Notes under the pieces: generated by a model
The model's input: the letters and a program-made list of their open reading frames with translations, nothing else
Told to the model about the DNA's origin: nothing
Database searches by the model: none
Shown here: positions 1-64,000 of the stretch, piece by piece
Layout: each line of letters opens with the position of its first letter
Numbering within the stretch: the stretch's first letter is position 1
Program-made: the position numbers and the translations under genes
Assembly (NCBI RefSeq): GCF_031769215.1
Contig: NW_026782401.1
Location: forward strand, 1,364,001-1,428,000
Direction of reading: 5' to 3'
From: Ylistrum balloti
Lineage: Eukaryota
DNA: 64,000 bases

Positions 1-1472
1 ATCATACAGTTGTTTCATTCTTTCTATGTCTCGTTAGTGATACTAATGGCATAACTTTTGAAGCCTAGGAGGCGACTGAGGTAAATCAAAAGCGATCGAG
101 AGAAACGTCTAAATCTAGATGGGGAGGTGCACAAATCCCTTACTTCAACAGATTATGCATACTAATCTCATATGATTCTTACATGCATGATCTTAAGATG
201 CGACCAACCTTAGAATTTTTGTCCAGTCTTTCTTACCTGAATACTCTTATTTGTTTATCCTATCTTCCTCGATACATTTGTACTACATTATGTTTACCTT
301 TGAGATTAACAGCTGCCCAAGTCAGAAAAGCTATTGGTTCTGTATCCTGGCTTTGACACACACAGTTCACGCAATGTTTTAACACGCCCCCAGCTTGACG
401 ATTAACATTTTATGGGGTGAAAGGACTATTATAATGATTCATTATATGATTTATTTAACGGATTGAGTTATCTTGCAATAGTGTCCAGGTTATGTCATTT
501 CAGTGTGACAACACTATAAAAGAGCCCGTTGTTTGTCCTATCATCCGTGGACACTGTCTTCAAAATAACATTGCTGCTGCTAGTACATATAGGACAATTA
601 TTCAAACAAGCATTAACCTTTTCTTTACTGCAGCATACCCACACTTCTCTATGATTTAACTTTCGATGCTCATATTCACAGAGTTAATTTTAACGCTGTA
701 GCTTTATATCAAAATTATGTGTCATAAGTGTTAATTGATAATAGCTAAACATTATTTAGAGATGTACATTGTACCATGCATTCAATAACTCCTCTTCGTG
801 ATTCAAAATAATCTGACTTATAAACATGTTCTGTGAGAATAACATGCTTAAGGTCACTCCCAGACATTCAAAGGAAAAGATTATATTCTAGCTAAGCCTG
901 ACATGAATAGGGGAAACCTGATCGCACCACAAAGCGTATTTTTATACACAATAATCATTTTCCGTTAGACAAAAAACTGAAACAAAAATCTATATGGACA
1001 AAGCGAGTCAGATTATCAATAAAGCTTGTATGATTCCGCATAATTGGTGACCGATCTGGGGTCTTATATCTCGCTAGTATTATCGGGTGACACAAAATGT
1101 CAGCGTCTGTTCCAGTAATACAGTATAAAAATGGCAGATACTGTCAGATATTTGACACAGGTCAGTCACTCTCGACAGGCCCGGCTGATTTTGTTGGAGT
1201 TTATACTACTACTTTAGCTGTGCTGTTTAAATACACAGGTCAGTTGAGGTAAGCATACATAAGTTATTTAATTTGCATCTGTCATGGGAGTTATATATAT
1301 GTTTTCTCATTTTGAATATTACCACGGAGTTCCATTATTAAAACAACATGGCGTCGAAGGGAGTGTTTACCGTTGAAGAACGAGCAACTGAAATTTGGAT
1401 TTGTCTTTTATCGACGTCACTGGAAGTGATCTGATTTCCACAGGTGCAACAAGTGATCATGTAATTTCTTCA

Positions 1473-1551
1473 CCACTGTTATGTACCCTGTAGATCCGAA
1501 TTTGTGTGAATTTAAGGCGACAAATTCGAATCTGCGGCGTTTTATAAAGTG
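1473..1551 (+). ncRNA. mir-10: mir-10 precursor hairpin (mature 5p 1484-1505/1506; 3p arm about 1521-1543)
   Basis: 1484-1505 reads TACCCTGTAGATCCGAATTTGT, the canonical bilaterian miR-10-5p. It pairs with CAAATTCGAATCTGCGGCGTTT (1521-1542) across a 14-nt loop, and the basal stem CCACT/AGTGG closes the fold. It lies upstream of Hox4 on the same strand, the established position of mir-10. Confidence 0.97.
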
Positions 1552-2514
1552 GTTGACTTTACAGCACGCAGAACTCTACAGAATTGTCCAACTGACTGGA
1601 AGGTGGATGCTATCTTTGACGCACTGATGTTACACACCGCAGGTAAAGATACCTTATCTAAATATTTCACCTTAAATGTTTCGGTTTAAATGAGAATTTG
1701 ATTTGTCGAACCAAAATGACCTTTATGACATGAAAGGCGTTAATTTAGAATAGAGCAATGACAATGAGAGCTAGAAGCGATAAATTTGAAAGAATTGCAA
1801 ACAAATGATAATGGCGTCAGTGTATGTGGAATACTTTATAGCGGCTATACCAGATAGCAGTAGCTTGTTCAGTGACCCTGAAGTGTGGGGTTTCAATGTC
1901 TCGTGGGATCGTCAAGGTCACAACGGTATTACAAATGCGGTATGTATATAATGAGTGTTGAATATACATACCACTCTACATAACTCGAGCTGCCACTTGC
2001 CCGTGAACTGTAATTTATTATCTTGTATGTACGTTATGCATGAAATGCCTGCTTCTAATGTGTAGCAACATATTAATGATATTGTGCAATGGAAACAAAT
2101 ATGTCGTACAGTCCTATGTACTGAACATGTCTTAGCATTAACAGCACTTGTTTATCAGATGTAGGAAGCTATGTTTAAACACTAGTTATTTTATCTTCAG
2201 AAATCACCGTGATATCAACTCTTACTACGTGCCCTAGATAAGTTGACTCATGATTTCATAACGAAGAGAATGTTGTGTAAAATGATATAAGGCTTCAAAA
2301 AATGTCAAAATATGTTTATCGAGCTCAGGATAACAAAGCTATCTCTATTTTTAATTCAGCTAATTATTGCGTTTCATATTTCGAATAAAATGTGACATGT
2401 TTACAGTTAAAGGCCAGCGTGTTCCGAAAGTATGTTATCAACTTATATATATGATATACTACTTGTATATTTATTTCACAGCAATTTGTATTTGTTTTCC
2501 TTTTCTCTCTCTCT

Positions 2515-2540
2515 CCCCCCCCCCCCCCCCCCCCCCCCCC
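2515..2540. repeat. poly-C tract (26 nt)
   Basis: Homopolymer C run preceded by a short (CT)n. Confidence 0.95.
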
Positions 2541-2921
2541 ACTCCCCTCTTATTTTTTGCATTAACTTTTACGTGATTTTTTTATAATCCTTCTCATCAA
2601 TTTGACGTGAAAATCTATATATGATCCAATGATAACTATTGCTTTTTCATTGAACACGTTTTATTAACCTTGCCATTAAAAAATAACTTCAATGTGATTA
2701 AAGTCTTCCTAAGTTCCGAACAAATTTCTTTATTTTTGTGAGACCCTTTGTTTGGTCCTTATGCCCACTGTCTTTTATTTTAACTTCACAATCATATGAC
2801 AATTTGATAGTCATAAATGTCTTAAGAAGGAATTGTTCATTTTGTTTAGCACTCGTGTCCGATAGTGATATTGTTACTGCCTTAGTTTGCGCTTTGTGAA
2901 CGCTGCATTTCATGTTCTTGA

Positions 2922-2960
2922 CTGACGAATCATAGATGGACGAAATAGATGTATGATGCA
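2922..2960 (+). ncRNA. degenerate hammerhead ribozyme copy
   Basis: CTGACGA-atcatagatggac-GAAA-tagatg-TA-tgatg. The core motifs are retained but stems I and II are disrupted relative to the copies at 3237-3412. Confidence 0.7.
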
Positions 2961-3236
2961 GTCACATCCATTGTTTGGCTTTACTTTATCAAAAGATGCT
3001 ATTTACTTCTGTCTCTTTTGTACAATCTTGACCTATATCTTAATACTAACGGTACCGTCGATGAATCAGAAGACCACTCGAGACCCATATGTATTTCCCT
3101 GTTAGTCATTTTGAATTTTATTTTAGATTTAAGTAATTATGGGGCTGCTGCACCTCCCCGTCTAGATTTTGACTTTTCTTTTGATTACTTTGGATTTTCC
3201 TTAGTCGCTTCCTGGGCTTGAAAATATAGGTTCATT

Positions 3237-3412
3237 GCATCACTGACGAGTTCGAGAGGGACGAAATAGCTGTATGATGTAACATCAATGACGAGTCCTA
3301 GAAGGACGAAATAGCTGTATGATGTAGCATCACTGACGAGTCCTAGAAGGACGAAACAACAGTATGATGTAACATCACTGACGAGTCCTAGAAGGACGAA
3401 ATAGCTGTATGA
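3237..3412 (+). ncRNA. tandem array of four 45-nt minimal type I hammerhead ribozymes
   Basis: Unit: (G/A)CATCA [stem I] CTGACGA [core] GTCC-TAGAA-GGAC [stem II] GAAA TAGCTG [stem III] TA / TGATGT [stem I']. Cores start at 3243, 3288 (C3-to-A variant), 3333 and 3378. Predicted GUA cleavage follows 3274, 3319, 3364 and 3409. Confidence 0.9.
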
Positions 3413-4425
3413 ATGGTTTGGCTCTACTGTATATCACTCTAAATTATATGCCTTTTGTACGATCCTCATCGATATTCAGTTGGAGGCTAGTGTACAGGTT
3501 GGTGTCATATTGTATTGATAGGAAATATCTAGCTCTCTATCCCCAATCCCGTTTAAGATAGTGATATTGTTTGTTGCCTGAATTGTGATTTATTCGTCAA
3601 TCATTGTGCTGAGTATTTATACATTTTGCTCAAATTAAAGTGGTGTTCCTCAGGGAAAGAAAATACACACAATTTGTCATTCCACATTATGTTATCACAA
3701 TACGTTTTTCATTCTGATATCTATAACATATGCGTTACTACTATAACGATACAATTTTTCATGTCATAAAAACATTATCAAAGACAATGCTAATGAGACT
3801 TATTTTAAGACATACATCAAATGTTAACATATTCATGATAGATATACTAGTATAACTTCACCAAATTCAATTCCAAAGTTTATTTTGGAGGAAAGATTGA
3901 ACTGCAATAAAAAAATGTCACCAGGTAAAGTATTACCGTTTTAGTTTATTGAAAACGAAAATCTGCAATTCGTCATACATTGTATGTGATACTGTCACGA
4001 TGCTTTATGTAATCCAGGAAACATGTCAACATTAGTCTAGGTCAAACTGAGGGAACGAATTTGAAATCATTACCGCCACTGAAGGCTTGCATAAGGTTAT
4101 GACGATCGTATTATTGCGTCAGTGTAGGTAAGCTTGCTTCATTTGGAAATATGGTGGAAACGACAACAGATTGAATGGATCATATTTGCTGATGGTAAAG
4201 AAAATTTAAAGTAAATTTCCTAGCTGTTAGCTGGTCAATTACTGATAACATTGGTTGCATATTAACATGATATGACCTATATTTTATATGTGCAGTGTAT
4301 TTTGATATCAATTTATGACTTGTCCATTACCACCGTTCAAAACGAAAGCAAATAGGTTATATTAACACAAAAGTTACATAATGTATTCCTTTAATGAAGA
4401 ATATTTCATAAATATTTCCAAAATA

Positions 4426-5664
4426 CCATTTTCCGCGTAAAACTTTGATATGCCGTTTTCCGCGTTAAACTTTGATATGTCCGTTTTCCGCGTTAATCTT
4501 TGATATGTCCGTTTTCCGCGTAAAACTTCGATATGCCCGTTTTCCGCGTGAAACTTTGATATGCCCGTTTTCCGCGTTAAACTTTGATATGTCCGTTTTC
4601 CGCGTTAATCTTTGATATGTCCGTTTTCCGCGTTAATCTTTGATATGTCCGTTTTCCGCGTAAAACTTCGATATGCCCGTTTTCCGCGTGAAACTTTGAT
4701 ATGCCCGTTTTCCGCTTTAAACTTCGATATGCCCGTTTTCCGCGTTAAACTTTGATATGCCCGTTTTCCGCGTTAAACTTCGATATGCCCGTTTTCCGCG
4801 TGAAACTTTGATATGCCCGTTTTCCGCTTTAAACTTCGATATGTTTTCCCGTTTTCCGCGTTTTCCGCGTTAAAATATGTCCGTTTTCCGCGTTAAACTT
4901 TGATATGCCCGTTTTCCGCGTTAAACTTCGATATGCCCGTTTTCCGCGTTTAACTTTGATATGCCCGTTTTCCGCGTTAAACTTTGATATGTCCATTTTC
5001 CGCGTTAAACTTTGATATGCCCGTTTTTTAAACCGATATGCCCGTTTTCCGCGTTTAACTTTGATATGTCCGTTTTCCGCGTTAAACTTTGATAAAACTT
5101 CGATATGCCCGTTTTCCGCGTTAAACTTTGATATGCCCGTTTTCCGCGTTAAACTTCGATATGCCCGTTTTCCGCGAAACTTTTATGCCCGTTTTCCGCT
5201 TTAAACTTCGATATGCCCGTTTTCCGCGTTAAACTTTGATATGCCCGTTTTCCGCTTTAAACTTCGATATGCCCGTTTTCCGCGTTAAACTTCGATATGT
5301 CCGTTTTCCGCGTTAAACTTTGATATGCCCGTTTTCCGCGTTAAACTTCGATATGCCCGTTTTCCGCGTGAAACTTTGATATGCCCGTTTTCCGCTTTAA
5401 ACTTCGATATGCCCGTTTTCCGCGTTAAACTTCGATATGTCCATTTTCCGCGTTAAACTTTGATATGCCCGTTTTCCGCGTTAAACTTCGATATGCCCGT
5501 TTTCCGCGTTTAACTTTGATATGTCCGTTTTCCGCGTTAAACTTTGATATGTCCGTTTTCCGCGTAAAACTTCGATATGCCCGTTTCTCGCGTTAAACTT
5601 TGATATGCCCGTTTTCCGCGTTAAACTTCGATATGCCCGTTTTCCGCGTTAAACTTTGATATGC
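4426..5664. repeat. 28-bp minisatellite, about 44 copies
   Basis: Unit GATATGCCCGTTTTCCGCGTTAAACTT(T/C), period 28 (ATG at 4561 and 4589), with a few truncated units. Confidence 0.97.
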
Positions 5665-5758
5665 TGTCTAAGGGTTAGCATTTCATCACATAGGTTAAAG
5701 CAACTGAATTTAAAAAATAGTAATGACGCTTTTTTTCGCTTTCTTTTTCTTCAATACA

Positions 5759-5970
5759 CTTACCCAGACACCTATCGTGTCCTTTCTGTACTGTCCAGTC
5801 ATAGAAAAAGGGCAAAGGTGCAGCAAAATATTTATGTCTGCATTACCTTTTTAATATTTATAAATCGGTACAATTACCCAGACACCTATCATGTCCTTTC
5901 TGTACTGTCCAGCCCAAGAAAAAGAGCAAATGTGCAGCGAAATATCTATTTGAATATTTATAAATGATCG
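5759..5970. repeat. tandem duplication, period about 114 bp
   Basis: TTACCCAGACACCTATC(G/A)TGTCCTTTCTGTACTGTCCAG occurs at about 5760 and 5874, each followed by similar sequence. Confidence 0.9.
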
Positions 5971-7129
5971 GATGAATTGTAATACTGTACTAGAATGACA
6001 CTATCATCTGCTAATTATAAAACAAGTATTCTACACTAGAATTTGATCTGAAAGTTTCACGAAATAGACGCGCAGGAGCTGTCTTTTTTATGTTTCTATG
6101 GACGTTGTGACCTACTGTGCTAGGATAGTTCAGTCTACAGACAGTGATTTATTGTATTAAGGTGGTGTTTCGTGTACATGCTTAGCAACTGAGGAATGCT
6201 TACCTTTAACTTTTTGAAAATGAATAATAAACAGAAAAAAGAATTTATGGAATGCTTGCTCTTTCTGTTTTCACGTGACCACATACATGCTTCTATCCGT
6301 ATGACAGATTCTTTTAGTTTTAACTTTTTACACTAGAACTTAATTATGTTATTAACAGATTGGTGCTTCGAGAAAAAATGCGATATTAGTAATGTGTCCT
6401 CATTAATTAAGTGTGAATTAGATGCATATAAATCGAGTACAGGGGTGATACAGAAGTAGGTCTCCTGCACCACAAGTGACTGTGACGTCATCGATCAAAT
6501 TACGAAAGGAAAGCAACTCACTAACGATTGGGAACCTGTTTATACACAAAATGGACACAGAAATCTGTAGTGTCCTGTGGCAAAATAACACAAGGATCGA
6601 TCGTAATTGGCAATGTTTATCGTAATTGGACGTTTATCAAGCTATATTAGATTAGGATGAGACACCAATTTTAAACATTAAACCAAAATAAAATTTACAG
6701 AGTTTCTCTCCTCAGGCAAAACGACCGGACCACAAACAGTTCACTCCCACTAAATAATTCCATGGCTTTCTGTAGGTGTAGCAATCGATTTTCGGAAACA
6801 CTTTCGTATGGTAAGAAATCATGTGTATTCTGATATCGCATAAAGCCATTCGTCTGGCATACAGTTACAATACATTAACGAATTTCATTGATTTTGAGTT
6901 ATGATATTACCAGGTAAAATAAATCAGCGGAGCGGTGTTCATTGTATTTAGGGCTGACAATTTCATCCTTTTGTCAAATGACCGTTGATCGTTGATAATT
7001 TTGGTATACTATCCGAAAGCAAATGCATAGTAAAACAGTATCAATGTCACTTAAAACGTATCCTCATATTGGTCAATGGATGATAGTTAGAAAAAAAGCT
7101 TGTCAACACAATCATAATCCAACTCAAAT

Positions 7130-7240
7130 CCATTAAAACTAAGGAAAACGTGAACAACAAGAAAGATTGAAATTAGAAAAGCACACGGAGAATAAGACCA
7201 GGTGTTCCTGAAGAGTAAGCGTCTTCCGTTCGATTATATT
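7130..7240 (-). mobile_element. Penelope-like element terminal (pLTR-type) remnant
   Basis: GAGAATAAGACCAGGTGTTCCTGAAGAGTAAGC is homologous to copies at about 17130 and 47270 and to the reverse complement at about 48250. The 47 kb copy is contiguous with a Penelope-type RT C-terminal fragment. Confidence 0.5.
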
Positions 7241-7799
7241 TAGATGTTTTTTAAACATATATGACATAATTTATACCATCATACCAGTACTAGGCACGGA
7301 TTGTAAAATATATAACACCGCCAGTTGTTATAGATCGCCACCAAAATGGGTGCCATTCACATTCATATGTTATCTGAGTGATTACGTGGACAGTTCTATT
7401 CTCTTTAAGTGGAAATGAAGGAAACCTAATACTTTTCTCCAAATACCCCTCACCTAGATCTTTAAATCACAGGAGTTTTTACTTACTTCATATCAACATA
7501 CACGTTCTCCCACAATTATATATAGTGTAGCTCGTAGTACTGAGCTTTTTGGAATTCGTCAACTAATGAGGAATATTGCAAGGTTTTGAAAATTGTCTTG
7601 GTCTTCAACAAAGAATCTTGAGAAATATTGAAATTAAAAAAAAATCATATATATATATGGATATGCCATGTGGTTTCACTACCTTTACCTCGGTTCATTT
7701 TGGTAATGTAGAAATACATTTAAATGTCATAAGACGTTTTTATGCGGGTCCTCAATGAAAAGGAGGCTTATCCCACTTAAACGCGTGGCTTTTTATCTA

Positions 7800-8175
7800 T
7801 CAAGCTAGCATAGGGTGGTGAAACTCCGACAAACGTTCATCATAATGGAACTCACAATACCAATGAAAGGAAAGACACAAAAAGGAAGAGCGATAGTATG
7901 AAGGATGCAGGGATAAGGGATGGATTGTGTGACTGTTATTCCAGCTAGGTGAGCAAGCTCCTAAAACATCTGAAATTTGTGTGGAAGGATGAAGCAGCAG
8001 CCTTGCGAAAAGTGGATGCAGCAGCGAAAAACAAACAGTATGCTGCATATGGCACCGTCGGAGCCCCGAATAGTTTAAATCTGGCTTTCTAACAAGGAGA
8101 TGGTGTGGTTCAGTGTTGAAACATATAACGGAAGTCGGGAACTAACTGAACTACTTGATAAAGAAGGAACAGACT
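7800..8175 (+). mobile_element. decayed 3' end of an RLE-type (HERO/NeSL-like) non-LTR retrotransposon
   Basis: Frameshifted peptides IIMELTIP (7839-7862), HKKEER*YEGCRDKGW (to 7923), LLKHLKFV...ALRKVDAAA and VCCIWHRR (about 8038-8061) are collinear with the restriction-like endonuclease C-terminus pattern ELTVPWE...HERKKAKY...C..KGW...AAE.AS.WLW.KR. Confidence 0.7.
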
Positions 8176-8665
8176 ATGGAGCAACGAGGAGAAAGCAAAT
8201 CAAACGAAACGTTTTACACAGGAAATACAACGAGGAGAAAGCAAATCAAAGGAACAGATATACACAGGAAATACAACGAGGAGAAAGCAAATCAAACGAA
8301 CGGATATACACAGGAAATACAACGAGAGCAGAAAGCAAATCAAACGAACAGTTTTACACAGGAAATACAACGAGAGGAGAAAGCAAATCAAACGAACAGA
8401 TATACACAGGAAATACAACGAGAGGAGAAAGCAAATCAAACGAACAGTTATACACAGGAAATACAACGAGAGGAGAAAGCAAATCAAACGAACAGTTATA
8501 CACAGGAAATACAACGAGAGGAGAAAGCAAATCAAACGAACAGTTATACACAGGAAATACAACGAGAGGAGAAAGCAAATCAAACGAACAGTTTTACACA
8601 GGAAATACAACGAGGAGAAAGCAAATCAAACGAACAGTTTTACACAGGAAATACAACGAGAACAA
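8176..8665. repeat. 48-bp minisatellite, about 10 copies (some 46-bp units)
   Basis: Unit GCAAATCAAACGAACAGTTATACACAGGAAATACAACGAGAGGAGAAA. It explains the repetitive 16-aa ORFs on both strands. Confidence 0.97.
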
Positions 8666-8899
8666 ATTGTTTACGATCATCTTAATCCAAATGTCTTCGT
8701 TTTCTTTTAGAACTCTCAATCTTAATCTATCTTTTCAAATCTGAAATCTTAAACTATGAAAAGCGCACAAAACTTCCACTTCTGTAAAGTAGAAATAGTA
8801 AAAGTATTTCTTCAGGCCACATCTTAACTTTACACAGCCTAACACAAGGTTTCATTGATTACACCTTCACCCAAACTGAAGAATACAGGTTGAGATTCG

Positions 8900-9300
8900 T
8901 GAAGATATCCCAGTATCTTCTACCCTGAAATGACATGTATATGTATGCATTCTATACGATATCTTATTGTAAGGTCTGGAGTCCAATTACGATGTTTAGT
9001 TTCAGTACAAATATGGGTGCCTTTAGAAATGATCATTAGAAATCGTTTGATTTTTAATTGAGTTAAATCAAATTCCTCAGTTCGGTGATGATGCAGAATC
9101 ACGTTATCTTCCTTGTCCATTTTGGATTTGATCATTCACATAATACGCCTCCCTTTTCCATTATCGTTGTCATGTAGTTCTTTGTTATGGCATGGCTTGT
9201 GAAAGTCATCTTACAAAAATGTGCATCTACATTGTGTTTAAATAAAAACATCATGTAACCACAAAATAGGGCAGTCAACCCATGTAGTGATGTTTGACTT
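8900..9300 (-). mobile_element. possible decayed Penelope-like ORF fragment
   Basis: Minus-strand peptide IISKGTHICTETKHRNW resembles the LISKGPK(F/Y)REP..INW motif I associate with mollusc Penelope-like ORFs. Many stops and frameshifts; unverified. Confidence 0.3.
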
Positions 9301-10810
9301 AGCTATGAATCTTAAGGCTTGTGTGAAAGAACCACTTTGTCGAACAGGTGAACCCGAACTTCCTAAGAATGACAGCACATCCTCTGGATATCGTCGGTTA
9401 AATGGGGTCAAAGTTGAAGTGTCCATTGTGCTGTTTACAGGTAGATAATTGTAAGCTGTTTGTTTATTTCTGATGAACTTTATTAAAATATGATTTTCTC
9501 CCCTCAATTAAAACAAACCAAGAAAAAGGAGAGAATAAATAAAAATAACGGTTTACAAAAAAAAAAAAAAAAAAACATTTAAACTGCATCCGGAAATTCT
9601 ATAGAAATGAAATCTGCATGCATAGGTGTTGTAAATTGAAGCTAAATGATGTCGCGCGATGTGACATGTGTTGAATAAGTAATCTGAAGAAGACCGTTTG
9701 TAGGAGAATATATAGTATATAATGTATGTCGACTGAGATTTCACCTTCCGTGTAGCATTCCTCAGTCAGGGAGGAATCAACATAACATCATACATGTATG
9801 TGATATGTTTGTATTGTGCCAGGTGAGATTCGGGGCACATGATATACAACGACAGGTACATCAAGATAATCAAACACATTATTGTTGATTGAATTTTTGA
9901 AAAATCTTATTTGTTTTTCGTCTGTTTTTGAAAGTGCTTCATTAACACGTATAATATCAAATGATACAATCTTGATTGTATTGGCGGAAAGAATGTTGTC
10001 TAAACCATAGACGAAGGGAAACAACTCTAATAACAAACAGGCAACTTGATCTCCGAGATAGCTTTTGACACCAGGAGCAAAAATAAAACCACATAATCGA
10101 ATTTCGTGGCATGTCGTCTGCTCGTTGGACAACATGGGGTCATTAGATATGAAACAGTTCTCACGTTTTTATTTACACTCACTAACAGACAATACATATC
10201 AGATTTCATCAGGATTCGCATTCTAACCCCTAACATACAGAACACACGGCAGTTTTAAAGTCAGATTGGACTAGTGTAAATAAATCATTAATTATATGTA
10301 ATCTGATGTCAGATCGACGTGTCCGGATATAATACGCCAGTGACGATTTGTATTTTATCTGTGCCCTTCAATATCTCGGAGATGCTTATCTCTCGAGAGC
10401 AGATGACCGGGGGCTATTGTAATATTGTTAGAGGTGTCAAAACACCCATACTTATAATCAAATTCCAATTTATTGTTTACAATTGGATTTCATATTTCTT
10501 GTATTGTCATAAATTCGACTTTCCAAATGGTTTGTACGAAGAGATCAGAATCGCTCGGATTGATCAAACCACCTGGTGCAATATTGTATGTGCGTATAGA
10601 AGGTATTGTTTTCTTTGCGTGGGATCAATCGACTTGGAATGACTTTTTATCTCTAAGTAACAGAGGTTCACAACAATAAACATTGACTGAAATGTTTGCC
10701 GTTCAGAACCAAATCTTTAATAGCATTAAAATTCTTTTTATTCATATATACAACCATGCGTGACTTTTTTGTCTGCCTACATTGTATGGCTGATGTAATA
10801 TATGTTCACA

Positions 10811-11212
10811 CTACTAGTGACCTGATATGACTGATGTTTCCTTACTCTACCAGTGACCTGATATGACTATTGATAACTGATGTATATATGTTACTAGTGA
10901 CCTGATATGACCTGATATGACTATTGTTTCCTTACTCTACTAGTGACCTGATATGACTATTGTAACCTTACTGTACTAGTGACCTGATATGTCTGATGCA
11001 TCCTTACTCTACTAGTGACCTGATATGACTATTGTAACGTTACTGTACTAGTGACCTGATATGACTGATGTTTCCTTACTCTACTAGTGACCTGATATGA
11101 CTATTGTAACCTTACTGTACTAGTGACCTGATATGTCTGATGCATCCTTACTCTACTAGTGACCTGATATGACTGATGTATCCTTACTCTACTAGTGACC
11201 TGATATGTCTGA
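10811..11212. repeat. 36-bp minisatellite, about 11 copies with alternating variants
   Basis: TACTAGTGACCTGATATG recurs at 10938, 10974, 11010, 11046, 11082, 11118, 11154 and 11190. Tails are either ACTATTGTAACCTTACTG or (A/T)CTGATG..TCCTTACTC. Confidence 0.95.
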
Positions 11213-11839
11213 AGTAATCTTTACCTTTTGATATAACGGATATATCAATATACAGGTAATAGTCGGTGTGTTGACGGAGGTATGTTGTTAGACAATTATC
11301 GTTCTTGGCACTGTTATGATAGTTACTGATGGTTTTTCAGGAGACACTATGATCATATGACGTCATGTGTCTTATACCCGTCACAAGTTTGGTGACGCCG
11401 TATGACTGCGGTGTACATTTCGCTGATTAGAAATCACTGACCTAAGTATGACGTATTTACATTATCCATAACTGAATTAATTCAAACTAATTAAAATATA
11501 CACATAGACTAGTTCGAATTCTAGTAATGTTAATTTAAAAAGATATACTTATAGTGTTCAGAAACATTTTCTTGCAAAAAAAAAAAATGTAAGTACAATT
11601 TTGTTTTTTAAACCTATGCCCGATTTGATCGTGCTAGAAATAGAGAGCTAAGGTTGATGGTTATCTCTTGTAAAAATCTAATACGATATGTATTACTGGA
11701 AAGAATCGATTGTTTTACTGGAACAAAATGAAAACAAGGCAATGAAAAAGCAAGCCCTTATGAAACACTATGTCCCTGGTTGCTACAAAATTCTGAAGTC
11801 AGATATTAAAAATATACTGTGTAGGGCGTGTGTAATTAC

Positions 11840-12147
11840 ATGCATACTTTGTGAAACAATTATGTCTGCAGTGTGGTCTTGCCACAAGGAACACGCGTGC
11901 CAAATATGAAAGTCCTGCCTCTTATGGTGCAACAGTTATGGCCAATGTTAATTTTTTTTAATGAAGATCGAAGGTCACGGTCAAAATTCCATGGTCAAAA
12001 CGTTTGGTAAAGTTCTTGTCATAAAGATCACACATAACCAATATGAAAGCCCTACTTCCTACTGTGCAAAAGTTATGTGCAAGGTCAAAGTTGAAACAAA
12101 CAGCACAAAAACAATATGCCCCTGATTTTTCGAAACGGGGCATAAAA
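11840..12147 (+). mobile_element. Helentron/HINE-like non-autonomous element
   Basis: About two monomers of roughly 175 bp (CAAATATGAAAG.CCT at about 11860 and 12038; AAGGTCACGGTCAAAA), ending in the hairpin TATGCCCC(12115-12122)...GGGGCATA(12137-12144)AAA. This is the typical 3' end of bivalve HINE/pearl-type elements. Confidence 0.8.
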
Positions 12148-14111
12148 GGTGGAAGCCCCTCGATACATGCTTACACCGAAACGCCATCCATATATCCTTG
12201 TCACTTTACATATTTCAAACAAACCTAGAAATTGTCCAACTGTCAACTGCTTTATATCAGATAAATCAGAAACAAACAAGATGTTTTCTTACAAACAAAC
12301 AATACATAACAGATACACGTATATGTATTTCGCCGCGCTAATTATATTCAATGTTTAGTTCTAGTTATAATGACCTTTGTAAGAGAAAAACAAAGCCGTG
12401 AATATTTACTTCCAATGGGGTCGAATCAAACCGTAACACGATGACTTCTTTTTAAAACATGGAACAAGTTGTATTTATCTATAGATTGTTTAAACCAAAA
12501 TTGAAACATTAAAGCATGATAAATACCATAGCTGTACCATAAGTCACAGTAAACACTATGTATTGTATAAATATTCCTTTCAGAATTTGTCTTACCAACT
12601 TTCCAGTCTGTGTAAAGTTCAAACATATCCGTTGAATGTCGTAGTTTCATGGCTTCAAACATATATTCTAGCCCATCAACAATGCATCTTATTTCGGTTT
12701 TGAAACGTAACTTTAACGACTGTATTGTTGGCTTAATTTGTGATAATATACATGGTAGTTTATCTTTAATTGTTCATTTCATGATTAGTCAGGTAATAAA
12801 GACGTACATTTATAATGAGAGAAAGGATCCACATCGTTACAGCTTGTTAACAAAATCCCTCAATATTTAAGATATACATCAAACCTTGATTATCTACTAT
12901 GTAATGTATAGAGTGGAGACACCAATTGAAGAAACGTGTAGTTGATTCAAATGGTTCATGTATAAGGGATTGATAAAGTAATCTATGAGTTTTTTTTTCA
13001 TTTAAACCTCTCCTCCTGTGTTCGCCTGAAATATATCATGAGAATTTCTTACGATTGTAGCTATTGGGTTAGTTTAATGATAAACAACAAATAATTTTCT
13101 AAGCTCTTATCTGGAATTTCTAACAAAAAAATAAACTTCAAACTGTCAACGCTGAAGATAGGGTTCGCGTTGGAGAAGGAATTGTCACTGACAGAGAAAG
13201 AAAAAGAGGCAAGTTACCTCCACTATACAAAATTGCAGTACATTGGACAAAAGAAAAAAATCAAACAAAAAAACAAAACAAAAAATAAACAAAACGGAAA
13301 CGGAGATTAAAACATGAGTCAGAACTTACGTACCACTAAATTCAAGAACAGATCTAGCTGATCTCTGCTCCAGTCCTAATATATATAGTTGTGTAGATAT
13401 TTCATACAGCTGTATTACAGGTGTAAGGATACAATCTCATGCACATTTCGCATAATTAGTAAGAATAAAAACTAAACCAGAACCTTTCTAGCTGGATGCT
13501 TATTTAAAATCAGTTAATAATTGCTAATTTGCATTCAAATTATCCTTTCACACATCAAATTATTATTACAAATTATTCGACATAGATAAATTATGTTTAA
13601 ATACCCTAATTATTTCATTAATTGTCTTATTTTTCCCACTTACTAAACTATCCTGTCAGTGTCATGTCAGGCATGACGTGTGCAGGTTAAATTGAAGCAA
13701 GGATTCCACCATTTATTAAAAAAACAGACAATGCTGTAGCGTGCAAAACCATTACTAGATTAATCAAAACACTTATAAATTGTGACCTAAATCGTTGTCG
13801 TTTAGGAGATGCACGTAAAAGTGTTCGAAATAGTGAAGAATTTACTGTTTTGGGGAAAGGCTGTTTTTTAAATTCTGAAGTTAGGCTAACCATATATGAA
13901 GATTCAATGTCGGTCTCCCTGAAGAGTACATGTCCATTTGTCGGAGAGCCTCCAGTGTCTCAGTCAGTCATGATTTATCACTTGGCATGCTTTATTCTAT
14001 AATATGTAATACTTTTCCGCATTGAAACGGGATTACGTTTCTTGTTAATGCATTTGCTATTTATAGTTTAAACTAAACATTCAACAAAAATGTCATCCCA
14101 GTAATTTGCAG

Positions 14112-14488
14112 NNNNNNNNNNNNNNNNNNNNNNNNNNNNNNNNNNNNNNNNNNNNNNNNNNNNNNNNNNNNNNNNNNNNNNNNNNNNNNNNNNNNNNNNN
14201 NNNNNNNNNNNNNNNNNNNNNNNNNNNNNNNNNNNNNNNNNNNNNNNNNNNNNNNNNNNNNNNNNNNNNNNNNNNNNNNNNNNNNNNNNNNNNNNNNNNN
14301 NNNNNNNNNNNNNNNNNNNNNNNNNNNNNNNNNNNNNNNNNNNNNNNNNNNNNNNNNNNNNNNNNNNNNNNNNNNNNNNNNNNNNNNNNNNNNNNNNNNN
14401 NNNNNNNNNNNNNNNNNNNNNNNNNNNNNNNNNNNNNNNNNNNNNNNNNNNNNNNNNNNNNNNNNNNNNNNNNNNNNNNNNNNNNNNN
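14112..14488. other. assembly gap (377 N)
   Basis: Run of N characters. Confidence 1.
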
Positions 14489-14660
14489 CCTCATCGTCGT
14501 ACTTGTGTTTTCATTCGTTTCCTCCCCTCATCGTCGTACTTGTGTTTTCATTCGTTTCCTCCCCTCATCGTCGTACTTGTGTTTTCATTCGTTTCCTCCC
14601 CTCATCGTCGTACTTGTGTTTTCATTCGTTTCCTCCCCTCATCGTTGTACTTGTGTTTTC
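14489..14660. repeat. 37-bp minisatellite abutting the gap
   Basis: Unit CCTCATCGTCGTACTTGTGTTTTCATTCGTTTCCTCC at 14489, 14526, 14563 and 14600, plus a partial copy. Confidence 0.95.
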
Positions 14661-17029
14661 TTTCGCGTTATCGCTTTCTCGCCATTATGCCACTGTATCA
14701 CTACATTGCCATCGTAATTTCGCGTTATCCCTCTGTTGCCGGCGTTCTTGTATACCCGTGTGCACTCTCTTTCGCCGTTGTATTAAAATATTCAAATGTT
14801 CAGTCCATACTTTCCGTAATCTAGCGTTATCGACGCTCTCTCGCTGATCACCGTCTAACCTCGTTATCGCTATACTCACGACATTTTCCCGTCAACGTTG
14901 CTATCGCATGGTTGTGCTTTCATTCTGTAGCTGACGTAACTTCACGTCATCGCTCTCTCTCTCTCACGCCAGCGTATACTTGTGACGTCACCGGTGCTGT
15001 CGTATGTTTATGTTGGTTTAAATATTTCATGGCAAACACATTAACCAGCTGTAATGGCTGTCTTGACTTGAGAAATTCTTTTCCAAATTAAATATTTTTT
15101 GAGAATTTTAACTGGAAAGGTATAACACTAAGACAGAATAAGTTCAGGTACACAAACAGAGATATACGTGTTAGCTGAGTATCTGATTGCAAAATGTAAT
15201 TACTCCCTAGAGATACTAATTGGCGATTATTTCCTAATTTTGGCTGACACGCGTATAGTAGCTTACTTTAATTTGCATGAAACGGCGGTAAAACTCTGAA
15301 AATTCCCTAGACCACACACCATCGACACATATTTCAAGATGCCCAGAACAAATTTATGGAACCGATCATTGTTTTACGTATAAACAAGGTGTCAGTTTTG
15401 TCATTTAGCAGCTCATAATATATATCAAATGCCAAGTCTACCTGTTACTTGTTGTCAAATTTCTATTTCAGAATAGAGCCGGACTTGCGCTGCCGGAGGC
15501 GATTTGGTTATTAGAGCACATACGACAGCTGCTCCTGAGGTTGAGATCTCTGTCACGGTGAGGTGGACGCGGGAAATTTACATATCCCATCTGCACGTGC
15601 ATGTTTACGACCACGAAAGAAGCCGTATACCTGTATATCCCCCTATAGAACAATAACGCCAAATAACCACCAACAGTTGACAGCTGACTAGCCCCGGGAA
15701 TCCTACTCAGAATGATGCGTCATTGTCTGACGTCATAAACGGGAAAATTGTAGCGAACGGACATGTTTCATATCCGGTGACAAAGTAAATTCGTCTCCCT
15801 CCTTTGCCTTTAGGCGACATATTTTGGTAGTTTATATCGATATTCCAAAAAATTTACTTAACTATCCAAGTTTAAGTAGCAGCGATTCATGAAAATAAAA
15901 ATATCCGATTTTTTTTCTTCATCAGAATTATGACCTTATACCAATATAATATTCTACCATACCATGGAGCTCATATCTTTTTATATGGCACACAGTCACA
16001 ATGCTGTGTATTTTTGTTGAGGGAATACACAGTTAAACGCATTCATTGAAATGGCTCAGCGTGTTTTATGTTAAATTGATGAAAGTAACCGGAAATGACG
16101 TCAGTTGTGAACGGCGTTTAGTTGAAAGTAAATTGAAATCATCACATTTGTTCTTACTACACACAACTTCACTGATACAATTTCATTCACCACGTCACGC
16201 CAAATGGTCTATTATTTGTTTTGTTTTCCTCATTTTCATTATATTAACTACAAAACATATATACTCAGCTGTGTGAGGAATAAAATGTTCGGAAGTGATT
16301 GGGATTTTACGCTACCACTTTAAGGCCCACACTGATTCATCTATCTTTCATAATTTTACACTCCTTTTTAATGCATTGTAATTCTTTACTTCCAAATGCT
16401 TTACAACTAATTTAATGTCTGTGAGTTTGGTATTTGTTGTTCTCAATTCGATAATCAGATTTACAGGAATTGATGGGATGGTCAAGCTAGTCTGTTGCCA
16501 GTATAATGCGGACAACTGACCCAGCTAGCATGCAGCCCATGACATTTCAGTGTGGCAACACTATACATATGCTCCTTGCGCTGCTCAATAAGCTTAAGCG
16601 AAACATATGATATAAACAAATAACAGACAAAAGCATTGAACTACTCGAATTTTGGCCTGATAGCAGTGATTTAATTATACCATGATGTCCTAGATCTCTG
16701 ACACGTTGTAATACAAACACGTTTAATGAATCTAAAAAACAAACAATCTAAGGGTTTAACAATCCCTTCGGAATGAAATCATATTGTATGAGTATTTGTA
16801 AACTTGTCTCATTGAATAAAGATACTATGTTAACAAATGAAAACAAATCATCAGCTGTTTATTCGTATTTGCTTAAAATCTACAAATATTTTGAGACAAG
16901 GCGCAATGTTGAAACATAGTTTCGGCAGGCTCTGTAGATATAACAACATGATAGACACACTGTCTGCTTAATCAGTATTGATGTTATTTAGTTCTTATTT
17001 GACAAAGTATAACAACAACAAAAACAAGA

Positions 17030-17195
17030 TATCAACAAAGCCATAATCCAAACTCGAATTCAATAAAACCACGGATAAATATGAACAACAGGAAGATTTA
17101 TACAGAGACGTTTTGGAAAAGTACATAGAGAATACGACCAGGTGTTCCGGAAGAGAAAGCCTCATCGATGACAGTCGTCGTGTCATTTCTATTTC
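17030..17195 (-). mobile_element. Penelope-like terminal (pLTR-type) remnant
   Basis: CATAATCCAAACTCGAATTCAATAAAACC...GAGAATACGACCAGGTGTTCCGGAAGAG aligns by eye with 47180-47330. Confidence 0.55.
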
Positions 17196-18799
17196 TTTAT
17201 AATGTAATCAAGGCCGTGTGACCCCGTGTTACTTTAACAGATTGGTCTGTCGACTGGACAACTGAGACATCATTGATTAAGGAGCCAGTATACAAGAACA
17301 ACACAGCTTGATGACACTAAGTAAATTGTTTGATCACACATGCATTTTGTAATTTCCGATTTACCCATTTCCCCAGTATTACATGAAACTAATTACGAAA
17401 TTTCTTATAAATACTCAACTAACGACCCTGAAAGACCACAAACATATAGTGTTTTATTTGGCATTAACTTACGGATATTATCAAGCTATATACACCCACC
17501 GTGATTTGTCTTACTAGTTACACGGCATTCTTGCCACTTAGAATTTACTACATCAAAAAATCACATTATCACCACATCAAATCCTATTTAGTGATCGTCC
17601 CTGACGTGTCTAGATGGTTTTATTAATTCTCTCTTCTGATCCGGTGAACTCTTGTCACAATAAGTTCTTACAAAGGACCTTACATGAGGTTCTAGCTATT
17701 TTTTTATGAGATTTATGAAACTTGTTTTGGAATATTTCATTTTACCGAGCCCCTGGCTAAAAAAAGTCGTGACGAATTCACCAATCTTATAAGAAATGAA
17801 AATAATTAATGCAGGCTCATGTTGCTCACATTTTACTAGGTCGGTATGAAATGTGAAATGGTGATATTCTACTTACAAATATCTTTGGTGACGTTACAAC
17901 CCAGTTTTCAGCCAAAAAATAACACGAGTTTTATAATATGAGAACATACGTTTTATCACATAATGAAAAAAAGATTTTGACATGTTTTCAGGATAAGATA
18001 TGAAGGAAAAAATCTAACAAGAACGACGTTGTGTTGTATCTTTATTAAGGAAGCCTGTTAGTGTCAGCAATGAAAATATGTTATGTGGCAACCGCCTCTT
18101 ATTATCTGTCGGTGGCCAATTATTATCCGGCTGCCGTCACATTCTTTACCTTCTATGCCCGCCGCCAAATACTAAGTGGTCACCACAATATAACTGACGG
18201 CCGCTGCATATTTTTTTTTTCAATTCATGGCATACAGTGACGTCATTATCTATTTCATGACATCACAATCGATTCTTGACTTTAGGAGCCAGCGAAGATC
18301 GCTCCGATGTATCGCTAGTGTCATACATGAAACATATTGGCGAATTCAATGGAAAACAGGCGGGTTATGTGACAAATCAAAATACATGTATTTAAGCTTC
18401 TACGTACATGATGATGAACGTATTGTTCAGTGATCCGAACAAGGAACATTGACCGACTATCTACCAAGTGAGTACGATTATCACTGATCTACACCGAATA
18501 CTCACACTCGTACCCAATATTCTTGTCTCGATTTTTTATCTATTTTAATACTAATTCTGTTTTAGCCACGTTTTCATTTTTCGATATATTGTAAAAATAA
18601 CGACAAAATTGTTAATCTGGAAACTCAATATCCAGTTAAAGTAACGACTATGTCATATATAATTCCAGGTCTACGCTACAGACTTTAATTTTAACCTGCG
18701 TGCTACATTTTAATTTATTAGAATCGTGGCAATGGTCTTCGGAAATTTTAATATGTGTATACAGAAACCACGAAATTTCTTGAAATTGAGGACGACGCA

Positions 18800-18930
18800 C
18801 TTAAACGTACCAGCCTGTGCCGACATGGTTGTGTCCTTGGGCAAGGTGTTTTACCTTAATTGTTCTGTATATCATGCGACGAGCCTCCTGTATGTTGTTC
18901 AGTTAGGTAGTCACTAGCTACTTCAAGGGT
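18800..18930 (+). mobile_element. CORE-domain SINE remnant
   Basis: GTTGTGTCCTTGGGCAAGGTGTTTTACCTTAATTG (about 18828-18863) matches the CORE-SINE central motif TGTGTCCTTGGGCAAG.CACTT.ACC. Confidence 0.6.
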
Positions 18931-20640
18931 ATTCCGCATCGAAAGGACTCTGGGTCTTGACGGAGACGATAAAACCAACTAATATTCACTAATATGACAT
19001 CATTATTTACATACCAAATCTCCAACCAACAAAACGTGAATTTAGACAAAATGCGATGCACAAGAAGCGACAGAGGTTCCGGAACCATCGATCCGTATTG
19101 TTACGTTAGATACATTATATAACTGGAGTCATGTTATTTTCCAGTGGAAAGACGCAATCAAGGTAATATATGAAATACCGCACTAAACTGATCGATCAGT
19201 CACTATAGGGAAGGACACGCTGTATAATGCCGAACTGGGTACATCTGTGCATACAAGGGACATTATTTTACTTGGTACGTATAGAGAAGTGCTCATATAT
19301 ATCATAATTACACAGAAAATCTCGAGAATGTTCGTACGAGTGTTGTGCAGCAGATAATGTCTAGATAATAGCAGATCCCAACCGCGGTTTGCGTTTACCA
19401 GTAAGAAAATCGGACATGAAGACTCGGAATGTAGTATACGGGGCGCCAGGTATATCCACTATATAGTTATAGTTCTCATGAACATATACCATAGTGTAGT
19501 GTTTGAACCAAGCACCATTCTTAAAGACGATATCATTACATCTGTTCAGGGACGATCCTTTCAATAGATTTCCAGACACCTGTATTGTATAAGTACTGCC
19601 TTTAGGTAGGAAATTACATTGATAACAGGTTTTATAAGAAATAGATAGTAAATATCAGAGCAGATATTTGTGTAGTTTGTCAAAATGTCTTTCTCAGGGA
19701 GTATGTATCTCTAAACATTTTAAAACTTTCCATACAAGCAAGACTATGAGGTTTGACAAAATTCTTTCCTCATAGAATAGGTGTTTTCTCTTTTGTTTCA
19801 CTTCAACCTACAGGTATTTTCCTGATTCATTCAGATCACAACTTAAATTCTATATAGAGTTTATTCCCCAAAATTGAGAGTTTATTCACCAGAATTGTGA
19901 GCAAACATTCATGAAGCAGTGATGACAGTATAGATAATTATAACAGTAATGTAACAACAGCTGGTGGTATAGGCTGTATAACCATTCCGTCATGTAAATC
20001 AAGAAATATATCAAAAACTTCCTCTGGATGTAATAAAAGTTCGCTTTTATTTAAAAAACATTGCAATTGGTATAAAAAGCCATGTTTTCACCACCAAACA
20101 GTAATAACCACAAAATTATATCGATATTAAAATTAAAAGCATTTGAATAGGATTGACATCTGAGGATAAAACGATAGAGATTTTTCACAATGGTAGCTGC
20201 AATATATGTAATTGGGATCTTGGATCATAATTCATAATTTCATTTCAGCAAAAATGTGTCGTTTTATTTTTAGGAGCAGTTCCCTAATCTGTCTTAATGT
20301 CAGACTACAAAAACTGAATACAATAAAAAAGAGTACGCGAAAACAATATCTGAATGTTACATATGCTGTAGGCTTTAAAACAATAACATCTAAAGCATAC
20401 TTATGGTCGTAATCGATGGCATTGCCGGTTACGGGCGTACACTGAATTACGGTAAGAGTTGTTTCCTCTGTAATTACCACAGTAGGTTTTCAAAATGTAT
20501 TTAAAATATGATGAATATATTTCGCTATCATTGTGCAATTGATCTGTGTTTCTATGTATAGCAATGTCTAGTTCGATTCGAAATCAGAATCGTAGTAGTT
20601 CATTGTTTGTAGCTGTTATGTTTAAGCTCAACATAAGTTT

Positions 20641-21000
20641 GGAGGGAACATATACTTTGTATTTGCTACTTTGTCCGTCCGTCCTTTCTTGTCCGGATCT
20701 TTAATCATAAATTACTTGTATTTAAATTATGATAATGAAACTTGGTGTACACCTTAGTCATAGTGAAACTATGTGTCATGTACAAAATTCTGGTCCTACT
20801 CCATTGATTACAGAGTTATTGCCCTTTGTTTGGATATTCGTGTTAAGAGCGAAACTTATTTTACATTTGAACTAGGACAATGAACATTTGTATATAAATC
20901 GATTCATGACAATGTGCTTTGCTCCAAATTGTGGACCGGCAACCACTGAAACTTGGTGTATACATTGGCCATAGTAAGAGGATGCACCATATGTTTCAGT
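20641..21000 (-). mobile_element. Helentron/HINE-like element, opposite orientation to 11840-12147
   Basis: GGAGGGAACATAT...GTCCGTCCGTCC microsatellite followed by degenerate monomers with a repeated GAAACTTGGTGTA (about 20718 and 20948). Confidence 0.65.
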
Positions 21001-24000
21001 TTTGTGTCCAATAAAGTTGTTTTCAAGTAGCCTTTATCAGTTATACTGATACTATTTTGTTTCAATATTAATCAGAAAATAATCTGTAAATGTGAAAACT
21101 GGTCTGATAATTGTCCGTAACATGAAACCATTCTGTAAGACATTGTCTTTTGTTTTAAAGGTAATAAATATCACACAGGTGTGAGTTTGCTGTAAGCACC
21201 GTCAAGAAGGAATCAGTTTGAATTGCTTTGGCGCATAAATCTAAAACATCCCAAGGGAATATTTGTGTGGTCCATCCCAGCAATGTGACATCTTTATGCG
21301 ATATACATTTTAAGTATAGCAAAATAATCTGTAGAATTGTCGTAATAAAAGCAAATGGCTATGAAAACCTCACAATATATTTCATTAAACGTGCCTGTCA
21401 CGTTCGCCCAAACTTATGAAATTGTTCATTAAGGAATGAGTACCAATAACGTGGCTTACCTTTAGTTTTAATATAACTAGTGTATTTCGTACAAAGATTT
21501 TCTATAAAGATAGATATACTCATTTAAGTGACCATTTTTTGACGAAAGCCTGAAAAAAATTAATTGTAAACGACGCGAATTTTAGATTAATTTCGTATTT
21601 TGGCATGGAATTAGGTGCCTGAGCTATTCATTGGCAATAACCACAAATCCATTAAGTCATAAGTTTATGAAGATGATCTATCTTCAGACTATGTCGAATT
21701 GCCTTCTGGTATTGCCAGCAATCGTGAATCGTTTCTTCCTGATTATTTCACCATTACTTAACTACTTTTAATTGAAGAATCGAAACCTTTTCCTGATTTG
21801 TATAATTTGTATATGTCAATTATAACGATATTTTAATCTTATTTTATCTTCTGTCCACCTTTGAAATTAACATTTCAAATGTGATTACTGTCAATTTTAC
21901 TTGATAAGCTCTCCTCTTTCCAACAGAATTATTTAACTCATATACATTAATGCAGTTTTAATTTATGAAATGTATTTCAATTTTGAATCCATCTCAATTC
22001 TATGACGATTGAGTGACCATGCGAACACATACCGCTGTTCCTCGGCTATGTGCGGACCGCAAGGAATGACCATTTTATAGCTATAGATACGGCCGGATAA
22101 GGTCAGGTTTCCGCTGTCACAAAAGGTGCAGTTTAGAACGGTCATCATTTACCTATCTGACGCGTGGACAACACGCCCAGTAGAAGCAGACTGACCAACA
22201 GACCATTAATAAGACTGGGGTGGTAATTTATTTGACCAGATTTTTATTTACGGTTGTAGGACTGACCTGTTTTTATAAATGTGATACAACACGAGCGGAG
22301 CATCTGTACAAATAGACTACACATACGAATGCTCCGAATACATCCGTCAATGAATACATACGAATGCGCCGAATGACATCTAGAATTGCTGTCTTCTCAT
22401 GCCAGTCTTTTGACAAATCATATAAATCATATACATATGTACAAGTACGATATATACACTATTAAAACTCATCTTAAAAAAGAATAAAAAACGCAAACAG
22501 CCGTCAAATTGAAGATTACATTTAATTGGTTATTCTGTTTGAAAATCGACCTACCTGGCATAAAGTTGTGCAATCCTTTTTGCGAAAAGGCGTGAGTTAG
22601 ATGACCTTCGTGTGCACATATGGGCGTGTATGCATTTGTTACCCCCTACTTTAAAGGATGATATGATACATGTTACATAGACCATCAAGAAGAGAGGGTT
22701 AACTTCGGTGCAGTTTACATTTGTCATGTACAAAACTGCCATGTTATAAAAAACAAACTCAGATGTTAAATGACCTCATGTAAGACCTCGCGTATAACAG
22801 GAATATACGTTTTGGCACATTTTGTGGGTTTCATAAATTACATCATTGTGGTTTTTTTTTTAATTTTTTTTTTATTTCGTTAAAAACAGCAGATGAAGCA
22901 AAAAAGTCCTAACAAAGTGTTGGGTATTTTGTCGTCATTTTTACTATAGTAAAATACATTACGTGCTAAATACGAATTCTCAGTGTATTAAGTATGAGGA
23001 AAAGGGCCATATGCCAAGGAAATGTCTAACACGTACTGAGAGAAAGAGCTTAGGTGGAGCCAGATCCCGTAACGTGCGGAAAGATATTTATCATAAGGCA
23101 CTATGTCTTAGAAAAAAACAGTAATTCTATTGGATTGATAAATATCTTTTCTCAGCATCAAAACACGGTTTGGCTTGGTGAGAATTAGCCAGATTAATGG
23201 AGGCTGTCACGCATGCCCCGAGTCGGAGGGGGATCGGGCCCGACTGCGTTCGCAGTGTGTGTCACAGGGACGCGGCACGTAGGATCACCTTAATTTACCA
23301 AAATTAATGACTTATGTCGAAATAAAAAGACAAATAACACCAACCAACAAAGAAAGCAGATTCGCCCGACTTTAAACCGTAAATTTTACATGCAAATTTT
23401 GCACGATGAAGATATTGCCAAGGATTACAATGCTAAGCTAAGGTTTTTAGTTTCCAAAATCAATTTTTGTTTTTACGAATTTCCTTAGGGGATAGTTTGT
23501 GAAAAATTGGTACCCATGAGCGATTTTCCTTGATAACGGCTTTAGATATCAACAGAAACAGAAGTTAGTTTCATCAGTTTCTCAGTTGGCAATTACAATG
23601 TCTAATTTGTAGGGCTGAGACACGAAAGTCATATGGAAATTGAATACTTCGGAAAATTGTCCAACACAGAACATCCAAGATGTTGTTATAATTGATTGAA
23701 GATTAAACAATAGCTATACGTGTTTATAGTATGTTAAAATGATTTTAAAGATATAACTGAAATTTCATATGAGTATTTTAATACAATAAATATTCATTAC
23801 TTTTGTGTCTAAGATATATAGCAGTCTTTTGTTTTCCTGGTTTGGTAATTCTACTACGTTCTAAGCCCCATCCCGAACACATTATTGTTGCCTCTGCTCT
23901 ATATTTTGGACTTTGAACGATTTTGATACCTGTGTTATTTACACGATTAATTTGCCCTATCTGCTGTTGTGAAGTATTGACTCTTTTCCCCTCCGTTATC

Positions 24001-25051
24001 TTATCCTTTGTCCCCATGCTATTGTACGCTCTAGGATTACTGTATGTTCCTAAAATATTATACTCAAAGGAATACTTGTATGTCTTGATTTGATTTCCGC
24101 CCTGGGAAAATTATTTGTACACACTTTGTTTTATAATTTGTCCCTGTGCTGCTGTGTGTCCAGTGATTACTATTTGCCCCTATTATTGTTTGTCCCTAGC
24201 GTTATTGATGAGCGCTCGTGGGTTATCCGGGGATGGTCGAGTCCCTAATTGTTTGTCCCTGATGGTTTTATGCTGACGTTCGGATGTTACCTGATCTTGT
24301 TCCTTAATATGTCTCCTGCGTTTGTGTAGTTCATAAGTTGATACATGTGTTTTATCTTTTTTCCCCTCCTATTGTTGTGCCCGGTTAATCGCTTGCTCTT
24401 CCTGCTATGTTTTCAGTAACTGGGAACTTGTGAGCCCGTCAAAACTATCGTGTTGTAATATGTCGTCGATCTATTTGTTGTTTACGGCTTATTGTTTTCA
24501 CAATGTGTTGTTGTCTGTCAATATGTTGCTATGAATCTTTACTGATGCCTGTCGCGGTATTGTAGTGCGCCGTCGGTGTTGTTTACTTCCCGGTTTGGTT
24601 TTAATTGTATTTTTGTCTACATAAATATTGTTAGCTCTCCATATGTTGCTTTCTGTCTATGTTATTGACCGTCTGCACGTTGTTGTCGGACTATTTACAT
24701 GTGATATCATTGTCTGTCCATGCCTTACATATTTGTAGTCCGTCTACATTTTGTTGTATGTAGAGAGATTACGGTTGTCCGCGTGTTGTTGCCTCCTTGT
24801 TTTGTTTTGTCCAAATACTGTTGTTCGTTATGTCTCGGTGTAGGCTCACGTGTTGTCCTTTGTCTACATGATGTTTTCTCAATGCGTGGTGGATTGCTGC
24901 ATATGTGTTATTGTTTATCTGTTGTATATCAAACTTTCGTTTGTCTATGTATCGTTATATTTACATGTATTGTATATAGTTTTCTATATAAATAGTGATG
25001 TCAGTCTAAATGGATTTATAATTGGTAATATTGTCTCTTGCCATGTTTCTC

Positions 25052-25205
25052 TCTGTCCATGTATTGTTTGGTTACGTTTTCACAATACAGTACTATATAC
25101 TGTATTGTCTTTCCTATTGTTTCCCTCTGTCCACTGTCCATGTATTGTTTGGTTACATTTTTACAATACAGTACTATATACTGCACTTGCTGTCTTTCCT
25201 ATTGT
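25052..25205. repeat. tandem duplication, period about 82 bp
   Basis: CTGTCCATGTATTGTTTGGTTAC.TTTT.ACAATACAGTACTATATACTG occurs twice. Confidence 0.9.
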
Positions 25206-28200
25206 CCGGGTGTCGTTTTTGTCCATATATTGTAGCATTTTCAGGAGTTTTTATCTGCTCATGTGGTCCCATTTTTCGACGTGTTACCGTCTTTCATTAT
25301 CCTTTCTTTTTTCGTTACGGTTGCTTACCCGTGGGATTATAAACGAAAAATCTATTGTTTCACGTTTCTATGATTTTCAACTTAATCACTCGACCTATAT
25401 GTACTTTCAATAAACGAAAGCCCCGTGTGTCGTGCTACCGGTTTGTCATGTATAAAAGTTGATACCTGTAATATTTTTTTTGTTTTTTGTTTTTTTTTTT
25501 TTTTTGCTTCCTTGTGTTGTTGTGGATTCAGCAGTATGCTTATTCTTCATTGCTGCTTATTTTGTACATATCACTGTTATTTTTGTTTATTCTGCATTGA
25601 TACCAGTGTAGGTATCGTCGTTTTCCTTGTCTAACTTGCGTCAACAATGATCGAGTATATCATTGTAAACAAAGGTCGGAGGGTAAAAGCCACGAACACG
25701 TTCTGTACATAGAAACGACGCGAGTTGTCATGTCTATTTGAGACCTACTTAATAAACAAGTCAACTTGCTATGAAGACTGTTGGTCGAAATCCAGGATAA
25801 TTTGAGAATGTTGTCCAATGTATAGATAAAGACGTGTAATATAGCGATGTTATCAATATACACTCTAAAATTTCGCCGAAGAAAAACACACAGTTGAGAT
25901 GACTTTAAAATAAATGGAAGCAGATTGATTCTGATGTTTGTGTGATTGTATACCATTTTCAGCAATCTAATTTGCATCTTCGCTACAGACACAATGGCAA
26001 ATGATAAGATATATATATAAGGATTTAAGAGCTGTGATGTCAATCTGTTTGTTGGAGACACATAAACAGCTTACTTGCTCTTCCATACGTCGGAATAAAC
26101 AAAAAAAAGTAGCATGTTTTGTTTCTACAATGTATTCGGTTGGATAGACACGATTTTATTACATAATTTTCTTGTTTACAACTAATAAACAAACAAACTA
26201 CTTGTATATCGCTTACATATCGGCATAAAATGATGTCATAAATGTATTGGTTGTTTCCTTGCTGGGTTCATCATTTCGGAAACAGTCAGGGTCATATTGA
26301 GGCGATGTTTTCTTGTAGTATATGATGGCTACTTCAATGGACATCTTGCGGGGGCCCGCGCGCAAGCTATTCTAAGCGAATGAGATCAAATGTTTTGCCC
26401 AATAACACTACCACGACGACACACGACGTTCCGTTTTCCCGGCTTCCCGAGAAACACATGTTGTTCCTTGAAGGGATCGCACAGAACACCTGACCTTTTC
26501 TCCTTAAGCTGCAAAGTCCTACTGAATTACCGTGCCATCCCCCTTCCCCAAGCCAATGATATTGATGTATTGGTTTCAAATATCACATTAAGAATTAAGA
26601 TAAGAGATTAACAGATTTGTCATGGAAAAATGACACTATTCATTTCTAATATTGACTGGAAACCAATCTGAGGCTGTTTTTGTTTTTGTCATATGAAAAA
26701 AAGAAATTATCGCTATGTTTCTGGTCAATGCAATACCATATGTAGTGGTGTCTTCGTTCGTGTTCCACAGTAAAAGGACGCCGCCGTTCCAGTAATCAGG
26801 TGAATGAAGCTTATAATTAAATTATTAACCATAATGTCTTTACTTAGAATAGATTTACCCGTAAGTTCAAGTCCCTTTCACTCTGTTTGTGGGGTTTTAT
26901 TTAAATCTTTATTATATATCACTGTGTTATTGACACTAAATGTTTTAATCGTGTCGTATCGCATGGAATTCAATTCATCACTGAGGAAATTACATGATAC
27001 CACAGCAGACATATTTTGTCCAGATCGGTTTAATTAATTCAAAGTGGACTTTGTCCAGATATTATAGTTTCACTTTTGTTAAGGTAATCCTTTTTTCACT
27101 GATTTTTGTTTTCAAAAATGCTAAGGTGGATGCAAAAATCAATTTAGGAATTAACAAGTTATAATAAAAACAGTGCAAATTTATCTGCACATTCGACTTT
27201 TCAATTGTAGATAATTTTAAATCGTCTTTTTTAACCAATGTGCTTGACGGGGTATTGAACTTCTACATTATGAAATTTGCAAGCAAATTAAAGAAAAAAA
27301 TAGATCAAAAATAAATGGTCGGGACATTTTTTTCAGAAATTCCAAATACGAAGGAAATGTTCGGATGGATAATGTTCTTAAAGCGGGAAGATAAACCAAT
27401 ACACAGAGTTTCAAAATGGGTGATAAATGAACACTTTTCCTTCGACGCTGTAACTGTCAGACAGTGGAATTCATGATAAATTTCCTACAACTTTGATTTA
27501 TCCCCAAATCTATAAATAACTTTAAATAATTTGAATTATAAATGAATGCATTTTTGTGATCTTGCAATTAATTATAGGTCTAGGAAAAAATTCTTCCTGC
27601 AGTCTTTTGAAGGATTTTTCCTTTATGCTATTCAAATCATGTAGAATCTTTTAAAATCCTCCGATCGTGGACCAAACAGAGAAAAATTGGCAAACATTTT
27701 ACAAAATAGCGAATCATTAATAATAACGAGAGATGGTAAAAAGATCATCTAATTTAGCCCAATCGAAACCTAATTGGTCATACCGCGCACCCATACTTGG
27801 CTGAAAGGAGAGAAAGTATGAAAAATGACCAACATTAATTATATCCCTACTTCTGACAACCTTTCGCCGCTCGGGTCGGGTCACTCACAGGTTCTCCGTC
27901 CAGTTTGACCTTTGGCCGTGCTGTAATTTACATCTTTGGATCTGTGTGTATTTCTTTTACTCCCCTGTATATTTTTCATGGATTCTCCTTCCAATGCTGT
28001 TTTATTGTAGCTCATCAGCATGAATCCCATTACACTAAATCGTTCTATACAAAAAGGCTATATAATTTGACATCGTATAAAAAGCGAACTTACATGATGT
28101 ACTATCCTTCCTAGTTATATAGACATACCAACATATTTTAAATAGTTTTTTGCCTCAAAGACACAATAACGCACGCACAGCGTCACATTCACATATCAAA

Positions 28201-30019
28201 TGAATGATATCCGAATGATATGTGATAGACTTTTGCCATCGTGCAAATGTATTATGTCTTCAGGTTATATGTTATGGACCAAATTACTAACTTTTGAAAA
28301 ATGAATACGTCATTTATAAATATTGAAATGTAAATAAGCAAATATTAATTTTAATATCTATATATTATATATTAAATGTACGAGATTAACAATGCATCTT
28401 AAAAACTTTGTAACTTTTCGTTATTGCGTGTATTCTCATCTTCAATAACACGTTCAGAATTATTACAGATATTGCTTTACATCTTTTAAAACCGCGTTGT
28501 TTTACCGGCTACATTAAAATATATTACCGCAAAATGGTCATATGACATTGATTGTTTTTTGTGGCCGTGCACAGGTGAAAAACACAAAGAATATTTAGAG
28601 TAAGTGAACTTTCATAACGAAAAGAAAAAAGGGAGGTTTTCGATAAGCGTCCTCTGCGATATAGACAAAGTCTGAGCTTAGTAACCACTTTCAGTATCAA
28701 TTTTACACAGAACCTCAGACAAGCTTTTCCACCTCATTTTCTCTTAGTTCCGTTGATATTTTTTATCAATATTTGTACTCTCAATATATCCAAATATTTC
28801 AAATCAAATCTTTATACGTCAGTAACTGAAAGTCAATGACTTTTTATAAAAGGTTTGTACTGAATCTACCACGTGTCATCTCACTAGGAGTTAAAATTGT
28901 ACAATGTAATGATGTTAAATCCAGTACGCCATATTTGGAATACTCTTAAAAAAGGGGGGCTAATAGGGTCATTCCTATCCATCATTTAATCCGCCAAAGG
29001 TTAACGAGGGCGAAAGTGTATAGCACGGCAATAGGTACACTGGCTGGAAATAAAATACTGTACCCATTGATCTGCTGGAACCGTGAACAAAGGTCTTCTA
29101 CTTTTATAGTTCTCGTTTGATGTGAAACACACTTTCTCAAAGATTCTTAGAGTCACGAGTCTTCGCCTTATGTGATATGGCTATTCTTGGTAACTTGTAG
29201 TTTCATGTAATTGTAAAAACATATTTTAAAACTTTAGATATAAGATGATAGATGTTTGGCAATATATATAAATATCTTCTCCTTTAGAGCTGCATTCTCA
29301 ATTAATATCGCAAATACTCATCTGCACATTATCATATACATGCATCAACAGAGATGAACTATCAAAATGAGGAAAGAAAGGATTGGAAAAACAAAAATTA
29401 AAATGCTGGGAAATGCTGTTTGTGTATGAAAATATTATTTGTCTTTGTCATTATATGTATAATTCGTCTCTGTCGAGATATCTTTTCTTATTAAAATTAC
29501 GTGTGTAAAAGACAATTTGTGCTGCTTAAAAAAAATTTACTGTCCCGAATCTGTCCAGTCTTAAGATATTAAGATCTTTCATTGTAATATGGTTTAAATT
29601 AATAGTGTGCTATTGTCTTTGCCTAGAATGCAATATGCATGTATCAACAATGTCAACATTGTAACTTTAACTTAAACCTCCAAATAAATCTACTGGTGTG
29701 TTTCCAAAGCGAGAATTAAAAACGTTTCTTTCAAAATGATTGGATCGTATCAATTAATCACAAACATCACTATGTTTATTTTTCACATTTAATTCATTTT
29801 CTCGATCCCATTAATTAAACATTGGAACACAAATCTCAGTTTCATTTTTCCTCTTTGAACTCACGAATCCGCTTAAATCAACATAATTTTTCAACGCCGT
29901 TAACTATCAAATTTCTATTTCATACTGGACATTCTGGTTTCATTTTAAACTTGCACGCTTCTAGTCAAATCTTTACCAGTAACCTTTGAAGCTGGACGTG
30001 ATAAACGAAGGTGACCAGA

Positions 30020-30400
30020 TATGGCCACGGGGCACACGATGTCCAAACAATGCCGTAACATCTTGTACGGTTATTTTGCGATAAGGTAATATCTTAACCT
30101 TGCGGGCGTTTTGTAATTGTTCCTTGACCATTGTTGTTGAGATTTTGCCCGATTTTGTTGACCTTTACAGCCTTTTGTTATTTTATTTACCAGTTTTTCT
30201 GAGGAGAGGCAGCAAGATAATCACCTTATCTAAACTAATATTGTTAAAATCTGTCTACACGATCCAGTATTAGCGCTAAAGAGACATCAATCGTTCCCGT
30301 CGTAAACGTGTTTCGTGTGCTTCGTCAATTGTTTTGCGGAGGCTGGCCCATTGTACAGGTGTAAAATCTACCGATAATGTGTGTTAATAGGATGACTTCG
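30020..30400. repeat. diverged direct repeat, copy 1 (paralogous to 32380-32760)
   Basis: Near-gapless similarity with shared blocks GATAATCACCTTATC, CGTCGTAAACGTGTT, ACAGGTGTA and GTGTTAATAGGAT. Confidence 0.85.
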
Positions 30401-32379
30401 GATAGATATATCATATATGATATATCAAAACCAATAACATTGTCTATACATTTTTATGATAGCCTAATGTGTATCTAAAGCAGACACGTACTACCATATC
30501 ATCATACCGATATCTTTATAATACTATTGTTTATTGTGAATATATAATTACAATAAAAAAGAGTATAATTAACAACAAATGTTGTAATACACAGGTATTT
30601 TCAAAATGAAAATGTAATAATTTTAGTCCAATATCAATTGAAAGTATCACAATTGCTTTTAGGGCACGATATGAAATTTCAACACTGATAAAACATTATT
30701 TCAATAATTCATGCAGTCTTGGTACAAGTTTATTTTTGTCTGCTTAAAAAAACGCTTTGTGAATTCTGAAATATCTTTCATAGTTCTGATTATTTTAAGG
30801 AAGGGAGATATTTTGATATTACTGATATTATTTCTATCATTGTAGTTTGTGTAAGACATTTAAATCACACATAAGTGTTGACATCCTTGTGATGAAAACA
30901 GAACTAAACATGCGATAACTCCGTAAAATGACCACTGTATCAACTATTACACCAACACGTTTTAGAAAAATGTTTCGTAGAAAGCCTTGAAAAATGAACA
31001 CGTCAATGATTAAAATGCGTGGAAACGATACATACGAGAAAATGAAAGCAATGCCGTAATTATACACTTACTAGTATATCAGATGGTTTTAATCAACAGC
31101 TTCTGCTAAACAAAGTTCGTTGTAAGATGGTATGAAAATAAAAGACTGCCGTTTTCGTCTTAAAAATACATACATGACTTTGTATTTGATACACCTAAGA
31201 CTGAATTTGACTTAAAAAGAAAATCAAGCTTGATGATGATGTTTTACATGTTCACTTATAGCAGAAAACAAATACATGATTTTTTTATCTTATGCACGAA
31301 TAAATAATCTTACTTAAACGCATCCAGCTCCCAAATATCATAGTTCGTTACCGTTTTACGGAATACATCGACATTTTTAAACTGATTCAGTGAAATGGAT
31401 TCGTGCCAAAATGTCAGTCATCTCTAGCTACTTGTGGTTGTACAAATACACACTGTCAGAAAGTAATTTTTATTTCATTTCGTGGCGTTCAGTTACTGTT
31501 ATTTAGAAACAACGGCTCCTAGGTTCCATAGATTAATTAGAGGACCCAGTTTGATTAAATAAAATAAAATTTCACCATTTTAATGACACAGGTTAATTCA
31601 TTCTTGTTTTTCTTACGGATATAGAAGCATACCTATTGAAACATGCACATAAACGACACTTGCATGAGGTATATAACTACTTCACAACAGTATATCATTG
31701 GAATATAAACAACAGGAGTATAGTAGATTTTATATCGATTTTGAAAAGAGAAATCCTCAGACGGTATGATAGACACACGACTACCTTAGTAGGTATTTTC
31801 TGCATATCATTCCATTCCTATCAAAGTAATGATTTTTAAGCAGAAAACGTTGCTCAAAACAGACTTTTATGATTTGGTAAGCGTGATGTTATCTGAACCA
31901 TTTGACTCATTCTAAAAACGAGATACGTTTACAAATGTTACCAAAAATTCTTTCTTCAGTTGTATATAAATATATATTTAGTTTTTCGATGGTTCAAATT
32001 TTTGTGTTTTACCAATAGCTGAAATAAAAAAAGAAAACATTTTTTTTTTCACGGAAGTCATATTATTTTTCTCTAAGTTATATTTTCAAGATAATTGCTT
32101 TTAACGATAAAATTCCATACTCGAAAATAGCGGAAAATAGACCCCTTTCCACTAAAAACAAAAAAACAAAAGGGTTAACTATTGTATATGTCGATTAGAC
32201 CTATTGGAGATACGTGTAATAACAATATATTTATTATATTTCTTATAAATCATAATACATCTATATTTCCTCATCACTATCCCCCCAGAACAAACATAAC
32301 TGAATTAATACTTAAGTAGAAAAACAGGTTGATTAGGGACGAGTGAATTAGAGCGCTATTGAACACGAGAGGAATACGA

Positions 32380-32760
32380 AAGCCCATCGAGGAAGTGTTA
32401 GCAAAACAAAGACCTCACTCCATGTACCTTGATATCCCGATAAGATTCTATCGGGAGTCCGGGGGCGGAATCCTTATTGTTAGCTGACGAATGTTGATCA
32501 AAGATTTTCCGTTTTTGTTGACTTTAACAGTCTATTGTTGAACTACTTACCTTTTTACAATGCTAAAGGTGATATGATAATCACCTTATCGGAACTGTAT
32601 TATTAGAATCAGTCTTGATGGACTTGTCTCAATATGGCTAACATCAATCGCGTCCGTCGTAAACGTGTTCTGAATGTTTTGGCAATTGTTCTCGGAAAGC
32701 ATGCCCATCGAACAGGTGTAGAGCCTAACGATAATGGGTGTTAATAGGATCGTTTTTTGT
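32380..32760. repeat. diverged direct repeat, copy 2 (paralogous to 30020-30400)
   Basis: Same shared blocks at an offset of about 2360 bp. Confidence 0.85.
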
Positions 32761-35700
32761 ATAATTCGATCAAGATTTATTGGTATTTCTGTAAATAAGT
32801 GTCGCGTGTCTTAACAGCATGATTCCAACGCCTTATATACGAAATCAAATACGTATGATGGTATCTGTATAAAAATACACTCACATAATTAAAAAGGTAA
32901 ACTATACAGAATCTAATTTATTTTGCGACTATATAAATACAATACAAACAGAATAATGCCTTTATCAGATTGTTTGTAAATTAACATGTTATTTCTATTA
33001 TTTTTGTTTCTCGTGATTTCAAAATATTTCAAAACGTTCTTATTTTATTTTAATCATGTTTATCATTTCAACCACTATTGTAGATTATATATTGATAGGA
33101 TAGAATTAAAAAATAGTTACTTTTTCTCCTTTCTTGACAATGTCTGAATAGAATGTTAGTATCTTGCGTAATCGATTAAAGAAAAAGTATACTAGTCATA
33201 TTTATGAAACATTTTCACATTCTAATATCGTCAATTCTACAGAATTGTGATTTATCGTAGAATATCCATTCACTTCATTTTTGTCAGAGCCTGTATTATA
33301 AAAAACTATGAAATGTTTTAAAACGATGTTTGTAATTAATGTGTTATTTTCCCTGGGTGTTACGATCCAGCCTATGATGAGGACAAACCACTATCCATCA
33401 TCCATTCCTATGAGCGTTTGCCAGTTCAGTCGTTTTAACCAATTATGTTTCAAGTACTAGCTGATAAGATTACAGTTCAAAGATAAGGCCAATGTAACCA
33501 ATAAATCAACGGAAAGGTGTCCAGGGTTCAGGCAACCAAGACATTTTTGAAATCACGATAAGGTTTTCGATGCCGCAAAATATTCCTTAAAGATTATTTG
33601 AGTTAGAGAAAGATGAAAATGTTAGTAGCATAGAGCACTGACCTTGTATCTTCTGGGCTGTATTTGGAGGGTTTCATCCATTGAATACCGCGAGAACTGA
33701 CAGGAAAATTGGTGTATTTTAAAGCCAGGATCCTCTTGAGAGAAATTGCTCACTTCATCGCTGATATTTCATTTCCTTATCTCCTTTCTGTTGGAGCTAT
33801 CAAAAGTTTAGAAATCAAACTAGGAATCTTCAAGATTTTCTTTCCATTTGTCAGGATTTTAAGACTCTATGTTTGAATATTCATTCAATGTAGTTGAACG
33901 ATTTTACCAATAGCTAATCAAGTCAAAATAATGAAATCAACACCAAGAGGGAATTCTTTAACATTTTGTTTATTTTTGAGCTCACTGCAAACAATTTGAC
34001 TAATTGATATTCTCAGAATCGATGAAGACAGCGTGTGGTCGTCAAGGGGGGCCCCAATGGACTGCATGCTGCACCTCACCTGACAGCCAAGTGCTGTCAT
34101 TAGTTTTATGGCCTCCCACAGGAGACAAAGATCGTAAAACTTGGCATATCAATAAAAGGTGTAGAGCCGTCAGTGTGAAGACTGATATCTCCTTTTGTAT
34201 CGGATCCATGTACGTGTATAAATTACTTATAAACGTGTAAATATTGAAAGGGTTGTGATGATAGGTCGGTAATTGTTTTAGATGACTGTGATCAATCACT
34301 TTCTCAATTGGGTGACAAATTACTCTCCATCACGCATGAGATCGTTTACCTGTATAATGTAACATTTATTTTAACTATTAGGACAATTTTATCCATTTAT
34401 AAGTCATTTATTAACTGTATTTAGTAGCAAATAATTTTATTTTTCATTCCATAAACATTCGGTTTTTTGCAAGCTTGTATTAATTGAAAACGAACATCAT
34501 TTGTACAGAACTTTCATAGCATGTCATTTTGGGAAAGATATAACGTGGTTTAAATGAAGTGTGATGATTAAATGTAATACGAAAATATATATTAACGTTG
34601 GAAATTTTCTATCAGAATCAATATCTGTAAGTTCATTGAAGATTTTATGTACTGTGAAATAAGTGAAATGTAAAAAATATGGACATATATGTATTATTGA
34701 TACAAATATAGAACACATTTATATAAGTGTTTTATTTCTAGAGATACGATAAAATATTAATATATATGTTTTATTGCCACAAATATGAATATATATATAT
34801 ATATATATAACATTTTTATTGCTTCAAATATGAAAACTATATGAACGTGTTAGTTTTGTCTACGAGTATGATAAATATTAATGTAAGCGTTTTAACGCTA
34901 CAAATGTGATACTTTGCCAGGAATAATGGAAAGTTACTGTGTGTATTTTGTTTGTAGATGGATATATACATTCGAATACTGCATGTAATGTAAAATATTT
35001 CTGCTCTCAAATGACATTGATTAGAAGACCAGTTACTTTACAGATAACAGTAATAGTTTTTGGATTAGATAATTCGTTAGAATTCTTTTTAAAGAGATTC
35101 GGAAATTAAATGAAACATAATTTATTAATGTTGCATGCATTGTATTTTTTAAAATAATGACTGTTTTTTTAGATTTCGACTATTTGCAATATTCATTTCA
35201 TTACTTGTTTAAGATTTTAAAATTATGTTCAATATTTGTCCAACAAATTTTGCAGTTCTTTTGTTACCATATCCAATATTTCTATGTAATTTTCTAAAAC
35301 ATTTTGAATCATGATTTATTATTTATGTCAGAGAAAGTAACCTACATTATACTATATGAAGATTCCATATAAGCATTATTGATTTGTATCAATGCTTTCT
35401 GCAAGCGTACGTTTATGTTATTCTGTAAATAATATTAATTTGGTTTTGTATCAGAATTATTGTACCCATACTGCTTATGACTTTTATTTTATTCGGGTGG
35501 TATCTGTCTACTAGCATATAAGACTCCTTGGAATCGTAATGAAAAATATGTTTCCCGTTAACAGCAACAAAATTATCACAATTAAAAGTATCAATTGATA
35601 TGGAGAAGGTGAAAAATGTCTTATTTTCATAATGAATGTATGGATGTTTTCATCGAAATACCTAATATATTGAAATATATTTTTCGTTCCGAACACTCAA

Positions 35701-36464
35701 TTCGATTAGTGCAAAGGTATTCTATGCATCTTTCAGTAGAGTAGATTTTAGGGAAGTAGATTACCAAAGAAACATCAGTGATGCTTTGCAATTTATCATG
35801 AACAACTAGTTTCACACACATCTGCAAAAATCGTATATGTAATAAATAGTATGGATAGTCTTCGGTGATTTATGTACGAGTCACTAATCTACTAGAGGTC
35901 TTTCAGAATTGATGGAGTTCTAACATAAATAACTTGTGACACAATAAAGTCATTGAAAAAAACTCACTACAACAAGCACATTTACCATCTTCAGTTAATT
36001 ATTGCATCAGTTAATGTTTGAAATAAATAACTATGTAGTCTTTAATACAGAAAACTTACAACAGAATATTTTTTAATATTATAGGATTTCTATAGCGTGC
36101 AGTTCTGCTGCTTACAATTAGTCGTAACTAATGCAATTAAATAATGACAAAACAATATAAAATCTAATTGTTTTATTTCACATTTAAAACGGGTAAGGTT
36201 AAAAAGAAAAAGACAATATGTAGAAAGACATTTTCAAACGATACACATATTACCTGTTCAGTAAGGCCTGCTAGCTTCACACATAAACAAAACACCGGTT
36301 TATCATCCCCTGAAGATATAGAAGTGTGTCTTTGCTATGATAAAATTAATAAAAATCGTTTCATGTTACCGACATTTAGCTACAACTTTCTAATCACAAG
36401 AAAGCTTCCATACGCAGCCGTCAACGTACACAATGTTAACAAATAAAAGTCGTTACACGCGAGA

Positions 36465-36731
36465 CGGACCAATCATAATGGGTTTAAGTGTAAAGTATAT
36501 GAGATAATAGATAAAACACTCTCTGTATCGCTCATTGCTCCAGGCGGCTTAGGACCCGTGCCCACGGCCGCTCGTCTGGTGTGATCCATGACAGCTCAGA
36601 TATAAACGGCTTTCTGATTGGTCGCCTATTATCACGTGCCATGTTGATATAGAAAATGGGGTGGTCTGGCTTGCCTAGAGTATGTGAAGTAAACGAGCAG
36701 AAATTATTTACAACCAAATCACCGAAAATTA
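36465..36731 (+). promoter_or_regulatory. Hox4 proximal promoter / 5' leader region
   Basis: CCAAT at 36469-36473, TATAAA at 36601-36606, reverse CCAAT (ATTGG) at 36617-36621, E-box CACGTG at 36633-36638, and YY1-like CCATGTT at 36639-36645, all just upstream of the ATG. The transcription start is not determinable from sequence. Confidence 0.55.
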
Positions 36732-37203
36732 ATGATCATGAGTTCGTTTTTGATGAACCCGGGACCGTACACTGAGCCTAAGTTTCCACCGACGGACGAG
36801 TATTCACAGTCAAACTATATTCCTCCTCATAGCTCGGAATATTATCGTCAAACTTATCAACCACAGATACCTAACTATGGTTATGATCCCATACAGGACA
36901 ACAGGCGATACAGCGATGACAAATATACTCCGAACCTCTATAATGGGTGTGGAGGAAGTGATTCTGTATCCCCCACCCATCCCTCGTCCCCCGCGCCAGC
37001 GCATTCAGGAGGGGGACCTGGAGGTGGTATACTGAGTGGATTCAGTCAGCCAGCAGCACCCTCCCCAAGTCCCCCTGCTGTACCGTCACCTGATGAACAA
37101 CCTTCAAAAATGTCACAAAGTAGTTCTTGTGTAGAACAAGACTCTGATGGACAACCAGTTATTTATCCATGGATGAGAAAAAGTCAAGGAAATAATCCCG
37201 CAG
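36732..37203 (+). CDS. Hox4: Hox4/Deformed homeobox protein, coding exon 1
   Basis: MIMSSFLMN...EPKFPPTDEYSQ is the Hox4 N-terminal signature. Hexapeptide VIYPWM is present. The exon ends at a phase-1 donor GCAG|GTAAGT (intron starts at 37204). Confidence 0.97.
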
Positions 37204-40200
37204 GTAAGTCAATGTATCCTATAAAGTTCTGTGTGTACAACACTAGAGTTAGTGTTGACGCCTACAATAATACACAGCTGTCGCAATCATTTCATATTCC
37301 GGCTCTCAGTGGGGTTTCAGAGCTGTGGAAAACTCTTATTCATGTAGAATTAACTGTCTGTAAAACAAAACCGGATCTCGAAATGTATTCACTTATGTGA
37401 CGTCATTATCAGAGGTAATCTTAATCACCGTGATTGTTATTGTGTTTCCTGAGGCGGCGAAGGTATCGAATTTGTCAAATAAACTTTAAATCGTTACAGA
37501 TATGCGTTCAGCGTTAGGACGAAATACTTTAATACATAGTTAAACCTCCAATACTTACGGTATCAAATTAAACATATAATGTCACTTTTCAAATAAGTAG
37601 CACAAGATATCTTTAGTACGAAGGTCATTAGAAAAATAGAATCAGAAATGATTTAAAATGTTCAATAGATTACAAGGACATGTTCCATTAGATATTTGTT
37701 CATTAACATAGTGAAGCGTTTGTGTACCTGAAGGAAGACTTGTCTAACAATGACACTTCAGATATGGTACACACATGTAAAAAATCTTCAATTTATCTCA
37801 CGTAAAAATACATAAAGAATGTTTGAGCACGTTTTTAAGTATAATAATGAATACATGATTATACAGTTTAATGTAAATCAAGTGACCGGAGGTGTGCTGT
37901 CTTGAAATTTGCATTTCCTCTTGACCCTTAAAATATTTAATTCATTAAATTCTATCTTTAACATACCAGGAAAATCCCAAAGTTCATTAGATAAATTTTA
38001 TTGCAAAAACAATAATGTTATTAAATTAATTTGAATTCAGTAAATTGTTAATTTTCTTTTATATATTCACATATGAAATTAATATCAGATATGTGAGTCA
38101 AAATTTAAAATTTTAAAACTTTGAAGTTTAGATTCAATGTATTCCCACTTTGAAATTGAGGAAAATGCGACATCATTTATGATATTTCTCAACAGTTTCC
38201 TCTAATCAAAAATAAATGTATTGATAAATATTAACACGAGAATCAGATATGGTGTAAGGGGTATTCATCATTACCTTATGATTTGGTGTTAACGATGAGA
38301 GTTTTATGTGTATCTAACAGTTTTAAAGGGCCCTAGACACGTGTAAGACTCATACATCAGATTGTGATGGGACGATAATAGTTACAGATCGCCTATAAAG
38401 TTTAATTATGGCCATGAAACCTCACCTAGGTGCACGCCCCTCATGCCCCGGACAGGCGCGGGCTAGCAGATTAGGGCTGACACAAATAGGGGATTGTCGA
38501 TAAAGGATCCAATACAGTTACACAACACAGTTGGTTATGCGTTAGTAACAATTGTGTCAGTTCTGAAGATACAATAATGCATTGTCAATACTGATTTTAT
38601 CGGGATGGAAAATGAAATAAATGAAAACAAAAATATTTCTTAATGTCATTTCGATTCATTAATTGATCTTATCTTTTTATTTTTTTTCTGTAAATTATAT
38701 CAATTATTTAATACATTTACGCATGATTTTTAATGGTATCAATATTTTCCCTCATATTATGCTTCGAGCTTATTCTATAAACATTTTCGCTCTTTAGGAA
38801 AAAAACACAATTTTATATAATTATTGAATTCACCTTTCCTGATTTAACAACATAGCTAGGACATTAATTCAATAACACATTTAGTACAAACGTTTGATTC
38901 AGCTTTTTAAAATGTATATTATTAATTGTAAATTTACTCATAATCAAAACATATCTATTTTCAACATTCTGTTGATACGGATAACACGTTTGGATAAAGA
39001 AATCATCAAAATAATATATTGCAATAAAGTAAATGGATAGAACCAGCAAGATGGGATAAGAAAATAAATACAGGAACATGAGTTAGATATGTTTCCCGTT
39101 TAACACTACTAACCACAGTCTCATAAATCCAAACTGTGTTTAGTTAGCTGACACACATACAATGGGACATATTATTACATAAAGAAAAATCCTATCATTA
39201 TTTAAAATACAATTAATGTTATTATTACAATGTCCGAAGTTACAATTATAATGATGATAACGCTCGATGAATAAGTAATCCTTTAAATGATTTAATACCA
39301 TGATAATCAAACATCAGTTTATAAACAGGATAAAAAGACATATGTAAATAACTAACAAATGATATTTTAACACAGTAGTAAGGGTATATCTTGAACATGA
39401 TCTACACTGTATCCTTTGAGTATTCGCAAACTGAAACAGTCAATCAGAATATGTTTTAAAGCCCCTTGTCAATGTCATGTTATAAACTGATATTGTTTAC
39501 ATGATAATGTGGTAGTGACATGCGTCAATGACTCAAGATATAGACACACAGCACAAATTTATAACAGAACAGAGACGTGGTGATGTTCAATCAAATATAT
39601 CACCTCAGGCGCTTTACTTAGATTGTAAACATGTACATGTAGTTCACTCAAATGATATTGGTAACATTTATCTGCAAACGTCGGTTAAATTCCTTTATAT
39701 ATCTAAATATGTCAACAAGTATGCTGTCTAATGAAAAAACTTCATTTAATCGAGATGTTGAGAAAATACACACACACTTTATTAAGTAAACAAGAATAAC
39801 ACAGATGATAACAGGACAATTTGATCTTATGAATCTGCATTGCCGAGTAAAACGTTAAAATCTAAATAGTGCATATTAATTTGCATTTTGGTCGTGTTGA
39901 TATTTACTAAAAATAAAACCAACATCCTTTTTTCGTATTTTTGTATATTAATCTCTGTATTTGACCTCTCTATGTGTGTAAGCACCACATACAGAATTAT
40001 TTTGTTTATGTATGTAAGATGTCAAGAGCAGAGAAGGAACACTTGGCGGTCACATAAACCATGTCACTCGTGTAACCTCTCACTTTAACATTAATAGTAT
40101 ATGGTCGTGTCAAATGAGTACCGGAGGAGTGCCTCAGAATATGCCATGTTTTTTTGTTATTTACATGCTGGTGATAGAATACGCTGAGAGGACACGGTGG

Positions 40201-41766
40201 CATGTTTAACATCTCCGCATTATACCATCTTTAGTGTTATGGGCAAATAATCTCTACTACTAACTCCCTATTTGTCATGTTGCATTTGTCATGCCGTATA
40301 CTACACAAAGTGTGTAAAACAATATGAAAGAATACATTTTGGGAAAGTGTAGGGGAAGCGCGTGAGAGTTGAGATTAATCATATCTGATGTGTTTTTAAA
40401 TATAGAAAATTATATTAAAAATAAATGGAAATTCCAATCTGTTCACTGATAAAACCGTTGTTCACTTCACTTGGAAATTTTTTTTTAAAGTCGCATTTTT
40501 ATAGTATATAAAATATAATTATCATGATATGTTTCTGGACAAAAATTAAATATAAGCATCAGCAAAGGTTAGGAAATCGAAACAAACATTAAAAACATGT
40601 GGTACTCACGTATTTCAAGACGTATGGAATGCCCCACCTGCGTCGAGGTGAGGTATAAATATACAGAACCCAATGAAGGCAAGTCTTTGCCACTAATCAA
40701 CATTCCTTTACTGAGATATGTAAAACCTCTCTTTGATTTATTACGTATGTACACTATAAACATCGGTAAACTTTTTTAACAAGGCACATAGTAATTTATT
40801 CAATTACATTACAGGTGATTACTTTCATTTTTATTTATGAAAAAAGTGTTTTAATAATCTTTGCAGCGATACGGTATATTTGTTTACAGTGTTTTCAGTG
40901 TTTGTAGTCGACAATGTTTTGGATAATCCTATATCAGCAAATATTCGGTGTTGAATTTATCATCAATCTAAAACATATCTGATTTAATGATACCATTAGA
41001 GTGAGCATTATTCAATAAAATCACTCATCAATGTTCACTCAATTTACTGTGTTTGAAAGACTGATATAGAAATATCCCACATTTATGCTATTAAATCCCG
41101 CTATATTGTGCTCAAAGTCTATCAGAGACATCTCCTAAAACATCGTACATTTAATCTATTAGAGGACAAAACATATTTCATTAACGGATGACACGAATGA
41201 TATAAATAACCAATTAGTGATGTCATCTGTATCTGTGTAGCCGCAGCATCTCTCCGTGTCAGCCAAGCACGCTGCATTAGCCCCCATACTAACACTCCCT
41301 TAATGGCCCGTATTACAGTGATACTGTCGGGCGCTACAAAACACAACAAATCTCGATTCAATATGATTACATAAAATCAATGGACAACGACAGATCTGAA
41401 TTATTTAGGACCAGAGCATAACGCAATGTAAATATAACGGTTGATATTTGCCTCTCCGATATGTATTGCAGTTTTATTTGCTTGTGTTTGTTTTTAAGTT
41501 GATTAAAACGGTTTTTGTGACTCTTTTTTTTATAAGACTTAACATTCATATCGAAATGGGAAATAATCAAGTATATTACCATGTTACTAAATTTATTGAA
41601 TTCATTAATATTTTTTCTCTTTCATCAAATATTATACATTTGTTCCTTGTCAATTTTTCAAAATTTTTAAGATGACTTTATCACATATAGATATATACAA
41701 AGATTGTCTCGGCTATTCACTCCAGTTTATATAAGTTTCTAATTTTTGTTGTCTTTCAATTTCCAG
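37204..41766 (+). other. Hox4: Hox4 intron (4563 bp, GT-AG, phase 1)
   Basis: GTAAGT donor; pyrimidine-rich acceptor TTTCAATTTCCAG. Splicing gives G|GA (Gly) and keeps the frame into the homeodomain. Confidence 0.93.
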
Positions 41767-42083
41767 GAAACAACAATATTATATCAGAATCCAAAAGAAA
41801 CAGGACAGCTTACACAAGACACCAGATACTCGAATTGGAGAAGGAATTCCACTTCAACAGATACCTTACGAGGAGAAGACGTATAGAAATAGCTCATACA
41901 CTGTGTTTATCTGAGAGACAAATTAAAATCTGGTTTCAAAACAGAAGAATGAAATGGAAGAAAGAACACAAATTGCCAAATACGAAAACACGACTTATGG
42001 ACGCCACAAACTCACCTCTGGAGCCATCACATCACCATTTTGTTCACAGTATGGCCGCACTTGCAGAGTTAACACCTATCTAG
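41767..42083 (+). CDS. Hox4: Hox4/Deformed homeobox protein, coding exon 2 (homeodomain 41790-41969)
   Basis: [60 protein letters not shown] followed by the PG4-diagnostic KLPNTK. Stop TAG at 42081-42083. Spliced CDS is 789 nt (262 aa). Confidence 0.98.
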
Positions 42084-45000
42084 TCAGTAAGCCTAATTTC
42101 ATGTCCGTTACCTTCCGGTTTTTTTGACAAGAACTTCGGACATTGTGACCATTCCTGTGCTGACATTCTTGTGATAGAAACTGGATGTAACAACCAAAAT
42201 ACCAAAGATTAAAATTGATTTGTGACTTGACGAAAACCTCGGGGTGTAATGTATGTGTGGTTTGTCGTGAAAACGGAGATTTGTAAATAGTGAATAAGTG
42301 CATAATAATTTATGAGCGAGTCTGGACTATGTTATACCCTAGTGTACATTGTAGTTGATCTGTGTTAAAAACAGTATTGGAGAAAATGTGAATTCCCTGT
42401 ATTATCTACAAACTTACACTATACATGAAAAACTTTATACTTTTAGTAAAAAAATATATAGTGAATATTTGGAGTTGTGTCGTTAACGTAACGTACAATT
42501 TTCTCGTTGAACTGTTCATTATGTGTTCTACAAATTTTCCTCTTTTTTATTTCCACATTTTATATTCGTTTAGATATTTTATAAAATAATGTACGCACTT
42601 TGTTAAGTTGTTCAGTCTCTATTTTAGGAAGTGATTTCTCATTTGATAGTAATCATACATTTTGCCGTTAACGTCAATCCTTTTAGGAAAACACATTATT
42701 ATTTCTTTGAAAAATGTTGGACGCTGTGATATTTAAACAAATATTGAAAACAAACGTCAAATTGCGTGACTTATCAACATCGAATTATTACTTCTTTATC
42801 ACAAAAAACCCCAAAAGCCCATAATATCCTGGGTTTTTTCTTCAAACAATACACATGTTATTTCGGTCAAGGTCGTCAATGCATTTGGGATATATTCTGT
42901 ATCCAAATAACATGAGATCAGATTGTGTTACAGTGCAGCTGTTTTATACACGTTAGCGTACACGCATTTTAAGGGGTAAATCTGAAACAAGTGAAATAAA
43001 TAATACAAAATATATTCATCGAAAAAAATATTAAATACAATAATATTTTCCCAATCTGAAATTGCTATGATCACTAAAAATAATTGAGATACATTAGTTT
43101 TCCAGTGAAAAATAAAATAAAAGATTGTCAATACTGAAAGGTAAGTGTAGAATACACTACAGCAAGATTTATATAGAGTAGTGCTATCAAAATTGCTAAC
43201 AACTTGTTTTACCATAAAACTGATTTACAAATCATTTTTCTAAATAAATAGCAATCTTTACCCTTAACAATTACTGAAAGTAATAATGACGTCACATAAT
43301 TAATGAAAATGGTAATACTCTAAGAAGATACGAGTTTATAAAAGACATAAAAACAAAATCATAAGAAATGGTTTGATGAAAGTCAAACCAACTTTATCGG
43401 GTAATGTTATGATTAAACAATAAAACAACATTAATTTAATTTTTGTCAATGAAACAGCTAATGTCAACATCATTGACATTTACATTGCTGGATTACCAAT
43501 TAAGTTTCCGTGCTTAAATGCACTTTCCACACGAAAAAAAAATTAAAGTACATTAAAAATTAATGTGTTACACCTTAGGATGGTAATGGCATGAAGGTCA
43601 AAACAGCATGAAATAGCGCAACATGAAAATGAAAATTGACATGAGAATATATTAAAACTTTAAGATAATAATTGATGCACCTGCAACAGTCATCTTTTAT
43701 GTATATTTAAAGTATACTTAATGTCAAAAAGTGGACACAAAACGGTTGAACGTCGAATATCTGTATACACAAACATTGGAGATAATAGTAATTTACATGT
43801 GTTATTAATTAATTTTAAGTTTCATTATAAATGCAGGCACATTTAGACATGAAGAAAACAACAATTTCCTTAGTCCATATTTTAGAACTATAGTGTTTTT
43901 TTGTTTTTTTTTATAGTTATATAAATGCACAAATATCCTGTTAGTTTGATGACAAACAAACCAATAAGTGTATGATAGATATGTTCCATTGTGAAGACGC
44001 TATCATGCTATATATCCAGAACAAAATATGACAAATATTTATGTAATCTGATCAGCTGCTAGATTTATGAGCTCTAATCGAGGTCGTATATATATGTCAA
44101 AATAAGACAATTATTCATCAGCTACGTTAACTGCAAAAATGTATGAAAACTATTTCCGAAATTTGACGCTAGATGACAAGACTTATTTTTGTTGCTCCAT
44201 TAACTAACTTTAATACTACTCCTGATCACTTTCACTAGTTTCAGATTAGAACTTGTCGTTTTGTTTTTCGTTTTTTGTTTCCGTTACAAGACAAGTTAAT
44301 ACCTCAAATCTTTTGTCAATTTTGTCTAATTCCGATTCACTATAGGTTTATATTACTCGTTTCCATCCTCTATAAATCCCCTACTGTGAATAAAAAGTGT
44401 AATTCGAAATAAATAATATCTTGGATTTTATTTCTTTATTTAATTGCGGTTGTGATGGATGCGTTCTATGATCTGGCTTGACACACATGTCGGATGTCAT
44501 ACAGGAAAATTTACCAGCGTGTAACAAGTCTATCTCCAACCGAAACTTGAGAAACGAGAAATGTCTTAAATGGCCTAGTATTTGTTATCAACTGTGTGTA
44601 AGCTTAGTATTTCCGAAACGAATTTTATTTTGGTACTTGAATGGTTTTTGTTCAAGTGGACAAAGCATACAGACAGAGAATCCCTATCAAAACATAAACT
44701 TCTTATAACGTTAGAGCGATAGTATTGACTGTTTTGTGTTAGTTGATAAGCTGTTGTAAAATATGTATTAAGCTGATCTTCAGAAAAAAATCCTTGCTGC
44801 CTTTCACACTATGAAAGCTATATAGCATTGCACAGACTCAGAGGTGCCTTTAAAATTGTTTCTGAAAGACTACGTCTGAAAGTAAATGCCAGGAATTGAA
44901 AGCAAAATCAAAAGAAAAAAGTTAAATGTTCAGCAAGTGAAACCATACCAATGGTGTCGGATATCTGTGACTGCGGTGAACTTTTCTTGCAAATATTTTC

Positions 45001-45260
45001 TTTTTTCATGTTAACGATATTTGCATGAAAACTTCCGATATGACTCCCCCATAATAAGTTTTTATTCCAAACAAAAATACAATGCTGGATCTGATTTCAC
45101 ATATGAGAAATATAGAAATGAAATTTTCAGTGTCATTCATTTAATTCGTGGTGTCTCCTTCGACCAAAATATTTGGCAGGTTGTTTTCATGACACATGAT
45201 ACATTTGCAAACACGACAACCACTACAGAAAAAGGGAATTAGGTATCCTAGATTAAAAGC

Positions 45261-45402
45261 TACTGTGATATCAGCAATTTTCGCGCGGGGATTATTTTCG
45301 CTAATTGTCATGGTAATCTTAACGAATTACCCACGAAATCAAGTGTCCGCTAAATTTTTTAACATGAAAATTGAGCTCCATACAAACATATAATTTTACA
45401 GT
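45261..45402. mobile_element. short MITE-like element
   Basis: Termini TACTGT(GA)...(TT)ACAGT form short inverted repeats, with internal TTTTCGCG/TTTTCGC motifs. Confidence 0.45.
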
Positions 45403-46399
45403 GCATTGATACAAAGCATGAGATTCATCATATGCTATTATGAACTTTTGCATACTGAACCTAGCAATAATGCATTTGCATGTTATTTACTTCCATCAGA
45501 ATCGTGAATCTTGACAAACAGAATATTAAGAATAAAAAGCCAAGTCCAATTCAAAATATGTTCCGGTTATGTTTAATAATATAATTTCCTGAGAGACCCC
45601 TAAGCTTTCCAGATTTGGATAAATTCATTAGAAATCATACACCTTCAAATACAAATCAACATGAAAGACACTATCGAACAACACATCATATATAACATGA
45701 CATTTAGATTTATATTAATGATTTGGCACTGGAAAATATTCATTAAACTGATGTCTTAAACTGCATAAAAGAAAAGGAATCGTCTTAACATACATACTGG
45801 ACTCTTCACATTTCTCAATTTGGCTGCCGTATTGATGAATAAAGATTGATTCCACGTATACGTACAATTACATTAATAGCATAAGAATATAACATTAGAT
45901 ATTACCTGCCTTGGATTCATATCTTTGTCTGTATATGCATGTATCATTAGTTCAAGATATCGGCAAGTGAAGACCTATACTATTTTTTACCTATCGTAAT
46001 CAACAATTTCTGACAATCAAGATACTTTTTTCATCAAAGCTAATACGTCAGGTGCTGGATGAATGATAGCGACACAGAAACTTTGCTTTGACATTACTCG
46101 ATATGTCAGTTATCTTGAGTATCACGTTCCAAATCTGGATCACAAAATAACTTTGTAACGTCGCAGTGACATACAAATAGAGATTTATCAAAATATATAT
46201 AATGTACTTGTATCCAATAAAACCATTTAATGAAAGCACACATGTAACTGAGAAAGAAAACAATAATTATTTGTTTAATCAAGGCATGTTCTATAATGAC
46301 GTCATTTAAAACATATTTGAATATGTCTCATAAAACAAGACACAGTAACACTCATATGAATGGAATGCTGGAGTCCTCCGTCTCATGTTGAATATTTAC

Positions 46400-46640
46400 T
46401 GAAGTTATGATTGCCAAAACTGACAGTGAGATGCTTGAATGCGATTTTGTCCAGTATTTGGGTTCAAAGTTCACTTCCAATGGATGGTCAAGGTTATCGC
46501 CCATTTATGGTAGTCGATTTTGTGGTCCGTTGTTAAACTCATCATTTCATAAAACTTTCCTTTTTAGACATGTTTATCACCAACATATATTCTTGATTTT
46601 GTCTTCATGACACAGGTGCCACGTGCTTCCGGACTTATGC
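46400..46640 (+). mobile_element. Penelope-like 3' fragment (degenerate)
   Basis: ACAGGTGCCACGTGCTTCCGGAC resembles the GGGTGCCAC...CTTCCGGAGCAC terminal motif of mollusc Penelope-like repeats. Confidence 0.35.
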
Positions 46641-47159
46641 TCTAGACGTACGTCTCCTCTGAATTATAGAATCGCCTTAGGCATTTAGTGATGACCGAGT
46701 TGTAAACTTGTCAAGACGCTAACTACTGTCACCAGACAGCGAATCCCTGGAACCACACACTCATCATAAACAATGACGGGATGTCAAACTTTGATGAAAA
46801 TGTTATTTTGTATGTTTATATACACAAAAGTATACAAATATTTAAAGAGGAAATCTTGTTTATTTTATTTTGTTGTTAATACGCACTTTAATCTTATTTT
46901 TAAATAAACAGCTAATTCCCAAATTTCCTTCTCACCAGGTGGTCCGCTGCAGTTTAAAACACGTGTTGGAACAAACGTATTTTCAATTCATCCTTTTTAT
47001 ACCTCTGCTATTGTCGATTGTTACAGGGTTCCTGTGATGTATTGACAACGAAATGCTAACCAAAATGAAATGTACTTTGATTTAATTTTACGATAATATT
47101 TCAACCTTTGCCAGTTTGGTCCATATCCCTGTCTACATGTGACCTGTAAAAATCATCAA

Positions 47160-47610
47160 GAAAATTCCAAGATGGCAACATAATCATAATCCGAATTTCA
47201 ATTCCATAAAACCAGGGCCAAACATGAAGAAAAGAAATATTTACTCGAGACTCCTGAAAAAGTGCAACGAGAATACAACCAGGTCGTCTGGAGGAGTAGA
47301 CGTCTTCTATTTCATCGACGATATCCGCCATGTAAACCTTGGTCAGTCAATAGGTTTTGCCCCATTCTCAAATGAGAAAAGGGTATACAACAAGGAGCAT
47401 CAAACATGTCCAGCCCCATATCATGCAACGAAATAGAATATTTCTCAACGAAGTCACTATGTCGACCATAAAACATCTCCATAATTTTCATCAACCTGCA
47501 TCTTTTGAACCCTATGAAAGTAGTGATAAACATATAGTCAACTTCATTCTCATGTTAGCGATAAACATGATACCTTTTATACGGCAACTGGGAAATTTTC
47601 GCCCATGAAC
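47160..47610 (-). mobile_element. Penelope-like retroelement fragment: RT C-terminus plus terminal repeat
   Basis: Minus-strand peptide MEMFYGRHSDFVEKYSISL matches the (L/K)KFYGRH.DLV.KY..S.S motif of Penelope-type RT C-termini, and is followed by the terminal segment shared with the 7.2 and 17.1 kb copies. Confidence 0.75.
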
Positions 47611-48099
47611 AGGGAAGGCGAATTGAAGAAAGGAGAGAATGTTTGTTTCAATTTAAAACGGGTTTATATCATCCCCAGAGTGCAAAATAAAGAACATAAG
47701 GAAAATCTATGCACAAGGTTGAAAATAACCTAGGGCGAAATTATTCCAGTATCTATTGTAAATCGTTAAAGACTTTATTGTGATTGTAGCGTTTTACCAA
47801 CAAGCCTGTAACTTATAATTTTGTTTCCGATACCGTTGGTCTTTACAGAAATCGTTAACAGCACATAAAATAAAGCTGATGTGAACGCAAAATGATCCCG
47901 AGAATTCAAATATGATACCGATATTACCATCGTGAACCTGGTCATTAACGGTTAATATCCAATCAATAATTTCTTCACTTCGATATTACTTAATTTATTA
48001 TTGTGAACTATTACCAAGTACTAAAAGCAACACAGAAAATGACATAATGTTGATAGAATCATAGTCCAAACTAAAATTCAATAAAACTAGTGCCAAATG

Positions 48100-48400
48100 T
48101 TACCAAAACCGATTTACTCGGGGATTCCTGGAAAAATTAGTTGTACGTGTTTGATGCCCGTTAGTACACCTATTGGTTCCGTTTATTGATATCGTGTGTC
48201 ATTTGGTAAAGTGACGTAGATTTTCCAAGATTTACATTGCGCGTGTCGTCAATGAAGCAAAAGACTCTACCGGAACACATGGTCGTGTCATCCTTGTACT
48301 TCTTGGGAGTCTCTGTGTTATTTTTTCGTTTGTTCATATTTTGCTCTAGTCTTATGGAATTTGAGTTTTGGATTATGATAGTGTTGCCATGTTGGAAATG
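48100..48400 (+). mobile_element. Penelope-like terminal fragment, inverted relative to 47160-47345
   Basis: The reverse complement (ATGGCAACACTATCATAATCC...TTCCATAAGAC...GACACGACCATGTGTTCCGG) aligns with ATGGCAACATAATCATAATCC...TTCCATAAAAC...AATACAACCAGGTCG at 47170-47290. Confidence 0.65.
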
Positions 48401-51400
48401 TTTTTAATGTTTATTGATTATGTCTATCATGTTATGTTATGGCATCCATTAATGAAAAAATCACCATGAACGAACAGTTGGCAAATTATGCCCTGACATA
48501 TACGTTTGGTGCTAATATCATCTTTTCGTATCCTTTGTCAATGTCATTAGTCTGATTTCTTTAGAAACAACGATGCTATAAAGTGTTTGTCTGTCACCTA
48601 TATATTTCCACTACATGTCGGTGAGCTTCCAAGCTATCTGGACCCTAAATGCGTACTCGAAATAGTGCCAAAATGCATTTTAAAATACTTTTTGAATCCT
48701 ACATTTTCAAATTACTAGGTGATGTACCAAAACGCTCTCTTGAACTAACAAGATTGCTGTTATTCATTTACGTCCTAAACATTTTCCTGAACTCTCTTAC
48801 ATTTTTGTATCTCATAGGTGTGCCAAGCCACTATTTAGGTTACGACCAATTTGGTTTCTTGTCAGGTTATATGCCAAAACAATTTCCTAACCCAAACATT
48901 TTACGGTTACTTGCTGGTTTGTCACCTTACGACATTAATCCAAACACACATGATATCGTCTCTTTGGTCAGCAACTTTCCTGTCTCATTTCCGCCTGATT
49001 GTACTAACTTTGTTACTGATAAGGAATAATTGAAGCAAGTTAAGCAACAATGAACAGTTTATTGAAAAATAAGATGCCGCACGTAACTCTTAGACGACTG
49101 TTCATTTCAAAACTTCCCTTTGACTCTCTTTGAAAATGATTTAGATATTGCATTCTTCGTTTGAGGATATTGTAAAAGAAAAGAAAACAGTATTGACAAC
49201 AATGCATAATCAACCCTCCCTTTCGCAGAAATGTCTTCTGCAAAAAGACAATATTGTAATGTACAAAGTGATAAAGTTTTCAGGAAACAATATACATTTT
49301 AAAAATGCTGCACAGTATGTGAAAAAAAATGCTTCTTGTTTACCTCTTTACTATATATGTCTAACTATGCATAAAAATGTAAATGAACTTTTAATTAAAA
49401 ATCGCACATATCCATTCACATATTTCGTTGAACCACAGATTTCAGGAGACGATTAAGCTGGACGGATGATCAACACACGTTTGCTATAACGAGAAAACAA
49501 ATTCGTAATGTTCGTTTTTTACGTAATGTGAGTACAAATGATAATTTGTGAATGAGTTTAGAAAGCACGCATTAGGATATCAATTTATTATTATGTCAGT
49601 ATTTTCATAACATTCTATAATGAAGATTTTTCTATTTCGCATCAAGAATAGATTCTAGTAAAATCATTTAATGTACATATTCATGCATAATGTATTTGTA
49701 TGACGTCACGATATCTTATTATTGTTGCATATATTTCATACACCTAGATGAATACTGTAATGAATAAATCATACCACTGTCTATACGACCCTGGAGTGTT
49801 TCCTTCGCCCCTAGAAAATAATCTCTTTTTAGAAACATTCCTTTGTCAAAGCCACTCTGATACTTAAATTGTATAGACTCTTCCAATGACCTCTAAGGTA
49901 AGTGTAATACTCTGCTAAAGTTGTTGAAAACCATTCGGATAATGAAAACGGGTTGTTTATAAGCATATTCACCATGCTGTAGTCAACATACTGACTTCGC
50001 TTTCACCGTGTTTCCTAGAACACACTTTTAACCTTGACTTGTATGTTCATCGTGATTTAGCAAAATGTGTCATAGTTATTAGACAATCAAGCTTTAGAAA
50101 CAACTATTTGAAAATAATAGCTGAATATATTGCCATGCCTTGATTACCATTTTCAAAAACGCAAGAAAATGTTGGAACTTGTCAATGTCTTTTTAATTGA
50201 AAGATATGACATAAAACACGGCTTTCTGCAATGATGATAAAAATCATAAGTAAGGATATGGAAAAATACTCCATTTTAAAAATCTTTACTACATATTCAT
50301 AAATGAGCAATCTACAAAGTCAATGCTACTATAACCTGCATCGTAATGATGCATATTTTGTTGGCATTTTAATACAATTGGTGAAAGACATTCTGTATGC
50401 CTGCGGCAAATGCATTTGAAATGGTCAAATTTCGTGAATTGTATGTTCAAATTACTGTTTCCGTCACTTTAATATCTCAAAGACAATTATAATTAGCAAC
50501 CTCTTGATTGCATAATCATGTTTAACGTTAAATTAGTTCACAATCCGACGCTTGTAAAATATCATTATTAAGGATGTCCGCCTCGACATTTAAATCACGT
50601 TTTGACATGATGTTGCATAATGAATTATATTAAGAAAGTCGATTTCAAAATTTTTCATTTTCTTCAGTAAAAGAAATATTCATGTAAATATCATGCTAAT
50701 GTTTTGTAAAAATGGAAAAAAATGTGAACGTGAAGGGTAAAATTTGATTAGCAATAATATGATTTAAAAACGATAATGTAATAATATATACATATATATG
50801 ACAATTCAAAATATATAGAGAGAAATATTGCCGTTTAAAGAACGCCATGACTTTGATATATTTCTATTTTAGAGGACAGGGCGAGTATAATTAATGTAGC
50901 AGTAATGTCGTTTCATTTGCGTGGCATATTTCGTTGATCTAAAACTCATTGCAGTAAACCAAAACTATACATATAAGGAAAATATAACCAGGGTTTTGGA
51001 GCTCTTTATATGGCTAATCGATATCGATCACTAGTCAATAGACAGATGATGATGAAACAGCCCTTTATATATTGTTTTCTGGAACATTTTATCCCATGTC
51101 CGCAAAACCGAAAATCGTGTCTATCACTATCGTTTCTGCTACGTGCGGCCGTAGTTGGCTGGTATTTCACAAGCGAGGCGATGTGATAACTCGAGCTTTA
51201 AATAGACCGTCTGGGCACTGTAAATATACTCGTTAATGACGAGTCATTATCTCGGTGCTAATTACGGTATACAATCCAACAGGTACATCAGGTTAAGGGT
51301 TCTTTGACATGCTGTTCGTCTGCTGAGTCTATAAAACGCTTGAATGCTTGATAGTGCAACATGGTGACGAGCTCAAATTCAAACGAAAACTTGCATAGAG

Positions 51401-54184
51401 CATAACAACGTTGTTTTACATTAATAGAAAATGTTTAGGAATTATACACATGTTTGATTTTCATGTCCTTAATTCTCTCGAAGGGATCAGCAGTCGGTTT
51501 CCGCGATGAATATATTTAACCATAATTCTGCATATTTCAGTTTGAAGTATAGCTATGCACATACATTTTAGAATGAAAATTAACTTTTTTCGTGGAAATC
51601 AACGGGAAACATTTTCGAAGAAGAATCATTACTTTTAATTTTGTTTTGAAACAGCAATTGATCGAATCACAGTGAAAGTGGACCTATCCATCTATATTTC
51701 ATACTTATTGACGTCAGCTATCAACCCAAAGCCTCTGGGATCACTGTGTCTAATTGCAAGTTTGCGTTGAAAGGTACTTTATTATGGTCGCGTGTGAGAC
51801 TTTTATTCAGTCATTTACAATGTATGCATTCTCTATTATATGTTATTAAATTTTAAATTACTATGTAAATGGCAGAGAATAAAACTACATTCATAGACCA
51901 TGGCAAACATTCGTATTTAAACAAAACCGGATATGACAACAAACGATTTTTGATGTATCTAAATTGCAATATTACTGGGCTGTGTTTTTTACGATTTAGC
52001 ATGTTTACACAATGATGGTTAGGAACCACGCTAGAAACGTTTTAGAAGCTGCGACGTAAGCTATACGCACACGTGTTGCAGATCCGTAACTGACACCAAG
52101 CTGTCGCTCTCCGCAACTGGTGAGAGCGTTTTGAGGTACACCAGCTGGTCACGCTAGCATACATCCGTAGGCCAAAATATGTAAATTATGACCGCAAAAC
52201 AATGCATGATAAGTCTTGCGTTGAATACAAAATTGAAAGCCCCTTTTTTCTGGTGGGTTGACACAGCATTATGTGGCTGAATAACACGTGTTCCAGTTAG
52301 TATTCAGTCCTCATCAAAGCCTGTCATTTGCAGCAAATTTGCCTGAAGCTTAATTTTGACCAGTAAAATATCCGGGAACAATTGCGATGAACCATAAAAG
52401 ATGTGTTATTTTTCTGATATAAAGGTTTTTTTTTTTTCTTTCAATAATTCTGATTTTTATGAAGTAGCAATTGAAATATTCACTATATTCATCTGGTTTT
52501 GAAAATATAGATTATTTCTAGAGGATATTTTCTATGTCTATTCTACTTACCACAATGAACTTACTCTCTCCCATCGTTATCATATCATTAGTGATTAAAC
52601 TCCGAGACACATTTCATTGATGTACAATTGTCCCTTCAAATGATCTACGCGACCTATGGTCCATTTCATCGTAAAAGAATTGTAGGTTACCACATTGTGT
52701 CAATAAAGATATATCGCTGACCGACAGACAACACGTTCTTCACCTCTGTCGCGGTCATCTGATTGTGAACCTGACAGGAATAAATTCAATAAAAGTAACA
52801 TTCAAAATTCAACGATTAACTTTCTTTTATAAGAAAAGTCAGTACTTCAAATTAATATGAGAATCTGTTTTAACCTCGCTTTAGGGTTAAATGAACACAC
52901 TCTTTTCTAATGCCGTCCATGATCCCATGTTGAAAAAGACTGTGAAAGGCAAATTCATTACGCATTAAAAGTAACAGTAGTATGACAGGACACCTGTATG
53001 CCGGACATGACCAACGTCAATATCACATGACGTTTGCCCCTGTGTTGATAGAAGCAATACATAGAAGACGCCACACCTTTTTGTATGTAACATAGTATAA
53101 AGTGTTACTATATCTACAGGATATCATTATACGAATTTCTAATATAAAAGAATCATATAAATACACATATCGGCTTGGGCATCATTGACAATATATACAG
53201 CACTTTAAATGTGGTTTTGAAATCAAATGTTTTATTCTACAATTATTATCTGTCTTCTTTACCTGTTTCTATTCGAAGATCCACCGCTTTCAGAAGAGAA
53301 TACAAACACATCGTACGATATTTGTTTACTAATCCGGGGGGAGGTGACAGGTATGTTTAGCGACATAGCTCCAGGAATTTGTCCGGTGTAGTTTTTCATA
53401 GGCTTTCCTTTAACCTGTGACAGAAATAACGGGACTTACATCCTCGGGTCAAGCACACAGTCCCTTTAGCAAAGTATAGCATTACAGTTGTCAATTTACT
53501 AAAGATAGTATATACATCGGCGACAAGAATGTCTTGTGCAATTCATATTTCTTGCGCTTGATTTCGCAGCATAAACACTATTTACGAGAATTTAACGGAT
53601 TACAAAAGACGAAATGAAACGAGATAGAAAAAAAAATCTAATGCGTTTGCTTGAAACGTTAAATAACCTTAGCGGAAGCTTCAAAAGACAAACAGGTGAA
53701 AAGTGTCATTTGATACAAATTTAGATAAGATATACCACAGTCAAATAATTTACTAAACTTCATCATACAGCTGTTCCATCCTTCTAGAACACACAAGTAA
53801 TGTCATTGATCTAAATGTTAAATCTAGGAAGCGACAGAAGCAAGACTTAAGTGATCGAAAGAGATGTCAACTACTAGATGGGGTTATACACTAACGCAAT
53901 AATGCAGTAAATTTCGTTATATTCATATATCTGATAATTTAAGAATATCAATCACATGTGTTTTATATTCTGAACCATGCCACTATTCCTCGCCCCCAAT
54001 ATTCATAAAAGGCACTCTAGACACTTTTATTTAAAATATGAAAAATTGCAATCTTTATTGCATAATTATTTTGAAATTTTTGGAAGTGGATGCTGTAATA
54101 CACATATAATTGCAAGGAATATTGGGACACGATGTCAGTACGACATTTTAAAGTATAGCATTATACATATTTCATGAAATAGTG

Positions 54185-54420
54185 AAGAAGATTGTACAAA
54201 AGACATCCAGGTGAATAACGCCATTCAATACCAATTTAGAATAAGAAAAAGTGATGCCGAAACATGGAATAAACTGCATCATACTGCTGTGTTGTCCTTT
54301 CAAAACTCTTCAGTGATGCTAAGCGCCTTATGTTGAAACTTAGTTGCAGAAAGAAGAAAATCAAAATCGATCGAAGAAAATGTCAGTATCTAATTGAGAT
54401 GTACTAGACAAAGTGCGAGC
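54185..54420 (-). mobile_element. second copy of the hammerhead-bearing element
   Basis: Shares the exact 16-mer TCTTTTGTACAATCTT (3014-3029 versus the reverse complement of 54188-54203) and TGATGCAGT..ATCCA.TGTTT.GGC flanks with the 2.9-3.4 kb element. Confidence 0.7.
54276..54319 (-). ncRNA. mutated minimal type I hammerhead
   Basis: Minus strand reads GCATCA CTGAAGA GTTT-TGAAA-GGAC AACA CAGCAG TA TGATGC. Stem I is a perfect 6 bp, but GAAA is mutated to AACA, so it is predicted inactive. Confidence 0.7.
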
Positions 54421-55184
54421 TGTAGGCTTTATATGCGGATTACCTTGCACTGTATTCATGAACGTTTTATGGTATACAAAAGGACAGTTGTGAATAATAA
54501 CCACTAGACGGAGAAAGTTTATATGTACTACTGTAGGTACCTTCACCGGAAAGATATTCCACCAACTCTTCAGTTGATATTTATCAATGGAAATATAAGC
54601 ATTTCTGGGTCAATGAGGTTGATGTTTCATTGCAAGTCAAAGCCTTTCCATCATTGATACGATTATTAAGAATTTACATTTTATTTTCATTCTTATCTAC
54701 ATATCATACAGGTATTAAAAAGATAGAAACATTCATTTGAAAGAGCAAATGTAATGAGACATTGGAAAGTAAAATATGACGAGTTATTTTAAAGTTGATA
54801 TTTTGTTTGTAACCGCTTTCCATATATTGTTTTGATGACGTACTAGTAAATCTTAAAACTTGCTGGGTTTCAATTATTGTAAATAGTAAAGCAGAAAGAT
54901 AGCACAATATTTTGTGGAATGCAATTGGTTTCCGTGACAATCTCTCATTTGTTTATTTTTCCTTCTCGTGTTATAGGCTTTGTACTTTATACAGATAGTG
55001 TTGACACATCGGTAGTTTCCTTTTGTTATTTGTCTTGATATTGGAATCAACGAATGATGAAGGAATGCTTCAGCCATTTGCTTTTTATCAGATTCCCTAG
55101 TATGAGGATACATATTTTGGAATAAGGAATAAGGAGCTTGTTATTTATCACTAATAGAAACGAACGTTAATCCAGGTCACGGCA

Positions 55185-55450
55185 AACTCTGCATCCGTTT
55201 TCTTTTTCTACAGTGAAACCAACATGAACAGAATTTGCCAAGTTGTATGACAAGTATGATGATTTCAGTTTCCTTATGAATTTTCCACTTCTTGATGGCA
55301 ACAACCCTCCACTCTCAACCTATGATGTTAATATGGCGCAGTAGATTCAATATCCTAGAACCTGTTCCCAATATCAAGATTTTGGCTACCGACAAACTCA
55401 CAACAAAATGTTTCGAAAGATGCAAGTAGATAAATGTATGGGTGAGGTTT
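55185..55450 (+). mobile_element. Penelope-like reverse transcriptase fragment (pseudogenised)
   Basis: From 55237: AKLYDKYDDFSFLMNFPLLDGNNPPLSTYDVNMAQ*IQYPRTCSQYQD, matching TKLYDKRDDF.F.IVNFPFL..N.P....YGVYISQLIRY.RACS.YQDF. Confidence 0.85.
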
Positions 55451-55736
55451 ATTAGTCGTTGAGAAATGTTCGATTTCTTCGTACGGTATGAAGCTGGGCG
55501 TATTTGGTGCTCATTAGTATGTCTAATGTTTCCCAATTGTTGTTCACTTTGTTCTTATTTGGAAACATTACTTACTTGAATCGATCAGGGTTTACTATGC
55601 GGTACTTGTCAATGACGACTGCCCTTCTATAACACCCGACATTATTCTCCACCTAGCATTTCTTCAGAAGTCTTTGTCTTTATTTTTCGTTTTTGTGATT
55701 GTTGTATACCTACCTATGTACAGCGGTTCTCTTCAA

Positions 55737-55880
55737 GGGGCCTCGATGGCCGAATGGTTTAAGCGCCTTATTGTCTTTATAACCAACCCTTCAACACTGG
55801 ATCGCAGGGTCGAGACCTACGTGGAGAAGTAGCCAGTTACTGGCCGCAGGTCAAACTCTTTTCCGGGAACTTCAGCTGTT
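55737..55880 (+). mobile_element. tRNA-derived SINE remnant
   Basis: Pol III A box TGGCCGAATGG (55747-55757), degenerate B box GGGTCGAGACC (55807-55817), and downstream TTCCGGGAACTTCAGCT resembling the Meta/V-type TCCGGGTACTCCGG central motif. No intact cloverleaf. Confidence 0.7.
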
Positions 55881-56184
55881 GGCTATTAATTGGACGTGCA
55901 GCAAATAAACGACCCACTTCATTTTCTCTGTTGTTAAGAATAAAATGCAAAACAACAGGTTGTCTTGTGGTTCCAAAATAAGGTTTCCACTCTTATGACA
56001 AATGTGTTGTCAACTGTCTACTTCTTTCTTCATTATTTTTTATTTTCTTCGATAGCTCTATATTGTAACGGTAACTGTGAATATTCAATTGATTGGTCTA
56101 TTTTGTAAATTTTCATGAAGTTATTTTGATAAATCATTGTCCTGCTTATCAGTTTGGTTTGGTTTGGAAGTTAACGTCTTACAT

Positions 56185-56515
56185 GTATCAACAGCCATGG
56201 TCATTTAAGAGCAGTCACTCGATGTATGCGAGGTGAGTGCATATGTTGAGAGGTTGTGTTCTTTGAAGGTTGCAGTATGACCGTGTAGCCTCCTTGTGAC
56301 AGTGCGGAACTGAAGAGAATTTCAAAGTGCTACCACACTGAGGTATGATGCTGAAGGCTGCCATCGGAGTACCTGGTCACGTTATACTGACAACAGGTGA
56401 ACCAAATGTGACATTTCAATCATGCTGAATTGAAAGACCTGTGTAGTACCTACCATTTTATAGACTCCTGTATCACTCTGGTATGTCTCGGCCAAAGCCT
56501 CTCCCGCAGTGACCC
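56185..56515 (-). mobile_element. mollusc SINE-like interspersed repeat
   Basis: Contains GGTCACGTTATACTGACAACAGG and GGTATGTCTCGGCC, motifs I recall from a common bivalve SINE family. Not verified by search. Confidence 0.55.
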
Positions 56516-59500
56516 AATGTCAAAGGAGACATTAGGAAGAAGAAACCTCTTTAGACACATAAAAACATAGCTATAAAGAAACATTATTTTTTCTATCATT
56601 TGTATAAGTATATAAGATATAGATATAAAGATCCTAAGTTTAATCACTTGTAGTTGCAGAAATATAATTCTTACGCCATACCTGAAAGGGCAATACATTT
56701 TTTTTTGTGTTCGTTTTTCCACTTTCCAACTTTCTCGATTGTCACGCAACCAACTAATCTGAAGTAAAAGACACACTTTCTAGAATATTATATCAAATTA
56801 GTTTGATGTTAACGTTAGGCTAACTGAAGTATTGTCTTTTAAATTTTCCTTTGTGAAATATTGAGAATAAAGTGCAAAATTGCTGATACATTCTGAGATG
56901 CTTACAGGTGTCAACGAAAATTCTATTTAAAACTGGATATTGTTAACCCTCATACAAATCTATATCAACATTAATTGAGAATATGTCTCATCTATTGGCA
57001 ATTTACCTTTCACTTAGGAATGGGGAATCGCTTGTACGTCCTGTTTGCTCTTGTTATGAATTTGTATAATTTGTAGTTTTTTTTGTTTAAACCGTCAAAA
57101 AAAGAAAAAGGAAACAAAGATAACAAATGAAGAAGTCAGTTAACTTGTTTGATATATTCGAGATATCTCCTGTAAGTATAATTCGTTAGAATACAATATC
57201 CACTGTTTACACCGTATACGTATACTGACCACAGACCCTAATCACGTGACAAGATACGTCAGACATATCACGCTTGACCTCTAACGCCGACAATAGAATC
57301 CTGTCCCCCCCCCCCCCCCTCCCTCAAGAAAACCACACACACAGCAATATTCTTACATACCGGATTCATCTGGCTTTCTGTCATTAAAACTCTGAACCGG
57401 ACGTGACCGATCAACAACTAACATTTCAGGCAGAAATGAAAATCCTGTTGTTTTCTGGGTTTTTTTCTACGTGATCACAAAACATGACAGGTGACAAGGT
57501 ATATGACAATAGACAGCGCAAACAAAGGATTGCACCATGTTGAAATACAAGTAAATATAAACGAATTTTCATGATGATAAGTGTTGTGAATTTTTGTATA
57601 TTTTATTGAAAATAGTTTCTTGAAGCAAAATTGTGTATAAACCGTTAGATCAGGGCCATTTTCTAAAAGACTACTTTACTTATATTGGGTTGAACCGTGA
57701 CTACTAGATAATTAAACGCCAAAATAATCCCAGAATCCATTGATCTGAAAACTGATGGCCTAAAAGTTCGAAGGTCAAATCAGTAAAAAAAAAGTCCGCA
57801 TTAATCTGAAAACTCGTTACTCCGAAACAGGAATTAACAGAAACTCTTATAAGCTAATTCGTCGTCATCCCTACCGTTGCATGATCGTAAGCCGCGACTA
57901 AATGTTTTTGCTAAATATCGTTTTTTGTATTATACCTCCCTTCACACTGCCTCATTTTGTGGCATTTAGTTGAGAGTTCGCCCCTGTGATGGAGGCTTTA
58001 ATGTGTCAATTACATGTACGAACAAAAAAGTCATCATTACACAATTACAAATCCTATGTATGAATAACTTTTAAGTTCCAAAACAACAACCCGCTTTCAA
58101 AACTGAATAATTTTCATTCTGACATGGGGGAATTTAATGTTTTGTTATCCTCCACATGATGTTTAGCTTTTAACAGGATGTAAGTAAACATGTAGACTAG
58201 TCGAGGATGAAGTACATGTAGACTTAAGCTAATCACATTTAGACGGTAGGTGCTGTCAGAATCGAAAATGTTATTTCCAAACTAAATTACAAGATTCACG
58301 CGGAAATAACGGTCGAGAAGTGTACAGTGTCCAACATATAAAGTGCTGGTTAGATTGACCCTATTAATGGAGTGCACTCCCACCGCCTTGTGGTATACAT
58401 GAAGTTATGTAATGTTTCACATACCGATAGCCATGGTATACGGTTGCATCCTATTTAGGATTTTACAGTTTGTATCATAAAACAGAATTAAAAATAAAAA
58501 TAAAACAGGCACGTAAAGATAATAACAGGAGAAATAATTAATCTGGAGGAGGTCGTATGATATCCCTATTTTCGGTATCTCACCCTCTTTACGTTTCTTT
58601 TCTTTTGACTGTCCGTTGCTGAATGGCCACCAGTTATAAACTATCGTACTGTGTCACATTAACTCTGTAGTATGTATGCAATGTTAAACTACATATACTC
58701 CTTAACTCTGGGTGTGTAATGCCCAAAATGACCTGTCCAACATGCTCCCTAATTAATTTACCTGATGAACTAGCACGTGGCCTTCTTTGCCTTGTTAATC
58801 GATACCGCCTTGTTTGTTTACCTGCCCTTTACAAGTTGTTGCATGTTTGTATCTAACCCTTTGTATTCCCTTGTCAGATATATTTACATTAACTTATACA
58901 AAAGGTGCAATTTTAATATCCCACCAATAAATACATCTTTAAGGCGATTAAGAAATAAAGCTCGTTAAATGATTTTTTAGAGTCACAACAAGCTAACCAA
59001 TCTCTAACCCTTCGTACGTTGGTTAGCTCGGGGCATGTCTAATGTCGGACTCACAAACGGTGACATTATTTACGGCCATCGCTGGAAGCTGACACGCGTC
59101 CTGTGCCGTAGGTAGAAAAAATCTGTGGTATCCTTGTAAAAAGGATGAATTCCATAGAATATTGGAAAGTTTTAATCTCTCCCGTATGAGATAGACCTGT
59201 GGTATCCAAACTTGGTTCATCATAAAAAATTTTACTCAGTTAATTAAATTTGTTTTTCCTGTGGCGTTCCGTATGTCAGTGATATAAGATGTCTTGTTAC
59301 TACTATCTGTTATAACCCCTTGGTCGGATAAGTGGACAGCTTAATTAATAACACCATTGTTATCTCGTCTTTTTATTCATTAACCGTATTACCATGTATA
59401 GTCTGGTAATTGGGACATCATTTTATATAAAGCCTAACATGTTACCATGTTGCGATGTAGCACATACTTCCTGTTTAAAAAGTACCATTCAAGGATTTTT

Positions 59501-61699
59501 GTTGTGAAAGTGTCAAAACAAGATATTTCGTGGTTTTAGAATATCTAAATATATAGAACAACTACCTTACAATCCAATAATGTCTTTAATATCCTGTTAT
59601 TACCTGTCATTCAGTTTTTTTCATGAAGTTTGAAATAATATTTACGACATAAAACGATTAAATAAAATCTTATTCTGTGACGTTCCAAAAGATCTGCCCC
59701 AACTCTCTTTAACTATACATGTAGAGAGGCAGTAACGTCCAGTTGTAGACAAAATGGCTGTTCATGTTAGTTCTTTTGCAACAAGATAATCAGGGATTGC
59801 GAAGGAGACGTAGCTGAAAGGAAACTGCATCGGCAAGTGAGGATGGAAGAGGTTCAATTTATGACCATCCGATGATTTTTTTAAAATCCTGAATGGAAGT
59901 CTTAATACCACATACCCTCCAAACAGCGAATTATCACTACAGAAGTTCAATTTTTTTCTTAATAATATATGACTGTAACATTTTTTTTCAATCGATTGAT
60001 GGATATATGAAAACCTGAAATCCTCGGTTGATATATTTTTCGGAGGGTTATAAAATCCTTACTGACTTCTTTCAAAAGCTTTATAATGTTACCATATGAT
60101 AGCTGTTCGCTATATTCGTATGACGAATAAAAAAATCATTACGACATATATATTTTTGTGTGAATTACATTTCCACTTGCCTTTACTTTAAAACTGAATT
60201 TAGAATTCACATATTTATGAGTATTATGATAATTCAACCGTTTAAATGTTGAATAAGAGAGAAAAAAAGACCATGAAACGATGACTTCAGAATATTCATG
60301 TCTTGTCCTCGGACGGGTCCGTATTAACAGATACTTGACGGTGTTCTACGTGTACGGACAGCAATTAATCCACATTCGAAATTATAAAGGCACGAAATCC
60401 CTAGGTGCACTGCTTGAGTTGAACCCTGTTTGTCTTTTTTAGGTTCACAGACCGGCACTTTTTGTAGCCATCTGTTTATTCATGTTCATCACATTTGCAT
60501 AAAATTGGTTGAATAATCCAACACAAGGCGGATAACGTATGGTAAGTATTGATTATGCTTCAAATGTTCGTTACGGCGCTGTCTATTATTCATAACCTAA
60601 CAGGGTTACTCTGGGCAAAATATACAATTTTAATTGATTTTTATTGTGTGTTTAGTCCTAGCGAAAACAGCGAGACAGGTGCTATATGACAGATGTTTAC
60701 CTGTGACATGTTCACCTGTATTTGTAATCAAGGTTCGGATTCTCACTGATTTGGATCAGAATTTGTAATTGTGTAAATGAAAACCGGCGTGACCACTTCA
60801 GTTGTAATGCAAGTCACACTTCAGTTCCTTACGAAAATGGTAAATACGAAATTCTCAAATATTGATAGAAAATTATATCTTTTTACTCTGAAACATGATC
60901 TTCAACATCTATTGTTCTCGTATTAACCATATGATGGCACAATTCACAGAACATTCTTTTGAAAAGCAGTCGAGACATATTTGCATAGTTTTACTAGTGT
61001 TCTGAAGTGAGAACTGTTAAGTAAATGAAATTGTTATAATATAGAAAGGTATTATTTAGTATTAATTATTAATCATTTCATCAGTCAAAAATGTAAAACT
61101 AAATTTCACTGATGCAATCTTTGAAAAAATGAATAACAAAGAGAACAGGGAAGGATTGTTCTGTCATTAATGTGTGACGATATCACTTTCACCGATGTTG
61201 TACATCAATGCTGTTTATAACAGCATATAGCATAGTGTAGTCATGTATCGACATATCATCAATACAATATCACAAAGTGCATCTTCGTCAGAAAGGAGCT
61301 TTATCATAATTATCTATTTATGTGTCTCAATTTACCACATCGAAAAGACAATGCCCATGAACCAGGAGGTTTTGTTGTTTTATTCATGAAAAGTATAAAC
61401 TCTGCTTTTATGCACGTATTCACTAGTGTCTAGTGTCTAGTTTAAAATGTTTTATTTCGCTTGTTGTGTTGGGTAACATGAGAAATATGCATAAAATTCA
61501 TGTCATTTTTAGTTTATTGTGATTTATGAGAAAACCATTCTGGAAGATTACTCTTACTTCCGAGGAGTATAAGGCATTTAAAATACATTTAGTGTTTCAT
61601 CCAGGTATGTGACACGTCCCCAGGGAGGGGGATATGTGGAAGGAAAGCTGGGGGGTCACAGCTCCATATACCCAGCGTGACGACGAATACATCGCGATG

Positions 61700-62140
61700 C
61701 ATTGTCAGATGATAGAGGTATATATCTTAGTTAAGATGAGGTTCGATCCCCGTTCTTGTTGGGAATTCAATACACATATGAATATTTCATGACTTTTATT
61801 TGGTTTTGAGCCCAGCACTGCATCCATATTGTTTACATTACGGAAGTCCCGCGAGGTGGATCTGACAAGTAGACTAATGTAACACTTCATGGCTAATTAC
61901 TCCTTAAACATGATAGATACCGCAGACGTATGGATTTGCCTGAGTTTGTACAAGGCTGATTCTCTTCCTAACTCGGTCCTTTTCTCATCTCGACACCAAA
62001 CTCGAGTGGACGATCGGTTCGGCATTGTTTGACCCCCAGATCACTGTCAGGAACTCTCCTTACACAGAGTCAAAGAAGGTCTTTTCTCGCGACCTTTGGA
62101 GTTGCCGCCTTTTGTGATGACAATTTGACCTAAGTAAAGG
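61700..62140 (+). mobile_element. SINE-like interspersed repeat
   Basis: B-box GGTTCGATCCC at 61740-61750, followed by a GC-richer body (GGATCTGACAAGTAGAC, CTCGACACCAAACTCGAGTGGACGATCG) resembling bivalve dispersed repeats. Confidence 0.45.
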
Positions 62141-64000
62141 TATCATTTATTTCCCTGACAGCGTCTTCACTGCTGTCGTTATGGGAACAATAGTGACTTG
62201 TCCTGTGTGCAAGTTTTGTCCGCCCTCTACTTCACTGAAGGAGTACGGTAGTTTTAGTAGAGGAGGACGGACCAGAGGCTGACGGAAATTAATGGGCTTT
62301 GTTCTTGACTTGACACCAGAATTATGGTGCCGGATTCACAGCTAGGATTCAACATGGACAATCATTACAATAAGAGGGTTATGATAACGGTAACAATGGA
62401 TTTCTCTTACGTGACGTCATTCTAGGCGTCTATAATCCCGTACAACTACACGCACTTTTAAGTACATGTATCCATTCCCCTCAACCCAGTCGTTATGGAT
62501 GTGCCATATACTGCAAAAGGTTATTTTTGAGTTTTTCGATTTTTCGCTAAACTTGTGAATTGAATAGAATCACGAAAAAGAAAGACATTTTTAATATAAA
62601 TCCGACAAAGATAACGGCCCATTTTTTGGCTTCCGTTCACTTACATAACTTATGTTTAAAGCTTCAAACTGAGACAAGTTGAACCAATAGAAACAATATA
62701 ATGTTATATACCTTATACCAAGAAAATGAGAACTGCGCAATATAGACAACCGTCAATATACAAATGTGTTTCATTATGTTTAAAGCATTATATATCTGCA
62801 ATGTGAATGTGTTCTGATGTACATTTGTAAGATCATTCCACTACATAGGTTTCTAACAAACGAGGATAATGAATATATAAAGACACATTTCGAAATATCT
62901 TAACTGTTCCCAGTGTCGTCGAGTTTTTTTTTCTTTTAATTATGTTTTGTATGCTATACAATTTTCAGTGCCAAAATTTCAATTAAAAAATCCAAAAGCT
63001 ATATTATTATCTGTAGACCTCATTTTAAGATACATTGCAAGTAGTAGGACTTATGGAGTCACGTTTTATTTTCAAAACAAGTCGCATGTTATGTTATTCA
63101 ATAAAGGGTTATGATTAAGGTATGATAAAATGACCCAGGCTGTTATTAGGACGAACAGTAATAATTAAAAAACTAAACCAATGTTATCTAAATAAGTTAT
63201 TTGAGAATTTACATTAACGCTTCTGTATATATCCAAATTTCTAGAGCACAAATAAAATAGTTTATCAAAGTTTTTTTTTTTTTTTTTTTAAAGTTTCAAT
63301 AACATTTTTTTTAAATACAGAAATAACAATGCTATATCAATCAATTTACGTGGAGAATAGCTTACAAATCGAGCAACATATTTACACTCCAGTCCAAGGT
63401 TGCTCAAAGGTTATAAAACCACTTGTTAGTATAACTTTTCAATTGTTGCAAGTTAAAAATACAAGGGAGCCCAAGGCAAAATTAAAACTCCAAATATTTC
63501 AATCAAACCTGCCTCAACGAACCAACAGCTATGAAATGATAAATAATATTTCTAATTTTGTTAAAATCATGTTTTAAACTGTTCACTGACCACAGGTTAG
63601 CTGGTTATAACAACTAGGCGCAGGTTTCCAAACCCTCATGGTGTTAATTATTTATGACAATCCGCTATTGCCAAATCTAAATCACAGATATCAAGAACAT
63701 TAAAATCATTTCCTTACCTAAACATTGTAAAAGGATGACAAGTCCAAATGATTTCTGAAATTCATATAAATTCAGTTTGTTATTTTACTTGTAATTTTAA
63801 TACCTAGTTAAGAAAAAAGACATGGCCGAACTTATTTGAATCAAACAAAAGAAAATGATGTTGTACAAATTATAAACGTTGTCCATATTTTTGACTGTTT
63901 ATTGCGAAGACAGATTGAGTCACTACGGTCGGCAATATTACGACGTAAAGACATTAGTGTCGATCACTGAAAAATTCTTCCTACCTTCGGTAGCCAAATT

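Follow-up and report, generated by a model that had tools for sequence, protein, structure and literature searches.

A four-unit array of 45-nt hammerhead ribozymes as a probable minisatellite-like swelling inside a retrozyme-like element of a bivalve genome

The array of four head-to-tail 45-nt hammerhead ribozyme (HHR) units at positions 3237-3412 of the window, the whole 64,000-nt stretch of Ylistrum balloti DNA that was analysed, is, judged from its sequence, a small swelling, decayed in part, within a single copy of a mobile element that is common in this bivalve genome. Very probably the region from ~2873 to 3470 is one old non-autonomous retrozyme-like insertion of more than unit length, whose second HHR module was locally amplified to four units by minisatellite-like growth. 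The insertion would be laid out as hammerhead, right arm, middle, left arm, hammerhead and right arm, with a monomer of 321 nt here and of ~390 nt elsewhere, and it is the second hammerhead module of this copy that would have been amplified in place to the four 45-nt units. Each unit would be a metazoan-type hammerhead whose 'loop 1' cargo is down to 3 nt, so that stem I forms a closed hairpin of 5 bp from one unit to the next, while the 8-nt stem III segment may pair with that of the next unit to complete a type III hammerhead across each junction. The array probably began with a single duplication of the ribozyme module or, equivalently, with a deletion of the cargo between two tandem ribozymes. 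Later expansion, homogenisation and decay would have proceeded as in minisatellite DNA, by unequal exchange or slippage, whether the ribozyme was working or not. The parts of the insertion and of the array, in window coordinates, are the following:

2873-2916 (+), probable diverged 3' half of the left arm, at the 5' end of the insertion; weak alignment
2917-2962 (+), degenerate upstream hammerhead that differs from the family unit at 8 positions and lacks the 5' strand of stem I and G10.1
2963-3031 (+), right arm of the upstream hammerhead, homologous to 3413-3468
3032-3126 (+), middle of the monomer, weakly similar to other copies and placed by the tandem layout seen elsewhere
3127-3236 (+), left arm, directly upstream of the HHR array; dispersed repeat
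3237-3412 (+), HHR array, 45-nt units head to tail, 3.9 copies; cleavage predicted after 3274, 3319, 3364 and 3409
3282-3326 (+), unit 2 of the array, C3 changed to A at 3288
3327-3371 (+), unit 3 of the array, stem III non-palindromic
last unit of the array (+), unit 4, stem I cut short
3413-3468, end approximate (+), right arm and fixed 3' end of the element, with a ~13-nt deletion just after the last unit relative to other copies

The initial annotation had described four head-to-tail 45-nt hammerhead units in the array, and its account of their number, order and parts is borne out by direct reading. Tandem Repeats Finder assigns to 3238-3412 a period of 45, 3.9 copies and 90% matches. The 5' part of a unit consists of the 5' strand of stem I, (G/A)CAUCA, the core CUGACGA and stem II, GUCC-UAGAA-GGAC, and the 3' part continues with GAA, A15.1, a 6-nt segment, U16.1, A17, the 3' strand of stem I (UGAUG) and a final 3 nt, UAA or UAG. 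The conserved HHR core (C3-U4-G5-A6-N7-G8-A9, G12-A13-A14, the A15.1-U16.1 pair and H17) is complete in units 1, 3 and 4 and incomplete in unit 2. Three helices surround the core, and helix II is closed by G10.1-C11.1. Stem I has 6 bp in units 1-3, and stem II has 4 bp in all units, including unit 1, where it reads GUUC-GAGAG-GGAC and the 4 bp are kept with one G.U pair. The condition of the units is also as had been described. Units 1 and 3 combine an intact core with a 6-bp stem I; the core of unit 2, with C3 changed to A, is by prediction dead; and unit 4 has an intact core with a weak stem I, of 3 bp or of 5 bp with a bulge, because of the ~13-nt deletion in the right arm.

Stem III has 2 bp inside a unit, and the pairing between units that had been proposed is possible in the window. 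Three of the units (1, 2 and 4) have UAGCUG as the 6-nt segment, with the palindrome noted before, whereas unit 3 has CAACAG. The stem III shared by units 1 and 2 can reach 8 bp with two G.U pairs, and the segment of unit 3 pairs imperfectly with those of the neighbouring units. The GAAA...GUA blocks end at 3274, 3319, 3364 and 3409, exactly where cleavage had been predicted. In the MFE fold of the array, units 1 and 2 form a three-way junction, and the core inside it is that of unit 2. Since this core is dead, the best-folded inter-unit junction, the one at site 3274, would be disabled as well. If the window array is transcribed, two or three of its four predicted sites could be cut at best.

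The search with Rfam hammerhead models that the initial annotation had proposed gives a divided answer, in which the family is recognised while the window units fall short of the gathering cut-offs. The relevant models belong to clan CL00010 and have gathering cut-offs of 34 (RF00163, type I) and 48.5 (RF00008, type III). At gathering thresholds, the whole window has no match. In E-value mode, Hammerhead_3 (type III) matches 3312-3362 with 35.8 bits (E 2.8e-6), below its cut-off of 48.5, and Hammerhead_1 (type I) matches 3237-3280 with 24.2 bits and 3372-3414 with 22.1 bits, both below its cut-off of 34. The family consensus unit at other loci scores 35.8 bits on RF00163, above the cut-off, and two adjacent consensus units, over a 51-nt stretch across the junction, score 50.3 bits on RF00008, again above the cut-off. 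In this type III register the 3' strand of stem I of one unit and the 5' strand of the next form a closed 5-bp hairpin with a 3-nt loop. In the family, the stem III segment of 8 nt is a perfect palindrome, ACAGCUGU, and in the window it reads AUAGCUGU; all eight inter-unit stem III pairs are possible in 487 of the 619 adjacent unit pairs of the family sample. A search for compensatory covariation in 384 distinct units found 0-2 double compensated changes per pair against 20-65 broken pairs. With next to no covariation, as for a family too young and decaying, the hammerhead case rests on the match to the known consensus, by which the window units are metazoan type I motifs whose short, palindromic stem III is predicted to pair between units. 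Metazoan type I HHRs have a helix III of 1-2 bp with a palindromic loop and are thought to act as dimers (PMC4209133).

That the array is a chance resemblance or an assembly artefact is extremely improbable. The core-plus-stem-II pattern has five matches in the 64-kb window, the fifth being the degenerate HHR at 2917-2962, against none expected from 100 shuffles, and the E-value of 2.8e-6 and the thousands of family members described below likewise speak against chance. An artefact of assembly, which the initial annotation had raised as a possible objection to its own reading, is unlikely because 81-88% of the sampled 31-letter words of 3100-3480 are present in the four DNA runs X1-X4, with flanks at single-copy depth; the point in favour of such an artefact is that no single contig among those listed spans the whole stretch. 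Depth in one DNA run from this organism is 11-16 on the flanks, whereas the summed depth on the units reaches millions, a figure that gives no copy number but fits a very abundant repeat.

The array is set in phase between two arms that are themselves repeated through the genome. A genome search gave at least 1,990 candidate places for the left arm (3127-3236, 110 nt), with 86-92% identity. The right arm is also dispersed, with a 94% match of 3413-3447 to many loci, and the usual right-arm sequence is found in loose ends of DNA contigs. The initial annotation had taken the unit to be free of cargo. Within the array the repeat unit is indeed the ribozyme only, but the locus as a whole has host arms at 3127-3236 and 3413-~3468 and a degenerate HHR 321 nt upstream, the nominal predicted cleavage site of which, after 2953, lies 321 nt before 3274. 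Aligned copies with a single hammerhead have a fixed 3' end (...TTTTGTACAATCTT) and variable 5' ends. In the longest copies the right arm is found again upstream of the left arm, and at C248 the whole hammerhead is found there too, which is a tandem layout. The distance between hammerheads, 321 nt in the window and ~390 nt at C248, is within the 150-450 bp range of retrozymes, whereas the 45-nt array is far outside it.

As in retrozymes, the element is non-coding and low in GC (35-44%), with no LTR, PBS or PPT. It has no terminal repeats beyond the tandem layout, and the one ORF in it, at 2949-3221, is mechanical and 90 aa long. The 6-nt GATATT at 2867-2872 and 3471-3476, the only 6-mer common to both flanks, may be a target-site duplication or a chance match. 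The insertion is not recent, as its arms share ~88-90% identity with other copies. It is possible that ~2873-3470 holds two separate insertions rather than one, in favour of which is the poor alignment of the middle, 3032-3126, with other copies; this part also has no match in the genome search. A single old insertion of tandem layout is the reading adopted here. An origin of the window copy as a Penelope-like pLTR was considered and set aside, as helix II has 4 bp without a bulge, where pLTR min-HHRs have 6-8 bp and a bulged base, and no long RT-like ORF lies in window positions 1-9000. There are five ORFs of at least 90 aa in that interval, and a Pfam comparison of two of them gave no match to an RT or an endonuclease. 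Close to the element are a run of 26 C residues at 2515-2540 and a 27-nt tandem repeat of 2.6 copies at 4429-4500.

The genome-wide count that the initial annotation had suggested places the array in a very large family. The exact 27-nt unit-to-unit junction, which exists in the tandem arrangement only, occurs 4,885 times in the 648-Mb assembly and the reversed control 0 times; for the junction from HHR to right arm, the count is 2,703 when up to 3 mismatches are allowed, again with 0 for the control. At other loci, identical arms flank 1, 2, 4, 5, 7, 8, 17 or 28 HHR units in phase, and the number of units per element copy elsewhere ranges from 1 to more than 100, the longest arrays being ~10 kb (contig C564). 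Among 34 arrays of at least 4 units, 28 keep at least one arm in phase: both arms are kept in 13, the left only in 8 and the right only in 7, and 6 have neither. The family statistics cover 54 segments, 182 kb and 770 units. Part of the segments were chosen by similarity to the array or by Rfam model, the two sets being analysed separately for variant counts, and the units were found by a Hamming-distance scan, which misses units with indels. The core and the stems are fully intact in 421 of the 770 units (55%). The four-unit, partly decayed copy in the window is a minor member of this family and adds little of its own. Two further arrays are of note. At G000:C16:259372-259524 the junction matches are spaced 42 nt rather than 45, so that a 42-nt variant unit forms an array of its own, and at G000:C544:1353382-1354412, on the contig of the window and ~10 kb before it, a longer array of ~23 units of 45 nt lies on the opposite (-) strand, likewise in the neighbourhood of the Hox cluster.

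The way in which such arrays grow is recorded in the variants that their units share. The mean distance between units is 2.63 differences within arrays and 5.87 between arrays. Inactivating variants have become common to the units of particular loci:

C318, G12A plus H17G, in 4 of 5 units
C446, A14G, in 17 of 18 units
C979, U16.1G, in 10 of 16 units
C341, A14U, in 5 of 7 units

Since locus-specific variants, dead cores among them, have been amplified, growth seems to have taken place mainly as that of ordinary repeat DNA and not through 45-nt RNA intermediates. The amplification of dead units would be predicted by unequal exchange or slippage and not by a process that depends on self-cleavage, and so argues for the former. 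Similarity between units shows no clear dependence on lag, either as a higher-order 90-nt repeat or as an effect of neighbours.

These observations bear on the proposal that the array is a stand-alone, cargo-free, self-cleaving satellite, the transcripts of which would be cut to 45-nt RNAs with 5'-OH and 2',3'-cyclic phosphate ends that may circularise. The proposal has in its favour that the repeat unit inside the arrays is the ribozyme only, that the family consensus is above the Rfam thresholds in two registers, that the stem III of a unit can be completed by its neighbour, and that tandem 49-nt units are present in contigs of runs guessed to be RNA from organisms C and F. It is nevertheless improbable, because the window array is embedded in phase in a cargo-bearing host element, its units are below the Rfam thresholds and include one dead core, and dead units have been amplified in arrays elsewhere. 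In addition, the minimal metazoan hammerheads cleave poorly in vitro (PMC4209133), and the sequencing-run search for the window stretch gave, among the runs listed, no holder on record as RNA. The four runs aligned to the locus are all contigs and carry no RNA ends, strand or expression level.

Growth as minisatellite DNA inside a host element, the favoured reading, leaves room for a past contribution of the ribozyme. Variant events at strict core positions are ~25% rarer than expected (81 versus 108, p about 0.001), mostly at core adenines, which points to some selection for an intact ribozyme somewhere in the history of the family. This modest deficit would also be in keeping with an origin of the units at the RNA level, in which a retrozyme circular RNA shed its cargo when the polymerase jumped across the base of stem I, and rolling-circle reverse transcription of the tiny circle, or of transcripts with arrays, was followed by insertion through the machinery of a Penelope-like element. 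In favour of such a route, the unit equals a retrozyme monomer with loop 1 cut to 3 nt, and the 7 of 34 arrays with the right arm only would fit 5'-truncated retrotransposition of array-bearing elements, so that not all growth need be in situ. Yet the locus-specific common variants and the dead cores in arrays can be explained without an RNA step, most arrays retain the left arm, alone or with the right, and a 45-nt circle would be far smaller than the described retrozyme RNAs, whose monomers are ~170-400 nt (PMC7229834). Taken with the evidence for growth as DNA, a passage through RNA appears quite unlikely.

A variant of the unit in related organisms adds to the evidence on its origin. Tandem units of 49 nt, in contigs of runs that are guessed to be RNA and do not count as evidence of transcription, were aligned to window 3280-3412 from organism C (runs X17 and X20) and organism F (X19). 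Their stem I loop is longer by four letters, ...GUAUGAUG-UCCCUAA-CAUCACUGA..., and these letters match the end of the left arm. The 49-nt TCCC variant has 0 matches in the present genome, and a metagenome scan for a junction with a 3-7 nt loop also gave 0 matches. Both units can be read, by comparison with the host element, as a retrozyme monomer with its cargo reduced to 3 nt in the 45-nt unit or to 7 nt in the 49-nt unit. The difference between their junctions suggests either a second event of cargo loss or a later, lineage-specific change of 4 nt. The 49-nt junction, which keeps 7 nt of the left arm and is absent from this genome, would suggest recurrent events at the foot of stem I, a further point for the RNA-level origin considered above. 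A still broader proposal is that the arrays are transcribed, that type III hammerheads folded from neighbouring units cut the transcripts into 45- or 90-nt RNAs which circularise and can serve as rolling-circle templates, and that this arose more than once in scallops, with the 45-nt junction here and the 49-nt junction in related species as the outcome. This proposal is given little credence, but if it were true these would be the smallest known ribozyme-bearing circular RNAs ('mini-retrozymes'), a cargo-deleted parasite of a retrozyme. The duplicated and locally amplified module of a host element is the account that is carried forward.

The initial annotation had seen in the array a minimal satellite inside a Hox cluster. 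The setting is upheld by two features on the strand of the array, and a stand-alone satellite peculiar to this locus is not supported, with arms and junctions dispersed in thousands. A mir-10 precursor hairpin is found at window 1477-1550 (+), 1.7 kb upstream of the array and in its orientation. Its score on RF00104, 39.9 bits with E 3.4e-8, falls short of the gathering cut-off (47.5), but its 5' arm reads UACCCUGUAGAUCCGAAUUUGUG, which we take to be the canonical mature miR-10 sequence. A Hox-type homeodomain exon is found at ~41793-41963 (+), on the strand of mir-10, with 86 bits and E 1.5e-24 for the Pfam Homeodomain. This arrangement allows the idea of an exapted role, in which the ribozymes, in sense orientation and 1.7 kb beyond mir-10, would cleave the primary transcript of mir-10 or of the Hox cluster and help to define its 3' end, and conserved intronic hammerheads do have host roles in amniotes (PMC7229834, PMC3088659). 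The window copy, however, is decayed and its element is one of thousands of dispersed copies, which makes the Hox location look incidental and a host role here highly unlikely. The window also contains an N run at 14112-14488 and an ORF of 214 aa at 8100-8744 (+) with a weak, sub-threshold match to the DM9 repeat (17.5 bits versus 26.2).

Animal hammerhead repeats are understood as retrozymes, the monomers of which, a few hundred bases long, circulate as circular RNAs. A repeat unit that consists of the ribozyme only marks the lower size limit of hammerhead-bearing elements, and its anatomy indicates that a type I module can become a chain of type III ribozymes simply by loss of its cargo. Active units would provide a natural system of very small self-processing RNAs, and inactive ones would be a clear example of a functional RNA module turned into minisatellite DNA. 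There is also a caution for genome surveys, that thousands of bivalve hammerhead matches are products of repeat decay. No description of a spacer-less or 45-nt hammerhead repeat, or of the sequence of the unit, was found in a literature search that covered few subscription journals. The hammerhead repeats described in animals have monomers of ~150-450 nt (PMC7229834, PMC4209133, PMC3088659, bioRxiv 10.64898/2026.07.22.740005).

Among known systems, the Penelope-like element (PLE) min-HHRs resemble the present family in being very numerous in invertebrate genomes, in their palindromic stem III region and in their presumed action as dimers (PMC4209133). Those ribozymes have a helix II of 7-8 bp, a helix I of 4-5 bp and no or a minimal helix III, and are located in pLTRs that adjoin an ORF for RT/GIY-YIG (PMC4209133). 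The hammerheads of newt satellite 2, Dolichopoda pDo500 and Schistosoma Sm-alpha are likewise found in tandem or dispersed animal repeats, with a weak stem III that implies double-hammerhead action. Their units, in contrast, are ~330-500 nt long and comprise one ribozyme with non-ribozyme sequence, and none is ribozyme-only. Across the unit junction the structure comes closer to the type III HHRs of viroids and plant retrozymes (RF00008), with 7-8 bp in stem III, 4 bp in stem II and a stem I of 5 bp closed by a 3-nt loop. Unlike in those ribozymes, the fold needs two adjacent copies of a unit derived from type I, and the junctions in the window reach at most 35.8 bits. As each stem III segment can serve either the upstream or the downstream ribozyme, neighbouring sites would compete.

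The closest relatives are the non-LTR retrozymes of bivalves, for example of Mytilus galloprovincialis, in which repeats of 350-390 bp carry ~5,000 type I HHRs (Cervera and de la Pena 2020, PMC7229834). The two bivalve elements share the thousands of type I HHRs, the tandem or longer than unit-length repeats of 320-390 nt, the low GC and the lack of ORF, LTR and PBS, as well as a hammerhead in which helix I has 6 bp, helix II has 4 bp and helix III is palindromic and very short (2 bp). In this comparison the present element is known from its sequence and not as a circular RNA. The difference is that here the HHR module itself has become tandem, with 3 nt between units, a period of 45 and 4 to more than 100 units. 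The element would thus be a retrozyme whose ribozyme module became a minisatellite, of a retrozyme kind that is known and with a ribozyme-only repeat unit that appears to be new.
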